Assembly: GCA_034189385.1 (NCBI GenBank)
Contig: JAXHVD010000004.1
Coordinates: 32,001 to 96,000, forward strand
Reading direction: 5' to 3'
Length of the DNA: 64,000 bases
From: Thermodesulfobacteriota bacterium
GTDB taxonomy: Bacteria; Desulfobacterota; Desulfobacteria; Desulfobacterales; C00003060
Below, piece after piece: positions 1 to 64,000 of the stretch. Made by a program: the position numbers and the translations under genes. The first letter of the stretch is position 1, and each line of letters begins with the position of its first letter. The notes under the pieces are model-generated. The model was not told where the DNA came from and did not search any database. It saw only the letters and a program-made list of their open reading frames with translations.

Positions 1-2
1 AC

Positions 3-935
3 ATCCTTCCCGTAGTGGCCGAGTCAGATGCATCCATCCTCGTTGTGGGTGAAACAGGGACCGGCAAGGACATGTTTGCCCGGGCCACCCACAACATGAG
101 TCACCGCAAAGGAGGCCCATTCGTAAAGGTCAATTGTGCTGCGGTGCCTGACAATCTTCTAGAGTCGGAGCTCTTTGGGTATAGACAGGGGGCCTTCACC
201 GACGCCAAAAGGGACAAACCCGGAAGGTTTCAGCTGGCCGAAGGAGGCACCATCTTCCTTGATGAAATCGGTGACCTCTCTCAAAATCTCCAGGCAAAGC
301 TGCTTCAGGTGTTGGACGAGAAAGAGTTTTACCCTTTAGGATCCAGGCAGCCCGCCAAGGTCGATGTGAAGGTCGTGGCCTCGACCAACAGAAATTTGCC
401 TGAGATGGTGCAAGAGGGGACCTTCCGAGCGGACCTCTACTATCGACTCCGGGTCATCGAACTCGAGATCCCACCTCTGCGGGAGAGGGCCTCGGACATC
501 CCCCTGCTGATCGATCACTTTATCGCAGAGATTGGATCCAGCCTAGGGAAAGAGATCTCAGGTGTAAGGACGGATGCCATGAAGGTTCTTCTCAACTATG
601 CCTATCCGGGAAATGTCCGGCAGCTGAAGAATATGATCGAACATGCAGTGATCCTTTGCCAGCAAGGAGACATATGCAAGGACCATCTCCCTGAATATGT
701 TTTTGATGCCCACGCAAACAAAGCGCCCCCTTCGGCCGCCCTGCCTCATTTTCACGGTGCCCCTACGCAACTGCTGCAAGCAAAAGAAAGAGAGGCCCTC
801 TTTGAGGCCCTCGCCACCCACGGATGGAATATCCAGAAGACGTCAAAGTCCCTCCACATTAATCGCACCACCCTCTGGCGCAAGATGAAAAAGCATGGCC
901 TGTCTTCGAGGCAAACACCGGCAACGGCTGTTTAA
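3..935 (+). CDS. sigma-54-dependent Fis-family transcriptional activator (5' truncated by window)
   Basis: Walker A GETGTGKD, ESELFG..GAFTDA loop, FLDEIG Walker B, FRADLYYRL, C-terminal Fis HTH (INRTTLWRKMK); frame is open to the window edge. Confidence 0.95.
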   Translation: MLPVVAESDASILVVGETGTGKDMFARATHNMSHRKGGPFVKVNCAAVPDNLLESELFGYRQGAFTDAKRDKPGRFQLAEGGTIFLDEIGDLSQNLQAKLLQVLDEKEFYPLGSRQPAKVDVKVVASTNRNLPEMVQEGTFRADLYYRLRVIELEIPPLRERASDIPLLIDHFIAEIGSSLGKEISGVRTDAMKVLLNYAYPGNVRQLKNMIEHAVILCQQGDICKDHLPEYVFDAHANKAPPSAALPHFHGAPTQLLQAKEREALFEALATHGWNIQKTSKSLHINRTTLWRKMKKHGLSSRQTPATAV

Positions 936-939
936 TCCT

Positions 940-955
940 TGCAACATAAGTTGCA
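940..955. promoter_or_regulatory. palindrome TGCAAC-ATAA-GTTGCA, candidate enhancer-binding-protein site
   Basis: Perfect 6-bp inverted repeat about 180 bp upstream of a sigma-54 promoter; a second IR CGTTTCA-N12-TGAAACG lies at 1019-1044. Confidence 0.5.
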
Positions 956-1122
956 TCACCCACCGTTGTTGCGAATGCTTTGTTTTTTCTCTTTAAAACG
1001 GACATCATCCAGCCGTTTCGTTTCATATGTGCGACACTGAAACGGAGCGCAGGGTCTCCGTAATGTTCGTCCTCCTTACCATATCCAACTGAGTTTACAC
1101 CGTTTTGCTTCGTTAAACCAGA

Positions 1123-1139
1123 TTGGCATGACGTTTGCT
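1123..1139 (+). promoter_or_regulatory. sigma-54 (-24/-12) promoter
   Basis: TTGGCATGACGTTTGCT: GG-N10-GC spacing with TTGC at -12, directly downstream of a sigma-54 activator gene. Confidence 0.8.
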
Positions 1140-1151
1140 CTAGGGAAAGAC

Positions 1152-1484
1152 ATGGCAAGTAAACTCGCAGTGTGTCAGCTGAACGATCGCATTGCTCCAC
1201 GGTTCGACCAGTGTCCAGAACTCGTGTTGGTGACCCTGGACAACAGTGGCGCAGTCAAGGAAAAGAAGGTGCTTCCCATAGCCAATCTGAAACCTCAGGA
1301 CGTGGCAGATCTTTTGAGCCGGCTAGACGTAAAGACATTAATCTGCGGCGGCGTGAAGGAAGATTCCCAACAAGCTTTGAAAAAATTCAACATCGAATTA
1401 ATCGACAATATCATCGGAAATGTGCAGGATGTTCTCACACGTTATAGCAAAGGAAAGCTGAACCGGGGAAATACACTACAATAA
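1152..1484 (+). CDS. NifB/NifX-family (FeMo-cofactor biosynthesis domain) protein
   Basis: RIAPRFDQC..., VKTLICGG motif, about 110 aa; ATG 1152 preferred because ATG 1128 lies inside the promoter. Confidence 0.8.
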   Translation: MASKLAVCQLNDRIAPRFDQCPELVLVTLDNSGAVKEKKVLPIANLKPQDVADLLSRLDVKTLICGGVKEDSQQALKKFNIELIDNIIGNVQDVLTRYSKGKLNRGNTLQ

Positions 1485-1530
1485 AGAAATGTCGCCATGA
1501 ATCGTCAACCCCAGCGGGAAGGGGAAAGCC

Positions 1531-2025
1531 ATGAGCGAAAGAGAAACCATCCGAGTTCTTCTGGTAGACGATGAGGAGCAGTTGACCGAATACCTCTCGA
1601 AACGGCTCTTGAAAAAAGGCTTCACCGTAAAGGCCACATTCTCTGGAGAAGAGGCCGTCGATGCCGCGCTGGAAGAGCATTATGACGTGGCAGTAGTGGA
1701 CCTGAAGATGCCCGAGATGGACGGAGTAGAGTGCCAAAAGAGGCTCAAGAAGATCCAACCCTTCCTTCAGTGCGTCGTACTCACAGGCCATGGGTCCATA
1801 GAGACAGCCTTAGAAAGCGGCCAGGAGGATGCATTTCAGTATCTCCTTAAGCCGGTTGATTACGAGAATCTGCTGGCTGTTATTAATGAAGCCTACAGCA
1901 AAAAAGTGGAGTTGCAGCGCAGCAAGTTCAGCGAGCAAGTCGCGGAAATCCAGAGTGCAGGGCTGGGGCCGCGTGGCTTAAGAAGGGCCATAAAAGAGTT
2001 GCGCCAGATCTATGGGATCGAATAG
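1531..2025 (+). CDS. response regulator (receiver domain plus short helical tail)
   Basis: VLLVDDE, VVDLKMP, LTGHG, LLKP. Confidence 0.92.
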   Translation: MSERETIRVLLVDDEEQLTEYLSKRLLKKGFTVKATFSGEEAVDAALEEHYDVAVVDLKMPEMDGVECQKRLKKIQPFLQCVVLTGHGSIETALESGQEDAFQYLLKPVDYENLLAVINEAYSKKVELQRSKFSEQVAEIQSAGLGPRGLRRAIKELRQIYGIE

Positions 2026-2120
2026 CTCGGCATTGGCCTTGGTATTGAGGCTGACGTAAGAACTGCAGGGCTATGAAACGGAGTTAGAGCAAACCATAAA
2101 CTCATGAGGATGATAACCCT

Positions 2121-2699
2121 ATGGATGAAGACGGCCAATTAGGTATACAAGCCTCGAAGGGGCCTGATGGGGCCCCCACCGCCTTTCAAACGGCCCAAGG
2201 CAGAAGATTTTTCATTTACCCTTTCGCTCTTACTTTCATCATTATGTTGGGCATCTGGGTCCTTCTTTCCGGGAAGTTTGATCCCTTTCATATGAGCCTT
2301 GGGCTCATCTCTTGTGGAATTGTCTCCTTTCTTTCTTCTGACCTGTTGTTCGATTCTCCGAAAATTAGGGGGCTTCTGCGTCAGTGGGGTCGGTTCATAA
2401 GATACCTCCCCTGGCTAATGCTTGAAATCATCAAGGCCAATCTTCACGTGACCTATCTGGTATTTCATCCCAGGATGATGGAGCTCATCGACCCGAGGAT
2501 TGTCAAGTTTCGAAGCAAGCTGAAAAGCGACTTAGCTCTGGTGACCTTTGCCAATTCAATTACACTCACCCCCGGCACCATTACGGTTTATGTGTCGATT
2601 GATGGAGATTTTAAGGTCCATGCCATCGACAAGGCCTCTGGCGATCCCTTGCCGGGGGCCATGGAAGCAAACATTGCCAAGGCATTCGGTGAGGTCTAA
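2121..2699 (+). CDS. mrpE: Mrp/Mnh antiporter subunit E
   Basis: ANSITLTPGT motif, N-terminal TM helices. Confidence 0.92.
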   Translation: MDEDGQLGIQASKGPDGAPTAFQTAQGRRFFIYPFALTFIIMLGIWVLLSGKFDPFHMSLGLISCGIVSFLSSDLLFDSPKIRGLLRQWGRFIRYLPWLMLEIIKANLHVTYLVFHPRMMELIDPRIVKFRSKLKSDLALVTFANSITLTPGTITVYVSIDGDFKVHAIDKASGDPLPGAMEANIAKAFGEV

Positions 2700-2986
2700 T
2701 GGATAACGTCTTCTTGTATGCAGGTCTTTATTTGGCTTTTTTGATGCTCCTTTCTCTTTACCGCCCTGTATTTGGCCCCACGGTCGTGGACCGCATGATC
2801 GGCGTCAACGCCATTGGGAGCAAGACCACGGTATTACTGATCTTGATCGGCCTTATCTTTCATAGGGTGGATATGTTTGTGGACATTGCGCTGGCTTACG
2901 CCATGCTAAACTTCCTCGCGGTGCTGGCCGCTTCCAGATACTTCCAAAAGCGCAAGGGATTGTACGATGAACCACCCTATAGGTAG
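2699..2986 (+). CDS. mrpF: Mrp/Mnh antiporter subunit F
   Basis: GPTVVDR motif, DIALAYA, 3 TM helices, coupled start/stop. Confidence 0.92.
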   Translation: MDNVFLYAGLYLAFLMLLSLYRPVFGPTVVDRMIGVNAIGSKTTVLLILIGLIFHRVDMFVDIALAYAMLNFLAVLAASRYFQKRKGLYDEPPYR

Positions 2987-3053
2987 AAGCTCTTCAGATC
3001 AAAGTAAAACAAGGTCATGGGATCCGGACCATAGACTTGGGAGATTCTGAACA

Positions 3054-3377
3054 ATGGATGTTATTGTATGCTTGCTTTTAGTTGCCGGTCTGTTCTTCTT
3101 TACCGGCGGCGCTGTGGGGATTCTGCGGTTCCCTGATTTTTATTCCAGGCTCCATCCAGCCGGCAAACTCGACACCTTGGGCTCTCTTTTGGCCATGATC
3201 GCCCTTGCCCTGTTCAACCTGCACCATTTTTCTCTGGGCACCGTCCTGACCAGCCTCAAGATCATGTTGATCTTGGTCTTTGTGTTTCTGGCCAGCCCCA
3301 CGGCCACCCACGCCATTGTGGACGCGGGGGTCAGGGCCGGTCTGGCGCCTTGGACCAAAGGAGAGGAGAGGAGATAG
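3054..3377 (+). CDS. mrpG: Mrp/Mnh antiporter subunit G
   Basis: RFPDFYSRLH and P-x-A-x-HA motifs. Confidence 0.92.
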   Translation: MDVIVCLLLVAGLFFFTGGAVGILRFPDFYSRLHPAGKLDTLGSLLAMIALALFNLHHFSLGTVLTSLKIMLILVFVFLASPTATHAIVDAGVRAGLAPWTKGEERR

Positions 3378-3380
3378 CCC

Positions 3381-3626
3381 ATGATCTGGCAGTTGGATTT
3401 GGCCATTCTCACTTTGGTCGTCATAGCAGGAATCGCCGCCATCACGGTCAAGGATCTTCTGGGGGCTGCTATCCTGTTTGGGGCTTACAGCTTCATGATG
3501 TGTCTGCTCTGGTCCATCATGGGGGCGGTAGACGTCTCCTTTACCGAGGCCTCCGTGGGGGCCGGTGTGAGTACAGTCTTTTTTGTTGCGGCTGTTTTTC
3601 GTACGACGAGGAGGACAAGAGATTGA
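3381..3626 (+). CDS. DUF4040 / MrpA-C-terminal-like small subunit
   Basis: AVDVSFTEASVGAG motif, 3 TM helices. Confidence 0.88.
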   Translation: MIWQLDLAILTLVVIAGIAAITVKDLLGAAILFGAYSFMMCLLWSIMGAVDVSFTEASVGAGVSTVFFVAAVFRTTRRTRD

Positions 3627-4450
3627 AGATCATAGGACTCATCATTGCACTTTCAACAGGCGTATTGTTGATTTGCGCTACGGGCGACTTCCCAAGGTGG
3701 GCCGACCCGGCCTCTCCTGCTAGTACACATCTGTCTCCGCACTTCATTGAAAAGACCATGGAGGAAACCTCCGTTCCCAACATCGTCACCGCAGTCCTTG
3801 CGGACTACCGAGGTTATGACACCATGTATGAAACGGCGGTGATTTTTACGGCAGGGCTGGCCTGTTTTATCCTGCTCCGCATCTTTGTGAAAGAAGAGCC
3901 CGGCGATAGGCTTTATCGCCATCTTCTGACCGGCGTGACCGTTCGGGTCAAAGAGGGCACAAAGCTGCCGCCGTCTGAGGACTTTGAGAGGATCGACGCC
4001 ACGTGGACCCCGCCCGATCTGATCATCAAAACGATTTGCCGGTTCCTCATCCCTTTTATTCAGCTTTTTGCCTTGTACGTCATTGCCCATGGACACCACA
4101 GCCCCGGCGGAGGGTTCCAGGGCGGTGTTATCCTCGGAGCCAGTATCATCCTGCTGGCTATCTCCCAGGATCTGAGAACGTCTGTACGACGGATGCGCGA
4201 AAAGCTGGATGCTGTTCTTTGTGCTGTCGGTGTGATCATCTATGCAGGTACAGGGGCCCTTTGTCTCCTGTTAGGACTCAATTTCCTAGATTACAGTGCG
4301 CTCGCCTCCGTGCTCCATTGCGACCCCGTTACCGCGCGATCCCATGGCATTCTCATTGTTGAGATCGGTGTGGGAATTGCTGTCATGTGCACGATGATAT
4401 GGATCTATAACAATGTCTCATCCATCGGTAAATATGATGAAGGGCTTTAA
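3623..4450 (+). CDS. mrpB: Mrp/Mnh antiporter subunit B
   Basis: NIVTAVLADYRGYDT..E and HGHHSPGGGFQGG motifs; TTG start at 3623 behind a GAGGAGG RBS, overlapping the upstream stop. Confidence 0.9.
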   Translation: MKIIGLIIALSTGVLLICATGDFPRWADPASPASTHLSPHFIEKTMEETSVPNIVTAVLADYRGYDTMYETAVIFTAGLACFILLRIFVKEEPGDRLYRHLLTGVTVRVKEGTKLPPSEDFERIDATWTPPDLIIKTICRFLIPFIQLFALYVIAHGHHSPGGGFQGGVILGASIILLAISQDLRTSVRRMREKLDAVLCAVGVIIYAGTGALCLLLGLNFLDYSALASVLHCDPVTARSHGILIVEIGVGIAVMCTMIWIYNNVSSIGKYDEGL

Positions 4451-4453
4451 GTT

Positions 4454-4858
4454 ATGGGTGATCTAATTCAAATCGTTGTCGCCAAGTACAATTACTGGAT
4501 CTATATCACTCTCATGATGATCGGCCTCTATGCCATGATCGCGAAAAATAACCTGGTCAAGAAGATCGTGGGTATGAATATCTTTCAAACAGCTATCATC
4601 TTGTTCTACGTGTCCACCGGTGCAAAAAGAGGGGCCACCATCCCTATCTTAGAGCATGGCCATGGCGAGCACGGTGCCGGGGCGCATGTGGTGCATGCTG
4701 TGGACTACATCAATCCACTGCCCCATGTGCTCATGCTTACCGCCATCGTGGTGGCCGTGGCCACCCTTGGCGTGGCCCTGGCCCTGGCTATAAGAGTCTA
4801 TAACCGGTATGACACCTTGGAAGAAGATGAAATCTTAGCGAAGATAAGGGAAAAATGA
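4454..4858 (+). CDS. mrpC: Mrp/Mnh antiporter subunit C
   Basis: NPLPHVLMLTAIVV motif. Confidence 0.93.
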   Translation: MGDLIQIVVAKYNYWIYITLMMIGLYAMIAKNNLVKKIVGMNIFQTAIILFYVSTGAKRGATIPILEHGHGEHGAGAHVVHAVDYINPLPHVLMLTAIVVAVATLGVALALAIRVYNRYDTLEEDEILAKIREK

Positions 4859-6351
4859 GCCAACAATATCCTGCACTACTTGTCATTGTGCCCCTCCTTT
4901 CGGCCTTAGTTATCAGTGCTGCCGGATGGATAAACAAAAGACTCTGTTTTCCAATTGCCGTTGCAGCCCTGGGCGTGGCGGCCTATTCATCCATTGGCCT
5001 GCTATTAAGGGTCTTAGACGAAGGGGCGATCGTTTATCGGTTGGGAGGATGGGACCCGCCAATGGGGATTGCCTATTATGTGGATCATCTCAACGGGCTG
5101 GTTCTGGCAGTGGTTTCAGTCGTTGCCTTCCTTAATCTGATAGCGAGCAAAAAGAGCATTGAACTCGAGTTGCCGGACAAAACAGCTCCCTTTTACGCAT
5201 TGTATGTCTTACAGGTCACCGGTCTTTTAGGTATCGTGGCCACCGGAGATGCCTTCAACCTGTACGTGCTGCTGGAGATTACGGCGCTCAGCGGCTACGC
5301 CATGCTTGCCATGGGGAAGGACCGCGCTCAGCTTTCCACGCTCAATTATCTCTACATGGGTACTATTGGGGCGTGCTTCTATCTGTTGGGCGTTGGTTAT
5401 CTCTATATTGTCACTGGTTCGCTGAACATGGTAGACATTGCCAATATTTTGCCTTCCCTTTATGAGTCCAAGGCCGTGCTGGGCGCTTTTATCATCTGTT
5501 TGGTCGGTGTCTGGGTCAAGATGGCCTTCTTCCCGCTCCATGCCTGGCTCCCCAATGCGTATACACACGGCCCTTCTGCGGCCAGCAGTTTGATTGCCCC
5601 CTTGGTAACCAAGGTGATGATCTATGTGATGATTCGCCTCATTTTGACTGTTTTTACGCCGGAGTTTGCCTTCAACATCCTGGCCATAAGCAAGCCCATT
5701 GTCTGGCTTGCCTGCATTGCCATTTTTATGGGGGCCATCCTTGCCCTGGCAGAGCGCAATCTGAAGAAGATGTTGACCTACATCATTGTGGCAGAAGTGG
5801 GCTACATGGTTGGTGGGGCGTGGCTTGGGAATCGGGCGGGCATGACCGGGGCCATCCTCCACATCGTTAACGACGCCCTCATGACCTTGTGCGCCTTTTT
5901 GGTCGTAAGCAACATTGCCTACAAACTCAAAGGATATGCCTTTGACGATATCAAAGGGTTGGTCCGAAAGATGCCCTTCACTATGGGGGCCCTAGTGATC
6001 GGGGCCTTGTCCATTATCGGGGTGCCCCCCACGTGCGGGTTTTTTAGCAAATGGTATCTCATCTCTGGGGCGATTCAGGCCAGCCAATATGCCTTTATGG
6101 TAGCATTGCTGTTTAGCAGTCTGGTGAATGTGGTGCTTTTTTTCAGGGTCATAGAGATTTGTTACTATGAGCCTTTTAGCGACGATGGGGCCCATGGGCA
6201 CGGGCCTCCTTCAGAACCCATGGCAGAGGCCCCGCTCACCATGCTGGTCCCCCTTTTCATCGTTGCCGCAGGGCTGGTCTTGGTGGGTATTTATACGGGC
6301 GACATTGTAAACAAGATTATCGAATTTGCCATACCACAAGGTATTGTTTAG
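4855..6351 (+). CDS. mrpD: Mrp antiporter subunit D family protein (copy 1)
   Basis: GDAFNLYVLLE, KMAFFPLHAWLPNAY, GFFSKW; about 14 TM helices. Confidence 0.92.
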   Translation: MSQQYPALLVIVPLLSALVISAAGWINKRLCFPIAVAALGVAAYSSIGLLLRVLDEGAIVYRLGGWDPPMGIAYYVDHLNGLVLAVVSVVAFLNLIASKKSIELELPDKTAPFYALYVLQVTGLLGIVATGDAFNLYVLLEITALSGYAMLAMGKDRAQLSTLNYLYMGTIGACFYLLGVGYLYIVTGSLNMVDIANILPSLYESKAVLGAFIICLVGVWVKMAFFPLHAWLPNAYTHGPSAASSLIAPLVTKVMIYVMIRLILTVFTPEFAFNILAISKPIVWLACIAIFMGAILALAERNLKKMLTYIIVAEVGYMVGGAWLGNRAGMTGAILHIVNDALMTLCAFLVVSNIAYKLKGYAFDDIKGLVRKMPFTMGALVIGALSIIGVPPTCGFFSKWYLISGAIQASQYAFMVALLFSSLVNVVLFFRVIEICYYEPFSDDGAHGHGPPSEPMAEAPLTMLVPLFIVAAGLVLVGIYTGDIVNKIIEFAIPQGIV

Positions 6352-6405
6352 TGAAGGAAAGGCATATCAGACTTGCATCCTACTAACTATTAACAAGGCA
6401 TTGAT

Positions 6406-7884
6406 ATGGAAACGATGATATCCATAAAGCCCCTGCTAGCTGTCCTTGTCTCCTTGTTGATCACGCCTATCCTGGTCTCCAGCCGAGCGCCGAATGTCCG
6501 GGAAGCATGGACCTTTGTGGCAGCCGTTGCAAAGTTCTTGATTGTCCTATCTATGCTTCCCACCATCATGAAAGGGACAGAGATCGTCTACACGGTAGCG
6601 GAGTTTCTGCCCGGGGCAGCAATCAAGTTCAGGGTTGATGCCTTGGGGATGCTCTTTGCCCTTGTCTCTTCCTCCCTCTGGATCATCACTTCCGCATACT
6701 CCATCGGCTACATGCGAGGGCTGAAGGAACACAGCCAGACCCGCTATTTTGTCTTCTTTGCCTTCGCCCTTTCAGCGACTGTTGGTGTGGCTTTTTCAGC
6801 AAACTTGTTAACCATGTACCTGTTTTACGAGATGCTGTCTCTGGCGACTTATCCTTTGGTCACGCACCATCAGGACCATGAGGCTCGAAGCTCAGGGCGA
6901 AAATATCTCCTTTACATCGTGGGTACGTCTATCGGCCTTGCATTGCCGGCCATGCTGATATCGTACAACCTGGCCGGCACCCTGGAGTTTGGAAAACAAG
7001 GCTTCTTGGCGGGAACGGCCTCCAAGCCCTTGATTGGTCTCCTTCTTTTCATGTTCCTTTTTGGGTTTGCCAAGGCAGCGATTATGCCCTTTCACTCCTG
7101 GTTGCCTGCAGCCATGGTGGCACCCACGCCTGTCAGCGCCTTGTTGCATGCAGTGGCCGTTGTAAAGGTAGGTGTTTTTAGCGTTGTTCGCGTGCTCACC
7201 GGGGTCTTCGGAACAGACCTATTGTTTTCCCTTGATTTCGGCCCCGTCATTCTCTTGGTTGCATCGGCCACGATTCTTATCGGCTCATTCATTGCCCTTT
7301 CTCAAGACGGCTTGAAGCGGCTTCTCGCCTATTCGACCATTGCGCAATTGTCGTATATCGTACTCGGCGTGGGCCTGCTCTCCCCAAAGGGGATCACCGG
7401 CGGCATGGTCCATATTGCCATGCACGCCTTTGGTAAGATCACCCTCTTTTTCTGTGCAGGCGCCATCTTTGTGGCCACGGGCAAGAAGAACATCAGCGAG
7501 ATGGTGGGCATCGGCAGGAGGATGCCCGTGACCATGGCGGCCTTTTTTATTGCCTCATTGAGTATCATCGGGATGCCCCCTTGCGGGGGTTTCGTCAGCA
7601 AATGGTACCTTGTCCTGGGATCGCTCGAAGCCCACCAGATGCCGATCCTCTATGTCTTGCTCTTCAGTTCCCTGCTGAATGCGGCTTACTTCATGCCTAT
7701 TGTTTACAGGGCCTTCTTCTGCAGGCCCGAAGAGGCCATGTTTGAAAATACCGTACAAGAGGCCCCGCCATTTTGCGTGGTGCCCTTGGTGATCACCGCC
7801 GTGATCTCCGTGATACTGCTTTTTTACCCCCAACCTTTTTTCAACTTGGCCAGTATGATGGTACAGCAAATAACAGGGACGTAA
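6406..7884 (+). CDS. Mrp antiporter subunit D family / proton-conducting membrane transporter (copy 2)
   Basis: LFYEM, KAAIMPFHSWLP..MVAPTPVSALLH, LLAYST. Confidence 0.9.
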   Translation: METMISIKPLLAVLVSLLITPILVSSRAPNVREAWTFVAAVAKFLIVLSMLPTIMKGTEIVYTVAEFLPGAAIKFRVDALGMLFALVSSSLWIITSAYSIGYMRGLKEHSQTRYFVFFAFALSATVGVAFSANLLTMYLFYEMLSLATYPLVTHHQDHEARSSGRKYLLYIVGTSIGLALPAMLISYNLAGTLEFGKQGFLAGTASKPLIGLLLFMFLFGFAKAAIMPFHSWLPAAMVAPTPVSALLHAVAVVKVGVFSVVRVLTGVFGTDLLFSLDFGPVILLVASATILIGSFIALSQDGLKRLLAYSTIAQLSYIVLGVGLLSPKGITGGMVHIAMHAFGKITLFFCAGAIFVATGKKNISEMVGIGRRMPVTMAAFFIASLSIIGMPPCGGFVSKWYLVLGSLEAHQMPILYVLLFSSLLNAAYFMPIVYRAFFCRPEEAMFENTVQEAPPFCVVPLVITAVISVILLFYPQPFFNLASMMVQQITGT

Positions 7885-7887
7885 GTC

Positions 7888-8028
7888 ATGATTGAAGAAA
7901 GAAGCGACGAGATAGAAGGAAAGATGGAACTGGGTCACGAGCCCATCCCGCCGTACAAGACAGTCTTTTTCATAGCCATTACCATCGGCGTCCTGTACCT
8001 TGGTTTTATTCTCTTTAAGACGCTTTGA
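7888..8028 (+). CDS. 46-aa single-TM small protein (not in ORF track)
   Basis: MIEERSDEIEGKMELGHEPIPPYKTVFFIAITIGVLYLGFILFKTL*; starts 3 nt after the upstream stop and fills the operon gap. Confidence 0.7.
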   Translation: MIEERSDEIEGKMELGHEPIPPYKTVFFIAITIGVLYLGFILFKTL

Positions 8029-8069
8029 TCAAGAAACGATGCCACATACTGGATAGGAGAACACTCATA

Positions 8070-8330
8070 ATGAAGGAAGAAGGCCAGAACGAAAAGAAAT
8101 ATCTTTTCGATAATCCCAGAAACGTTAATAGACTCCTTGGGTGTTTCTTTTCATCCCTGGGTGTCTTGCTCATTATTGACCTTTTTGTCCACAAGCACCC
8201 CCATTTTCCTTGGGAGGGTTGGCTGGAATTTTATGCTACCTATGGATTTGTGGCCTGCGTGGCACTTGTTCTCGCAGCAAAATACATCCTGCGGCCCATC
8301 ATGAAGAGACGAGAGGATTACTATGATTAG
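8070..8330 (+). CDS. small 2-TM hypothetical protein of the Mrp-like cluster
   Basis: AGGAG RBS; FDNPRNV...HPHFPWE...FYATYGFVAC...MKRREDYY; overlaps the next start. Confidence 0.8.
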   Translation: MKEEGQNEKKYLFDNPRNVNRLLGCFFSSLGVLLIIDLFVHKHPHFPWEGWLEFYATYGFVACVALVLAAKYILRPIMKRREDYYD

Positions 8331-10095
8331 CACCGTTCCTCCAGCATTCATATTTATCATCGGGGGCTTGCTGGTTCCCTTCATCAAGGGTAGGTGGAAG
8401 AGTGCCTATTTGCTGCTCATCCCTGTCATCGGGTTCATCAACCTGATCAGCATCCCTGAAGGGACCCACTGGGTTGTGAGGTTCCTTGATTGGGAGCTCG
8501 TTTTTGGCAAGATAGACAGACTGAGCCTCCTTTTTGGTTACATTTTCCATCTCATATCCTTTATAGCCCTTCTTTATGCCCTTCACGTAAAAGATGACCT
8601 CCAGCATGTGGCAGGGCTTGTTTACGCCGGTAGCGCCCTAGGGGTTGTCTTTGCAGGAGACATTTTTTCTTTCTTTGTCTTCTGGGAGATGCTCACCGTC
8701 AGCTCTATATTCTTGATCTGGGCCCGCAGGACAAGGGCAGCGCAAGCAGCAGGATTCCGTTATCTTCTCGTTCATGCCGCCGGAGGCCTCTGCCTTCTGG
8801 CAGGGATTGTTCTCTATGTGAATCAAACAGGGTCCCTTGAATTCGGGTATATAGGATTGAACGGATTGGCCACTTACCTTATATTTTTTGGTTTTGGCCT
8901 GAATTGCGCGTGGCCCATACTTCATCCGTGGCTCACGGACGCCTATCCCGAGGCAACGATTACCGGGGTCATATTTATGAGCGCCTTTACCACAAAGTGT
9001 GCGGTCTATGCCCTGGCAAGGGCCTTCCCGGGCACAGAGGCCTTGATATGGATCGGGGCGATCATGACCGGATTCCCTATATTCTATGCCGTCATTGAGA
9101 ATGACCTCAGGAGAGTGCTTGCCTACAGCCTGATCAACCAAGTCGGATTCATGGTGTGCGGCATCGGCATCGGGACGGCTCTGGCCATCAATGGCGCCGT
9201 GGCCCATGTCTTTAATGATGTTCTCTTCAAGGCCCTCCTTTTCATGTCCATGGGCGCAGTCATGTATCGCACAGGAAAAATCAATGGCACGGCCCTGGGG
9301 GGCTTGTACAGGACCATGCCGTTTACCTGTATATGCTGCATGGTAGGGGCTGCGTCCATCTCTGCCTTCCCCCTTTTTAGTGGTTTTGTCAGCAAGTCCA
9401 TGGTGATGGACGCGGCGGCCGGGGGGCATATGAGGATCATATGGTTTATTCTGCTCTTTGCCTCAGCCGGTGTATTCCACCATGCAGGCATCAAGATCCC
9501 CTTTTTCGCATTTTTCGGCCACGACTCTGGTATGAGGCCAAAGGAGGCACCCCTGAATATGCTCCTTGCCATGGGCATTGCCGCTTTCCTATGTATCTTC
9601 ATCGGCTCATTCCCCGGACCCCTGTATAGCCTCCTCCCATACCCTGTTGATTATGTGCCGTACACAGCGCCCCACGTGGTGGGTCAAACCCAGCTCCTCT
9701 TCTTTTCTGCCTTGGCCTTCTCGCTTCTGCTACTCTCCGGCATTTATCCGGGCGAGCAAAGGTGTGTCAACCTTGATTCTGATTGGTTTTACCGCAAGGG
9801 AGGGCGCCTTTTTTACTATGTCATCGATAAAGTTTTTAACAGTCTAACCAGGGCCTCAGAAAGAACCTTTGTTGGGGGGGTGGCCGGATATCTTGGCCGT
9901 GTCTCTAGAGACGGTCCCACCAGAGTGGCACTGTTAGGCTTGGTCCCTGCGTGGATGATAGGCGGCAAAACGGGGGGAAAACTGGAACTTAAGAAAATCA
10001 GCCTTCGTGGAGCTTTGCAGACAGGCACCTTGCCCGTCGGAATCAGTGCAGCAGTAGCCACTGTTTTTCTGATAGTCGTTTTTCTCTTAATGTAA
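8323..10095 (+). CDS. Na+/H+ antiporter subunit D-like protein (copy 3)
   Basis: FWEML, HPWLTDAYPEA, RRVLAYS, GFVSK. Confidence 0.9.
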   Translation: MISTVPPAFIFIIGGLLVPFIKGRWKSAYLLLIPVIGFINLISIPEGTHWVVRFLDWELVFGKIDRLSLLFGYIFHLISFIALLYALHVKDDLQHVAGLVYAGSALGVVFAGDIFSFFVFWEMLTVSSIFLIWARRTRAAQAAGFRYLLVHAAGGLCLLAGIVLYVNQTGSLEFGYIGLNGLATYLIFFGFGLNCAWPILHPWLTDAYPEATITGVIFMSAFTTKCAVYALARAFPGTEALIWIGAIMTGFPIFYAVIENDLRRVLAYSLINQVGFMVCGIGIGTALAINGAVAHVFNDVLFKALLFMSMGAVMYRTGKINGTALGGLYRTMPFTCICCMVGAASISAFPLFSGFVSKSMVMDAAAGGHMRIIWFILLFASAGVFHHAGIKIPFFAFFGHDSGMRPKEAPLNMLLAMGIAAFLCIFIGSFPGPLYSLLPYPVDYVPYTAPHVVGQTQLLFFSALAFSLLLLSGIYPGEQRCVNLDSDWFYRKGGRLFYYVIDKVFNSLTRASERTFVGGVAGYLGRVSRDGPTRVALLGLVPAWMIGGKTGGKLELKKISLRGALQTGTLPVGISAAVATVFLIVVFLLM

Positions 10096-10142
10096 TGTGA
10101 ACTTTAAGGGATGCCAAGCTTCAGTGCTGAGAGGAGAGATAT

Positions 10143-10637
10143 ATGGCTTTGACAGAAGATTTGAGAAAGGTCGCGCTCTTTGAGGACTTGACGGGCCAGA
10201 TGCTTGAACAGTTGGTTCCTATGGTGGAAGCAAAGTCATATGCGGAAAGAGAGATCATTTTTGAGGCAGGCGATAAGGCCGACTGTTTTTATGCGCTCAA
10301 AAGAGGAAAGGTGTTGCTTGAAGCAGAACTTGCTCCAGCTTTCATTATTTCCCTTGGTGCCATAAAGCCAGGATACTCTTTTGGCTGGTCTGCGCTGCTT
10401 CCAGTCGCATCTCATACCTCCTATGCTGTTTCTGCGGAACCATCCGAAATCTTCATCCTACCTGGAGACAAGCTTACGGCCCTGCTCGACCGCGATCACA
10501 CCATGGGATATCTGGTGATGCAAAAGGCGACAACTATCCTTGAGAACCGCTTGGAACGCCGGACGGCTCAGTTTCTCAAGGTCATAACCAGACATCCCGA
10601 GATAGGGACGCTCCTCGGCCTGGAAACTGCCACGTAG
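10143..10637 (+). CDS. cyclic nucleotide-binding (cNMP/Crp-like sensor) domain protein without HTH
   Basis: LFEDL..., IIFEAGDKADCFY...GKV, FGWSAL. Confidence 0.85.
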   Translation: MALTEDLRKVALFEDLTGQMLEQLVPMVEAKSYAEREIIFEAGDKADCFYALKRGKVLLEAELAPAFIISLGAIKPGYSFGWSALLPVASHTSYAVSAEPSEIFILPGDKLTALLDRDHTMGYLVMQKATTILENRLERRTAQFLKVITRHPEIGTLLGLETAT

Positions 10638-10879
10638 GGGCCTGGCCAGGACCATCTTGGGCACGCGGCTCAAGGGCCTGTTGAAGTAAAGCTTGTTCCA
10701 TTGCCCCACACTTAGCTTCATCCTTAACGGGACCGGAACAAGAGGCAGCCTGCTGTCTGGAAAAGGTATTTGCCAAGGCAAAACAGCCGGGCTGTGGGGC
10801 TGTTTCCCTGTGAGACGGCCTAAGCATGACGTCAATAACGGCAGCCCCCTGATTCTGTGACCCCCTGAGATTCCATTAC

Positions 10880-12322
10880 GTGGGGAGATGTTCATTGAAT
10901 AGACAATCTCAATACGCTAGTAAAGGGCCGAGTCTCTGTTTAATTGCCGTTGTTATGGTGATTCTCCTTGGTAGCTTCATCCTCTTGGAGGTCCAGTCAG
11001 TCAGGCAAATGGAAACAATGACGACCATCAGAGAACTGAAAGGTTTCCTCGACGCTTCATATTTCAAGCGCCTTGCCCTACGGAGCCTCTTGGCAGCCAC
11101 AGTGGTCGTCGTACTTGTTTTCTTCATTGCAAGGGAAAGGGCCCGATTTCGAGGTCTGGAACAGGAGGTAAAAGCCACAACCACGAACCTGGCACGCTAT
11201 GCCAAAAGACTCAAGCGCTCTGAGGAAAAACATCGCTCCCTTGTTGAACTGGCAGATGACATCATCTACACTGCCGATCAGTATGGAAATATTCTGTCAA
11301 TCAATCGATGCTTTTCCGGCCTTATTGGGCAACCTCCTGCAGAGGTGATCGGAAAGAATATCACGGATGTTGTCAAACATGAGTCCTCCCTGGACGTTAC
11401 GGCAGTCATCGAAAGGATGTTACGGCAATCCGAGACAGTGGTTCAAGAAGAACATGTGACCATAGGAACGAGAGGTTATTGGCTCCATACAAAATATCAG
11501 ACAGTGGGATCTGATCCAGACGTAGCACCATTGGTTCTTGTGATTTCTCGTGATATTACAGAACACAAACGAATGCAGCAACAGCTTTTTCAGACGGAAA
11601 AGCTCGCATCCCTGGGGGCTTTATCTGCCGGTGTGGCCCATGAAATTAATAACCCCATTGCGGTTATTCTGGGTTTTGCGGAATTACTACTAGATAAGCT
11701 TCCTGAGGGGTTCAAAGAACGCGGAATTTATGAAGCCATTCAAAGGCAAGGGAACAACTGCAAACGGGTGGTTGAAAACCTTCTCGCTTTTTCCCGGATT
11801 CCCGAACAGAAGACATCAGAGACAGACATGATCCAAGACCTTCAAAGGGTAGTCGACCTGGTCAGGAACACCTTGCTCACCGAGAAGGTAGACCTCAGAA
11901 GGGATATAGAAAAGAATCTACCTAAGGTGAGAGCCGACGGCCAGCAGCTGCAACAGGCATTTCTCAATATCATCAACAATGCCGTGGCCGCCATGGAGGA
12001 CGGAGGGACATTGACCATCTCAGCATTTCGGTCCAATGACACAGTTAGTATTGCCTTTGCGGACACGGGCGAGGGTATATTGCCGGAAAACAGGGACAAG
12101 GTTTTTGAACCGTTTTTCACGACCAGAGAGGTTGGAGAAGGAACAGGGTTGGGTTTGTCTGTCAGTTACGGCATCGTGAAGATGTTTGGGGGAAATATTT
12201 CAGTCAGGAGCCAAACCAGAGCGGAAGGCAAAGAACCGGGAACCACATTCACGGTAGTGCTCCCTGTGGCAGATGGTGGCAAGATTGCTCCAAAAGGGGA
12301 AGGAGATGAGCGCGGTCACTGA
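10880..12322 (+). CDS. membrane PAS sensor histidine kinase
   Basis: 2 TM helices, [38 protein letters not shown]; start uncertain. Confidence 0.9.
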   Translation: MGRCSLNRQSQYASKGPSLCLIAVVMVILLGSFILLEVQSVRQMETMTTIRELKGFLDASYFKRLALRSLLAATVVVVLVFFIARERARFRGLEQEVKATTTNLARYAKRLKRSEEKHRSLVELADDIIYTADQYGNILSINRCFSGLIGQPPAEVIGKNITDVVKHESSLDVTAVIERMLRQSETVVQEEHVTIGTRGYWLHTKYQTVGSDPDVAPLVLVISRDITEHKRMQQQLFQTEKLASLGALSAGVAHEINNPIAVILGFAELLLDKLPEGFKERGIYEAIQRQGNNCKRVVENLLAFSRIPEQKTSETDMIQDLQRVVDLVRNTLLTEKVDLRRDIEKNLPKVRADGQQLQQAFLNIINNAVAAMEDGGTLTISAFRSNDTVSIAFADTGEGILPENRDKVFEPFFTTREVGEGTGLGLSVSYGIVKMFGGNISVRSQTRAEGKEPGTTFTVVLPVADGGKIAPKGEGDERGH

Positions 12323-12593
12323 TTGCAGGCAACGGGCCCAGCGGGTGATGAGTGAAGACGCTTTTCTGTATTGACGGTCGGGAAAGGCCCTTTGACGGCC
12401 GTCTGCTTGGCAGCCAGGCTCCTTTGCGCCAAACATGATGAAGCCACCCAAAAAGCTGCGCCCATGGTAAGAGATGAGAGTTTGCCGCCATTTGCTTTAA
12501 GGATTTTAGGAAAGGGCTTTTTGTGCTATATATTTGTGCGGGTGATCATTGAGTCATAGGGTTGTTGGCATGAACATAGAAAGGAGGGGAAGG

Positions 12594-13025
12594 ATGGCTA
12601 AGAAAATACTTATCGTGGACGACGAGCCCGATATCGTTACCTTTCTGGGTGCGATTCTCGAAGAAAATGGCTATGCAAGCGTGAGCGCCAAAGACGGCGT
12701 TGAGGGACTAGAGGTGCTGTATAGGGAACATCCAGACCTGGTGCTTCTGGACCTGATGATGCCAAAAAAGAGCGGGATTAGCATGTTTCAGGAGTTGAGA
12801 AAGGACCCGAAGATGAGCCAGACTCCAGTAGTAGTGGTGACTGGTGTCTCTGAGGTGACAGGTGTCGATTTCAGAAATTTCATGTACAAGCAACCGCTGA
12901 AGGATGAGAAGAAATTCGTCGAGAGCACTGGATTAACGAAATACACCATACCCGATGGTTACGTGGAAAAACCCATCGATCCAGACGAATTGATCAAGGT
13001 CGTTAAGAAGGCTTTGGAAGAATAG
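12594..13025 (+). CDS. stand-alone response regulator
   Basis: KILIVDDEPD, LLDLMMP, VVTG, EKP; AGGAGG RBS. Confidence 0.92.
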   Translation: MAKKILIVDDEPDIVTFLGAILEENGYASVSAKDGVEGLEVLYREHPDLVLLDLMMPKKSGISMFQELRKDPKMSQTPVVVVTGVSEVTGVDFRNFMYKQPLKDEKKFVESTGLTKYTIPDGYVEKPIDPDELIKVVKKALEE

Positions 13026-13450
13026 AATCTGGCACCGCTCAAAAAAGGGATGGCTGGCACTGGAAAAGAGAGGTCTCGGCATGCACGTCTTGCCCGCAGG
13101 CGGGGATGCTGCTCCTTTTTCCCTCGGCTAGATCAAAGAAGCATCCAGCCCTCTAGAGTGATCACAAGTCCCTGTCCTGGCAAGACCGATTTCCCCTCAA
13201 AACTGACAAGGGTGTGGTGGAGAAGCTCGACCTGTTGGGTTCTCAACGGGGGAGGGCTTCGTCTTCTGGCATGTCTGTTTGACCGCCCCCCCGGTTCTTG
13301 GTAGGACATAATGAAAGTGGGGAAATGATGGCTTTGCAGGGGCTGTGCGCAGACCGTTTGAAAGTGAGGAATGGTTCCAGGTACCCGTGAGGGAACTTGA
13401 GCGCCAATTCTCAGAGATTTCCTCCTTCGCTTTAGCACAAAGGACTTAGA

Positions 13451-16093
13451 ATGGTGAAAGAGAAAATCAAATGCTGGGAGTTTTTCCATTGCAACGAGGT
13501 GGACTGCCCAGTTTTTAAAGCAAAGGAGGTGATGTGTTGGCTCATCTCCGGAACCCATTGTCGAAATGAGATCCAGGGCAAGTTTCTGGAGAAAATGGAG
13601 ATGTGCCTCGAATGCGAGGCCTTTAAGGCAAACATAGATGTGGATTCGATGGAAGCGACCCTAAAGGTGCTCAATGGGCAGCTTAGAAAATTCAGAAAAA
13701 TGGTGGAGGAGCGCGATAGAGAGTTACAGGGCATCAGTCTGGAGTTGGCCTTGGGTTTGTCGGAAGTCTTTGATGCGTTGAAGGAGATTTCCTCAGGAGA
13801 CCCTTTGGTGAGGATACCCGAGACCTCAGAACTCGAGTTGATCTCTAAGTTGAAACACCTGGTGAACCTGACGGCAGAAAACCTTGGAGAAATCGTTGAT
13901 CTTTCTCATGAATTCGCCATAGGTCTTGCTGAGCACTTCAATGTGCTGCACCGGGTCTCAAAAGGGGACCTGACCGCCCGGGTGGCTGGGACTTCCCAAT
14001 TGGAACTCTTGGAATCCCTGAAGGAGGTCACCAACGATACCATCGGTAGTGTGTTCACGGCTATCTCCGAGTGCAAGATTGCACAGGAAGAGTTGCTAGA
14101 GAGCCAGGAGAGATATCGGACGGTTCTGGAGGCCTGTCCGGACCCACTGGTTGTTTATGATATGGAGGGTAAGGTTATCTATATCAATCCGGCATTCACC
14201 TGGATCTTCGGATGGACCCCAGAAGAACTTTTGGGGACAAAAATTGACTATGTTCCAGATGAGAACTGGCCGGAGACCCAAATGATGATCGACAAGGTTC
14301 TGGCAGGGGAAAGTTTCTCCGGGGTTGAAAGCCGTCGATATAACAAAGAAAGAAACATCCTCAACGTCAGTATAAGCGCAACGATCTACCTAAATCGTGA
14401 GAGAGTTCCATGGGGAAGTGTCCATATCCTGCGAGACATTACCGACCAGAAGCGGGCTGAAGCAGCGCTTTTGGAATCAGAGGACAAGTACAAGACCCTT
14501 GTTGAAAACTCCCTGACGGGCATCTTCATCCACCAAGAGGGAAGGTATGTGTTTGTCACTGACAGATTTGCAAGCATGCATGGTTATACACAGGAGGAAT
14601 TGCTGGGAAAGGAATACTTGTCGCTAATTCATCCCGACGACAGGGAAGCCCTTGCCCAGACCGTATCGGCGAGGCTGGAGGGAGAAGTGGTTCCTCAACA
14701 CTACGAGGTTCGGAGACTCAAAAAGGGCGGAAAGACCGTCTGGTGCGAAATGATAGCAACCCGCATCGACTATGGGGGCAGGCCTGCTATCATGGGAAAC
14801 ATTATAGACATTACTGAGCGGAAACAGGCAGAGCAGGCCCTGCGAGAGGCTCGCAACGGATTGGAGCTGCGCGTGAAGGAGCGCACGGCGGAATTGACCA
14901 AAGCAAACGAACAACTAAAACACGAAATAGAAGAGCGGAAGCGGGCTGAGCAAGAAGTAAAGTTGAGCGAGGAAAAATATCGTCTTCTGTTTAGTAAGGA
15001 CCCCAATTCTCTCTTCTTGGTTGACGGCGATTCTGGCAACATCCTAGATGTGAACAATGCAGCCACCTTGACATACCAATATGCGCGCGAGGAACTGATG
15101 CAGATGTCCTTTCTGGATTTGTTCGATGCCGACGAAGCCCGAGAGATCCAGAACGAACTGCAAGACTATCACAAGGATGTGTACGTCTTCATACCCAGGA
15201 CATCGGCAAAAAAAAAGGACGGGCGTCATTTCTTTATTCATCTCCACGCCGGTGCAGTCCAGTTTGAAAAACAGGGGACAGAAGAACTGGGGCGGGCCTT
15301 GATTATCAGGACTGTGGATATTACCCGGCGGCTTGAACAGGAGGCTATGCTCGCCCAAGCCGGCAAAATGGCAACGCTTGGCGAGATGGCAACAGGTGTT
15401 GCCCATGAACTGAATCAGCCATTAAATGTCATACAGGTAGGGACCGATTTCCTGACCAAAACGATCAATAGAGGTCGAAAGTTTTCTCACGACGAGCTTT
15501 TGAAGGTGAGCCGGAACATCAGTGAACAGGTAGAGCGGGCCACGAACATCGTCGACCACCTTCGGGAGTTTGGCCGCAAGAGCGACCTGGAGGTCTACCC
15601 TGTGGACGTGAATGAGCCTATCCGAAGTGTGTTTACGCTCTTAGGCCAGCAGCTGAACTTACGAAACATCGTGGTTGATCTCAAGCTGGCCCCCAACCTG
15701 TCCAAAATCTTGGCCGACAAGAACCGGCTGGAGCAAATCTTTCTGAACCTGGTCACCAATGCCAGAGATGCCATGGAGGCGAAGGGGCCTGGGGCTGTCA
15801 AAAAGCTCACCATTGCCACCTACCAGGAAGGAAGAAGGGTGGCGGCTACGGTCTCGGACACAGGCAAAGGGATGGAAAAAGGGATTCTGAAAAAGATATT
15901 TGATCCCTTTTTTACCACCAAAAAGGCGGGTAAAGGGACTGGCCTGGGGCTGTCCATCAGCTACAACCTGGTGAAGGACTTCAGGGGACACATAGACGTG
16001 GAATCGACTCCTGATGTAGGCACCACCTTTACGGTTAGTTTCCCGGTGTATGATGAACAAGGAGATCATAGTGATGAAGCTACTCGTTATTGA
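13451..16093 (+). CDS. cytoplasmic histidine kinase: N-terminal Cys-rich 'two-CW' domain, HAMP-like helices, 3 PAS
   Basis: [22 protein letters not shown]; three PAS/PAC units; [15 protein letters not shown]. Confidence 0.9.
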
Positions 16094-17246
16094 TGACGAG
16101 CGGTCTATCTTGGAGATGTTGGAGCTTTCGCTCTCTAAGGAAGGCTACGAGGTCTTGACTGCTGAAAATGGAGAGGAAGGCGTCAAGCGTTTTCAGGAGC
16201 AAAGGCCAAAGCTTGTTCTAACTGATGTTAAGATGCCGGGAATCGACGGGATAGAAGTACTTAAAAGGATCAAGGCTATGGACGCCGAAGCGGAGGTGAT
16301 CGTCATCACTGGCCACGGTGACATGGACACAGCCATTGCTGCCCTCCAGAACCAAGCGTCGGATTTTGTCACCAAGCCGATACGGGATGATGTCCTCATG
16401 GTTTCGCTCCAGAGAGCTGAAAAAAGGGTGGCCATGAGCGAACAGTTGAAGAATTACACCGAGAATCTGGAACGGCAAATGGAAGAGTGTAAGCTGGGCC
16501 TCATGCAGGCGCAGGCCGAATTGATCGCGACCGAGCGCCGTGCCTCCATTGGTGAAACGGTGTCAGCGTTGGCCCATTGTGTAAAAAATATCTTGACTGG
16601 ACTCGGCGGGGGCATGTACATGGTCCACGTCGGCATGGCCCGGGAGAAAGCCGGAGTGTTGGAAGACGGCTGGGCCATGTTCCAGCGAAACATGGAAAGA
16701 GTCTCGGATCTGGTCCTGGACTTGCTGAGATATTCGAGAGAAATAAGACCTGAACGACGTATATGTCGGCCTAATAGGATTGCTTCAGAGGCCATGGAAG
16801 ACCTCAGAAAAAGGGCTGAGGAGCACCATGTCATGCTACATTCAGTCTTGGACCCAGGTCTCAAAGCAGCCTACCTGGACCGAGATGGCATCTACAAGGT
16901 CTTGTCGAATCTGATCGCAAACGCCGTGGAGGCCTGCGTCTATGATACGGCTACTTCCAAGACTTGGGAGGTAACGATTAAGACCAAGCTGGAAACAGAG
17001 GCCGACTCTGAGGAGACCATCCTATTTGAAGTAACTGACAACGGATGTGGGATGACCGATGAGGTCAAGGAACAGATTTTTCACAAGTTCTTTACTACCA
17101 AGCCAGGGCAGGGCATAGGTCTTGACCTCCTTCTCGCGCAGAAGATTGTTCGCGAACATGACGGAGAGATCATGGTAGAATCAAAGGTCGGGAAGGGAAC
17201 GACCTGTTCAGTGCGACTGAACTGCCAGATACCTGAGGAACAATAA
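16074..17246 (+). CDS. hybrid receiver-histidine kinase (paralog 1)
   Basis: LLVIDDE, TDVKMP, LAHCVKN, DNGCG, FFTTK. Confidence 0.9.
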   Translation: MKLLVIDDERSILEMLELSLSKEGYEVLTAENGEEGVKRFQEQRPKLVLTDVKMPGIDGIEVLKRIKAMDAEAEVIVITGHGDMDTAIAALQNQASDFVTKPIRDDVLMVSLQRAEKRVAMSEQLKNYTENLERQMEECKLGLMQAQAELIATERRASIGETVSALAHCVKNILTGLGGGMYMVHVGMAREKAGVLEDGWAMFQRNMERVSDLVLDLLRYSREIRPERRICRPNRIASEAMEDLRKRAEEHHVMLHSVLDPGLKAAYLDRDGIYKVLSNLIANAVEACVYDTATSKTWEVTIKTKLETEADSEETILFEVTDNGCGMTDEVKEQIFHKFFTTKPGQGIGLDLLLAQKIVREHDGEIMVESKVGKGTTCSVRLNCQIPEEQ

Positions 17247-17359
17247 CCTCCGTTTCTGATCCATCTAAGGTTCGCTTCAGACAGCTTGAAAAGGGCCCCT
17301 TCGGGCTCCAACAGGTCAAAGGGCTTATCTCTTGCTGCGCCACGGACAAGGAGGGCGGT

Positions 17360-18571
17360 GTGAGCAAGTTATTAGTTATTGATGATGAACGGCCCATCCT
17401 GGACGTATTGGAGATGTCCCTGGCCGGTGAAGGATATGAGGTAATGACGGCCGAAAACGGCCAACAGGGTCTCAAGATTTTTCAAGAGTTCAGCCCCAAG
17501 CTAGTCCTCACAGACATCAAGATGCCGGGAATGGACGGGATAGAAGTGCTCAAGAGGATTAAGGTCATGGACAACGAGGCAGAGGTCATCGTCATCACCG
17601 GTCACGGCGACATGGACTCGGCCGTAGCTGCTCTGCAGCACGGAGCCTCCGACTTCATCAACAAGCCTATACGCGGAGAGGTGCTAACCCTTGCCCTTGA
17701 AAGGGCTGAGAAAAAATTGGAGATAAGTCAACGACTCAGGGACTATACGGAAAACTTGGAGCAAAAGGTAGAAGAGTGCACGATTGAACTGAGGCAGGCA
17801 CACGAGGAACTGCTCAGAAGTGAGCGTCTGGCCACCATTGGGGAGACCGTGGCGGGTCTGGCCCATTACATCAAGAATATCCTGAGCGGGCTGCGGGGAG
17901 GCTTGTACATGGTCAACACAGGGGTCGCCAAGAATAGCAGCCGGATGTTCAAAGAGGGAAGCTCCATGGTGGAGCGAAATGTCGAAAGGATATCGGACTT
18001 GGCCCTTGATCTACTGAGCTATTCCAAGGAAAGAACACCAGAGCGAACCGTATGTAAGCCCAATGAGATTGTCACAGAGGCTGTGGGAATCTTCAAGGAA
18101 AAGGCCAAGGAACACCGAGTCACGCTGGACACCGTCCTATCTCCGGGTCTGGAAGAGGCTTACCTGGACCGCGAAGGCATTCACAACGTGTTGTTGAACC
18201 TTATCTCAAATGCCATCGACGCTTGCATCTATGATGAGGACACGTCCAAGGCATGGGAGGTCACAGTCAAGACTAGTCTAGAAACGGAAAGGGACTCTGG
18301 GAAGACCCTCCTCTTTCAGGTGAGTGACAATGGATCCGGGATGACTGACGAAGTGAAGGAGAAGCTCTTCACGAAGTTTTTCAGTACTAAGTCGGGGCGG
18401 GGTACAGGCCTCGGCCTCCTCATCACCCAGAAGATCATTCATGAACACGGTGGGAAGATCTCTGTGGAGTCTGAGGCCGGGCAGGGAACGATTTTTTCGG
18501 TTCGACTCCCGACACAGATGCCAGAAGGCAAGCCGGCCTCTGGTCACAGGACCCATGAAGAGGTTGACTAG
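17360..18571 (+). CDS. hybrid receiver-histidine kinase (paralog 2)
   Basis: GTG start behind GGAGGG; LLVIDDE, TDIKMP, LAHYIKN, DNGSG, GTGLGL; collinear with the previous gene. Confidence 0.92.
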   Translation: MSKLLVIDDERPILDVLEMSLAGEGYEVMTAENGQQGLKIFQEFSPKLVLTDIKMPGMDGIEVLKRIKVMDNEAEVIVITGHGDMDSAVAALQHGASDFINKPIRGEVLTLALERAEKKLEISQRLRDYTENLEQKVEECTIELRQAHEELLRSERLATIGETVAGLAHYIKNILSGLRGGLYMVNTGVAKNSSRMFKEGSSMVERNVERISDLALDLLSYSKERTPERTVCKPNEIVTEAVGIFKEKAKEHRVTLDTVLSPGLEEAYLDREGIHNVLLNLISNAIDACIYDEDTSKAWEVTVKTSLETERDSGKTLLFQVSDNGSGMTDEVKEKLFTKFFSTKSGRGTGLGLLITQKIIHEHGGKISVESEAGQGTIFSVRLPTQMPEGKPASGHRTHEEVD

Positions 18572-19157
18572 TCTATCTGGCTCTGCAGAAATCAGTTTCC
18601 CGCCAGTTCAATAGACTAGCAGCAAAAAACATGGCGTGCGCTCCGTTCGTTTAGGCGTTTCAGACAGACCTATCCAAAACCACTATTGGTTCCCCCGACT
18701 ATGGAGTTGCCTTCAAGACGTTTTTTCAACTCCTTCACTGCAAAGATCTAGTGACGCTGGGTCTTTTTCCTTGACGACAGCCCTGCCAATGCGGCATCTG
18801 AAGGAATTGGAGTCGCAAATTTTGGCCAAGGTTGTCCTGTCACTAAAAAATCTGTCATAAGATGACTTGGGGCATGGCCATCACTTCTGGCAAAAGCATG
18901 AGAAAGCAACTGTTTTTTCTGCCTGAGCGTCCTTCAATAACCTGTGCGCTTTTTTGAAGTCGAGCCGTCAATGGCTTTTGGAGTGCTACGTTGACGATCC
19001 CCATTAGGTTTCCGCACCATCGGCCGCAGGTCATGCCGACTGTTTTGCTGGCGGCAGACAGATAGCCCTCTGTGACGGGTGAAAGATCCCTATGTTGTTT
19101 CAGAGATGTCCCTGCTCTGGATCTTTCGTGTCTTCGGGGGGACTGGGAGATTTGCCC

Positions 19158-21740
19158 ATGACTGAGAAACCGAGCTATGAGGAATTGGAGCGTAAGATTA
19201 AGGAATTATTGACGGAAGTGCTTGAGAACAGGCAGGCAACGGCGGCCTTGGAAGCAGCAAAAAAACAATACACCGCGCTTGTCGAAAACTCTCCTGACAT
19301 CATATACATCCTGGATCCTCAGGGCCATTTCACCTTTGTCGGAGGGGCTGTTGAACGTCTTCTTGGATTCACACCAGAGGAGTTGCGGGGGGAGCACTTT
19401 ACATCCATTGTCTGGACAGAGGATGGCGAAAAGGCAGATTGGCATTTCAATGAGCGAAGGACCGGAGAGCGCGCTACTAATGGGGTTGAGGTACGCCTTG
19501 CCACAAGGGGGGGGCAAAGAAAGTATTTTGAAATCAAATGTCTGCCCTTTCAGCTTTATGCCATTGGGGTTTACGACAAGCCTGCTTCAGCAAAAGACAA
19601 GACATTTCTTGGCACCTATGGAGTGGCCAGAGATGCCACCGATCGCAAGCGTGCCGAGGAGGAACTCCTGGAGAGTACGCGCCAACTCCAAGTGGCTTAT
19701 GAACAATCTATGATGTATGCCCAAGAACTCAAGGAAGAAATCGCTGAACGCAAGCGCGTTGAGGCGGCCCTGCGTGAATCTGAGGCGAAATACAGCGGGC
19801 TTGTAGAAAACTCACTGACAGGCATCTACATCGACCAGGATGGGAAGATAGTCTTTGCCAACAGGCGATTTGCCCAGATTTATGGCTATTCAAAAGAGAG
19901 TCTCATAGGGCTAGAATCTTGGCGGTTGGTGCATCCTGATGACAGGGGCCTGACCGACGAGATAAGAACGAAACGACTTAAAGGGAAAGATGTTCCGTCC
20001 GAATACGTGGCCCGGGCTTTGACCAAAAGCGGCAAGACCAGATGGGTTGCTAGAAGAAACAGTCGAATAGAATATGGGGGAAGGCCTGCCATATTGGGTA
20101 ACATCGCCGACGTCACGGAACAGAAGAAGGCAGAGGAGCAGTTGCGGGACAGCCAAGAGCGATATTATACGGTCCTGGAGGCCTCTCCAGATCCCGTGGT
20201 TGTCTACGACATGCAAGGGAACAGTATCTACATCAACCCCGCATTTACGAGGGTCTTCGGGTGGACACCGGGGGAGCTTTTGGGCATGAAAATTGGCTAT
20301 GTTCCCGATGAAAACTGGCCAGAAACCCAAATCATGATTGACAAGGTGCAAAAGGGAGAAAAATTCTCCGGCATTGAAAGCCGCCGATATGTGAAAGGAG
20401 GGGAGATTCTTGACGTAAGCATCAGCGCGGCCAGTTATTTGAATCGTGACGGGATTCCGGAGGGAAGTGTCCACATTTTACGGGACATTACCTACCGCAA
20501 GCGAGCAGAGGAGGCCCTGCAAAAGGCGTACGATGAACTGGAGGCGCGGGTTCAGGAGCGCACGGCAGAATTGATCAAAGCAAACGAACAACTGAAACGG
20601 GAAGTAGAAGACCGGAAACGGGCAGAGAAAAAAGTGAAGGCGAGTGAAGAGAGATATCGCCTCGTGTTTGGCTACGATCCAAATCCCCTTTTCTTAGTGG
20701 ATCTGGATTCCGGGAAAATCCTGGATGTGAATGAACCGGCCACGGTGGCCTATCAATACAAGCGCCAAGAAATGCTGGAGATGTCTTTTTTGGATCTGTT
20801 CGATGTAGACGAAGCAGACAGGGTGTGGAACGAACTGGAAGATACTCATAAGGATGTTTATGTCTTCATGCCTAGGCTATGGGCCCAGAAAAAGGATGGC
20901 CGCCATTTCTTTATTCATCTGCACGCCCGTGCTGGCAGATTTGAGGAACTGGAACGGGCAGGTCTTGCCAACTTTTTGATTATCAGGACTGTGGACATCA
21001 CCCGACGCCTTGAACAAGAGGCCCAACTCACACAGGCTAGCAAGATGGCTACCCTCGGTGAGATGGCAACTGGCATTGCCCATGAGCTGAATCAGCCCTT
21101 GAATGTGATGCGGGTGGGGGCAGATTTTTTTACTAAGATGATAAACCGGGGCGAAAAGATCTCGAAGGAAGACCTGTTGAAGGTGAGCCGCAACATGAAT
21201 GCGCAGGTAGACCGTGCTACCAAAATCATCAACCACCTCCGAGATTTCGGCAGAAAGAGCGACTTCCAGGTCACCCCAGTGGACCTGAATGAGCCGATTC
21301 GAGATGTGTTCACCCTGATGGGCCAGCAGCTCAAATTGCAGAATATAAAACTGAACCTTAGGCTGGCCCAAAGGCTGCCCAAGATCCTTTCCGACAAGAA
21401 CCGGTTGGAGCAAGTCTTTCTGAACCTGGTCACAAATGCCAGGGATGCCATGGAACCAAAAGGGCCAGAATGGACTAAAGAGCTGACCATTACGACCCAC
21501 CAGGAAGGAGACAGGGTTGTGGCCAGAGTTTCCGATACGGGCACAGGTATGCCCAAGGAGATCCTTCGAAAAATCTTCGAGCCCTTCTTTACCACTAAAG
21601 AGGTTGGAAGGGGAACGGGTTTAGGGTTGTCCATTACCTATAGTCTGGTGAAAGACTTAAAAGGGGATATCGATGTAGAATCGATCCCTGATGTTGGAAC
21701 CACATTCACCGCGAGCTTTCCGGAATATCAAGAAAAATAA
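19158..21740 (+). CDS. cytoplasmic multi-PAS (4 PAS) histidine kinase
   Basis: KPSYEELE coiled coil, four PAS units, [16 protein letters not shown]-terminal half collinear with 13451..16093. Confidence 0.92.
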
Positions 21741-21747
21741 GATCACC

Positions 21748-21807
21748 ATGGAAAGGTTCTTGTCCATTGATGACAAACCGGTTCTTTGCACGTTCCTGGT
21801 GCCCTGA
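21748..21807 (+). pseudogene. vestigial receiver-domain N-terminus
   Basis: MERFLSIDDKPVL...* sits at the position equivalent to [13 protein letters not shown] after the paralogous kinase. Confidence 0.5.
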
Positions 21808-21883
21808 GGATGTCTTGCTCCAAGCTTAGGGGCTAGGTTTCATGTTGCAATGCAGGTACGAATGTGACCATGTTAGGAATGCG

Positions 21884-23746
21884 ATGAAAAGAGCAGCCCC
21901 CCTACTTCGGAAGCGCGTTGCCTTGGTTTCCACGCCTTGGCCCCTTTACAGCCGGCCGTCCATTCAGTTGGGCACGCTGAAGGCCTATCTAAAGACCCAG
22001 TTCCCCGAATTAGAGGTCCATGCCCTTCACTTCTACCTTAAGATAGCAGAAGGGATCGGATTTAGAACCTATCAAGCCATTTCAGAAAGGACTTGGCTGG
22101 CAGAGTGCGTCTTCGGTGCCCTTCTATTTCCTGAACGAAGCAAGGACATCGAAAAGCTGTTTTACCGCGAGGCAAGGGGGAAACCTCATCTTCGTAAAAT
22201 AGACTTTCAGGGTCTCGTCTCCCAGGTCAAGGCCATATCAGAGAGGCTCATGGATGGTGTAGAATGGCAGCATTTCGGGCTTGTCGGTGTATCCATCTGT
22301 CTTTGTCAACTTACCTCATCTCTTTACTATATCAAAAGTATCAAACAACGCATCCCCAGTCTTCCCGTTGTCGTGGGGGGCTCCATGTTTTCAGGGAAAG
22401 CCACTGCTGGATTGTTGCAAGCCTTTCCCGAAGTGGACTTCGTGGTCAATGGGGAAGGGGAGCATCCGCTGAGCCTGTTGATTCGACAGATGAGAAACGG
22501 AGATGTAACTGGCGAGTTTTCCTCCATCCCTGGAGTGGTCACAAGGCGATCAGACACGACCAAATCGCCACCAGCCTTCTGCCAAATGGCAGATTTGGGC
22601 GCTTTGCCTGCTCCCGACTATGATGACTATTTTGGCCTCCTCAGAACCTTAGACCCGAAGAGAAGATTCTTCCCCACCCTGCCTGCAGAGATATCGAGAG
22701 GATGCTGGTGGCGGTCCACCAAAGGCTCTTCACAACAGGCTGGATGCGCCTTCTGCAACCTGAACCTTCAGTGGGATGGATACAGATCAAAGGCCGTTTC
22801 GCAAGTGGTTTCAGAGGTGGACCATCTCACCTCCAAGTACAAGACCCTTTCCATTTCCTTCACAGACAACCTCGTACCACTGCGCCACTCTAAAGAGATA
22901 TTCCTTCAACTCCGTGGACTGGAAAAGGGTCTCCGCCTCTTTGCAGAAATCAGGGCCACGACGCCGGTCAAGTTGCTCAAGGCCATGGGGGCCGCAGGCA
23001 TGCACAAGGTCCAAATCGGCATTGAGGCCTTGAGTACGAGCCTCCTGAAAAAACTGAACAAGGGCACCACCGCCATCCAGAATCTGGAAATCATGAAACA
23101 CTGTGAAGAGCTGGGGATCGCAAACATCTCAAATCTCATCCTCCACTTTCCCGGCAGCGATTGGCAAGATGTCAACGAAACCCTCCGTACCCTCGAATTC
23201 GCCCAGCCCTTTCGCCCTTTAAGATTTGTCCATTTCTGGCTTGGCCTGGAAAGCCCGGTGTGGCAAGACCCTCGTGCCTTTGGGTTGAAGGCGATCTCGA
23301 ATCATCCCAATTATGCCGTGCTGTTTCCACCAGATATTTGCCAGTCCATACAGTTTATGATCCAGTCATACAGGGGTGATCGTGGATTCCAAAAGAAGCT
23401 GTGGCAGCCGGTGAAAAAAAGGGTAAGGACCTGGAACAGGATCTACAGGGAACTACATTGCGGGCCTTCACGGTCGCCTATCCTAAGCTATGGCGACGGA
23501 AGAGACTTCTTGATCATCCGGGAAAGGCGTCTCAAGGCAGAGCCCTTGACACACCGACTCGAAGGAACATCAAGGTCCATATACCTTTTTTGCCAAAAAC
23601 ACCGCTCTCTCAAACGCATTGTGTCCCAGTTCCCAAAAGTTGGAGAAGATAGGATCGTTCCCTTTCTGAGGATGATGGAGGAAAAGAGACTGATGTTTGC
23701 GGAAAAGGGCAGATACCTCAGTCTGGCCGTGCCGGCGCGCTCCTAG
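21884..23746 (+). CDS. B12-binding radical SAM protein, RiPP-maturation-associated family
   Basis: VALVSTPW...RPSIQLGTLKA N-terminus, VVVGG..GEGE cobalamin-binding-type domain, SRGCWW...CAFCNLN, QIGIEALS. Confidence 0.8.
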   Translation: MKRAAPLLRKRVALVSTPWPLYSRPSIQLGTLKAYLKTQFPELEVHALHFYLKIAEGIGFRTYQAISERTWLAECVFGALLFPERSKDIEKLFYREARGKPHLRKIDFQGLVSQVKAISERLMDGVEWQHFGLVGVSICLCQLTSSLYYIKSIKQRIPSLPVVVGGSMFSGKATAGLLQAFPEVDFVVNGEGEHPLSLLIRQMRNGDVTGEFSSIPGVVTRRSDTTKSPPAFCQMADLGALPAPDYDDYFGLLRTLDPKRRFFPTLPAEISRGCWWRSTKGSSQQAGCAFCNLNLQWDGYRSKAVSQVVSEVDHLTSKYKTLSISFTDNLVPLRHSKEIFLQLRGLEKGLRLFAEIRATTPVKLLKAMGAAGMHKVQIGIEALSTSLLKKLNKGTTAIQNLEIMKHCEELGIANISNLILHFPGSDWQDVNETLRTLEFAQPFRPLRFVHFWLGLESPVWQDPRAFGLKAISNHPNYAVLFPPDICQSIQFMIQSYRGDRGFQKKLWQPVKKRVRTWNRIYRELHCGPSRSPILSYGDGRDFLIIRERRLKAEPLTHRLEGTSRSIYLFCQKHRSLKRIVSQFPKVGEDRIVPFLRMMEEKRLMFAEKGRYLSLAVPARS

Positions 23747-23812
23747 ACGGTCTGATTGCCCTTAAACCGTCCGTGTTTTCAGTGCGGCCCGAACTATCCG
23801 TCAGGAGAACTG

Positions 23813-24160
23813 ATGAGTAAACACATGCAGCTTACGGTAAGAGTCCGCCCTTACTATAAGAAGGGCTTTAGGGAGGTTTACCCCCTAATTGCTAAGCGCC
23901 TCAGCTATCTGGATCCAACATGGGTGGAGGAAGGCCCTTCCCTTTTTGAGATTGTCGGAAGACTGGACAAACTCCTCTATGCATTGGAAGGAGACCCTCC
24001 CTTTAGAGAAATTCTTCTTGATCACAGGGCAAAGCTTCATGAGCTTTACGAGCACACGGAAGAGCAGATTGCAGACTGGCACCTGGCCCAGGCAGACAAG
24101 CATCTGTATACAATGGAAGACATCTTTGATGAAATAGAACGGGAGTTGGGCAAGATATAG
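23813..24160 (+). CDS. hypothetical helical protein
   Basis: AGGAG RBS, ATG 23813, plausible composition, followed by a hairpin. Confidence 0.7.
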   Translation: MSKHMQLTVRVRPYYKKGFREVYPLIAKRLSYLDPTWVEEGPSLFEIVGRLDKLLYALEGDPPFREILLDHRAKLHELYEHTEEQIADWHLAQADKHLYTMEDIFDEIERELGKI

Positions 24161-24180
24161 GGGTTGAATGTCATCGGAAA

Positions 24181-24217
24181 CCGGGGGAGAAACCTTGGGA
24201 AACGATTCCTCCCCCGG
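24181..24217. terminator. GC-rich hairpin between convergent genes
   Basis: CCGGGGGAG ... CTCCCCCGG 9-bp perfect stem. Confidence 0.55.
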
Positions 24218-24255
24218 GAAGGAGATTGGATCTTATCTGGGCACCACCATTGGCC

Positions 24256-25569
24256 CTAGTCGTCTGTCACCAGGAGACTCCTGATATCCTCGAGTTCATC
24301 TACTACCATAAATGTGTAGGCTTTTCCGTCTTCCAGGTGTTCAGGTGTAGAGAAAGGCCCTCCGATGAGGACAACGCTCGTTCCTGCCTCGTACACCTCA
24401 AAGTCGTGATCACCCTGCCAGAACTCAATATAGCTTGAAACACCTTTAAAGGGGACATCACTCACTTTTACTGTGCCATCTACTAGAAAATCCACATTGG
24501 GGGGGTCCAGGTCCGGGTCAGGTGATGCATGAATAAACCGGACCTTGGCCTTGTTTGCAGCAGGAGGAGTGGTGTCGTCTTCCAGCAACATGGCCTCAAT
24601 GGCCGCCTCGAAATTCATCAAGAGAAATGTGTAATTCTTACCACCCTCCAGAGTTATGGTTCCGTCGATCAGGGTAAGGCCGCTACTGCCTTCTTCGACC
24701 TTGATATTTCGGGTGCCTGACTTGACCACCTCGTAATCAGAGGCGCTTCTAAACTGCACCGTTGAGATGACCTCTGTGTCGTCCAACAGAACATCCACAA
24801 AAGACGCGTCCGGGGAGGCGTGGATCAGCCGAAGCGTACATCGTGCATCGGGGACCTCAACAACTGGTTCGTCTGAATCATCGGTGAGCGCTACCAGCGT
24901 AAGGGGTGAACCACCGCTGGCAGCGTCAAGAATGGCAACTGTGGAGATAGAACCTTCTTCCAGCGTAACCGTTCCGGAATCATATATGGGCTCCATTTCC
25001 CCAGACAGGGTAATCCGAATTTGATATTCTCCCTCTTCCAGTTCGAGAAAAGAGGAGAACTCCTGAAATTCAAAGTCCTGTAAAGTGGGCACGGCAAATT
25101 CCATGGGCACGTCTGGTTCAGTGATGTAAACATCTATCGCCGGCTGGCTGGGCGAGGCGTCCACAATGCGGAGCCTGCCGTATCCATCATTTGGCTCTGT
25201 GTCGTCGTCTTCTAGGAGCAGTAGCTCCATATTGGCTGCAACCCCCAGCACAATCAAAGAATAGGGCGTCCGCTTTTCAACAAAGAAGGATTCGTCCACA
25301 AGGGTCTGAGAGGTGCCACTGACATTAACCTCAACATCCACCTCGTCTGGCGGCAAATTCTCATACCCGGAACCCTCTTGATAAGCAAGATTGGCCCATT
25401 CCACGTCGTCATTAACCACTATGTCCAGATCAGGCCCGTCTGGTGATGCATGCAGTATTCGAACCTGCGCCGTCTTGTACAGCGCCCCCTTGTGACTGCT
25501 GTCACTACACCCAGTTATGTAACCCAACATGGGCAAAAGGAGCAGAAGGGCTAAAAGCGACTTTCTCAT
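24256..25569 (-). CDS. DUF4397-repeat lipoprotein
   Basis: Signal peptide with lipobox ITGC; repeated VR(I/F/L)xHASPD / RIVDASP units; very acidic. Confidence 0.85.
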   Translation of the reverse strand: MRKSLLALLLLLPMLGYITGCSDSSHKGALYKTAQVRILHASPDGPDLDIVVNDDVEWANLAYQEGSGYENLPPDEVDVEVNVSGTSQTLVDESFFVEKRTPYSLIVLGVAANMELLLLEDDDTEPNDGYGRLRIVDASPSQPAIDVYITEPDVPMEFAVPTLQDFEFQEFSSFLELEEGEYQIRITLSGEMEPIYDSGTVTLEEGSISTVAILDAASGGSPLTLVALTDDSDEPVVEVPDARCTLRLIHASPDASFVDVLLDDTEVISTVQFRSASDYEVVKSGTRNIKVEEGSSGLTLIDGTITLEGGKNYTFLLMNFEAAIEAMLLEDDTTPPAANKAKVRFIHASPDPDLDPPNVDFLVDGTVKVSDVPFKGVSSYIEFWQGDHDFEVYEAGTSVVLIGGPFSTPEHLEDGKAYTFMVVDELEDIRSLLVTDD

Positions 25570-25741
25570 CTCCGTAGCCTCCTTTCCCAAAAGGGAAGCA
25601 AGTATTCAACACACGTGACCCCGTAAAATCACCTTCAAATAGACCCATTTAATATACGATATTTTTATTTAATTAGCAATACTTTTATTAAATTTTAGGT
25701 GTTCGTCGAAAAAATAAACCCCAGATCTATTGATTTGCCCT

Positions 25742-27178
25742 CTATTCAACCCTCTTTTTCACCGTATATTTTATGGTAATTCTATCGTCTGAATCAGGGG
25801 AAATCTGTAAGGATGCAGGGTTGAGTGCCAGGCCCACGGTCATGGCCCCTGTTTCATGTATATTGTCTAAGGGGACTTTTTCGGTATAAATAGTTGAGAT
25901 TCCATCAACTATTTGAGCCCCTCCCACGACACGTATCCTTTTAGGAGAGACTTTTGCCTCCGCAAGGATCAAATCCTTGCGCAACTTCCCAACCCAATCA
26001 ACCTGCACGGGCAATTCTTTCTTCATGGGAACGTCCAAGGTGACTTCGACTGTTGGTGGTTCGACGGTCTTTAAGACCACCCCCGGGGGAAGACTGATGT
26101 TCTCGTGGGTGATGTTGAAGGTATTAGGCCCCACAACCCCCTTGCTCAAGTCCAACCTCACCTTGACCTGTTCCGGTCGAATGGATTTGACAAGAGCCCC
26201 TGACCCGCTGAGATCAAGACGGACAGCATTGACAGAGGTGTCCAGGATCTCCATTCCGGCCATCACATCCGTATATTCGACGGGAATCTCAAGCGTGGTG
26301 AGAGTGTACATCCCTCTCGTAAAACTGAACCAAACGCCTGCAATAAACAAAAAAGAAGCCAAGGCCGCTATGCCGAGCCGAAGAATCTGTTTCTTCGGAT
26401 ACCCTTCCTCCACCAGCGGAAGGCCCATATGATGCCGCAATATCCGGGCAAGTTCTTCCTTTCGCCCCACGACATCAAACTCAGCTCCCTTGGCCACTGC
26501 CACATCGCCCCTTTCCTCTGAAACAATAATGACCAAGGCATCGGTGGCCTCAGCCAATCCGGCTGCCGCCCTGTGACGGGTCCCATAATAGGAAGGCAAA
26601 TCCTCTCTCCGTGACAGGGGAAGGATGGCACCCACCTCTATGATTCTGTCTCCTTGGATGATGGCAGCACCGTCGTGGACAGGGTTATCGTGCCAGAATA
26701 TGCTCAGAATCATTTCTTTGGACACCAAACCACGCCACGGTATACCGCTATGGACTACTTCCTCCAAATCGTCTTTGCCCGGAAAGACAATGAGGGCGCC
26801 AATCTTCTTTCGGGCAAGTTCATAGGCACTCTCTATGATTCTTTCTACAGGCGTGCTCATAGAGACATAGCGGAATCCCCAAAGTATGCTTTTCAGATTC
26901 TTTGCCTGAAGCACAGAGCGGATCTCGTTTCTAAAGACAACGATGATGATAAAGGCAGCGACTGCAGTAATGCCCTGAATCCCCCAGCTGGTGACAATCA
27001 ACCCCAATGAAACAGCTATGCGTTGGGAAAACCAGAGCAAGGCGATCCCGATGAGCACCCTGAACACATGGGTTCCTCTGAAGAGGAAATAAAGACGAAA
27101 GAGAATATAGCTACTCAGGGTAACGTCGACGAGGTCTTGCCACCGAACACTCGAAAGAAAGATCAGAAGTTCACTCAT
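25742..27178 (-). CDS. dacA: diadenylate cyclase (CdaA/DacA type) fused to YbbR/CdaR domains
   Basis: 3 N-terminal TM helices, HDGA and GTRHRAA catalytic motifs, VSEERG, then a TM helix and YbbR-like beta repeats. Confidence 0.88.
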   Translation of the reverse strand: MSELLIFLSSVRWQDLVDVTLSSYILFRLYFLFRGTHVFRVLIGIALLWFSQRIAVSLGLIVTSWGIQGITAVAAFIIIVVFRNEIRSVLQAKNLKSILWGFRYVSMSTPVERIIESAYELARKKIGALIVFPGKDDLEEVVHSGIPWRGLVSKEMILSIFWHDNPVHDGAAIIQGDRIIEVGAILPLSRREDLPSYYGTRHRAAAGLAEATDALVIIVSEERGDVAVAKGAEFDVVGRKEELARILRHHMGLPLVEEGYPKKQILRLGIAALASFLFIAGVWFSFTRGMYTLTTLEIPVEYTDVMAGMEILDTSVNAVRLDLSGSGALVKSIRPEQVKVRLDLSKGVVGPNTFNITHENISLPPGVVLKTVEPPTVEVTLDVPMKKELPVQVDWVGKLRKDLILAEAKVSPKRIRVVGGAQIVDGISTIYTEKVPLDNIHETGAMTVGLALNPASLQISPDSDDRITIKYTVKKRVE

Positions 27179-27184
27179 AGAAAA

Positions 27185-27622
27185 TCAATCCGTAATGCTA
27201 AACCTTAAGACATGAAGAAGGTTGCCTCCCTGGTCCGTGACCTCGACTCGCCACGGCCCCTTGTCCGCTTCACGTAGCTGTATACTGCTGAAGGTTGACC
27301 AACGAGGCGGTTGAAGGAACAGCTTTATCTTTGTACTGAGCCTATCCCGGTGAAACCAGTTCTGGTAGATAAACATCTTTTCAGGCACAGGATCAAAAGA
27401 CGTGAAGCACGAGACCTTGCCGATGGTCCTGGAAAAAACAACCGCCTCATTGTAGGGATTGTAGTCCTTTATCCCTTCACACATGGCCGCCTGAACCAAG
27501 GTCAATTTCTCATCAGCTACGGCAGGTGAAGGTCCTTCGTTCTTTTCTGCCAGTGCCTGGGAATACAGAAAAACACCGAGACACAACACCGCGAAGAGGT
27601 ATGCAAACGGTTTCCGCTTCAT
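27185..27622 (-). CDS. DUF2914-like secreted protein
   Basis: Signal peptide; CFT...W.H...PRWSTFS...GPWRVEV. Confidence 0.75.
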   Translation of the reverse strand: MKRKPFAYLFAVLCLGVFLYSQALAEKNEGPSPAVADEKLTLVQAAMCEGIKDYNPYNEAVVFSRTIGKVSCFTSFDPVPEKMFIYQNWFHRDRLSTKIKLFLQPPRWSTFSSIQLREADKGPWRVEVTDQGGNLLHVLRFSITD

Positions 27623-27960
27623 CGTCGTCTCCCTCACGGTCCACATCCTTTCGATTCACACACCTGCCACTAAGCCAGGCCCGATGTCGTCCTCACGACA
27701 CTGTTCTCCTTGTTGACACGATCAATGCTTCCAGTTTATCAAGATGGATCATTGACAGATCTTTAAAAAAATACCAAAGGAAGGGGTTTTTGTCAAGGAT
27801 TCTGAATGCTAACAAGCCTCCCGGACAAGAAGAGAGGATTGTATTGCCATGGCATGAAATTGCCTGGTATAAGAAGGCCAGGAACCTGATCCACAGCCTT
27901 AGATGGAATGCTATGGACATCCATAGACAATAGACGCACCATGAGAAGGGAGTCCGGAAG

Positions 27961-29664
27961 ATGGCTATCGCTGATTCTACACCCCGATTAGACTTCATTC
28001 GCAGCATCATTGCGGAGGATCTCAAAGCAGGCAAGCACCAGGGGCAAGTGGTGACCCGATTCCCACCGGAGCCTAACGGCTACCTCCATATTGGACACGC
28101 CAAATCGATTTGTCTCAATTTCGGCATTGCCGCGGAATTTGGAGGCATTTGCCATTTGCGGTTCGACGACACCAATCCGAGCAAAGAAGAAATGGAATAC
28201 ATCGAGTCCATCCAATCAGATGTCAGATGGCTTGGATTCCATTGGGGGGATCATCTCTACTATACGTCTGATTACTTCCACCAATTGTATCAATACGCCG
28301 TAGAGTTGATCAAGAAAGGAAAGGCCTATGTTTGCAGCCTGAGTCCCAAGGAGATCAGGGAGTACCGAGGCACCTTGACCGAGCCGGGCAGGGACAGTCC
28401 CTATCGCACGCGGACCGTTGAAGAGAATCTGGACCTCTTTGAGCGGATGCGGTCCGGAGAGTTCGACGAGGGCTCCCATGTGCTTCGAGCAAAGATCGAC
28501 ATGGCCTCTCCCAATCTGAATATGCGCGACCCCACCCTCTATCGGATTCGACGGGTGCCACACCACAGAACAGGAGACACCTGGTGCATCTACCCCATGT
28601 ACGACTTCAGCCACTGTCTCTCTGATTCCATCGAAGGCATTACCCATTCCATCTGCACCCTGGAATTTGAAGACAATCGTCCCCTCTACGACTGGGTCCT
28701 TGATGAACTGGAGGTCAGTTGTCATCCCCAGCAGATCGAGTTTGCCCGTCTGAATCTGAGCTATACGGTCATGAGCAAGCGCAAGCTTCTGCAGCTCGTG
28801 GACCAGGGCTACGTTACGGGATGGGACGATCCGAGAATGCCCACGCTCTCGGGTTTGCGGAGACGGGGGTACACACCAGAGTCGATCCGAGATTTCTGTG
28901 AACGCATTGGGGTGGCCAAGCGTGACAGCGTGGTAGACATGGCCTTCCTTGAACATTGCATCCGAAAAGACTTGAACAAGCGGGCCCCCCGCATGATGGC
29001 TGTGTTGCGTCCGCTGAAGGTCGTCATAGAAAACTACCCAGAAGACCGGGTAGAAGAACTGGAGGCAGTGAACAACCCGGAAGATCCCAGCATGGGAACC
29101 CGCAGGGTCCCCTTTTCACGGGTTCTCTATATCGAAGAGGACGATTTTCGTGAAGATCCGCCAAAGAAGTTCTACCGGCTGGCCCCAGGTCGGGAAGTCC
29201 GCCTGCGGTATGCCTACTATGTGAAATGTATAGGAGTCGTTAAGGACGAGCAAACGGGTCACATAAAGGAGCTACGCTGCACCTACGATCCCCAAACCCG
29301 GGGAGGCGGTTCGCCAGATGGCCGAAAGGTGAAGGCGACCCTCCATTGGGTCTCCGCTGCCCACTCCCTGGGCGCCGAGGTGCGCCTCTACGATTATCTC
29401 ATGACAAGAGAAAACCCCGGCGATGAGAAGGATGGTGCCGGCTTCATGAGTTGCCTGAATCCCCAATCTTTGGAAACGTTGACATCGTGCCGTGTGGAAC
29501 CGAATCTGGCAGGGGCGCCATTGGGAAGTAGATACCAGTTCGAGAGACTGGGTTACTTCACTGTTGATCCAGTGGACTCCTCTGATCGGGCACTGGTCTT
29601 CAATCGGATCGTGTCACTGCGTGACACGTGGGCCAAGATCCAGAAGGCCCAGAAGGACAAGTAG
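27961..29664 (+). CDS. glnS: glutamine--tRNA ligase
   Basis: [27 protein letters not shown]. Confidence 0.97.
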
Positions 29665-29732
29665 GCAGGTCATGACGCAGGAAGGCCTCCCGTCCGCGGG
29701 GCATGCAGAAGCATCACCACAGAACATGGAGT

Positions 29733-30104
29733 CTAAGGGAGATAGTAGGTGGCGCAGGAGTGTTCAGACTCCCAGATGGTCACGCTACGCACTCTGATGG
29801 CAGGGTCCTCTAGCAGCCCGGTCAGTCCTTCGGCCACATGGCGTGCGATGTTCTCTGAAGAGGGGTTCTGATGTGTGAAGGGCTCCAGGTCGTTGAGAAA
29901 GGCATGGTCCAGCCTATCGGTGATCTGGGCGACATGGCCCTTTAGCTTCCCAAAATCGATGGCTATGCCGGCCTTATCCAGGGTGTCAGTCATCACGCAG
30001 ACCTCCACCTTGTAGTTGTGGCCGTGCAAATCCTCACAGGGCCCCTTGAACTCCCTTAGCTGGTGGGCAGCAGAAAAATAGGTGATGACTTTCAGTTCGT
30101 ACAT
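29733..30104 (-). CDS. queD: 6-carboxytetrahydropterin synthase
   Basis: FSAAH, CEDLHGHNY, LDHAFLN, NPSSEN. Confidence 0.93.
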   Translation of the reverse strand: MYELKVITYFSAAHQLREFKGPCEDLHGHNYKVEVCVMTDTLDKAGIAIDFGKLKGHVAQITDRLDHAFLNDLEPFTHQNPSSENIARHVAEGLTGLLEDPAIRVRSVTIWESEHSCATYYLP

Positions 30105-30160
30105 CTAGCGTGCCTCATGTGCGCAAGACAGTGCCAACCTGCCTGGAAATGACTACTCTC

Positions 30161-30415
30161 CTACTCTGCTTCTCCAGTGTAGGGTTTGCCGCATTCACTG
30201 CACACACCATGTTCGTTGATGACGCCAATGCAGTTGCCGTCACTGCAAAGGGTGCGCTTGGAAAAATCGATGGTGTCTTCATCCGCCTTGTTATCGGCAA
30301 GATCTGGGATGGCCGATCCACAGTAGCAGCAAAATTTGCCGAAAACAGGGATACTTTCATCACATTCAGGGCATTTTCTCGACGGCAAGTCGCAATGGCA
30401 TTCGGGACACTTCAT
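30161..30415 (-). CDS. double zinc-ribbon protein
   Basis: CPEC..CPEC..FCCYCG..LCSDGNCIG..CSECG. Confidence 0.8.
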   Translation of the reverse strand: MKCPECHCDLPSRKCPECDESIPVFGKFCCYCGSAIPDLADNKADEDTIDFSKRTLCSDGNCIGVINEHGVCSECGKPYTGEAE

Positions 30416-30423
30416 GAGCCGTT

Positions 30424-31413
30424 CTATCCTCCAATAGCTGACATGGGCCGTTTGGACGCCCCTGTCTTAAAGATGGTGGCCTGGTGCTCCTTTGGTTTTC
30501 TGGCAATGGCCGTCTTAAACAACGCCTTCAGGTCTTCCCCGCTGCAGCCCCTTCTAAGAGGGCCCCTGATGTCTATCTCGTCATCAGAAAAAAGGCAGGG
30601 CCGAAGCTTGCCATCGGCTGTCAGCCTGAGGCGGTTGCAGGAAGTGCAAAAGTGGTGGCTCATGGCCGTGATAAAACCAATCTCTCCTGCTGCAGAGGGC
30701 AGACGATATCGACTGGCCGGCCCGTCATGCACTGATCGCGGGACTTTGTGAAGCGGACCCAAGGGTTCGATTTTCGATCTTATCTCATCTGAAGATATAT
30801 ATCGTTCCCGCTCCCACGGGCTATGCTTTCCCACCGGCATGTACTCGATGAATCGAACATGATAGGGCTTTTCCAAAGACAATTTGGCAAAGGCCATCAG
30901 TTCATCGTCATTGAAACCCCTCATGGCCACCACGTTTACCTTGATGGGCGAAAACCCGACCGCCTCAGCCTCCTGAAGACCTTCCCAGACATTGTCGAAG
31001 TAATCTCGGCCTGTGATCTTTATGTACTTTAGACGGTTGAGCGTGTCCAAGCTTACGTTGATTCGATGAACACCTGCTTGGAAAATCTCTTTGGCCTTCT
31101 TCTTCAAGCGCACGCCATTGGTGGTGATGCTCACGTCTTTCAGACCGGGCACCTTACATACAGATTCAACAAGGTGAACGAAGTGCTTACGCACCAGAGG
31201 CTCGCCCCCGGTGAGGCGCACTTTTGTAATTCCAATTCCAGTGCCAGCCTCAATGATCGGCAGGATCTCTTCATATCTTAAGATCTCATCATGATGCACC
31301 AGCTCCAGATCCTTTACGAGTCGGCAGTATATGCAACGAAGGTTGCACCGGTCTGTGACAGAGATCCTAAGGTAGGTGATCCTGCGATGGTAACGATCTA
31401 TGTTTGAAGCCAC
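30424..31413 (-). CDS. moaA: GTP 3',8-cyclase
   Basis: YLRISVTDRCNLRCIYC, LTGGEP, FCTSCNRLRLTADG, C-terminal IGG. Confidence 0.96.
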   Translation of the reverse strand: MASNIDRYHRRITYLRISVTDRCNLRCIYCRLVKDLELVHHDEILRYEEILPIIEAGTGIGITKVRLTGGEPLVRKHFVHLVESVCKVPGLKDVSITTNGVRLKKKAKEIFQAGVHRINVSLDTLNRLKYIKITGRDYFDNVWEGLQEAEAVGFSPIKVNVVAMRGFNDDELMAFAKLSLEKPYHVRFIEYMPVGKHSPWERERYISSDEIRSKIEPLGPLHKVPRSVHDGPASRYRLPSAAGEIGFITAMSHHFCTSCNRLRLTADGKLRPCLFSDDEIDIRGPLRRGCSGEDLKALFKTAIARKPKEHQATIFKTGASKRPMSAIGG

Positions 31414-32282
31414 AGGGGAATCCCGCTTTCAAGGCCTTTTTCCTGGGCCAGCATGTCGAGATGCAACGTCGAGACCTGCTCCACATAAGGATGCATGGGT
31501 CGCTGCATCTTCCTGGTGTCAATGGTCTTGATATATTTCTGGCATTGATCACACACATCCACCCGGCGATCCTTTTCTTCTTCGCTAAAGAAATAGTGCA
31601 TCGTCTTCTGATCTCTATTTTCGCAAAAGGGACAGTACACTCGATGTGTCCACCATTCGTGGCCACAGAAGCTACACAGGAGAAACCGCTCTCCTTCACC
31701 CCGGAGTATGGACAGGGCTGGGGGACTTCCGCAAATGGGACAATATCCTTTTGCCCAAGGTTTGTCTTTGTGAAGATACGCGGCCAGCTGGTCAGAACAC
31801 ATATGAAGCGATGGCCTTATACTGCTATAGGCAACAAAGGCAAGGATCTTCTTGTCAACATCAAGCCTTCTTTCCATCTCGTCCCAATAGGTGTCATCTT
31901 CTGCCAAGATCTTTGAGAACAGGTCAGAAAGCTCCAACTCTCCCTGATCCAAGGAAGCGACAATCTTCTTGGCGGCCTTGGCCAGGACTTCGTTTGACTC
32001 AGCGGCAAATTGGCAAAACTTCCTAAATAGCGACTCAGAGGCTGCAATGTCTATTGCGAAGTCGTTGGTGTTGATAAGCGGAAACCCCTCCTTCTGCTTT
32101 ATCGATAAGAGATCGGGTGGAATCTCAATGGCTTTCAAGTGGGTTTCTTCCATTGAGGCCTCTTGGGCCATAAGAAGCTTCTCGTAGAAATCGAGCAGTC
32201 TCTCGTATTCAGGTCTTGCTTTCTTTGCAGCAGCCACCGCCTTTTTGATTTGACCAGAGCCCAATGATTTCCTTTCTATCAT
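31398..32282 (-). CDS. fdhE: formate dehydrogenase accessory protein
   Basis: CPICGS, CSFCG..W, CPFC, CDQC..YIK motifs; adjacent to fdh genes. Confidence 0.9.
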   Translation of the reverse strand: MIERKSLGSGQIKKAVAAAKKARPEYERLLDFYEKLLMAQEASMEETHLKAIEIPPDLLSIKQKEGFPLINTNDFAIDIAASESLFRKFCQFAAESNEVLAKAAKKIVASLDQGELELSDLFSKILAEDDTYWDEMERRLDVDKKILAFVAYSSIRPSLHMCSDQLAAYLHKDKPWAKGYCPICGSPPALSILRGEGERFLLCSFCGHEWWTHRVYCPFCENRDQKTMHYFFSEEEKDRRVDVCDQCQKYIKTIDTRKMQRPMHPYVEQVSTLHLDMLAQEKGLESGIPLWLQT

Positions 32283-32310
32283 GCGATAACAATTGTCACA
32301 TATTGCCGTT

Positions 32311-32463
32311 TGTCAAATTGGATGAAGTCGTAAAAAGTCGTAACCCCGGTGACAACCGGGGTCCAGAAACACTTTAAATATTTAAAATTACTGGATTTCG
32401 GCGTCCACCGGGATGACGCGAAATGGCCATTTTGAACTTTTTACGAATCCATCAAATTTGACA
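32311..32463. mobile_element. MITE/REP-like non-autonomous element
   Basis: 28-bp imperfect terminal IRs (TGTCAAATTGGATGAAGTCGTAAAAAGT versus TGTCAAATTTGATGGATTCGTAAAAAGT) and an internal palindrome ACCCCGGT-GACA-ACCGGGGT. Confidence 0.75.
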
Positions 32464-32469
32464 TAGCAT

Positions 32470-32506
32470 AAAAAGGGGAGAAGATCAAAGGACCTTCTCC
32501 CCTTTC
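32470..32506 (-). terminator. rho-independent terminator of fdhAB
   Basis: AAAGGGGAGAAG-loop-CTTCTCCCCTTT followed by a T run on the minus strand, about 20 nt after the fdhB stop. Confidence 0.8.
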
Positions 32507-32526
32507 CGTTCAATTGCCCTTGTATC

Positions 32527-33246
32527 TTACAAGTTGGCTGTAAGCCTGGTAAGTGGACGAACGAGCCTCCTCAAGGCCACGGCCCTCGATACGTTGAAGG
32601 CTGACGTGGAGGCCACTGCAAAGTTGTGGTACAGATTAGGTTCTTCAGTTACCAAATAGATAACTCGAATGTCATCTGGGTCTAAGAGCCTGGCTTTGGG
32701 ATGGGTCTTCTTCACCACATCCAGACGCTTCTTGGCCAAAGCAAGCATCTCCTTTCGGTCCCCGAAATTCATTGCTCCCGTGGGACAGGTCTTCACACAG
32801 GCAGGCAAGAGCCCATTTTCGACGCGATCAATACACATGTCGCACTTGGCCAGAGTCCCGTCCTCACAGGCCCGCGGAATGTTGTACGGGCAGGAGTCTA
32901 TAACCGCCTGGGTATCCAGGTTCTTGGTTTTGGCTGTGTAGACCACTGCACCGGTTGCGGGGTCCCTGAAGATGGCCTCTGGGTCATCTGCCGTCATTTC
33001 ACAAGGTGGCTCCAGGCAATGACGACACTGATCCGGGAAGAAAAGCCACTTAAGCTTGCCGTCCACCACCACTTCGTTGAATCTCACAAGCTTGTAGGTC
33101 ACAAAGGAGAGATCCGCCGGGTTCTGATGGGTTCCACGGTTTACGGTTTTTTCCGCTGGCAGGTCATGCCACTGTTTACAGGCTACCTGACACCCCCTGC
33201 AGGCCGTACATATCGTCGTATCGATGAAAAATGATTTACCTGGCAT
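32527..33246 (-). CDS. fdhB: formate dehydrogenase Fe-S (beta) subunit
   Basis: CTACRGCQVAC, CRHCLEPPC, CDMCIDR..PACVKTCPTGA. Confidence 0.93.
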   Translation of the reverse strand: MPGKSFFIDTTICTACRGCQVACKQWHDLPAEKTVNRGTHQNPADLSFVTYKLVRFNEVVVDGKLKWLFFPDQCRHCLEPPCEMTADDPEAIFRDPATGAVVYTAKTKNLDTQAVIDSCPYNIPRACEDGTLAKCDMCIDRVENGLLPACVKTCPTGAMNFGDRKEMLALAKKRLDVVKKTHPKARLLDPDDIRVIYLVTEEPNLYHNFAVASTSAFNVSRAVALRRLVRPLTRLTANL

Positions 33247-33261
33247 TCAGATCACCTCCTT

Positions 33262-36200
33262 CTATATTTTGGATACATTGACCATAAAGGCCTTGGTTTC
33301 AGGGATTCTTGTATTCGGATCCCCAGTTGCAGGGGTAAGCAGATTGGCACTGTCTTCTTTACCCGTTTGGGGCCAGCGCCAGCCAAAACACCACGGGAAG
33401 CCTACCTGGTGCACCGTGTTTCCTCCAATCGTGAAAGGCTTGAATCTCTTGGTCACAATGGCAGTGCATTCCAGGGAGCCACGGGCCGATGAGGCCAATA
33501 CCCGCTCTCCGTTCTTGATACCCTTGAGCTGTGCCAACTCCTCACTCATCTCTACGAAGACCTGGGGCTCCAACTCCAGAAGCCAGGGCTGAGGCCGCGT
33601 CATGAGACCCGTCTGCCAGTGCTCGGACACACGGTAGGTGGTCCCCACAATCGGGTACTTGGGATCGCATGTCTCATAGGCATCTGCCTTGGTTCCGTAC
33701 ACCGGCGCCACAGGGTTCATCCTCTGCTCATTCATCAGGTTCTTTTCAATCGGACACTCCAGCGGTTCATAGTGCTCTGGGAAGGGACCGTCTGCGCGGC
33801 CCGGGCCGAAGATCTGGGCGTGGCCGTGGACGTGCATGATAAAGGCCCACTTGCTTTTGGGATTCGGCTTTTCCAGGCTCCCAAGGGGCGGCCAGCCGCC
33901 GTCGGGCACATCGCCGATCCATTTGCTCCCATTCCACTTGATGACCCACTGATCCTTATCCCATGGTTGGCCCTTCAGGTCCACCGAAGCTCGGTTATAA
34001 ATGATCCTGCGGTTCACGGGCCAGCACCAGGAAAACTTCGGATAGAGCCCGATCTTGTTTTCAGCATCCCCCTGGCCCCGCCGGGCGGCCATGTTTCCCT
34101 TTTCAGTATAACTGTTGCAATAGAGCCAGTTTGCCGAAGAGGTGGAGCCATCGTCTTTCAGGTAGGCAAAACTGGGGACAAGTTCCCCTTTCTTGAAGCT
34201 CTTCTTCTTAGCCGGAAAATCAACGTCTTTTAGAAAATAGCCGTTGATCTCCTTGGCCGCCTTATGAGCATCATACATGCCCTCTGTCACGTAGTCCCAC
34301 TTCAGGTTCAAGATCGGCTCTGGGAAGGCCCCCTTTTCTTTCTCATAGAGTTCCTTGATCTTGAAGCCAAGTTCCATGATGATGTCCCCGTCGGACCTGC
34401 TGTTTCCAAGGGGTTTTGGCCCCGGGTAACGCCACTGCATCCACCGGCCGCTATTGGTGATGCTCCCTTCCTTTTCCACGGATACACAGGCCGGCAAAGA
34501 GAAGACCTCGGTCTTGATCTTGGATGGCTTCATGCCCGGTCCTTTCCAGAAGGAAGCGGTCTCGTTGTCAAAGAGATTCACATTGACCATCCAGTCAAGC
34601 TTGGCCATGGCCTGCCGATTCTTGTTGGCATTGGCCAGCGAGCAGGCCAGATTCATCCCCCAGTTGAAAAAACCCTTGACCTTTCCCTTGTACATGTCGT
34701 CGAACATGTCAAGGAAGGCATAGGTCTTTCCGGCATCCAGTTTAGGCATCCAGTCATAGCCAAAGTCGTTTCTCTTTTTTGCCTTTTCGCCAAAAAATGA
34801 CTTTAACAAACTCACCATGTACTTGGGCTCATTCTGCCACCAGTTGGCGCTCAAGGGGTCATTGCTCTTGGCCCGCCTTTTGAGGTAATCGTCCAGTTTT
34901 GGCCATTTGGTGCTTGGCGTGGCCAGGTACCCCGGCCAGATGTGAAAGAGCAGGCAATGATCTGTGGAACCCTGCACATTAGACTCGCCGCGTAGGGCGT
35001 TCACGCCGCCGCCGGCCACGCCGATGTTCCCGAGAAGGAGCTGAATGATGGCCATGGTTCGGATATTCTGGGTCCCCACCGTGTGTTGGGTCCAGCCCAT
35101 AGCATACATGATGGTACCGGCCTTGCCGGTGGCACCGGTGGCAGTATAGGCCTTGTAGACTGCCATGAGATCGGCCTCCGGTGTCCCTGTGATCTTTGAA
35201 ACCAGCTTGGTGTTGTACCGGTCGTAATGTTTCTTCAACAACTGAAAAACACAGCGGGGATCTTCTAGGCCACGGTCCATCTTGGGAACCCCATTTTCGT
35301 CCATGGCAAAGGCCCATTTGCTCTTGTCATATTTTCGGGCCTTTTTGTCATAGCCGGAGAAGAGACCATCTTTGAAATCAAAGTCTTTTCCCACAACAAA
35401 GGGCGCATTGGTGTATGCGCGCACATAGTCCTTATTGTAAAGCTTGTTGTCGATAATGTACTTGATCATGCCGCCCAAGAAGGCGATGTCGGTCCCTGAT
35501 CGCAGGGCCGTGTAAATGTCAGCTTTTGAAGAGGTCCTGGTGAATCTGGGGTCCACATTCACGAGTTTGGCCCCCTTTTTCATGGCCTGGACCACGTACT
35601 TGAAGGAAATGGGATGGTTCTCGGCAGCATTGCTTCCCATGATCAGGACGCAATCGCTGTTGCCGATGTCTATCCAGTGGTTAGTCATGGCGCCTCGTCC
35701 GAACGACTCTGCCAGAGCCGCTACTGTGGCGCTGTGTCAGATACGGGCCTGATGCTCTATATAGACAAGGCCCAGAGCCCGCATGAGGGCCTGGTAGATC
35801 CAGCACTCCTCGTTATCCAGGGCGGAACTGCCCCCCGAGACGATGGCCGTTGTCCGGTTGACCATCTGCCCTTTCTCGTTCTTGCGGGTAAAGCTCTCAT
35901 CCCGGGTCTCCTTCACCCGCTTGGCAATCTCGGTAAGGGCCCAGTCCCATGAGACCTGCTTCCACTCCTTGGCACCAGGGGCTCGGTACATCGGTTCAAG
36001 GAGCCGGTTTTCGTTTTCTGCCAGCCCGGACAGCGCCGCCCCCTTACTGCAGAGCGAACCGCGGCTTATAACATGGTCCGGATCACCCTCGATGTTCATC
36101 ACGCGGCCGTCGCCTTTTTTGCTCGTATGCACGATAGCCCCACAACCTACTGCACAATAGGGGCAGATGGTGGTAGTCTCTTTGGCATACTTTGTCTTGA

Positions 36201-36312
36201 GCATTTGGGCATGTGACCTCACTGGTGAAAGGTCGAATCCCAGACCGCTCACTGCAAGCCCGGCAGCCGTGGCACCAGAAACCTGCATGAATTCTCTACG
36301 TGTTACTTTCAT
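33262..36312 (-). CDS. fdhA: selenocysteine-containing formate dehydrogenase alpha subunit (Tat-exported), 1016 aa
   Basis: Two ORFs joined by an in-frame TGA at 35737-35739 (EHQARI-U-HSATVAAL); Tat motif TRREFM; CPYCAVGC; RGESNVQG. Confidence 0.95.
35689..35736 (-). promoter_or_regulatory. bacterial SECIS element
   Basis: Immediately 3' of the UGA: lower stem GCGCC/GGCGC and apical stem GCGGCUC-UGGCA-GAGUCGU with a G-containing loop. Confidence 0.8.
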
Positions 36313-36680
36313 GGGTGTAATCACCTTCCTTCCCGATAAAGGTTTGGATACGATTGAGAAAAGCGCGCCTACTAGAAACCGCCTGGACGTCACCCCCTTT
36401 CGAGAAAAATAGACTCATTGCTTAAGAGAATTGTGTTGTGGCAAGTAACCTTCCAACACCAAAGATGGAAAACGCTTTTTGTTGGCCATTGATGCGTTAG
36501 ATATCCAGTCCGAACATGGAAAAAGAAAAAGGTTCAACTATGTCAGATATGACACAACTACCTTATTCTATTACAAAAACTTTTATTCGAAAGGGGAAGG
36601 CCTGTCAACCGTCTATTTGCAGGATAGGGCAAGAAAAACTACGGATTAAACACGGGGATAATATCAGGTCCATACTGTTA

Positions 36681-37229
36681 TTATGGTAAGGATAACAGGG
36701 AACTTCTGAGGTTTGCTTTCTTGTTTTTTAAGCCGAGCTTGGCTCTGATGTTGTCTCTATGAAACTCGATCGCCCTCGTTGACACGTTGGACAACTCTGC
36801 GATCTCCTTTGATGTCTTGCCCTCCTTGATGAGGGCGGCCACCTGGATCTCTCTGGGCGTCAACCCCCAGTACTTTGAGGAGAGCTTGGCAGAGAAAGGA
36901 GAGACAATCCTGTTTAGATGTGACTCGATAATACCCAAATAGGTTTGCTGTTTGGGATCCAGTCGGGTGTTCCTCAGGGCGTCCACATAGGGCAATATCA
37001 GCCCCTTTACGTTAGATAGAACCTTTTCTTCAAGTTCAGCCTTGTCTTCCTCTCTTCGCTTCAGCAAAACTTTCAGCGCCATCTTTACTTCCTCAAGGTT
37101 GCGCACATGGTCTTTGACCGCTGCCTCGCTTTTTCGAAGAGCCGCTTCAACCCGTTTGCGCTCTTGGGATTCCTTCTCCAACTGCCGGACTATCTCTTCC
37201 AGATTCTCATAGCTAGGCCTTTTTCCCAT
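36681..37229 (-). CDS. LuxR-family HTH regulator (coiled coil plus HTH)
   Basis: LTPREIQVA..GKTSKEIA..HRDNIRAKLG; GGAGG RBS before ATG 37229. Confidence 0.88.
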   Translation of the reverse strand: MGKRPSYENLEEIVRQLEKESQERKRVEAALRKSEAAVKDHVRNLEEVKMALKVLLKRREEDKAELEEKVLSNVKGLILPYVDALRNTRLDPKQQTYLGIIESHLNRIVSPFSAKLSSKYWGLTPREIQVAALIKEGKTSKEIAELSNVSTRAIEFHRDNIRAKLGLKNKKANLRSSLLSLP

Positions 37230-37687
37230 TGAGGCATCCTCCCCTGGGAAACGGAACGGCCCAAGCCGCCCGCGTCTCTTTTGGTGTTGGGTACGCTGGA
37301 AGCCGGAGGCCACGAAAGACGTAGCGCCAGTTCTTCCCCCGGCCGTTACCCAAACCAGAATTCCTTTGAGCCGTTTTTTGTCCATGGACCTTCTCGAATC
37401 CGTCGGCTGACTGGGGTAAGCCCAAGATTCATCAAAAGACGGTTCGGGGAAGCCAAAAAGTGTTTGGGCAACAGCTCGTTTCCGTAGCAACGCCATTGTA
37501 TCACAAGGCCCTCGTTTTGTGGGAGCCCGTTTTCCCGATCGCGCGGGCAAAGGCTTGTCGAGTCATTGAAGGAGTCGGTATTTGTTAACGATTAGGCTGC
37601 TGGCAGGCAAAGCTTAAACGGTGTGCCTGAATCACTGGCGTTTCTAAGTCTACGGTCCCGCCATGCTTTTCAATTATCCCAACTTCC

Positions 37688-39475
37688 TTACCCTTTTAGG
37701 GGCCGCATTTTTAAGGACAGTTCCTCCAACTGGCCCGGGGAAGCCTCGCAGGGTGCCCCTGTGAGGAGACAGGCTGCTTTCTGCGTCTTTGGGAAGGCGA
37801 TCACATCACGGATAGACGCCTGCTTGGCCATGAGCATGACGAGTCTATCAAAACCAAAGGCAATCCCACCGTGGGGGGGTGCCCCAAGCTGAAGGGCCTC
37901 CAGGATAAAACCAAACTTCTTCTCGTAGGTCTCAGGATCCATGCCCAGGGCCTCGAAGACCCTCTGCTGAACATCGTACTGGTGGTTGCGGATACTTCCA
38001 CCGCCGATTTCAGATCCGTTCAGCACAAGGTCATAGGCCCGGGACCGGACTGAAAGAGGCTCTTCAGTCAGCCTTGCCATGTCCGCCTCAAGGGGAGCGG
38101 TAAAGGGATGGTGCACCGCCACGTAGCGTTTTTCATCCTCGTCATATTCTACCAGGGGGAACTCGGTCACCCACACGAAGTCGTATTCGTCATGATCCAC
38201 CAAACCAAGCTTGTGGCCCAAGTGATTGCGCAGATGACCTAGAGATTCATTCACCACTGCCGGTTGATCGGCCACAAAGAAGACGAGATCTCCGGGCTCT
38301 GCCCCAAGCCTTTGAGCAAGCGATGCCTTTTCAGCATCGGTGAAGAATTTGGCAATAGGCGATTGCCAAGCATCGGGCCGGATCTTGATCCAAGCAAGAC
38401 CCTTTGCCTTGTAGATGGCCACAAATTCGGTGAGATCGTCAATCTCCTTTCGAGAGAGATCTATACATCCTTTGGCGTTTAGGGCCTTGACTTGGCCCCC
38501 AGCCCTGACCACATCAGCAAAGGCCCTAAACTCGGCCTCTGCCACAATGTCAGAGACATCGATCAACTCCAGGCCAAACCGAAGATCAGGTTTGTCCAGG
38601 CCAAATCGCCCTGTGGCTTCATCGTAGGCCAAGCGTTTGAAGGGCCTTTTCAGGTCCATGTCAAGGAGCTCCTTGAACAGGGCCGCCATCATCCCCTCTG
38701 TGACCTCCATCAGGTCCTCTTCTGTCACAAAAGACATCTCAAGGTCGATCTGCGTAAACTCTGGTTGACGGTCAGCCCGAAGGTCTTCATCTCTAAAACA
38801 CCTGGCAATCTGATAGTATCTGTCAAACCCGGAGAGCATCAACAGCTGCTTGAAGAGCTGGGGCGATTGGGGAAGGGCATAGAACTGCCCTGGGTTGACC
38901 CGGCTGGGCACAAGGTAGTCCCGCGCCCCTTCCGGGGTGCTCTTTGTCAGAAAAGGCGTTTCAATATCCAGAAATCCCAGGCCATTGAGATAGGAACGGA
39001 TGGTGGCAGCCGCCCGATGTCGCAGGATGAGGTTCTTCTGCAGTGCAGGCCGACGCATGTCCAGGTATCGGTAACGAAGTCGGATATTTTCAGACACCTG
39101 TGTGTCATCTTCCAGTACAAAAGGCGGCGTCTTTGAATGATTCAGGATTTTCAGTTCCGAGGCCATCACATCAATTGCACCGGTCTTGAGATTGGGGTTG
39201 ACCATGCCTTCGGGCCTGGGGACCACAACCCCCCGAACGGCCAGGATAAACTCGTTTCGGATCACATGGGCCTTTGCATGGACGTCTTTGTTGAACTCCG
39301 GGTTAAAGACCACCTGCGTGAGCCCTTCTCGATCGCGAAGGTCTACAAAAATGACGCCACCATGATCTCGACGGCGCTGCACCCACCCCATGAGCACCAC
39401 TTCCTTGTCAACGTCTTTTGCCGTCAACGCACAGCAGTGGTGGGTTCGTTTCATGTTGCCAAGGGAATCAAACAA
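37688..39475 (-). CDS. aspS: aspartate--tRNA ligase, probably non-discriminating (Asp/Asn)
   Basis: [41 protein letters not shown]. Confidence 0.97.
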
Positions 39476-39498
39476 AATCGGCTCCTTTCCGACATGTA

Positions 39499-40767
39499 TC
39501 AGCTCTCCGGGCCGGACCGGATTCTACCTGCAACAACCTCGACAAGGCCTTGCAAGGGGACCTGGTCCTGTTGCTTTGTCTCAAGGTCTCTTAAGACGGC
39601 AGCCCCGTCGTCCAGCTCGCGGTCGCCCACTATAAGGGCATAGGACGCTTCAAGCTTGTTGGCCCGCCGCATTTGGGCCTTCAGGCTTCGGTCCTCAAAA
39701 TCCATCTCTGCCCGGATCTTCTGCCCCCTCAACGCCTGGACCCATCTGAAGGCGCTCTCCTGGGCCCTCGCCCCCAATGCCGCGATGAAGAGATGGGGAC
39801 GCTTCTCAAAACGATCGGCCCTTTCCGCTAGTAGGTCGATCAACCGATCAAGACCAATGGCAAAACCAACGCCAGGCTGATCAGGTCCGCCAAGGGCCTT
39901 TACCAGGCCGTCATAGCGCCCCCCGCCTGCCACGGCATCCTGGGCCCCCAAAGACTGGCCAAGGACCTCAAAGGTCGTTCGTGTGTAGTAGTCCAATCCC
40001 CTGACCAGACGGTGATCGGCCTCAAAAGGGATCCCAAATCCTTCCAACGCCCTCTGGACCATGTCAAAATGGTTCCTACATTCCTCACAAAGGTGGTCCA
40101 CGATCGATGGGGCATCCACCATGGCCTCCTTGCAGGTGGCTACCTTACAGTCGAAGATGCGCAAAGGGTTTCTTCCCCGCCTCTTCAGACAATCTGAACA
40201 CAATTGCCCGGTGCGGCCCTCCAAAAAGGACCTCAGGGCCTCTTTGAAGCGTGGACGGCAGGCGTTGCAGCCCAGAGAGTTGATGTGGAGTGCCACGCCA
40301 GGAACTTCAAGGCGGTTCATCAAGGTCATCAGGAGAAAGACCAGTTCAGCATCTGCCTTGGGATCGTGGAGGCCGAAGACCTCGGCATTGATCTGATAGA
40401 ACTGACGATACCGGCCCTTCTGGGGACGCTCCCTCCGGAACATGGGTCCCAGGGTGTAAAGCTTCCGGACAGGGTCTTTGGCATACAGCTTGTGTTCGAT
40501 GTAGGCCCTCACCACAGAGGCCGTGGCCTCTGGCCGCATGGTCAGAGACTTGCCGCCTTGATCGGTGAAGGTGTACATCTCCTTTTCTACGATATCCGTG
40601 TCAGCCCCGATACTGCGGGCAAAAAGCTCTGTTTGCTCCAGCATGGGGGGCCTGACTTCGGCAAAGCCAAATTGGCCAAAGAGCTCCCGTGCAAGCTCTT
40701 CAACATGTTGCCAGAGTCCTGTTTCTCCCGGCAAGATGTCCTTAAAACCCCTGACCAGCCTTATCAT
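39499..40767 (-). CDS. hisS: histidine--tRNA ligase
   Basis: [35 protein letters not shown]. Confidence 0.97.
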
Positions 40768-41004
40768 TGCGCCGTTCCTCATCATCCCACACGCCATGGG
40801 TGGATTCAAAAAACCGTTATGCTAGTGGACCCTTCCCGCTGAAGTCAATACAAATATGCGGCCGGAAAAAGGGACCGCGCCTTGGCGCCTCTGGCACGGG
40901 GAGCCGTCACGACCCCATGGACGGGCAAGGGACGGCACAGGTCCCCCCCTGCAGGCCATCCGTCGCCATCTCTTTTCAATGTCTTTTTGGGGCCACGGGA
41001 GGGC

Positions 41005-42459
41005 TTACTTGCGCCAGAATTCCGGTACAAACAAGATAACAACCGTGTAGATCTCCAATCGTCCCAGAAGCATGCAAAGGATCAACAGCCATTTTCCCAG
41101 CACTGGAATATGGGCATAATTGTCCGTTGGTCCTACCATTCCCAGCCCCGGGCCGATATTGCCTATGGTGGCCGCAACAGCGGCAAAGGAGGTCACCACA
41201 TCGACACCCATAGCAGCAAGGAGAAAGGAGCACAGGATAAAGAGACCCAAGTAGAGCATGAAGTAGCCCCATATGCTGTGAAGGACCTCATCTGAGATGG
41301 CACGACCTCCCAGCTTGACTTGGGTCACTGCATGGGGGTGTATGAGGGAAAAGAGCTGCTTGTAGGAGTGCTTCAACAGGAGCATGATGCGCATGCACTT
41401 CATCCCGCCGCCCGTCGAACCTGCTGACGCACCAAGAAACATGCAAAAGAGCAAGATGTTCTGGGAAAGGGACGGCCACATTTCATAATCTGCCGTAGCG
41501 TATCCTGTGGTTGTAATAATGGACATGACCTGAAAGCCCCCAAACCGCAAGGCCTCACCCATGGTTTCATAGATCTCGCCATAGATGTTGACCGTAACAG
41601 TGAGACAGAAGAGGGCAACGACCCCGACAAAGAAGCGGCATTCCGGATCCCGCCAGAAGGCCAGGGGATGGCCCTTTAGGAATTGATAATGGAGGGCAAA
41701 ATTGATCCCTGCAAAGAACATGAACACGATGATCACTGTGTCCACATAGGGACTCTCATAGGCGCCAATGGAGGCGTTTCGTGTGGAAAACCCCCCTGTG
41801 GCCATGGTCCCGAAGGTGTGGCAGAGGGCCTCAAAGAGGTCCACCCCCCCCAACATAAGCAGCAGCGTCTCAGCTGCGGAAAAAAGGAGATAGACCTTCC
41901 ACAGCACCATGGCCGTGTCTTTGATGCGGGGCTTAAGTTTGTCCGGCACTGGGCCCGGGACCTCTGCCTTGTAAAGCTGCATCCCGCCGATCCCCAGAAG
42001 GGGCAAGATGGCCAGGGAAAGGACAATGATCCCCATGCCACCCAGCCAGTGGGTCAAGCTCCTCCAGAAGAGCAGCCCACGGGGGATGCCCTCCAGCTGG
42101 GTCAGAACAGAGGCGCCGGTCGTGGTAAAGCCTGAAACAGACTCGAAAAAGGCATTGGAAAAGTCGGGAAAGAGACCACCCCAGTAGTAGGGAAGGGCTC
42201 CGAACAGGCCAGCGGCCGTCCATCCAATGGCCACCACACCCATCCCCTCGCGATGGGTCATCAACTCGTTTTGCGTACCCCTACCTTTGAAAAGAAGGTA
42301 GAGGGCCAGACCGCTGGCCAAGGTGACGAGCATGGATTTCAATAAAGGCCCCACACTATGGTCCTGGTAATAGAGGCCAAAAAGGAGGGGAAAGATCATG
42401 GTGAGGCCCAAAAAGAACGTCAAGATCCCCACCAGATGTAGCGTGTAGGAGACACGCAT
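41005..42459 (-). CDS. trkH: Trk K+ uptake membrane subunit
   Basis: FESVSGFTTTG, TGGF, TTTGY, GNIGPG, GRLE. Confidence 0.95.
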   Translation of the reverse strand: MRVSYTLHLVGILTFFLGLTMIFPLLFGLYYQDHSVGPLLKSMLVTLASGLALYLLFKGRGTQNELMTHREGMGVVAIGWTAAGLFGALPYYWGGLFPDFSNAFFESVSGFTTTGASVLTQLEGIPRGLLFWRSLTHWLGGMGIIVLSLAILPLLGIGGMQLYKAEVPGPVPDKLKPRIKDTAMVLWKVYLLFSAAETLLLMLGGVDLFEALCHTFGTMATGGFSTRNASIGAYESPYVDTVIIVFMFFAGINFALHYQFLKGHPLAFWRDPECRFFVGVVALFCLTVTVNIYGEIYETMGEALRFGGFQVMSIITTTGYATADYEMWPSLSQNILLFCMFLGASAGSTGGGMKCMRIMLLLKHSYKQLFSLIHPHAVTQVKLGGRAISDEVLHSIWGYFMLYLGLFILCSFLLAAMGVDVVTSFAAVAATIGNIGPGLGMVGPTDNYAHIPVLGKWLLILCMLLGRLEIYTVVILFVPEFWRK

Positions 42460-43833
42460 CTAGAAGTACTCCAGCTTCACCATGAGGGCCTTTTCAACTT
42501 GGGGAATGCCCTGACGCGTGGAAAGGATGACGATCTGATCTTTCGGCTGAATAACACTCTCGCCCGTGGGGATAATCACTTCCTCTTGCCGGATGATGGC
42601 GATGACCAAGGCCCCCTTTGGAAAAGGGATCTTTCGGATGGGTTTTCCAACGATATCAGATGTTTCTAGGGCAACAGCCTCGAGGACCTCTGCCTCTTCC
42701 CCTTTCAGCGTCATGGCCGACAGTACCTTGCCCCGGCGCACGTACTGCAATATGGTATTGATGGCAGCCAGACGGGAGCTCACAACGTGATCCAGGCCGA
42801 TGGCAGAAACCAAAGGAAAGTAGCTGAACCGGCTAATACGGGTCACAGTCTTCTGGGCCCCCATCCGTTTGGCCAGAAGAGAGGTAAGGACGTTTGTCTC
42901 TTCATCCCCTGTCAGGGTAGCCACCACATTCATATCCCGGATGTTCTCCTCTTGGAGAAGCCCTTGGTCGGACCCGTCGCCGTGGAGAACCACCACCTTG
43001 TCCAGGAGTTGGGCCAGTTCCCGGCAGCGTTCAGGTTCTTTTTCGATGAGTTTTGTATGAACGGAAAGGCCCTCAAGGGCCCTGGCCAGTTTAAGCCCCA
43101 GGTTGCCTCCTCCCACCAGGAGCACCCGTTTCAAGGGCTCGGCCTTCTTGCCGAAGATCTTCAGGGCCGCTTTCAGTTCGTTTTCTTCAGAGACAAAGTA
43201 GACAATGTCTCCTTCAAAGAGTTCGTCCTTTCCCGAGGGAACAATCAGTCTTTCGTTTCTCACAATGGCCGCGATCAGTATCTTCTTCTCACCGGTCTTC
43301 TTGTGGAGATCCACAAGCTTGGTACCAGCCACCGGGCTGTCTGGATCCAGGCGAACCCCAATGAGCTTAATGCGGCCATCGGCAAACTCACCAACGTCCA
43401 CGGCACCTGGCACTTTTAGAAGCCTTTCAACGGCCTTTACGGCCTCGGCCTCAGGATTGATGATCACATCTATACGATAGGGCTCGTTTCTGAGCGCATC
43501 TTCGTATTGCAGATAGTCTGCCCCTCTGATGCGGGCCAACTTGATCGTCGTGGGAGAAAGGAGACTGGCAAAAAGGCAGGCAACCAGATTGGTCTCATCG
43601 CTGTCTGTGACGGCCAGCAAGATGTCGGCCCCTCTCAGGCCTATTTCTTCCAGTATGGCCGGGCTGCTGCCACAGCCCTGGATAGCCTGAACATCGAGGC
43701 CCTCTTGAACCCGACGTAAGGCCTCGGCGTTGGTGTCAACCACCACCACGTCTTTGTGTTCAAGGGCCAGGCGGCTGGCAATATGGAAACCCACCTCCCC
43801 GGCCCCAACAATTACAATCTTCACGGTCGTCAC
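42460..43833 (-). CDS. trkA: Trk K+ uptake NAD-binding subunit
   Basis: Two RCK_N (GAGEVG, GGGNLG) and two RCK_C domains. Confidence 0.95.
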   Translation of the reverse strand: MTTVKIVIVGAGEVGFHIASRLALEHKDVVVVDTNAEALRRVQEGLDVQAIQGCGSSPAILEEIGLRGADILLAVTDSDETNLVACLFASLLSPTTIKLARIRGADYLQYEDALRNEPYRIDVIINPEAEAVKAVERLLKVPGAVDVGEFADGRIKLIGVRLDPDSPVAGTKLVDLHKKTGEKKILIAAIVRNERLIVPSGKDELFEGDIVYFVSEENELKAALKIFGKKAEPLKRVLLVGGGNLGLKLARALEGLSVHTKLIEKEPERCRELAQLLDKVVVLHGDGSDQGLLQEENIRDMNVVATLTGDEETNVLTSLLAKRMGAQKTVTRISRFSYFPLVSAIGLDHVVSSRLAAINTILQYVRRGKVLSAMTLKGEEAEVLEAVALETSDIVGKPIRKIPFPKGALVIAIIRQEEVIIPTGESVIQPKDQIVILSTRQGIPQVEKALMVKLEYF

Positions 43834-44010
43834 TCCCGGTGCCAGAAGACACGTTACGCCACCTCACATACTATAACGGTCCTATCCAGTCAATCGCCCT
43901 TGCCCGTGCCTCGAAAAGCCTTTGCAGGGCGCAACCTCTCTATCCAGTTCTGAAATAAACGCTTTGGGATGGGCAAGGCCATGGGCAGGACAGGCCCCCT
44001 TGACATCTGT

Positions 44011-44337
44011 TCAGGCCATTGAGTAGTGCACTACCAGCCAGAGCGTCGCTCTTTCAGGGTCTGTCCATTCAACACGATGTCTCACATGGGCCCCTAGATG
44101 GATGTAGTCGCCTGGTTCCAAGATGATCATGTCCTCTCGTCCATGGACCCGTATGGCGGCTCTGCCCTGAACGAGCAGTACGAACTCATCGGTCTCCTGA
44201 TCGTACCAGAACCCTTTGGGTGAACTGTGCCCCCTGGATACGATTCGCTCAATCCTGACGCACTCTGAGGCACAAAGTACCTCTGTCAATTCTTCAGGCA
44301 ATTGTTCAGGAACTTGCTCCAGCAGGCTTCGCTTCAT
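44011..44337 (-). CDS. cupin domain protein
   Basis: VRIERIVSRGH.SP..FWYDQ..E, PGDY...HVRHRVEWT; start uncertain (in-frame ATG at 44619 has a good RBS). Confidence 0.8.
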   Translation of the reverse strand: MKRSLLEQVPEQLPEELTEVLCASECVRIERIVSRGHSSPKGFWYDQETDEFVLLVQGRAAIRVHGREDMIILEPGDYIHLGAHVRHRVEWTDPERATLWLVVHYSMA

Positions 44338-44725
44338 GCCGGTCCTCTTGTCTTCCCAGTTGATCATGTCCCTGGTCATGATGTCTTTTTCCGCTGAGCA
44401 TTGAATCACGACCTTTCTCGTATTGAGTGAAAAGAGCATAAACAGGCTTTCTTTACAAGAACAACCCTGCCCGCAGAAAAAAACGGACCTTCTCTCCCAT
44501 ATTGAAGCCATCGTCTCTTCATGAAGACACACCGAATCAAGGGATCTTAGCCTCTTAACCATACGATGATGAGATTTAATCAATTCCTTCTCCCTTGGCC
44601 CATTATTGCCCATTTTCATATCTTCCCCTCGCACAGCTCCATATGGGGGCACAGAAAGGGCCCTTGCTCTCCATAGATTCACGCCCATGGCAATGGGTGA
44701 GGCCTCCCTCTTCACAAGCATTCTA

Positions 44726-44889
44726 TTGAAGACCCTGCAGCAAGCTGCTTCGCAGCGACCGTAAGGAATATGTCTCATTTTATATACGCTCGCTAACCCC
44801 GCAGCCCGCGCCGCGCTAGCACTGCCAACGGGCAGAACCACTGCCGTCAGGCGGAACCTACGGGGGCTGCGCTCGCTTAATCGGTTCAA
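44726..44889. repeat. palindrome-rich MITE/REP-like element with an internal 19-bp tandem duplication
   Basis: TTGAA...TTCAA ends, GCAGC-AA-GCTGC palindrome, CGCTCGCT twice, GCAGCCC/GGGCTGC stem enclosing ACTGCC-N4-GGCRGAACC twice. Confidence 0.6.
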
Positions 44890-45000
44890 CTTGATGAGAT
44901 GGCATAGCCAACCAACGATTGAAGGACCTCTTTTCTGTGTTGCACTAGACTTCAACCTGTGCTTATATCTATGGGAACCTGTAGCAGCCCGGTTTCCGAC

Positions 45001-45459
45001 ATGACAGACTCCTTCCAAGAATCCCGCACTTCCAGTGTCAAGTCTAAACTAGAAAAGCTTGCCCAAGGCATTTCGATGATCATAGAAGATGGATCTGAAG
45101 AGGAACGCCAAAGGCTCTTCATCTTGTTGCAGAGTCGCCGTGTATTGACCTTCCTCGAGACTTGGGAAAGAAGGGAACGGAGAAGAGACCCCAGGCACTC
45201 GTGCTCTATCTCAGTCACTTGTGCAACGGAGGATCATGTCTTCGAGGACTCCTTTGGAAACATAAGTACTGGTGGAGCCTTTGTCGAAACCTCCGAGGCC
45301 CTCTCACCTGGAGAGGACATGACATTGACCTTTTCGTCGCCAGACCTGGAAACGCCTATCAAGATCAAAGGAAAAGTCGTGTGGAGGACCTCACAAGGGA
45401 TCGGTGTCAAATTCACGACAGCAAGTAAGGACTTGCAGGCGATGATACTGTCGCTCTAG
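45001..45459 (+). CDS. PilZ domain protein
   Basis: RRRDPR (RxxxR), NISTGG (D/NxSxxG), GKVVW...GIGVKF. Confidence 0.88.
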   Translation: MTDSFQESRTSSVKSKLEKLAQGISMIIEDGSEEERQRLFILLQSRRVLTFLETWERRERRRDPRHSCSISVTCATEDHVFEDSFGNISTGGAFVETSEALSPGEDMTLTFSSPDLETPIKIKGKVVWRTSQGIGVKFTTASKDLQAMILSL

Positions 45460-45790
45460 CCCCCTCTTGGAGGCCGTTCTCAAAAGGCTTCTGCCTTTGC
45501 CACGGCTTTACCCTCTCTCCGTTCATTGGCAAGACGAAAGCCGCCACTTTGAAAGGTTCGGTCCCAACGCCCTTTGATTGGTCGTCGTATATTCCTATCC
45601 GCTCGTACGAGCTCAGTCCTTTCGAGGCACTGTGGCAACTCCTCCACCATGGCCTTGATTTTAGCTGTTATTTCGAGTATTCAAACGGCAATACTACAGG
45701 CAAGAGCACCCCTTGTTGGCCTGTCCAAAATGGGGTCCTCCTTTGACCCTGGAATCCTTTCAAGTGGGCTTGGTTGTCTCAATGTGACCT

Positions 45791-47317
45791 ATGAGTAGAT
45801 TCCTCTATACGGCACGGGCCGTCTTCCTGGGGCTATTGACCACACAGATCATAGCCACGCTTCATGTCTATCTCTCCAATGCAGACCTTTACCGCACCGT
45901 TTCGGCAATATCAGAGGCAGGCTATCTTCCAATTCCGAACCACCGTGTGGCATCCAGTCTCAACCAGTTTGGCCCTGCCCTCTGTGGGGGGCTGTTCTTC
46001 ACGCTGAGCATTGGTGCAGGTCTTTCCATCCTGTGGGTCTGCTGTGCCTGGATCTGGGATCGCCTTTTCGGCCGTAACTGTTCCCTTTTGATTCCCCTTG
46101 GACTTCTTTGGGTGGGCATGGCTGCGGCCATGAACAGCCAAGGCTTTTCGCCCATAGTGACCTCCTATTTCATAGTGACTCCCTTGGTGGTCTTTTGGGC
46201 TGCCTTGAAATGGATGCCCAATGAGGGGGAAAAGTGGGTATGGGTAAACAGGCTTACTCCCATCCTTCCTATTGTCCTCTTAACGCTCATATGGACAGCC
46301 CACACTATGTGGACGGCCCATAGGCATAAGTCATCCTTTGCGGATATTTTGTTTGAGGATATCAGGGATTACCTGTTGCTCTCAAACCCGGTGGGGGAAA
46401 AAGTGGATCACTTCTACTACCGCTACACCCTCTACCCGGCAGAGGTCTTTAAGTCCTTGGACCAGAAAACGCTCAAAACATGCCACGTAGCATCCATCAA
46501 GGACCAGGCAGTTGCCCGGAAGATAGAACACACGCTGATCCATTACGACTATCTCCCTGTGGCTGCAAGGGCGCCGATCGATTTGGATATCGCGGCATCG
46601 GCGGACGTGCTCTCGTTCAGGTACCGTGGCAAGACGATACTTCACACCTCGTACAAGGAATTTTTCTCTCAGCAGAAAAAGATGTTGACCTTTTTTTCTG
46701 CTGAAACAGACAGGCACGGGCCCTTTCGTCAGGCCACCATCCTGTGCCTTGTTCTAGGATTTCCAATCACTTTGTATGTGATGGTCTTTGCCTTGATCCA
46801 CTTTGTGTTTGGATTCCTGGTTGGTCCAAAACGCTATTCTTTGATCACAGGGGCTTTGTGTTTTCTTATAGGCCTGGCCCTATTGGCTCCCCTTCGCATC
46901 GGACGCTCAAAGACGACCGACGCCATGAACGTATCCAAAGCCCTTGCCTCTGAGTACTGGCAACAGAGGATACTGGCCTTGAGAAGGGTGGTAGAGAAGA
47001 GAATCGAGATCGGAGACCTTCCTGTCTATCACAAGATGATGACCAGCCCTCATGTGCCTGAGCGGTACTGGTTGGCCAAGGCCCTGGGAGAGAGTCGAGA
47101 TCCCGGGACCTATGAGGACCTTGTGACGCTCCTGGATGACCCTCATCCCAATGTGGTCTCCATGGCATTCTGTGGCCTGGGGCAACGAGGAGACAAAAAG
47201 GCTGTGCGCAACATCTTGGAAAGGATTGAGACCTCAGATCACTGGTACAATCAGTGGTATGCCTATAACGCTCTTCGAGATCTTGGCTGGGAACAACGGC
47301 CCGTCGCCTCGCAGTAA
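45791..47317 (+). CDS. polytopic membrane protein with C-terminal HEAT repeats
   Basis: About 8 TM segments; ERYWLAKALG, LLDDPHPNVV..A..GLG. Confidence 0.75.
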   Translation: MSRFLYTARAVFLGLLTTQIIATLHVYLSNADLYRTVSAISEAGYLPIPNHRVASSLNQFGPALCGGLFFTLSIGAGLSILWVCCAWIWDRLFGRNCSLLIPLGLLWVGMAAAMNSQGFSPIVTSYFIVTPLVVFWAALKWMPNEGEKWVWVNRLTPILPIVLLTLIWTAHTMWTAHRHKSSFADILFEDIRDYLLLSNPVGEKVDHFYYRYTLYPAEVFKSLDQKTLKTCHVASIKDQAVARKIEHTLIHYDYLPVAARAPIDLDIAASADVLSFRYRGKTILHTSYKEFFSQQKKMLTFFSAETDRHGPFRQATILCLVLGFPITLYVMVFALIHFVFGFLVGPKRYSLITGALCFLIGLALLAPLRIGRSKTTDAMNVSKALASEYWQQRILALRRVVEKRIEIGDLPVYHKMMTSPHVPERYWLAKALGESRDPGTYEDLVTLLDDPHPNVVSMAFCGLGQRGDKKAVRNILERIETSDHWYNQWYAYNALRDLGWEQRPVASQ

Positions 47318-47320
47318 ATG

Positions 47321-47454
47321 TGAGGCCTTTGCTTAACTGTTTCGAACGTTCATTGTTGGCTTTTGGGGGACCCATCCGGCGGGGGTGAGCGGTCCGCCTT
47401 GGCGGATCAAAAAGTCCACACAACCAAGGGAGAAGGCGTTGCGCAAAGGTCTCA
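47321..47454. mobile_element. MITE with IS5/IS1106-like terminal inverted repeats
   Basis: TGAGGCCTTTGC at the left end versus TGAGACCTTTGC (reverse complement) at the right; internal TCCGCC-TT-GGCGGA hairpin; between convergent genes. Confidence 0.6.
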
Positions 47455-49839
47455 AGGTGTGTTTGTGTGGTCGTGGCTCATTAATACTAAAGAACACCCT
47501 AGGAGCACCCCCCAAACCAGAATCACCACAGGCATACCGTGACCATTGCCCATCCCGCCCGAGCCAGCCGCCGCAATAAAACAGGTGCCGCCACCGCCGC
47601 TGGTATCTTTCGGCAATCCCACCCCGCCGGTCTCCAAGATATACCCATTCACCATTCGGTCAGCATCGCCGTCGCCACCGTCGGTGAACTCCAAGGCAAC
47701 AGAGGTCCTGTCTCCACTGAAGGTGGCATGCTCGGAGTAGTCATACCAGCCCGTGATAGGGTCATATCTGTACCATTTTGAGCCCTTGGGAGCTGCGTCC
47801 GAGAGGTGCACGACCGCTGTGGCCGCGCCATCCTCGCTTGTGGCCTTTAACCTGAAACGAATAAGTCCAAATGGGAACCGGTCAGGCCTGTTGATCCGTT
47901 CTTCAACGTCCTCAGGATCAATTGATTCAAAATATTCCAAAAAGCTATGGGCGTCTCCAGGGCTCACACCGATGGCTTTGTCTCCTGTGACACCCAGAGC
48001 TTTCACTGCCAAGTCTCCTGCCACTTGGCCTTCTGGGGCTTCCTGCTCAGCCGGAACCCCAGTGGAGATGACACGCCAAATAGCGAGGCCGCCGATGACC
48101 CCAGTAGGTGTCTGCGTGGTCACATAGAGGGAACTGCCATCAAATGCGATGCCCTGCACATCGTGGGAGGTCGTGGCTAGCTCAGTCTTCGTGGGACCCT
48201 GAATCTGAAAAACCTTTTTTCCTGCACCAGTGGTCACATAGACAAGGTCATTATATCCGTACACGGCACCAACCAGGCCGTCTTCAAAAACGAGATAATC
48301 CAAATGGGTCATCTCGCCTGAAGCAGCATCAATAAGATGGAAATAGCCGCTGCCGCCCCACACCGATTCCCCATACACCAGGGTCGTCTCATCGCTAAAA
48401 ATGATCGGACCGTTTCCACCTTCATGGGGCTGGGGGAAACTGGCCCTTTCGATGGCAGCCGTGAACCCACTGTTGACCTGATACAGATACATGTTTCCCG
48501 GAGGAAAGTCCCCTGAGGCAAACCAGATGACGTCTGTCCAGGGATTCTGGGTAAAGGAAAAGATGCTACCCTGGGCGCCGGAAGGGAAAGAGGCTACGGA
48601 AGGCACAGAAGCCGTTAAGTCAATGCGATAGATCTTGTCCGTGTTGCCGTTGTCGTGGAAGTAGAGATAATGGTCGCGGCTAATCAGAAAACCAGAAGGG
48701 CCAAAGCCGAAATCAGGTTCCTCGCTCAGATCTAAGACCTCTTTCTTGTCCCCTGTGATGAGGTGATAGGCGTAGATTTTGCCATCATGGCCAGCGTAGA
48801 TCAACTGATGGTCATGATAGGCAAGGGCGCTGTTCCAGGCAAAGGCCGCAGGATCGGGCTCCCCCAGGTACCTGGCGCGATAGGGAGGTGTGGGCACCAC
48901 TTGAACGGCCACGTCTGGGTTCCACAGCCCATGGAAGCTGATCGCGCCATCGTCCTGTCCCCCTGAAAATGGTACCTGTGTACCGACATAAAAAGACATG
49001 CCATCAAAGGCCAGACCCTGGGCATCATCAACGGTCGTGGCTATTGGCGTCTTGGCGGTGCCCTGCACTTCATAGATGGTTTTGCCTCCACCGGAAGTGG
49101 CATAGACCACCTGGTTGTAGCCGTAGGCAGCGCTGGCCAGGCCGCCATCAAAGACTAGATAATCCTCAGCAGCCATGTCCCCTGTGATGGAATCGACCAG
49201 ATGGAAATAGCCATCACCTCCCCAGACGGACTCCCCGTAAAGGAGCGTGGTTGTTCCGTTGAAAATGATTGGGCCGCTGCCACCTTCATGGGGTTGCGGA
49301 AAGGTCGCCCGTTGGGTAGCCCTGGTAAAGGCCCGATCTACCTCGAATAGATACATGTCTCCAGGGGGAAAGTCTGCCGAGGCGAACCAGAGCACATCTG
49401 TCCAGGGGTTCTCGGCAAAGCTAAAGATGCTACCAGAGGCAGCCGTGTCAACGGTTTCAAGATCAGGAGGCCAAGTGGTCGTGAGATCAATACGGTATAT
49501 GTTCTTGGTCTTGCCGTTGTCATGGAAGTAAAGGTAGTTGTCATGGCTGAGCAAGAAGCCGGAAGGGCCAAAACCAAATTTGGGATCACTGCTCAGGTCC
49601 AGCACCTCACTAGACGTGGCATTGGTCAGATCATAGGCGTAGATCTTCTGATCGTTGGCCGGATAGATCAATTGACGCTCATAGTAGCAAATGGAGCTGT
49701 TCCAGGTGAAGGGAGTCGGATAAGGAGTTTCAAGTGGTGAGGACTGCCAAAAATCTGTGGGCGTAATAGCTGCCGATAAACTCTCTCCCAACACAAACGC
49801 AAAAGACACGGCAAAGGCCATGACCATGAATTTTTTCAT
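47452..49839 (-). CDS. secreted tandem-repeat (predicted beta-propeller) protein with choice-of-anchor-U-like domain and CFI-box/GlyGly C-terminal anchor
   Basis: Signal peptide MKKFMVMAFAVS; two highly similar repeats with a 289-aa period; PFGLIRF...WY.YD...GW.DYS...DGG.GDAD domain; GGGGTCFIAAA plus TM helix. Confidence 0.85.
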   Translation of the reverse strand: MKKFMVMAFAVSFAFVLGESLSAAITPTDFWQSSPLETPYPTPFTWNSSICYYERQLIYPANDQKIYAYDLTNATSSEVLDLSSDPKFGFGPSGFLLSHDNYLYFHDNGKTKNIYRIDLTTTWPPDLETVDTAASGSIFSFAENPWTDVLWFASADFPPGDMYLFEVDRAFTRATQRATFPQPHEGGSGPIIFNGTTTLLYGESVWGGDGYFHLVDSITGDMAAEDYLVFDGGLASAAYGYNQVVYATSGGGKTIYEVQGTAKTPIATTVDDAQGLAFDGMSFYVGTQVPFSGGQDDGAISFHGLWNPDVAVQVVPTPPYRARYLGEPDPAAFAWNSALAYHDHQLIYAGHDGKIYAYHLITGDKKEVLDLSEEPDFGFGPSGFLISRDHYLYFHDNGNTDKIYRIDLTASVPSVASFPSGAQGSIFSFTQNPWTDVIWFASGDFPPGNMYLYQVNSGFTAAIERASFPQPHEGGNGPIIFSDETTLVYGESVWGGSGYFHLIDAASGEMTHLDYLVFEDGLVGAVYGYNDLVYVTTGAGKKVFQIQGPTKTELATTSHDVQGIAFDGSSLYVTTQTPTGVIGGLAIWRVISTGVPAEQEAPEGQVAGDLAVKALGVTGDKAIGVSPGDAHSFLEYFESIDPEDVEERINRPDRFPFGLIRFRLKATSEDGAATAVVHLSDAAPKGSKWYRYDPITGWYDYSEHATFSGDRTSVALEFTDGGDGDADRMVNGYILETGGVGLPKDTSGGGGTCFIAAAGSGGMGNGHGMPVVILVWGVLLGCSLVLMSHDHTNTP

Positions 49840-49894
49840 GACATTACTCCCCTGCAATGAGGATTACTTCCCGCCATGTGCCGCGATAAAGGGC

Positions 49895-49931
49895 AAAAAA
49901 ATCCCCAGACTGACCACGTCAGCCTGGGGAT
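49895..49931 (-). terminator. intrinsic terminator in the riboswitch expression platform
   Basis: ATCCCCAGGCTGAC-GTG-GTCAGTCTGGGGAT followed by TTTTTT, upstream of the start codon. Confidence 0.85.
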
Positions 49932-49999
49932 GTCCCTTTTTTACCCACAAACTGCATCGCGTCCACAATCCAGCACCGTCGATTGTAACGCAATCTTCT

Positions 50000-50165
50000 C
50001 CTGCGGCAGGTCTTCTGGCTCTCGGATCACCCTACGGACCGCACCTTCCCATCCCCCTTCTGGAGAACAGTGGCATAGTTGCGGCCTTTGTCCCCGATCA
50101 CAGCGGCGGGCCCACTCCCGATTTGAACGGGATTCCCTATTAAGCCCTAACGGGCGCCACAAATT
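50000..50165 (-). ncRNA. cobalamin (AdoCbl) riboswitch
   Basis: AATAGGGAATCCCGTTCAAATCGGGAG..GCCCGCCGCTGTGA, GCCACTG, GGGAAGG and B12-box GAGCCAGAAGACCTGCC. Confidence 0.95.
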
Positions 50166-50257
50166 TGTACATAAACCAAAATGTCCCTAGTGTCAACTGT
50201 TGCCCAAACCGATAAGCATCGACCGCGTGCGACCGTGAGCGTCTCCTTGCTTCTACC

Positions 50258-50911
50258 TCATGGTGCGCCCCCTATATGAATGCTGATCCTGTGGGCCATC
50301 TTGGCATCCAAGTCTTCAAGTTCAATCCCCAAGGCGATCCTCTCCCCATTTTGATTCGTGTTTCTAACCTTTCCCTGAAAGTGCTGAATCCCCCCCATCC
50401 CCAACACTGTAAAAGAAAGCCTCACGTCATCCACCACGTAGACCTTTAAAGGCTTGAGCCCCGGGGGGACCTTGATGTTGAATTTACATCCTTCGCGACT
50501 GATGTCAGAGATCACCCCCTTCACCTCCTCCCCGTCGAATCGTGCAACAGCAGGAATGTAGCAACTTATCCTCCGACTCTTTCGCACATTGAGACTGACC
50601 ACTGTTCCGGGATAGGACAAGAAAATGAGTCGGAAGGGTTTAACAATGGAGGCCAACACTGTAGAGCGAAACTCGTACGCATTGTCCAGGCAAAAATAGC
50701 GCACCACAAACCGATTTCCCTCTTCAAAATGGCGCCCCACGTCGAAAATCAGGGGCATCTGGACAATGAGGTAGGCTGGAGGCTCCAATCCCACGAGGAT
50801 GCTTTCAAAGTGTTCTTCCATCCCTTCTATTTGAATAGATAACTCGCTTCCCAATTCAATATTGAGACGCATCCCCGCACAATTATGATTGGTTCGTTTC
50901 TCTTGGGACAT
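50258..50911 (-). CDS. flagellar-brake-like (PilZN plus PilZ) protein
   Basis: N-terminal VG...YLIV..P / F.S.V domain; RKSRR and DISREG motifs. Confidence 0.8.
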   Translation of the reverse strand: MSQEKRTNHNCAGMRLNIELGSELSIQIEGMEEHFESILVGLEPPAYLIVQMPLIFDVGRHFEEGNRFVVRYFCLDNAYEFRSTVLASIVKPFRLIFLSYPGTVVSLNVRKSRRISCYIPAVARFDGEEVKGVISDISREGCKFNIKVPPGLKPLKVYVVDDVRLSFTVLGMGGIQHFQGKVRNTNQNGERIALGIELEDLDAKMAHRISIHIGGAP

Positions 50912-50961
50912 CTACCTCGCACCTCCCAATATCCATCGGGCCCAACAGAGCTCACATCCGG

Positions 50962-51798
50962 CTAAATCCGGCCAACGCCCCTGACCCTGGAGGGCCGCTC
51001 CACGCGGCCGGGCCCTCCGACACCCCCGATGCCATCGATCGCACTTCCACCTCTGGCCGGCCGTGTGGCAGTCCGCTGGCCCATGCCGTTGACACGGCTC
51101 ATGCGTTTTCCCTGCATCTCTCCTGGCTTCTCCCGTGGGGGCTTCCAAGCAGTTGCCTCCTTGTGGGCCTTGGAAGGGTCTTTTCCCTTCTCTCCTGCAC
51201 CCCCTGAGGCCCTGCAAAACGCCTCTGTCCATCGGTGCAAAAGGGCCTTCCCTTCTTTGACAACTAAGAACGACCTCTTTTTCATGAAATCAAAGAGATG
51301 TGGTATTGTCTCCCCCACAAGGGTCTGGACAAACCGTCTTGTCTTTTCCCAGGGGCCTTTTCCAACCTTGGCCAGCCTCTCAGCTCCCCATTGAATGATG
51401 GATTTGACTGATTTCAAAATGAAATGCCCGCCCCTTTTCACCGAATCAGGCAGGGGTAAACGGGCAAGTTCCTGCTGGATGTCAGTACGTGCTCTCAGCA
51501 AAAAGGTGGTGGCAGTTTCCAGACGATTCTCTCTGGACTTACGTGCAGCCGGTTGGACCCAGGGCCATAGCTTTTGCCAGGATATCCCCTTGTGTTTGGA
51601 CATCAAATAGGATCTTACCTGGGCATAAGCGATATTGACCCTTCTGATATTCTCTTCAGCCCTTGGCCTTAGGATGGAATCATGAGAGAATCGATCAGGA
51701 TGCCAGATTTTAACTTGAGCCTTATAGGCCCGTTTGGCCTCATCAAGCGTTGCATCCGGTTTCAGTCCAAGGATTTCAAGAGACTTTTCAATATCCAT
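50962..51798 (-). CDS. J-domain (DnaJ-like) protein
   Basis: LEILGL..AT..E.KRAY....WHPDRF...INxAY-like; C-terminal part uncharacterised. Confidence 0.8.
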   Translation of the reverse strand: MDIEKSLEILGLKPDATLDEAKRAYKAQVKIWHPDRFSHDSILRPRAEENIRRVNIAYAQVRSYLMSKHKGISWQKLWPWVQPAARKSRENRLETATTFLLRARTDIQQELARLPLPDSVKRGGHFILKSVKSIIQWGAERLAKVGKGPWEKTRRFVQTLVGETIPHLFDFMKKRSFLVVKEGKALLHRWTEAFCRASGGAGEKGKDPSKAHKEATAWKPPREKPGEMQGKRMSRVNGMGQRTATRPARGGSAIDGIGGVGGPGRVERPSRVRGVGRI

Positions 51799-51988
51799 GA
51801 CAGTGGGTTCCGACCTCCAGAAAGCCTTTGGGGACGGGAATCATCCCGTGCACATGGCGCGCCTATTGAGTATAGAACTTTTTGTGGTTACAATCAAGTT
51901 GCCTTTTGGGTGCCTAATCTTATATTCGGTAATAGGCATACCTTGTTTCATGAGAGGGTAACAGGGACACCCGCAAGGAGGAATAACC

Positions 51989-52504
51989 ATGGAACTGAAC
52001 GGGAAAAAGGTGGTCATCCTGGTAGAGGAGCTCTTTAATGATCTCGAATTCTGGTACCCCTATTTCCGGCTCAAAGAGGCAGGGGCCGAGGTCATCGTTG
52101 TGGGCTCGGGAAGTGCTCAACTATTCACGGGAAAGTCCGGGTCCCAGACAAAGCCCGATGCCAGTGCTAACGAGATTTTAGGAGAGGATGTTGACGGAGT
52201 CATCATACCCGGGGGCTATGCACCCGATCACATGCGCCGGTATCCTGCCATGGTAAACCTCGTGAGAGATCTCTTTGAGGCGGGCAAGGTGGTGGCCGCC
52301 ATCTGTCATGGGGGCTGGATGCTGGCTTCAGCGAAGATCCTCAAAGGCCGCACCGTCACATCCTTTTTCTCCATCAAGGACGATCTTGTCCATGCCGGTG
52401 CAAACTTCGTGGACAAAGAGGTAGTCGTAGACGGCAAGTTGATCACCAGCCGGAAGCCGGATGATCTCCCTGCCTTTATGAAGGCCATCATGGCAGCACT
52501 TTAA
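51989..52504 (+). CDS. DJ-1/PfpI family (type 1 glutamine amidotransferase-like) protein
   Basis: FNDLEFWYP, IPGGYAPD, AAICHG, TSRKPDDL. Confidence 0.93.
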   Translation: MELNGKKVVILVEELFNDLEFWYPYFRLKEAGAEVIVVGSGSAQLFTGKSGSQTKPDASANEILGEDVDGVIIPGGYAPDHMRRYPAMVNLVRDLFEAGKVVAAICHGGWMLASAKILKGRTVTSFFSIKDDLVHAGANFVDKEVVVDGKLITSRKPDDLPAFMKAIMAAL

Positions 52505-52524
52505 AGAAAAGGGAGGCCAGGAGC

Positions 52525-53472
52525 ATGAACTGGAATCATCCTATAACCAGAAGACAATCGTTAAAGAGACTCGCCCGCATATCGGCAGGCCTTACAGGGG
52601 TGGCCATTGGCGGGTATTCTTTTCTGTCCCCTGGAAGTGCCAAGGCGGAGACCGGAGACGGGAAATTGCTTGTCGAAGGTGTTGCCACGAAAAAGGGCTA
52701 CAAGACTAAAGAACTGATCGTGAAGATCCTTAAAGCCGCCGGCGGCATGGAACGATTTGTCTCAAGAGGAGACGTGGTCGTCATCAAGCCTAATGTCTCG
52801 TGGGCAAGATCTCCTGAACTGGCAGCGACGACAAACCCGGAGGTCATAGAAGCGGTCATTGAGCTTTGCCTGGACGCGGGAGCCAAAAAGGTCAGGATCG
52901 CCGACCACACCATTCATGATGCCCGGCGTTGTTTTGCCCTGACCGGCGTGGGAGAGGTGGCCAAGAAGACAGGGGCCGATCTTGTCTTTCCAAGGCCCGC
53001 CCTCATGAAGCAGATGAAACTCCATGGGCAACGCCTGGATGTCTGGCCGGTCTTTGTCCCTTTGGTAGAGGCCGACAAGGTCCTGAACGTGCCTGTGGCC
53101 AAGGACCATGGGCTCAGCACATTGACGCTGGGCATGAAGAACTGGATCGGGGCTGTGGGCGGAAGGAGGAGCGCCCTTCACCAGGACATCCATCAGACGA
53201 TTGTGGACCTAGCCCAGTTTTTCAAACCCACCCTGACCCTCATAGATGCCACGAGAATCATGACAAAAAACGGTCCTTCCGGCGGAAGCCCCACAGACGT
53301 GGCTGTGAAGAATACCGTTATCTTAAGCAATGATCAGGTGGCCGCAGATGCCAAGGCCTGTGGCCTCTTTGGCCTTGCCCCCGAGGAGATCGGTTTTGTC
53401 CGCCTCGGACAAAAATGGGGCCTGGGGACCTATGATCCACAAAAACTGATACAGCAAAAGGTCGTCTTGTGA
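52525..53472 (+). CDS. Tat-exported DUF362 protein
   Basis: TRRQSLK signal; VVIKPN, TTNPEV, PVAKDH...TLGMKN. Confidence 0.88.
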   Translation: MNWNHPITRRQSLKRLARISAGLTGVAIGGYSFLSPGSAKAETGDGKLLVEGVATKKGYKTKELIVKILKAAGGMERFVSRGDVVVIKPNVSWARSPELAATTNPEVIEAVIELCLDAGAKKVRIADHTIHDARRCFALTGVGEVAKKTGADLVFPRPALMKQMKLHGQRLDVWPVFVPLVEADKVLNVPVAKDHGLSTLTLGMKNWIGAVGGRRSALHQDIHQTIVDLAQFFKPTLTLIDATRIMTKNGPSGGSPTDVAVKNTVILSNDQVAADAKACGLFGLAPEEIGFVRLGQKWGLGTYDPQKLIQQKVVL

Positions 53473-55103
53473 AGGCAAGGCATCTGATCTGGACACGCAG
53501 AATTAGCCAGGTCGTCTTCTTTTTCTTGTTCCTTGTTCTTCTGGTGGAAAGCCGACTTCCAGAAGACGTGTACTTGGAGTACTCACTCTATTTTTCCGGT
53601 GATGGAGATATCAGGCTGGACCAGCCGCTGACCTTTTTCTTTGACCTGGACCCCCTGGTCTGGCTCTCGAGCCTGCTCTCAGGCCACCGACTCATCCATG
53701 GATTTGGGTGGGCCGTGGCGGTCCTCGTCTTGACCCTTTTTCTTGGCAGAATCTTCTGTGGGTTCATCTGTCCCCTTGGCACTATCCACCACGCCGTAAG
53801 TTGGATTCGGCCTGCTCTAAAAGCCCAGTCCATGGTTCGGGCCAACCAAAAGACCCCAGCCCAGAGGATAAAATATTTCCTCCTCATTGCCGTCCTTGTG
53901 TCAGCCCTCATGGGTCTCAACCTGGCAGGGTTGATCGATCCCATAGCGCTGCTTTTCAGATCCCTGGCCCTGGCCGTGGTGCCGGCGGTGGGTGTAGGGA
54001 TCAAAGGGATTTTTGATGCTATGGCGGCAAGCGACATAAAGCTTCTAAACTATCTGAGCTATGGCGGCGAGGCTCTTGTGTCGCCTGTCTTCGGCTACGG
54101 GTACCCTGCCTACCAGACGGCCTGGTTTATCGGTCTGGTTTTTCTTGTTATTCTCTTCCTAAATAGAATCAGGCCCCGTTTCTGGTGCCGCGTGCTCTGT
54201 CCCCTGGGGGCCCTCCTAGGGATATGCTCAAGGTTCAGTGTCCTGAGGCTGGAAAAGGATCATGAAAAGTGCACGGACTGCAAGTTGTGCTCAAAAACCT
54301 GCCAGGGGGCGGCCTCACCTGCACCGGGCCAGGATTGGGAAAACGCCGAGTGCGTGCTTTGCTTTAATTGCTTCCATGCCTGTCCTGAGGAGGCCCTTTC
54401 TTTTCGATTCAGGTGGCGGCCGACCATGAACAAAAAGCCGGATATGGGCCGGCGCGCCGTGCTCACTGGCCTTGCGGCTGGCATGTCGCTGCCGCTTCTC
54501 ACAGGACTTGACAGCCAGGCACATCATGTTTCAGATCCCCGCTTGATCAGGCCGCCAGGGGCCCTGCCTGAAAAGGATTTTTTAAGACTCTGCCAGAGGT
54601 GCGGCCTGTGCATGAAGGTGTGCCCCACAAATGCCATCAACCCCACCCTTGGGGAGGCAGGATTGGCTGGTTTCTGGACTCCCCACCTCATCATGACCCA
54701 GGGGTACTGCGAATATACCTGCACCCTCTGTGGCAGTGTCTGCCCCACAGGGGCCATCACAGAGATATCTGCCAGGGAGAAGATTGACCGTCCCATTAGA
54801 ATCGGGTCTGCCTATGTGGACCGGGGACGGTGTCTCCCATGGTCCGGCAATGGCCCGTGTATTGTATGCCAGGAGCTCTGCCCTACGTCACCAAAGGCCA
54901 TTTACCTGAAGAAAGAAGCCGTATCAGGGGCAGGTAAGACCTGGCTGGTAGATGTGCCCCGTGTGGATTTGAAACGGTGTGTGGGATGCGGGATCTGTGA
55001 AACAAAATGCCCGGTGAAGGGAAAGCCGGCCATTACAGTCATTGCCGCAGGCGAATCCAGGTCTATTGAGAACCAGATACTACTGCCGGATTTGGTGCCT
55101 TGA
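53469..55103 (+). CDS. membrane polyferredoxin (NapH/MauN plus NapG/MauM-like fusion)
   Basis: GRIFCGFICPLG, RFWCRVLCPLG, several CxxCxxCxxxCP motifs, IRPPGA. Confidence 0.88.
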   Translation: MKARHLIWTRRISQVVFFFLFLVLLVESRLPEDVYLEYSLYFSGDGDIRLDQPLTFFFDLDPLVWLSSLLSGHRLIHGFGWAVAVLVLTLFLGRIFCGFICPLGTIHHAVSWIRPALKAQSMVRANQKTPAQRIKYFLLIAVLVSALMGLNLAGLIDPIALLFRSLALAVVPAVGVGIKGIFDAMAASDIKLLNYLSYGGEALVSPVFGYGYPAYQTAWFIGLVFLVILFLNRIRPRFWCRVLCPLGALLGICSRFSVLRLEKDHEKCTDCKLCSKTCQGAASPAPGQDWENAECVLCFNCFHACPEEALSFRFRWRPTMNKKPDMGRRAVLTGLAAGMSLPLLTGLDSQAHHVSDPRLIRPPGALPEKDFLRLCQRCGLCMKVCPTNAINPTLGEAGLAGFWTPHLIMTQGYCEYTCTLCGSVCPTGAITEISAREKIDRPIRIGSAYVDRGRCLPWSGNGPCIVCQELCPTSPKAIYLKKEAVSGAGKTWLVDVPRVDLKRCVGCGICETKCPVKGKPAITVIAAGESRSIENQILLPDLVP

Positions 55104-55147
55104 CGCCCATCTTCAAGGACTCAGCTTCCCCTGGAACCTTTAAGAAA

Positions 55148-56011
55148 CTACTGGAGCAGATACCATGGGTCAGGCATCTGATATGCCGGGATGGTGGAGT
55201 GATAGTGCATGACCTTGTCGAACTTGTCAATAACACCGGAGGCCATGGTGTCCTCTGAGTAATTTGTCTCGCTCACGAGGTTAGGCGAGGTGCCACCTGG
55301 TGTATAAGCGGAGTCACCTTCCATCAACCTGACCAGCATGGAGGCAGATGCCGTGCCGATACCCTCTGCGGAGATCTGATGATTAAGAGACGGCGGGCCT
55401 GTGGCTGTCACATCTGAATCCGTGTGAGATACCATAATACTCGTGGTCAACGTATCACTCCCGGCTGCGATGAACTCATTGGTTGCTGGTATAGTCTCAG
55501 CGACTGCCCAGGGACAAAGTGAAGGCATGTCACCCAACCCTGCGCTGTCTCCATTGGCAATAATACTCAGACCCACCCTTTCCTTGTCCTGGGCCGTTGC
55601 GATGAGACTCGCCTGTGAAGCCACATATCCTATGTCCTTACTGACCTTTAGGTTCGGTTCATTGTCTGATGTAGCATCAAAGCTGTTCTTAAACTCAATG
55701 AGACCATCAATGGCATCCAGTTCATTGGAATAAACGATCTGGGCGGCCCGGCCGCCGGCATCAAGATATTGCTCTATATTGCCTTGACCTACGGTGCTAG
55801 ATCCATTCTCTTCTGTATCGTGCATCCACGTCCAGGTAATGGACTGAACTGCTTCTAAATCCCCCGCAACCTCCACATCGGTATTGAGACTAATGCCCAG
55901 GCCGGCTGGTGGCGGTGGCACCGGAGGACTTGCCAAGCCAAGGGTGCCCATGCAACAGACAAAGACGATGGTCAAGCAAAAAAGCAAAATATTATCAACA
56001 AGTTTTATCAT
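55148..56011 (-). CDS. secreted beta-rich protein resembling the Methanomicrobiales sheath-protein (MspA/SH)-like family
   Basis: Signal peptide, PPVPP start, LCPW...IPA...AGS, P.LNH.I, YSE.T.ASG.I..F.K...Y.S; the resemblance is recalled, not searched. Confidence 0.6.
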   Translation of the reverse strand: MIKLVDNILLFCLTIVFVCCMGTLGLASPPVPPPPAGLGISLNTDVEVAGDLEAVQSITWTWMHDTEENGSSTVGQGNIEQYLDAGGRAAQIVYSNELDAIDGLIEFKNSFDATSDNEPNLKVSKDIGYVASQASLIATAQDKERVGLSIIANGDSAGLGDMPSLCPWAVAETIPATNEFIAAGSDTLTTSIMVSHTDSDVTATGPPSLNHQISAEGIGTASASMLVRLMEGDSAYTPGGTSPNLVSETNYSEDTMASGVIDKFDKVMHYHSTIPAYQMPDPWYLLQ

Positions 56012-56377
56012 TTTCTAACCTCTCTGTTTCTCTTTTCTAGCCACATCAGGCCATTTTCTGGTGCGTAAAAGGGATACTTTTTTACCATGTCCAGCGATGC
56101 CTGTCAATTCAAATGACGCGCATGACTGGTTCGGTTGCAATCTTCTAACGGCATCGCTTATTTTTTCACCGTTGTTTGTCCGACGCCTTCCCATCTGGTG
56201 GCCCTTGACCGGTTCACGCAAAGGGGGCCCTGGCAGGACGCAAGCCGAGGCGCCTTCAACGACCTACTGGTAATTCGACATCATATATAGTAAATTCGGA
56301 AGCATAGAGGCTAAAAGATCCGTAAGGCCCTGTGGTGTGCAGGGCCCATTTGTTGGGGGCATAGCAAGGTTACCTGT

Positions 56378-56915
56378 ATGCAAAATAAGCCCCCCCATGA
56401 CGAATTGGAAAAGAGAGTCAGGGCCTTGGAGGAAGAGGCTACTTGGCCGCAGGAAGGCTGAGGCCGCGCTGAGGGAAAGCGAAGTTCGCCTGAAGACTGT
56501 GTTGGATACGATTCAGGCCGAAATCGCGGTTATCGACCCGAAAACCCACCTTATCGTCGGTTCCGATGCCGCGGCCGGAAACATGTTCGGCGCTCCCAGG
56601 GAAGAGATTCTCGGCAGAGTGTGCCACAAGAGTTTCTGTGGGGCAAAAAAGGGCCAATGCCCCGTCACGGACTTAAATGAGCGTTTGGACAATGCAGAAC
56701 AGACGCTACTCCCGGCAAAAGGTGAAAAGGTACCGATTCTAAAGACCGTGGTCTCTGTGACGCTGGCTGGCCGAGAGCATTCGCTTGAAAGCTTCGTGGA
56801 CATCACTGAAAGAAAGCGGGCCAAGGAAGAGCGGGGGAGACTGATTCGGGAACTCCAAGAGGCCTTGGCACCCAAGCGGCACGAAGGTTGCCGATCCTCT
56901 GTCATTATTAGCTGA
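56378..56915 (+). pseudogene. frameshifted and truncated PAS protein
   Basis: MQNKPPHDELEKRVRALEEE (frame A) shifts near 56445 to [33 protein letters not shown] (frame B), then breaks off. Confidence 0.7.
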
Positions 56916-56947
56916 GATACGCCAAAACCGATGAAGAAGGGTGGCCC

Positions 56948-57388
56948 ATGATGAAGGTGAACCAAGGATCTGATCAGCCCACGGTTAAGGCTCAACTAAA
57001 CGAGTTGCTCAACGACATGCAGATGCTCATCGAATCGGCATCTGAAGACCAGCAACGAAGACTCCCCACGTCCCTTCAAGAGCTGGAAGCAGCGGAGCGG
57101 AGAAGGGCCCCGCGAAAAACCTGCTCCATTCCCGTATCAGTGGGGAGCTGACGTGTCGTCAGAGCGTTTGCCAAGAATATCAGCCGTGGAGGGATGTTTA
57201 TTGGAACATCTGCATACTTTTCGCCTGGAGAGCATGTGACAATCACCTTTTCCCCACCCAACCAGGATCAAGCCCTTAGGATCACTGGACGGGTCGTACG
57301 ACGGAACGCCAAGGCTATCGGCGTGGAATTCGCATCGCCGGCAAACGTAGCGTTGCAGAAAGCAATAGAATCCCTTTCATATGAATGA
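56948..57388 (+). pseudogene. PilZ protein interrupted by an in-frame TGA (57149-57151)
   Basis: RRRAPR..GS*RVVRAFAKNISRGGMF..GRVVR..IGVEF in one frame; paralog of 45001..45459. Confidence 0.75.
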
Positions 57389-57428
57389 GTTCCCTGGGTC
57401 CTAGTCAAAGGAAGAGAGGGGCTCGGTC

Positions 57429-58847
57429 CTACACGTCGCATACCACTTTATAACATGGCTTGTACTCGCCCACGCGCCGCATACGCCCTTGATCCACAAA
57501 GGCAGCTAAAAGCGCCTCGATTTCGCCCATGATAGCCTCTTCACCGTGGATGGCAAAGGGGCCGTATTCCTCCACTGCCTTGATCCCTTCCGGCTTGACA
57601 TTTCCCGCAACAATGGCGGAAAAGACACGCCGTAAGGAAGCTGCAAGTTCATGGGTTGCGCTATCGCGTTCTACTTCTAGCTGACCTACGTTTTCGTGGG
57701 TAGGGACAAAGGGCTCCTGAAAGATAAAAGGGATATGAAGGTTTCTGTTGAAGTAGTAAGAATCGCCCGTCCTTTCCCTGTATTTCTTTACTTCTAATAA
57801 ACCCTGGTTCATTGCCTTGGCCACCTGCTCGGGATCATCCAATATCACTTCATACCGTTGGGCCACGGCCTCGCCCAGGGTGTTTTCCACAAATCGTTGC
57901 ACCATGTCAGTGTATCCCCTCTTCGACCGCGGACCCGTTAGAATCAGCGGGAAGGGGATGTCTCTGTTTTGGGGATGGGACAGAATGCCCAGGACATAAG
58001 TGAGCTCCTCTACCGTGCCCGCGCCCCCTGGAAATAGGATAATCCCGTGGCCAAGGCGCACAAAAGCCTCAAGACGTTTTTCAATGTCCGGCATGATCAC
58101 AAGTGGATCCACAATGGGATTGGGCGGTTCTGATGCGATAATGCCAGGCTCAGAGATCCCGATGTAGCGCCCGTTTTTGATCCGTTGTTTGCTATGGCCG
58201 ATGGTGGCGCCTTCCATAGGACCTCTCATGGCACCTGGGCCGCAACCGGTGATGATATCCATCATCCGCAAGCCGCACTGGTTGCCCACTTCTGCTGTGT
58301 AGTCGTATTCCTCTTTGCTGATGGCATGGCCGCCCCAGCACACAACGATCTTGTGGTGGCCCCTCTTTTCAAAGATATCGGCATTGCGCAGAATCAAGAA
58401 AATGGAGTCCGTAATCCCTTTGGATGTTGCGAGATCAAATTTCCCGGTACGCTCAATCTCACTCTTGATGAACACCAGATCACGCAATACAGCGAAAATA
58501 TGCTGTCTAATGCCCTCGATCATCTTGTGCCTTGCCGTGACGTGACCGTTTTCATAGGACTCATAGGTAACAAAGGCGCTTGCCGGGGCGTGGTGAAGCT
58601 CCAACTCAATGCCGCCAGCCGTTGGGATGATTTCTAGATCAAAAGCACGGTATTGATCCAAGATGGCCCTCACATCATCCGTCTCCGAGCCGCAGTTTAG
58701 TACGGCCAGCGCACAACGTCTCAAAAGGGGATGGATCTTGTCCCGGCTTTCCTCAAATATGCCTATGATCTCAAAGGGGGAAAGGGTCTCAAGACAGGTA
58801 CCTTCGGGGGTAAGGCGAAAAGTGTCGACCGTCTCGTGCATCTTCAT
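57429..58847 (-). CDS. ppnN: pyrimidine/purine nucleotide 5'-monophosphate nucleosidase (LOG family)
   Basis: LAVLNCGS, VCWGGH, TGCGPGAM, IEKRLEAFVR, FPGGAGT.EE, IVAGNVK. Confidence 0.88.
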   Translation of the reverse strand: MKMHETVDTFRLTPEGTCLETLSPFEIIGIFEESRDKIHPLLRRCALAVLNCGSETDDVRAILDQYRAFDLEIIPTAGGIELELHHAPASAFVTYESYENGHVTARHKMIEGIRQHIFAVLRDLVFIKSEIERTGKFDLATSKGITDSIFLILRNADIFEKRGHHKIVVCWGGHAISKEEYDYTAEVGNQCGLRMMDIITGCGPGAMRGPMEGATIGHSKQRIKNGRYIGISEPGIIASEPPNPIVDPLVIMPDIEKRLEAFVRLGHGIILFPGGAGTVEELTYVLGILSHPQNRDIPFPLILTGPRSKRGYTDMVQRFVENTLGEAVAQRYEVILDDPEQVAKAMNQGLLEVKKYRERTGDSYYFNRNLHIPFIFQEPFVPTHENVGQLEVERDSATHELAASLRRVFSAIVAGNVKPEGIKAVEEYGPFAIHGEEAIMGEIEALLAAFVDQGRMRRVGEYKPCYKVVCDV

Positions 58848-58959
58848 CACCGTTGGCAGGGAGATCCAAACAAGATCGTACAAACCGACGTCCATCCCTG
58901 TCAAATGGAAATCGGCCTGTCCACCCACAGGGGTCTTTCCCCAGAGTGGGGGAGCAGCA

Positions 58960-59409
58960 CTACTTGCGCTCGGCCCTCATCTCTACCACCACATGTCCCC
59001 ACCCACCGCAGGCCGGCCCCACATCAAAACAGCCAGTGCGGTTGAACATGACCTCATTAGGGTCCCTGCCGTTCATCAGATTTTCAAAGAAGGCATTGAT
59101 GAGAACGGTGAGATGGGGCATGAGGAAGGCACAAACACAGGTAGGCGCCTCTCGTGTGAGCAGATTGCCAGCATAGTCAAAGATCAGTTTCTGGCCCTTC
59201 ACGTGACCTGAATTGCATCCCTTCGACTCAACCACCTCTGCCACAAGGCGGTACTTGCCTGCTTCAACGACATTTGCAAAGAGGCGCTGGAATTTAGGGT
59301 TCTCCTTTATGTCGGCAAATTCCTCATCATTGAGCCCTAAGCGTTTTTGAAGGATTTTCGTCAGTCTTTCCGTATCCACGTCTATTCTCTCCTTTTTGAG
59401 ATTTTCCAT
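58960..59409 (-). CDS. conserved hypothetical Cys-containing protein (TIGR04076-like)
   Basis: AEVVESKGC..GH..G, C..A, CFDVG..CGGWG; AGGAG RBS. Confidence 0.7.
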   Translation of the reverse strand: MENLKKERIDVDTERLTKILQKRLGLNDEEFADIKENPKFQRLFANVVEAGKYRLVAEVVESKGCNSGHVKGQKLIFDYAGNLLTREAPTCVCAFLMPHLTVLINAFFENLMNGRDPNEVMFNRTGCFDVGPACGGWGHVVVEMRAERK

Positions 59410-59733
59410 ATGACTTCATACCCGATCAGCCCGTCAGGATCCTCTATCTGCCTGATGGACCCGCGCCTCCAGTGGGGCCCCATATGGCACCTTTCACCCC
59501 TTTTTTCAACCCAATTGGAGAGGGACCTCTTTTCTTAGACACTTGAGCACGGAAGGTGTGACGGCGTCACGAAAAAGGAGAAACACGAGGCTGTAAAAGC
59601 GTACAGGTGAATGATCACCCTTCTTGCTTTGGACCGGAGGCTTCTTTCGGAGTCGGTCTGTGCAGGTGGTGGAATAGGGTTTGCGACACGGCAGGGCCTG
59701 AGGCCCCTGCCGGCGCGTTGTAAGATAGATTGA

Positions 59734-60420
59734 TTAGTGTTCCAACTTCAGACCCCATCCCTCAAACATGAACATAATGGCAAAGCCGTACCACAGGGTG
59801 TAGATCACATAAAAGATTAAGGAGAACGACACAAGGCCGATGCGGTCGCTTATCCTTTGAGGCTCCACCTTGTAGTAGTTGTACGACGTCTCCACGGCCT
59901 TTTTCCCCACAGTGGACACGATTTTAGCCTCTGCGAATTTCTTCTGGGTCTTCAAGGTGTTTTCCATGGCCTTACAGGCCATCCACCAGTTGAAAAGGAC
60001 CTGCCTTTCGTCGTAGCCATATTTGGCCAAGACCCCTTGCCCGTCATTTCTATACATGGCCTCTGCGTCGGCAAGACAGTTTGCCAGGACGGCACCCAGA
60101 TCGGCCGAGACCTTCAATGCCGTCCCTGAAGCGGTTACCGAGGCGCCGCCTTTTTCAAAAAGCAGTGCCGTCTGACTGGCCTGTGCCTCGTTGGCCATCT
60201 TCAGGGTCATGGCAACAGAGTTGCCCATGAACTGGTCGGTCTCTTGCTGGACCTTTGGAATATAATAGGCCGAGCCCTTTGAAATACTGTTATACAAGTC
60301 GTCTGAGTATTCTAGACCATTCTGCCCGCCAAAAATGGGCATAAAGAAGATGAACAGCACGATCAGAAAGGCCACCATCATCCCAGCACCACCGTAAAAC
60401 TCTTTCTTGTTCGCAATCAT
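59734..60420 (-). CDS. hypothetical membrane protein coupled to the TSUP gene
   Basis: N- and C-terminal TM helices; LYNSISKGS; ATGA overlap with the upstream gene. Confidence 0.8.
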   Translation of the reverse strand: MIANKKEFYGGAGMMVAFLIVLFIFFMPIFGGQNGLEYSDDLYNSISKGSAYYIPKVQQETDQFMGNSVAMTLKMANEAQASQTALLFEKGGASVTASGTALKVSADLGAVLANCLADAEAMYRNDGQGVLAKYGYDERQVLFNWWMACKAMENTLKTQKKFAEAKIVSTVGKKAVETSYNYYKVEPQRISDRIGLVSFSLIFYVIYTLWYGFAIMFMFEGWGLKLEH

Positions 60421-61742
60421 GCTCTCGCCTCCTCTCCCTGCAGGATTCCTGGTGCAGTGAGCCGCTCTCCCTTTAGGACCTTGATGTTCTTAAAGAAGGT
60501 GGCGATCACCCATAGGGCGAATCCACCGATCACGACGAAGAAGGCCCAAACTCCGATAGTCGCCAAAAGGGCACCCGTCTCTTTAGATAGGGAAATGTAG
60601 CCCATATCCGCCAACTTGCCCGGCAAGGCAAAGGCGCGGTTGATAAAACCGGCTAAGATGGCCAAGGCATAAAAGCCGCGGATCATGATGCCTTTCACCA
60701 CTTTGGTGACCATGGCCCCGACCTGGATACCGACCAAGGACCCTAAAAGCATGCCCATGGCCAAGGTGTAGAAGATAAACCCGTAGATAGCGTATTGGCC
60801 TATGGCGGCATAGCTTGCCGTAAAGATGATCTGAAAGATGTCGGTTCCCACCGTGGTCATGGAGGAAACGCCCAGGACGTAGACAAAGATGGGAAAGGTC
60901 ACAAAGCCTCCGCCAACGCCCATAATGGCCGCCAGCAACCCCACCAGGAAACCGCTTAGGACGAGGAATAACCAGGAAATTCCGCGTCCACCAGGCACGA
61001 AGTCGTGATCGAATTTAATGGTAGGGGGAACCTTCAAGGACTGCAGCTTTCGAGGCAACGCCCCCATCTCAGCCCCTTCCTCTTTTCCACCATGGGCCCC
61101 TGTATCTGTTCCACTGGGTGCCTTCCTCGCCCTGAGGAAGTCCATCATGGCGTAGATGCCCAAGAACCCTAGCATGAGGACATAGACTGTGGTGATGAAC
61201 GCATCACTCAGTACGGGATTGATCTCGTAGATGACACGGTTAATGTGGCCGCCCACTGTGGCCCCTGTAATGGAGCCGATTAAGAAGACAACGGCCAAGC
61301 CCACACACACGTTTCCCAGCTTCCTGTGGATCACGCTTCCCATGATCGCCTTGGCAAAAATGTGAAACAGATCTGTACCCACCACCAAGATACCCTTGAT
61401 GCCCGCACTCATGAGGGCAGGCGTAATAATGAACCCGCCACCTGCGCCGATGCAGCCTGTGATCAGGCCGGCCATGGCGCCGATCAGGATGGATACGACA
61501 AAAATAAAGGTGCCGTAATAGGCTGGGCCGTAAGCCTTCTTGCCGCCCAACAAGTCCGGCAAGGCCCCGCCGATCTGATCAGCAAAGGCAATGCCCACGA
61601 TAAGTATGGGGGCAATCAACAAACCAAGTATGATCAGTCGCTTGCGGTCGCGAAGGATCCTGGTTGAATTGTCGATGTCCCACTGGGCAAAGGTCCTTGC
61701 CCCCATCATCATAAATTCACCCCATTGTCTGAAAAAATTCAT
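60417..61742 (-). CDS. sulfite exporter TauE/SafE (TSUP) family protein
   Basis: Two GxGGG repeats (GAGGGFI.TP, GVGGGF.TFP) each followed by VGTD; AGGAG RBS before ATG 61742. Confidence 0.88.
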   Translation of the reverse strand: MNFFRQWGEFMMMGARTFAQWDIDNSTRILRDRKRLIILGLLIAPILIVGIAFADQIGGALPDLLGGKKAYGPAYYGTFIFVVSILIGAMAGLITGCIGAGGGFIITPALMSAGIKGILVVGTDLFHIFAKAIMGSVIHRKLGNVCVGLAVVFLIGSITGATVGGHINRVIYEINPVLSDAFITTVYVLMLGFLGIYAMMDFLRARKAPSGTDTGAHGGKEEGAEMGALPRKLQSLKVPPTIKFDHDFVPGGRGISWLFLVLSGFLVGLLAAIMGVGGGFVTFPIFVYVLGVSSMTTVGTDIFQIIFTASYAAIGQYAIYGFIFYTLAMGMLLGSLVGIQVGAMVTKVVKGIMIRGFYALAILAGFINRAFALPGKLADMGYISLSKETGALLATIGVWAFFVVIGGFALWVIATFFKNIKVLKGERLTAPGILQGEEARA

Positions 61743-62129
61743 GGCAATGTCTCTCCTTTTCTTTAAAGTCTTTTTTTCTCTAAGGGCCTGCTCCTGTAGA
61801 AAATCGTTATCTCCCTGGCCGTCACGTGGATGTACACCCCCTTTCTGTCTCCGTTGTGGCGTTCTTTGTTTCTGAGAAACGGCATTGACTTCTTCCGGAA
61901 CCGTCACTCCCTGCCTCCTGTAAGGTCACATGCCCATCCCCTTTTCCTGAGGACCGCCTGGACCGTGATCATAATCAAGCCCCCGGCCCTGGATGATCAT
62001 TGGGCATTACTCAACGGCCTTTGTGATGCCGCGTGAGGAACCGATGCGGGCTTCAGCCCAAGCCCTACCCGAATTAGGATGATCGCTCAAACAGGAGGCC
62101 TCTTTGGCAACTGCGTTCTATCTTATTAG

Positions 62130-62146
62130 AGCAACGGGTGTGCCAA
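62130..62146 (-). promoter_or_regulatory. sigma-54 (-24/-12) promoter
   Basis: TTGGCACACCCGTTGCT on the minus strand, an exact TGGCAC-N5-TTGC match, pointing at the TSUP operon. Confidence 0.85.
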
Positions 62147-62571
62147 CAGGTAGGATCAGCAGGAAGGGAGATAACATGCTGGAAATACGAAAGATGTAAA
62201 AATGCCTCGCGTGGCGGTGCGTCTTCGGTCAAAGGTGCGTGTGTAGGGATTCTTTACAGATCGTAAAAGATGGAAGCCATCGGGGTGGCAAAAGACGTTC
62301 ATGGCAGTGCGGGGAAAGAGGAGGGGCCAGTCCAAAAAGAGCCAGAGTAACAAGGCTTCCAAGAGAAAAAACACCGTCACACTAGAAGGTTGCAAGCCCA
62401 CCTGTTTGTCTGGCTAGGGGCCATTAGCGAAGGGCCCAAAAAGGGGGAGCGCTGACGTCAGTTTTCCAGGGCCGTCACGACTGGTTTGGATTGACAAGAT
62501 TAAGAAAATCAAGGTATTGCGCGCACTCCTGAGTGGTCGAGACGAAATTGCGGAAAAGGGCCGGATGGACA

Positions 62572-63999
62572 CTAGCCAGAGTATGGCTCTTTTGCATAGA
62601 TCCAGCTATTGGTGCCGCCAGTAAGGGTCTTTACATCTTTGAACCCTTTCATCAAAAGCAACCGGTTTCCCACATAGGATCGCAACCCCACAGCGCAGTA
62701 CAAAATGGTCTCCTTGTCTGGGTCCAGTTCCTTTAGGCGGCCCCTGAGATCATCAATCGGGATATGAATGGCCCCTGGGATCAGACCTGTTTCCTTTACT
62801 TCCTCTTCCGTTCGCGTATCAATGAGTTGCAATGTCTCATTGCTTTGCAATTTTTGCTGCAATGCAGCGGGAGTAATGGGATTCCAATCTCCCACAGAGA
62901 AATTCTGGCCCAAAGCACCAGCCACAATCACCGGATCTCTTGCCGCAGAGTAAGGCGGGGCATAGGCTAGGTCGAGTTGTAACAGATCCTCCAACGTCAT
63001 CCCGTTGAAGACGGCTGTTGCCATGACATCGATGCGCTTGTCCACACCCTTTTCCCCAATGATTTGAGCTCCCAAAAGGCGACCACTCTCTTGATGGGCA
63101 ATGGACTTGATTTGAAGGTCCTTTGCCTCAGGATAATAGCCTGCACGGTCTCCGGCAACCACGTAGGTCACCAAAGGAGAAAAGCCCTCGGACACGGCTT
63201 GGGCCTCAGAGAGACCCGTTTTGGCCACGGCCAGGTCAAATACCTTCACGATAACGGTCCCCGTAAATCCTTTGACGGCGATCTGCCTTCCCATCGCATT
63301 CGCACCGGCCGCCCGGCCTTCCTTGTTGGCTGCCGATCCCATGGGCACCAGGGTGGGCTTGCCTGTCACCAGATTCATGCTCTCTACACAGTCACCAGCG
63401 GCAAAGATATTGGGATCGTTGGTTTGCATATATTCATTGACCTGAATTCCCCCATTGGGCCCGATGACCAAACCACAACCCTTGGCCAGTTCCGTCTTGG
63501 GCCGAACGCCCACGGCCATGATCACCAAGTCGGCGGAGAGCTCTTTGCCCTTCGTGGTTAGAACCTTGCCCCGCCCGTCTTTTTGCTCAATGGATGTCAC
63601 CCCTTCTGAGAGTATGAGTTCCACGTCCTTTCCGTTCAAATGTTGATGAACCACTTCTGCCATTTCCCTGTCCAAAAAGGTAAGGACCTGGGGCATAAAC
63701 TCTACAACTGAGACCTTAACATCCTTGTGGGCCAGGTTTTCAACGGCCTCCATGCCGATGAGTCCCCCTCCAACGACGACAGCCCTTTCTGGTTTTTTTT
63801 CTTTCAGGTGGTCGTAAATGCGGTCCGTATCCTGCAAGGTCTTCAAGGTAAACACAAAGGGCAGATCTACTCCAGGAATAGGGGGGGTAATGGCATCGGC
63901 ACCCGTTGCCAAAATCAGTCGGTCATAGGATTCCTCAAACATCTCCCCGGTGGTAAGGTTTTCTACTGTTACCTTCTGTTCAGCACGATCAATGGCAAG
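62572..63999 (-). CDS. CoA-disulfide reductase/NADH oxidase family protein with C-terminal rhodanese domain (5' truncated)
   Basis: YDRLILATG, GGGLIG.E, FAAGD, DLAYAPPY, rhodanese YCAVGLRS. Confidence 0.92.
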   Translation of the reverse strand, partial: LAIDRAEQKVTVENLTTGEMFEESYDRLILATGADAITPPIPGVDLPFVFTLKTLQDTDRIYDHLKEKKPERAVVVGGGLIGMEAVENLAHKDVKVSVVEFMPQVLTFLDREMAEVVHQHLNGKDVELILSEGVTSIEQKDGRGKVLTTKGKELSADLVIMAVGVRPKTELAKGCGLVIGPNGGIQVNEYMQTNDPNIFAAGDCVESMNLVTGKPTLVPMGSAANKEGRAAGANAMGRQIAVKGFTGTVIVKVFDLAVAKTGLSEAQAVSEGFSPLVTYVVAGDRAGYYPEAKDLQIKSIAHQESGRLLGAQIIGEKGVDKRIDVMATAVFNGMTLEDLLQLDLAYAPPYSAARDPVIVAGALGQNFSVGDWNPITPAALQQKLQSNETLQLIDTRTEEEVKETGLIPGAIHIPIDDLRGRLKELDPDKETILYCAVGLRSYVGNRLLLMKGFKDVKTLTGGTNSWIYAKEPYSG

Positions 64000-64000
64000 G

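Follow-up and report, generated by a model that had tools for sequence, protein, structure and literature searches.

What does a cobalamin riboswitch control when it precedes a single gene that stands alone? This question is raised by a locus of a Thermodesulfobacteriota bacterium from the order Desulfobacterales, which lies in a stretch of 64,000 nucleotides that was analyzed as a whole and is referred to here as the window. According to the original prediction, the gene product is an anchored, bivalent scavenger of cobamides, or of cobalt, from an unrecognized protein family. In anoxic sediments, cobamides are a nutrient that is both exchanged and competed for, and to our knowledge, accessory surface B12 binders have so far been characterized almost only in gut Bacteroidota.

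Riboswitch and expression platform

A covariance-model scan of the window revealed a full-length match to the cobalamin riboswitch aptamer (RF00174) at 49988..50176 on the minus strand. The match covers model positions 1-189 of 189 and scores 94.8 bits compared to a gathering score of 31.5 (E 2.5e-22). Thus, the riboswitch proposed upstream of the gene is real, but the end coordinate of the span originally assigned to riboswitch and gene (47452..50165) drops the first 11 bases of the aptamer. The U-tailed terminator expected between riboswitch and gene was likewise recovered. This intrinsic terminator, the presumed expression platform, is located at 49894..49931 (minus strand), 57 nt beyond the aptamer. 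Its stem (49931..49901) comprises 14 pairs, eight of which are G-C, closed by a loop of 3 nt and followed by the tail TTTTTTT. The folding energy of the 111-nt leader is -50 kcal/mol, with a z value of -5.3 relative to shuffled sequences. An equivalent hairpin with a T-run, 50-75 nt past the aptamer, occurs in 23 of 25 relatives whose riboswitch is directly adjacent to the gene. Judging from the predicted terminator and its conservation in these relatives, the expression platform should be able to switch the downstream gene.

Gene and protein architecture

The coding sequence of 795 aa, located on the minus strand at 47452..49839 including the stop codon, starts with an ATG at 49839, ends with the stop codon at 47454-47452, and is preceded at a distance of 7 nt by the Shine-Dalgarno-like motif GGGGAG (49847..49852, minus strand). 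This confirmed the single gene predicted behind the riboswitch. Upstream of it lies a PilZ gene, and a HEAT-repeat gene converges on it from the downstream side. As already noted in the original prediction, it has no btuB or btuFCD neighbor; none was found among the 22 neighboring ORFs scanned in the window.

By eye, the N-terminus reads as a Sec signal peptide (aa 1-24, MKKFMVMAFAVSFAFVLGESLSAA; 49768..49839, minus strand). Its predicted end reads ...GESLSAA-ITP and lacks the cysteine of a lipobox; the homologs show a conserved A-x-A followed by (I/L)TP at this position. In the structure model, the region appears as a low-confidence helix. Repeat alignment and structure model then delimit two six-bladed propeller repeats, repeat 1 at aa 30-318 (48886..49752, minus strand) and repeat 2 at aa 319-610 (48010..48885, minus strand). 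With 155 identities in 260 positions (60%, E 9e-119), they are as strongly similar as had been claimed, and their anchors FTWNS (residue 44) and FAWNS (residue 333) are indeed 289 codons apart. Both repeats retain the polar motifs YFHDN, NPW, GE, and FH.

The domain that had been described as choice-of-anchor-U-like was identified by NF041766 at aa 654-741 (47617..47880, minus strand), with 69.2 bits for a cutoff of 32, and with 71.8 bits when the C-terminal fragment alone was used. It forms a beta-sandwich in the model. Sequence and family alignment place a polyG-C-F-I box, GGGGTCFIA, at aa 748-756 (47572..47598, minus strand). C753 and F754 are conserved in at least 90% of the alignment rows, and 42 of the 43 family members in the alignment carry C-F-[IVL], with a helix and a basic tail after the polyG box. 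In the window protein, the C-terminus reads GGGGTCFIAAAG and continues into a hydrophobic helix predicted by the structure model (aa 769-788; 47476..47535, minus strand), a putative membrane anchor or sorting helix. Unlike the tails of the homologs, its own tail, SHDHTNTP, is not basic. The C-terminal anchor had been labeled 'CFI-box/GlyGly', after types of C-terminal sorting domains. Box and helix are present, but the label is not backed by any model, as the last 61 aa gave no NCBIfam match at E ≤ 10.

Fold of the propeller repeat

A fold search with the model of the whole 795-aa protein yielded only generic tandem-propeller matches with TM-scores of ~0.25, and one repeat was therefore modeled separately and used as the query. 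The model of repeat 1 (pLDDT 93.7, pTM 0.91) contains 24 strands and, with high confidence, predicts a six-bladed propeller composed of six four-stranded blades. Its best matches are six-bladed propellers, among them virginiamycin B lyase (Foldseek E 4e-10), gluconolactonases, Diels-Alderases, and a lactonase (Z 24.1). The structural matches form a flat plateau at Z 20-25 that includes non-enzymatic NHL domains, and no single family stands out. In the ESM Atlas, clusters of DUF4394, DUF6923, and NHL ranked first with a score of 0.85, which lies under the 0.9 level and provides leads only. A profile search against PDB chain sequences returned RACK1 over a short stretch (E 3e-4 to 2e-3) and BamB (E 0.02 or weaker), both of which were dismissed as generic blade similarity. 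Pfam models for SGL, NHL, and Str_synth did not match the protein at E ≤ 1; five families were listed at this level, none of the enzyme type above threshold. Thus, apart from the generic six-bladed fold, the repeat did not match a characterized enzyme or adhesin in the fold search.

Size, spread, and conservation of the family

At E ≤ 1e-3, 78 homologs were found, the closest being 97% identical over the full length, and only 34 representatives among 1.84 billion reached E ≤ 1e-30. The propeller repeat is not matched by any Pfam or NCBIfam model, and no description of the family was found in the literature on choice-of-anchor U, the CFI-box, cobalamin riboswitches combined with beta-propellers, or surface proteins under B12 riboswitches. 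The impression of an unrecognized family was therefore borne out by the models and the size of the family. The propeller is constant across the family, in one-, two-, and three-repeat forms, whereas the C-terminal modules are variable. H106, D107, N108, N144, E203, and H213 are invariant or nearly invariant polar residues. All 28 repeat segments analyzed are acidic, with a mean net charge of -17.

The occurrence of the family is patchy. Of 151 genomes from this order, 7 were found to encode it, and the two other genomes of the genus gave no match. A link to the loss of corrin synthesis was considered and abandoned, as CbiC, present in 3 of the 7 family-holding genomes versus 81 of 151 overall, gave no signal in this small sample of related genomes. 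Cultured carriers exist in Desulfatibacillum, among them D. alkenivorans DSM 16219 (locus L015), which has two paralogs. With such carriers and sharp boundaries, this small family makes the functional claim directly testable.

Genomic context of the homologs

The homolog set comprised 46 loci, corresponding to 35 clusters at 95% nucleotide identity. In 31 of the 46 loci (27 of 35 clusters), RF00174 precedes the gene in the same orientation. The other 15 loci have at most 274 nt upstream of the first repeat or belong to a btu operon that reaches the contig edge, so that their lack of RF00174 is explained by missing upstream sequence. In 46 control loci that have only the choice-of-anchor-U region in common with the family, RF00174 was not found once. 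Thus, the riboswitch link belongs to the propeller, and the anchor domain was ruled out as its carrier. The enrichment of homologs behind B12 riboswitches, a test set beforehand, supports the original prediction.

The same applies to the neighborhood of btu genes: at least 21 of the 35 clusters have a TonB-dependent receptor or btuF/C/D-type genes at the locus. A TonB-dependent receptor is encoded directly downstream in 12 loci (L002, L006, L010, L031, L032, L038, L041, L042, L044, L046, L053, and L054). The receptors adjoining the family gene score below the NCBIfam cut-offs for BtuB (TIGR01779, 165-170 bits compared to 599.7). In L010, L012, L015, L048, and L054, the gene follows btuF/C/D-type genes, with a single riboswitch ~3 kb upstream, and in L008 and L048, it is located directly 3' of btuF-D-C. 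The closest relatives of the window locus (L028-L030, L037, and L039) carry the gene alone, without a btu neighbor, as in the window.

Corrinoid supply of the host

The host genome contains five copies of RF00174, all of them at uptake genes. Two precede btuF-D-C operons, one a BtuB-like receptor together with a choice-of-anchor-U protein, and one a disrupted gene in which a DUF4465 fragment (BtuJ-type B12-binding domain) is joined to the same choice-of-anchor-U module; the remaining copy precedes the double-propeller gene of the window. CbiC and CobS were not found in this genome, which is an estimated 90.4% complete, and 16 B12-binding-domain matches were detected. Scavenging should therefore matter to the host, which, to judge from its gene content, is likely a corrinoid auxotroph.

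Proposed function and alternative explanations

Riboswitch enrichment, btu context, and the outcome of the fold search agree, and overall they support the reading of the protein as a corrinoid scavenger. We consider it fairly likely that it is an envelope-anchored, bivalent corrinoid-capture protein feeding BtuB, and hence an analogue, not a homologue, of BtuG. The protein would be exported via Sec and then retained at the cell envelope through its C-terminal tail. Its two six-bladed propellers, probably independent corrinoid-binding modules, would be exposed on the surface and capture cobamides outside the cytoplasm. The cargo would be handed over to a TonB-dependent, BtuB-like receptor and from there to BtuFCD-type importers, candidates for both of which are encoded at other host loci. 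The riboswitch would serve as an OFF switch. At high intracellular corrinoid levels, the aptamer would be occupied, the terminator would form, and transcription would end before the gene; when corrinoids are scarce, read-through would allow synthesis of the catcher protein. Scavenging of cobalt, the alternative cargo, is unlikely because of the btu context of the family.

Behind a Sec signal, the C-terminal helix could just as well keep the protein in the inner membrane. The propellers would then face the periplasm, where they would retain or escort corrinoids on the way from BtuB to BtuF, or serve as a store. Such a handling protein would be compatible with the missing lipobox, with the hydrophobic C-terminal helix and the basic tail of most homologs, with a tail that matches no known sorting-signal model, and with the position of the gene directly after btuF-D-C in several loci. 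We nevertheless regard this location as unlikely, because the choice-of-anchor-U domain and the conserved polyG-CF[IVL] box resemble a processed sorting signal, and several host ORFs stop 8-20 aa past the box without any helix. Moreover, the immediate downstream partner in the 12 loci named above is an outer-membrane receptor, and in other loci c-di-GMP riboswitches lie close to the choice-of-anchor-U domain, as would suit surface proteins.

The propellers might also be catalytic, acting outside the cytoplasm on corrinoids or corrinoid-carrier complexes, for instance by release or trimming prior to import. The best structural matches are enzymes, the six-bladed SGL/NHL-type fold class is dominated by lactonases, lyases, and strictosidine synthase, and the nearly invariant polar residues could make up a metal or active site. 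Against this stand the flat plateau of matches with its non-enzymatic NHL domains and the lack of an enzyme Pfam at threshold. Whole-domain tandem copies (one to three) are more typical of binding modules, and a host in whose 90.4% complete genome neither CobS nor CbiC was found would not be able to rebuild a trimmed corrinoid; an enzyme thus appears quite improbable. Least probable, and in our view very unlikely, is a B12-repressed protein that does not deal with corrinoids at all, such as an adhesin or contact protein produced when B12 runs short, e.g., for attachment to corrinoid-producing partners, or a component of another starvation response. Architectures combining a propeller with a choice-of-anchor domain are common among adhesin-like surface proteins, and the gene stands alone in the window and in its closest relatives. 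However, the family gene lies in or beside btu transporter genes in at least 21 of the 35 clusters, and in several of them it shares one riboswitch-led operon with these genes.

Returning to corrinoid capture, we tentatively suggest that the Desulfobacterales may possess an extracellular corrinoid relay of their own that evolved independently of that in Bacteroides. It might consist of the six-bladed module, present one to three times per protein and serving as a multivalent cobamide receptor, a protein of ~560-600 aa encoded after btuB, and a DUF4465 protein of the BtuJ type. B12 riboswitches precede all of these, and most carry a choice-of-anchor-U domain and a polyG-CFI tail. The ~560-600-aa protein is a second undescribed protein in its own right. 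If corrinoid capture by the propellers is true, sulfate reducers would have linked a second, unrelated propeller family to this riboswitch and these transporters, pointing to convergent evolution of B12 catchers. The family would also offer a new corrinoid-binding fold for study and would account for the ability of a likely auxotroph to compete for corrinoids.

Comparison with known systems

The repeat shares its fold class with the six-bladed SGL/NHL-type propellers (gluconolactonase/SMP-30, Drp35, virginiamycin B lyase, and TRIM NHL domains). The comparison gave Z 20-25 over 242-272 aligned residues, an rmsd of 2.7-3.5, and Foldseek TM-scores of 0.57-0.71. At 7-15% sequence identity, only the fold is in common, and these propellers act in sugar, lactone, or antibiotic metabolism, whereas the context of the window-protein family is corrinoid transport. 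BtuJ/DUF4465 and BtuH are accessory B12 binders. Like the window protein, these btu-locus proteins are accessory, exported, and regulated by riboswitches. The DUF4465 domain is, however, described as a beta-jelly roll (PMC13398666), in contrast to the propeller of the window protein, which matched no DUF4465 model of Pfam or NCBIfam.

The closest parallel is BtuG (BtuG1/2/3 of Bacteroides thetaiotaomicron, PF16819/DUF5074). Two reports describe that in Bacteroides, the propeller BtuG and other surface lipoproteins of riboswitch-regulated btu loci bind B12 (PMC13616437, PMC13398666). According to the first of these, B12 is bound by one of the propeller faces of BtuG, which itself covers BtuB as a lid, and the negatively charged surface of BtuG2 attracts B12 (PMC13616437). 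Acidic charge is common to this surface and to all 28 repeat segments, which lends weak support to the analogy. Both BtuG and the window protein have a beta-propeller and an export signal, and both belong to families whose btu loci are under cobalamin riboswitches. BtuG often adjoins a TonB-dependent receptor gene, as do relatives of the window protein, but not the window gene itself.

The two proteins differ in several respects. BtuG has seven blades, whereas the predicted model of the repeat has six, and the window protein, unlike BtuG, lacks a lipobox and carries tandem propellers, a choice-of-anchor-U domain, and a tail of polyG-CFI box and helix. PF16819 was not among the five Pfam families listed for the protein at E ≤ 1, and a search of the host genome did not detect it; the control search in B. 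thetaiotaomicron was positive. BtuG chains were not among the 50 matches listed by Foldseek or VIA-align, an absence that does not exclude similarity. We conclude that the window protein is probably an analogue of BtuG with no detectable sequence relation to it.

Riboswitch and architecture of the window gene

The cobalamin riboswitch aptamer RF00174 (50176..49988, minus strand) was the sole Rfam match in the whole window; it aligned over the full model and scored 94.8 bits (gathering score 31.5, E 2.5e-22). A perfect 14-pair hairpin with a T7 tail (49931..49901, minus strand) starts 57 bases downstream of the aptamer, and the 111-nt leader has a folding energy of -50 kcal/mol (z -5.3 vs shuffles). 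Read from the sequence, a 795-codon minus-strand frame runs to 47452 from an ATG at 49839, with a GGGGAG 7 nt before this start codon. This bears out the order of B12 riboswitch, terminator, and single 795-aa gene in the original prediction, and aptamer and hairpin together predict an OFF-type transcriptional riboswitch. The gene's upstream neighbours, in the same orientation, encode a PilZ and a DnaJ-domain protein, and a HEAT-repeat gene converges on it from downstream. A scan of 22 neighbouring ORFs turned up no btu gene; thus, the window gene is monocistronic and stand-alone, as originally described. The closest relatives (loci L028-L030, L037, and L039, 80-97% identity) share this layout.

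Elsewhere in the window, a molybdopterin oxidoreductase is apparently split into two minus-strand ORFs, one of 218 aa (35737-36393) covering Fe4S4 and the beginning of Molybdopterin, and one of 808 aa (33262-35688) with the remainder. The split may, for example, be due to an in-frame stop that is translated as selenocysteine.

The window protein is predicted to be exported and tail-anchored, and carries two equivalent propellers. A putative Sec signal peptide without lipobox (aa 1-24, judged from the sequence by eye) is followed by repeat 1 (aa 30-318) and repeat 2 (aa 319-610), which share 60% identity over 260 positions (E 9e-119). The strong similarity claimed for the repeats was thereby confirmed, as was the choice-of-anchor-U domain (aa 654-741; NCBIfam NF041766, 69.2 bits vs a cutoff of 32). 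The tail consists of GGGGTCFIAAAG, a spacer, and a hydrophobic helix at 769-788. AlphaFold2 modelled the full-length protein from a 43-row alignment (pLDDT 88.2, pTM 0.84) as two all-beta propellers, a beta-sandwich, a disordered G-rich linker, and a terminal helix. A single repeat modelled alone from 28 repeat segments (pLDDT 93.7, pTM 0.91) has 24 strands forming six four-stranded blades.

Of the 43 aligned family members, 42 carry a polyG-C-F-[IVL] box, in most cases with a helix and a basic tail after it. The last 61 residues of the window protein matched no NCBIfam model at E <= 10. The motif in the proposed "CFI-box/GlyGly" anchor therefore stands as a description, and its assignment to a family does not. 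Eight stop-to-stop frames of the host genome have such a box in their C-terminal part. In addition to the window gene, five of the frames resemble real exported proteins (host contig positions C1:301044-302159, C1:302057-305536, C8:61976-63712, C16:56951-58834, and C64:97108-97728). Most host box proteins stop 8-20 residues past the box without a transmembrane helix, which suggests that the box is a distinct type of signal for sorting or modification.

Family size and architectural variants

A word-indexed search returned 78 homologs; those with a named source all came from Thermodesulfobacteriota, Desulfobacterales or Desulfatibacillum. The homologs were annotated just as "hypothetical protein" or "choice-of-anchor U domain-containing protein". 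The single-repeat profile, run as an exhaustive HMM search against 1.84 billion cluster representatives, matched 212 proteins at E <= 1e-3 and just 34 at E <= 1e-30, the weaker scores being partial, blade-level matches. By this profile search, the propeller family is small and sharply bounded. Its copy number varies from one repeat (L008, L009, L052) to three (L012:5875-8733, 952 aa). Single-repeat forms lack the choice-of-anchor-U domain and keep the CFI box and helix, which are all that follows the propeller in L008:2897-3994 (365 aa); other C-terminal modules follow a single propeller in L050:3983-5455 and L054:3884-5242. These variants support the propeller as a putative modular binding unit.

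The cultured isolate Desulfatibacillum alkenivorans DSM 16219 (L015) encodes two double-propeller paralogs in one locus (6001-8403 and 9723-12290), behind riboswitch-btuD-btuC and with a radical-SAM/BATS gene between them.

Association with cobalamin riboswitches and transport genes

Rfam scans covered all 93 fetched loci (16 from species-representative genomes, 77 from metagenomes). Tblastn of the two repeats defined 46 of them as propeller loci, equal to 35 clusters at 95% nucleotide identity; the other 47 match the C-terminal region only, L059-L104 in the choice-of-anchor-U region and L057 as the C-terminal end of a truncated close relative. A same-strand RF00174 precedes the gene in 31 of the 46 propeller loci (27 of 35 clusters), so homologs are enriched behind B12 riboswitches as anticipated. 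As a control, RF00174 occurred in none of the 46 loci with the choice-of-anchor-U region only. Four of these, all metagenomic, have c-di-GMP-I-type riboswitches (RF01051, RF03167; L069 and L070 4861-4947, L096 1-113, L101 1119-1203); the domain thus also serves c-di-GMP-regulated surface proteins. With five RF00174 copies in the 4.13-Mb host genome, a riboswitch less than 500 nt from a given gene has a chance probability on the per-mille order.

Fifteen propeller loci lack a riboswitch (L004, L008, L009, L013, L016, L031, L036, L038, L041, L042, L046, L047, L052, L053, and L058), and 11 of them have only 0-274 nt available upstream of the first repeat. The upstream bases in L009, L047, and L052 are the btuC 3' end (91-100% identity to the btuC of L048), and in L008 btuF-D-C take up the upstream region except for the last 88 nt before the contig ends. 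L048, which shares a cluster with L009 and L047, has its riboswitch 3 kb upstream, ahead of btuF. Thus, none of the 46 propeller loci contradicts the association. Among 25 loci with a directly adjacent riboswitch, 23 have a hairpin with 11 or more perfect pairs and a T-run 50-75 nt past the aptamer, with stem sequences varying by clade; the exceptions are L028 (a weak 6-pair hairpin within the coding region) and L039 (none).

Gene content, assigned by Pfam, revealed a TonB-dependent receptor (Plug + barrel, about 690-750 aa) directly downstream of the propeller gene in 12 loci (L002, L006, L010, L031, L032, L038, L041, L042, L044, L046, L053, L054) and further downstream in L009, L016, and L050. 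BtuF/C/D-type genes (Peripla_BP_2, FecCD, ABC_tran) are present in L001, L003, L008, L010, L011, L012, L014, L015, L016, L043, L048, L049, L054, and L056; in L010, L012, L015, L048, and L054, a single riboswitch is followed by btuF/C/D and then the propeller gene. Receptor and/or BtuF/C/D-type genes occur in at least 21 of the 35 clusters, which places homologs beside btu genes and couples the family as a whole to corrinoid transport. B12-specific NCBIfam models ranked best or second-best for receptors and BtuF with scores under the curated cut-offs, so the terms BtuB-like and BtuF-like rest on family level and riboswitch.

A second conserved, unnamed family, whose members are about 560-600 aa long and 50-72% identical across loci, is encoded 3' of the gene for the BtuB-like receptor at loci with a B12 riboswitch: C56:86727-88397 in the host (= L027:6727-8397), L006:10480-12210, L044:8507-10309, L053:3409-5127, L003:10192-12018, and L013:1263-5138, where it is fused into a 1291-aa protein. 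Its N-terminal ~300 aa had no Pfam match and precede an Ig-like stretch, a choice-of-anchor-U domain (56.9 bits), and a C-F-V box.

Corrinoid supply of the host

Besides the window gene, the host riboswitches precede two btuF-D-C operons (contigs C32 and C56), a BtuB-like receptor gene and, after it, one for a 556-aa choice-of-anchor-U protein (C56), and a gene joining a DUF4465 N-terminal part (45 bits) to an Ig-like part and a choice-of-anchor-U domain (C32). According to PMC13398666 and PMC13616437, DUF4465 is the BtuJ-type B12-binding domain; on that reading, the host puts the same anchor module on a known B12 binder. The three parts of the C32 gene (L026:3208-4407, minus strand; riboswitch at C32:4793-4980) lie in three different frames; either the gene is disrupted or the assembly is wrong at this point.

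CbiC (PF02570), CobS (PF02654), and BtuG-type (PF16819) proteins had no match in the host genome; at 90.4% estimated completeness, these absences are provisional. The B12-binding domain PF02310 had 16 matches, 15 above cut-off. Missing CbiC and CobS, the PF02310 matches, and five uptake-linked riboswitches point to a host that is probably a cobamide auxotroph with high demand.

Proposed function and comparison with known systems

We consider it probable that the window protein captures corrinoids. Each propeller would bind one corrinoid, with the conserved polar residues H106-D107-N108, N144, E203, and H213, also present in repeat 2, as the candidate site, and the protein would sit on the cell surface and hand its cargo to a BtuB-like receptor. 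It is unlikely that it is instead a periplasmic handler anchored in the inner membrane. An extracytoplasmic enzyme, permitted by the fold class, is a somewhat fainter prospect. A Foldseek search of the PDB with a single repeat placed six-bladed propellers on top (virginiamycin B lyase, E 4e-10; gluconolactonase, TM 0.67; Diels-Alderase, TM 0.71). VIA-align against 48,161 representative chains gave a flat plateau (Z 20-25, 242-272 aligned residues) of lactonases, NHL domains, Drp35, SMP-30, strictosidine synthase, and two Bacteroides proteins of unknown or "auxiliary nutrient binding" function, with no one family prominent. That the protein is a surface protein of B12 starvation that does not handle corrinoids seems very improbable.

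For corrinoid capture, the nearest comparison is BtuG, which was not among the best-ranked Foldseek and VIA-align matches listed for the single repeat. BtuG is a seven-bladed propeller according to PMC13616437, whereas the predicted model of the window repeat has six blades. The Pfam family of BtuG appears to be PF16819, since PMC13398666 names PF16819 as the co-located propeller family and our control search matched it in B. thetaiotaomicron; the window protein had no PF16819 match in the Pfam scan. With six blades and outside PF16819, the window repeat is therefore a candidate functional analogue of BtuG and not a family member. Bacteroidota are known to export accessory proteins that bind B12 and are encoded in btu loci under riboswitch control (PMC13616437, PMC13398666). 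We found no description of the propeller family or the polyG-CFI tail motif in the literature searched, and on this comparison the double-propeller family is a candidate for a new, non-homologous version of the accessory B12 binders of Bacteroidota.
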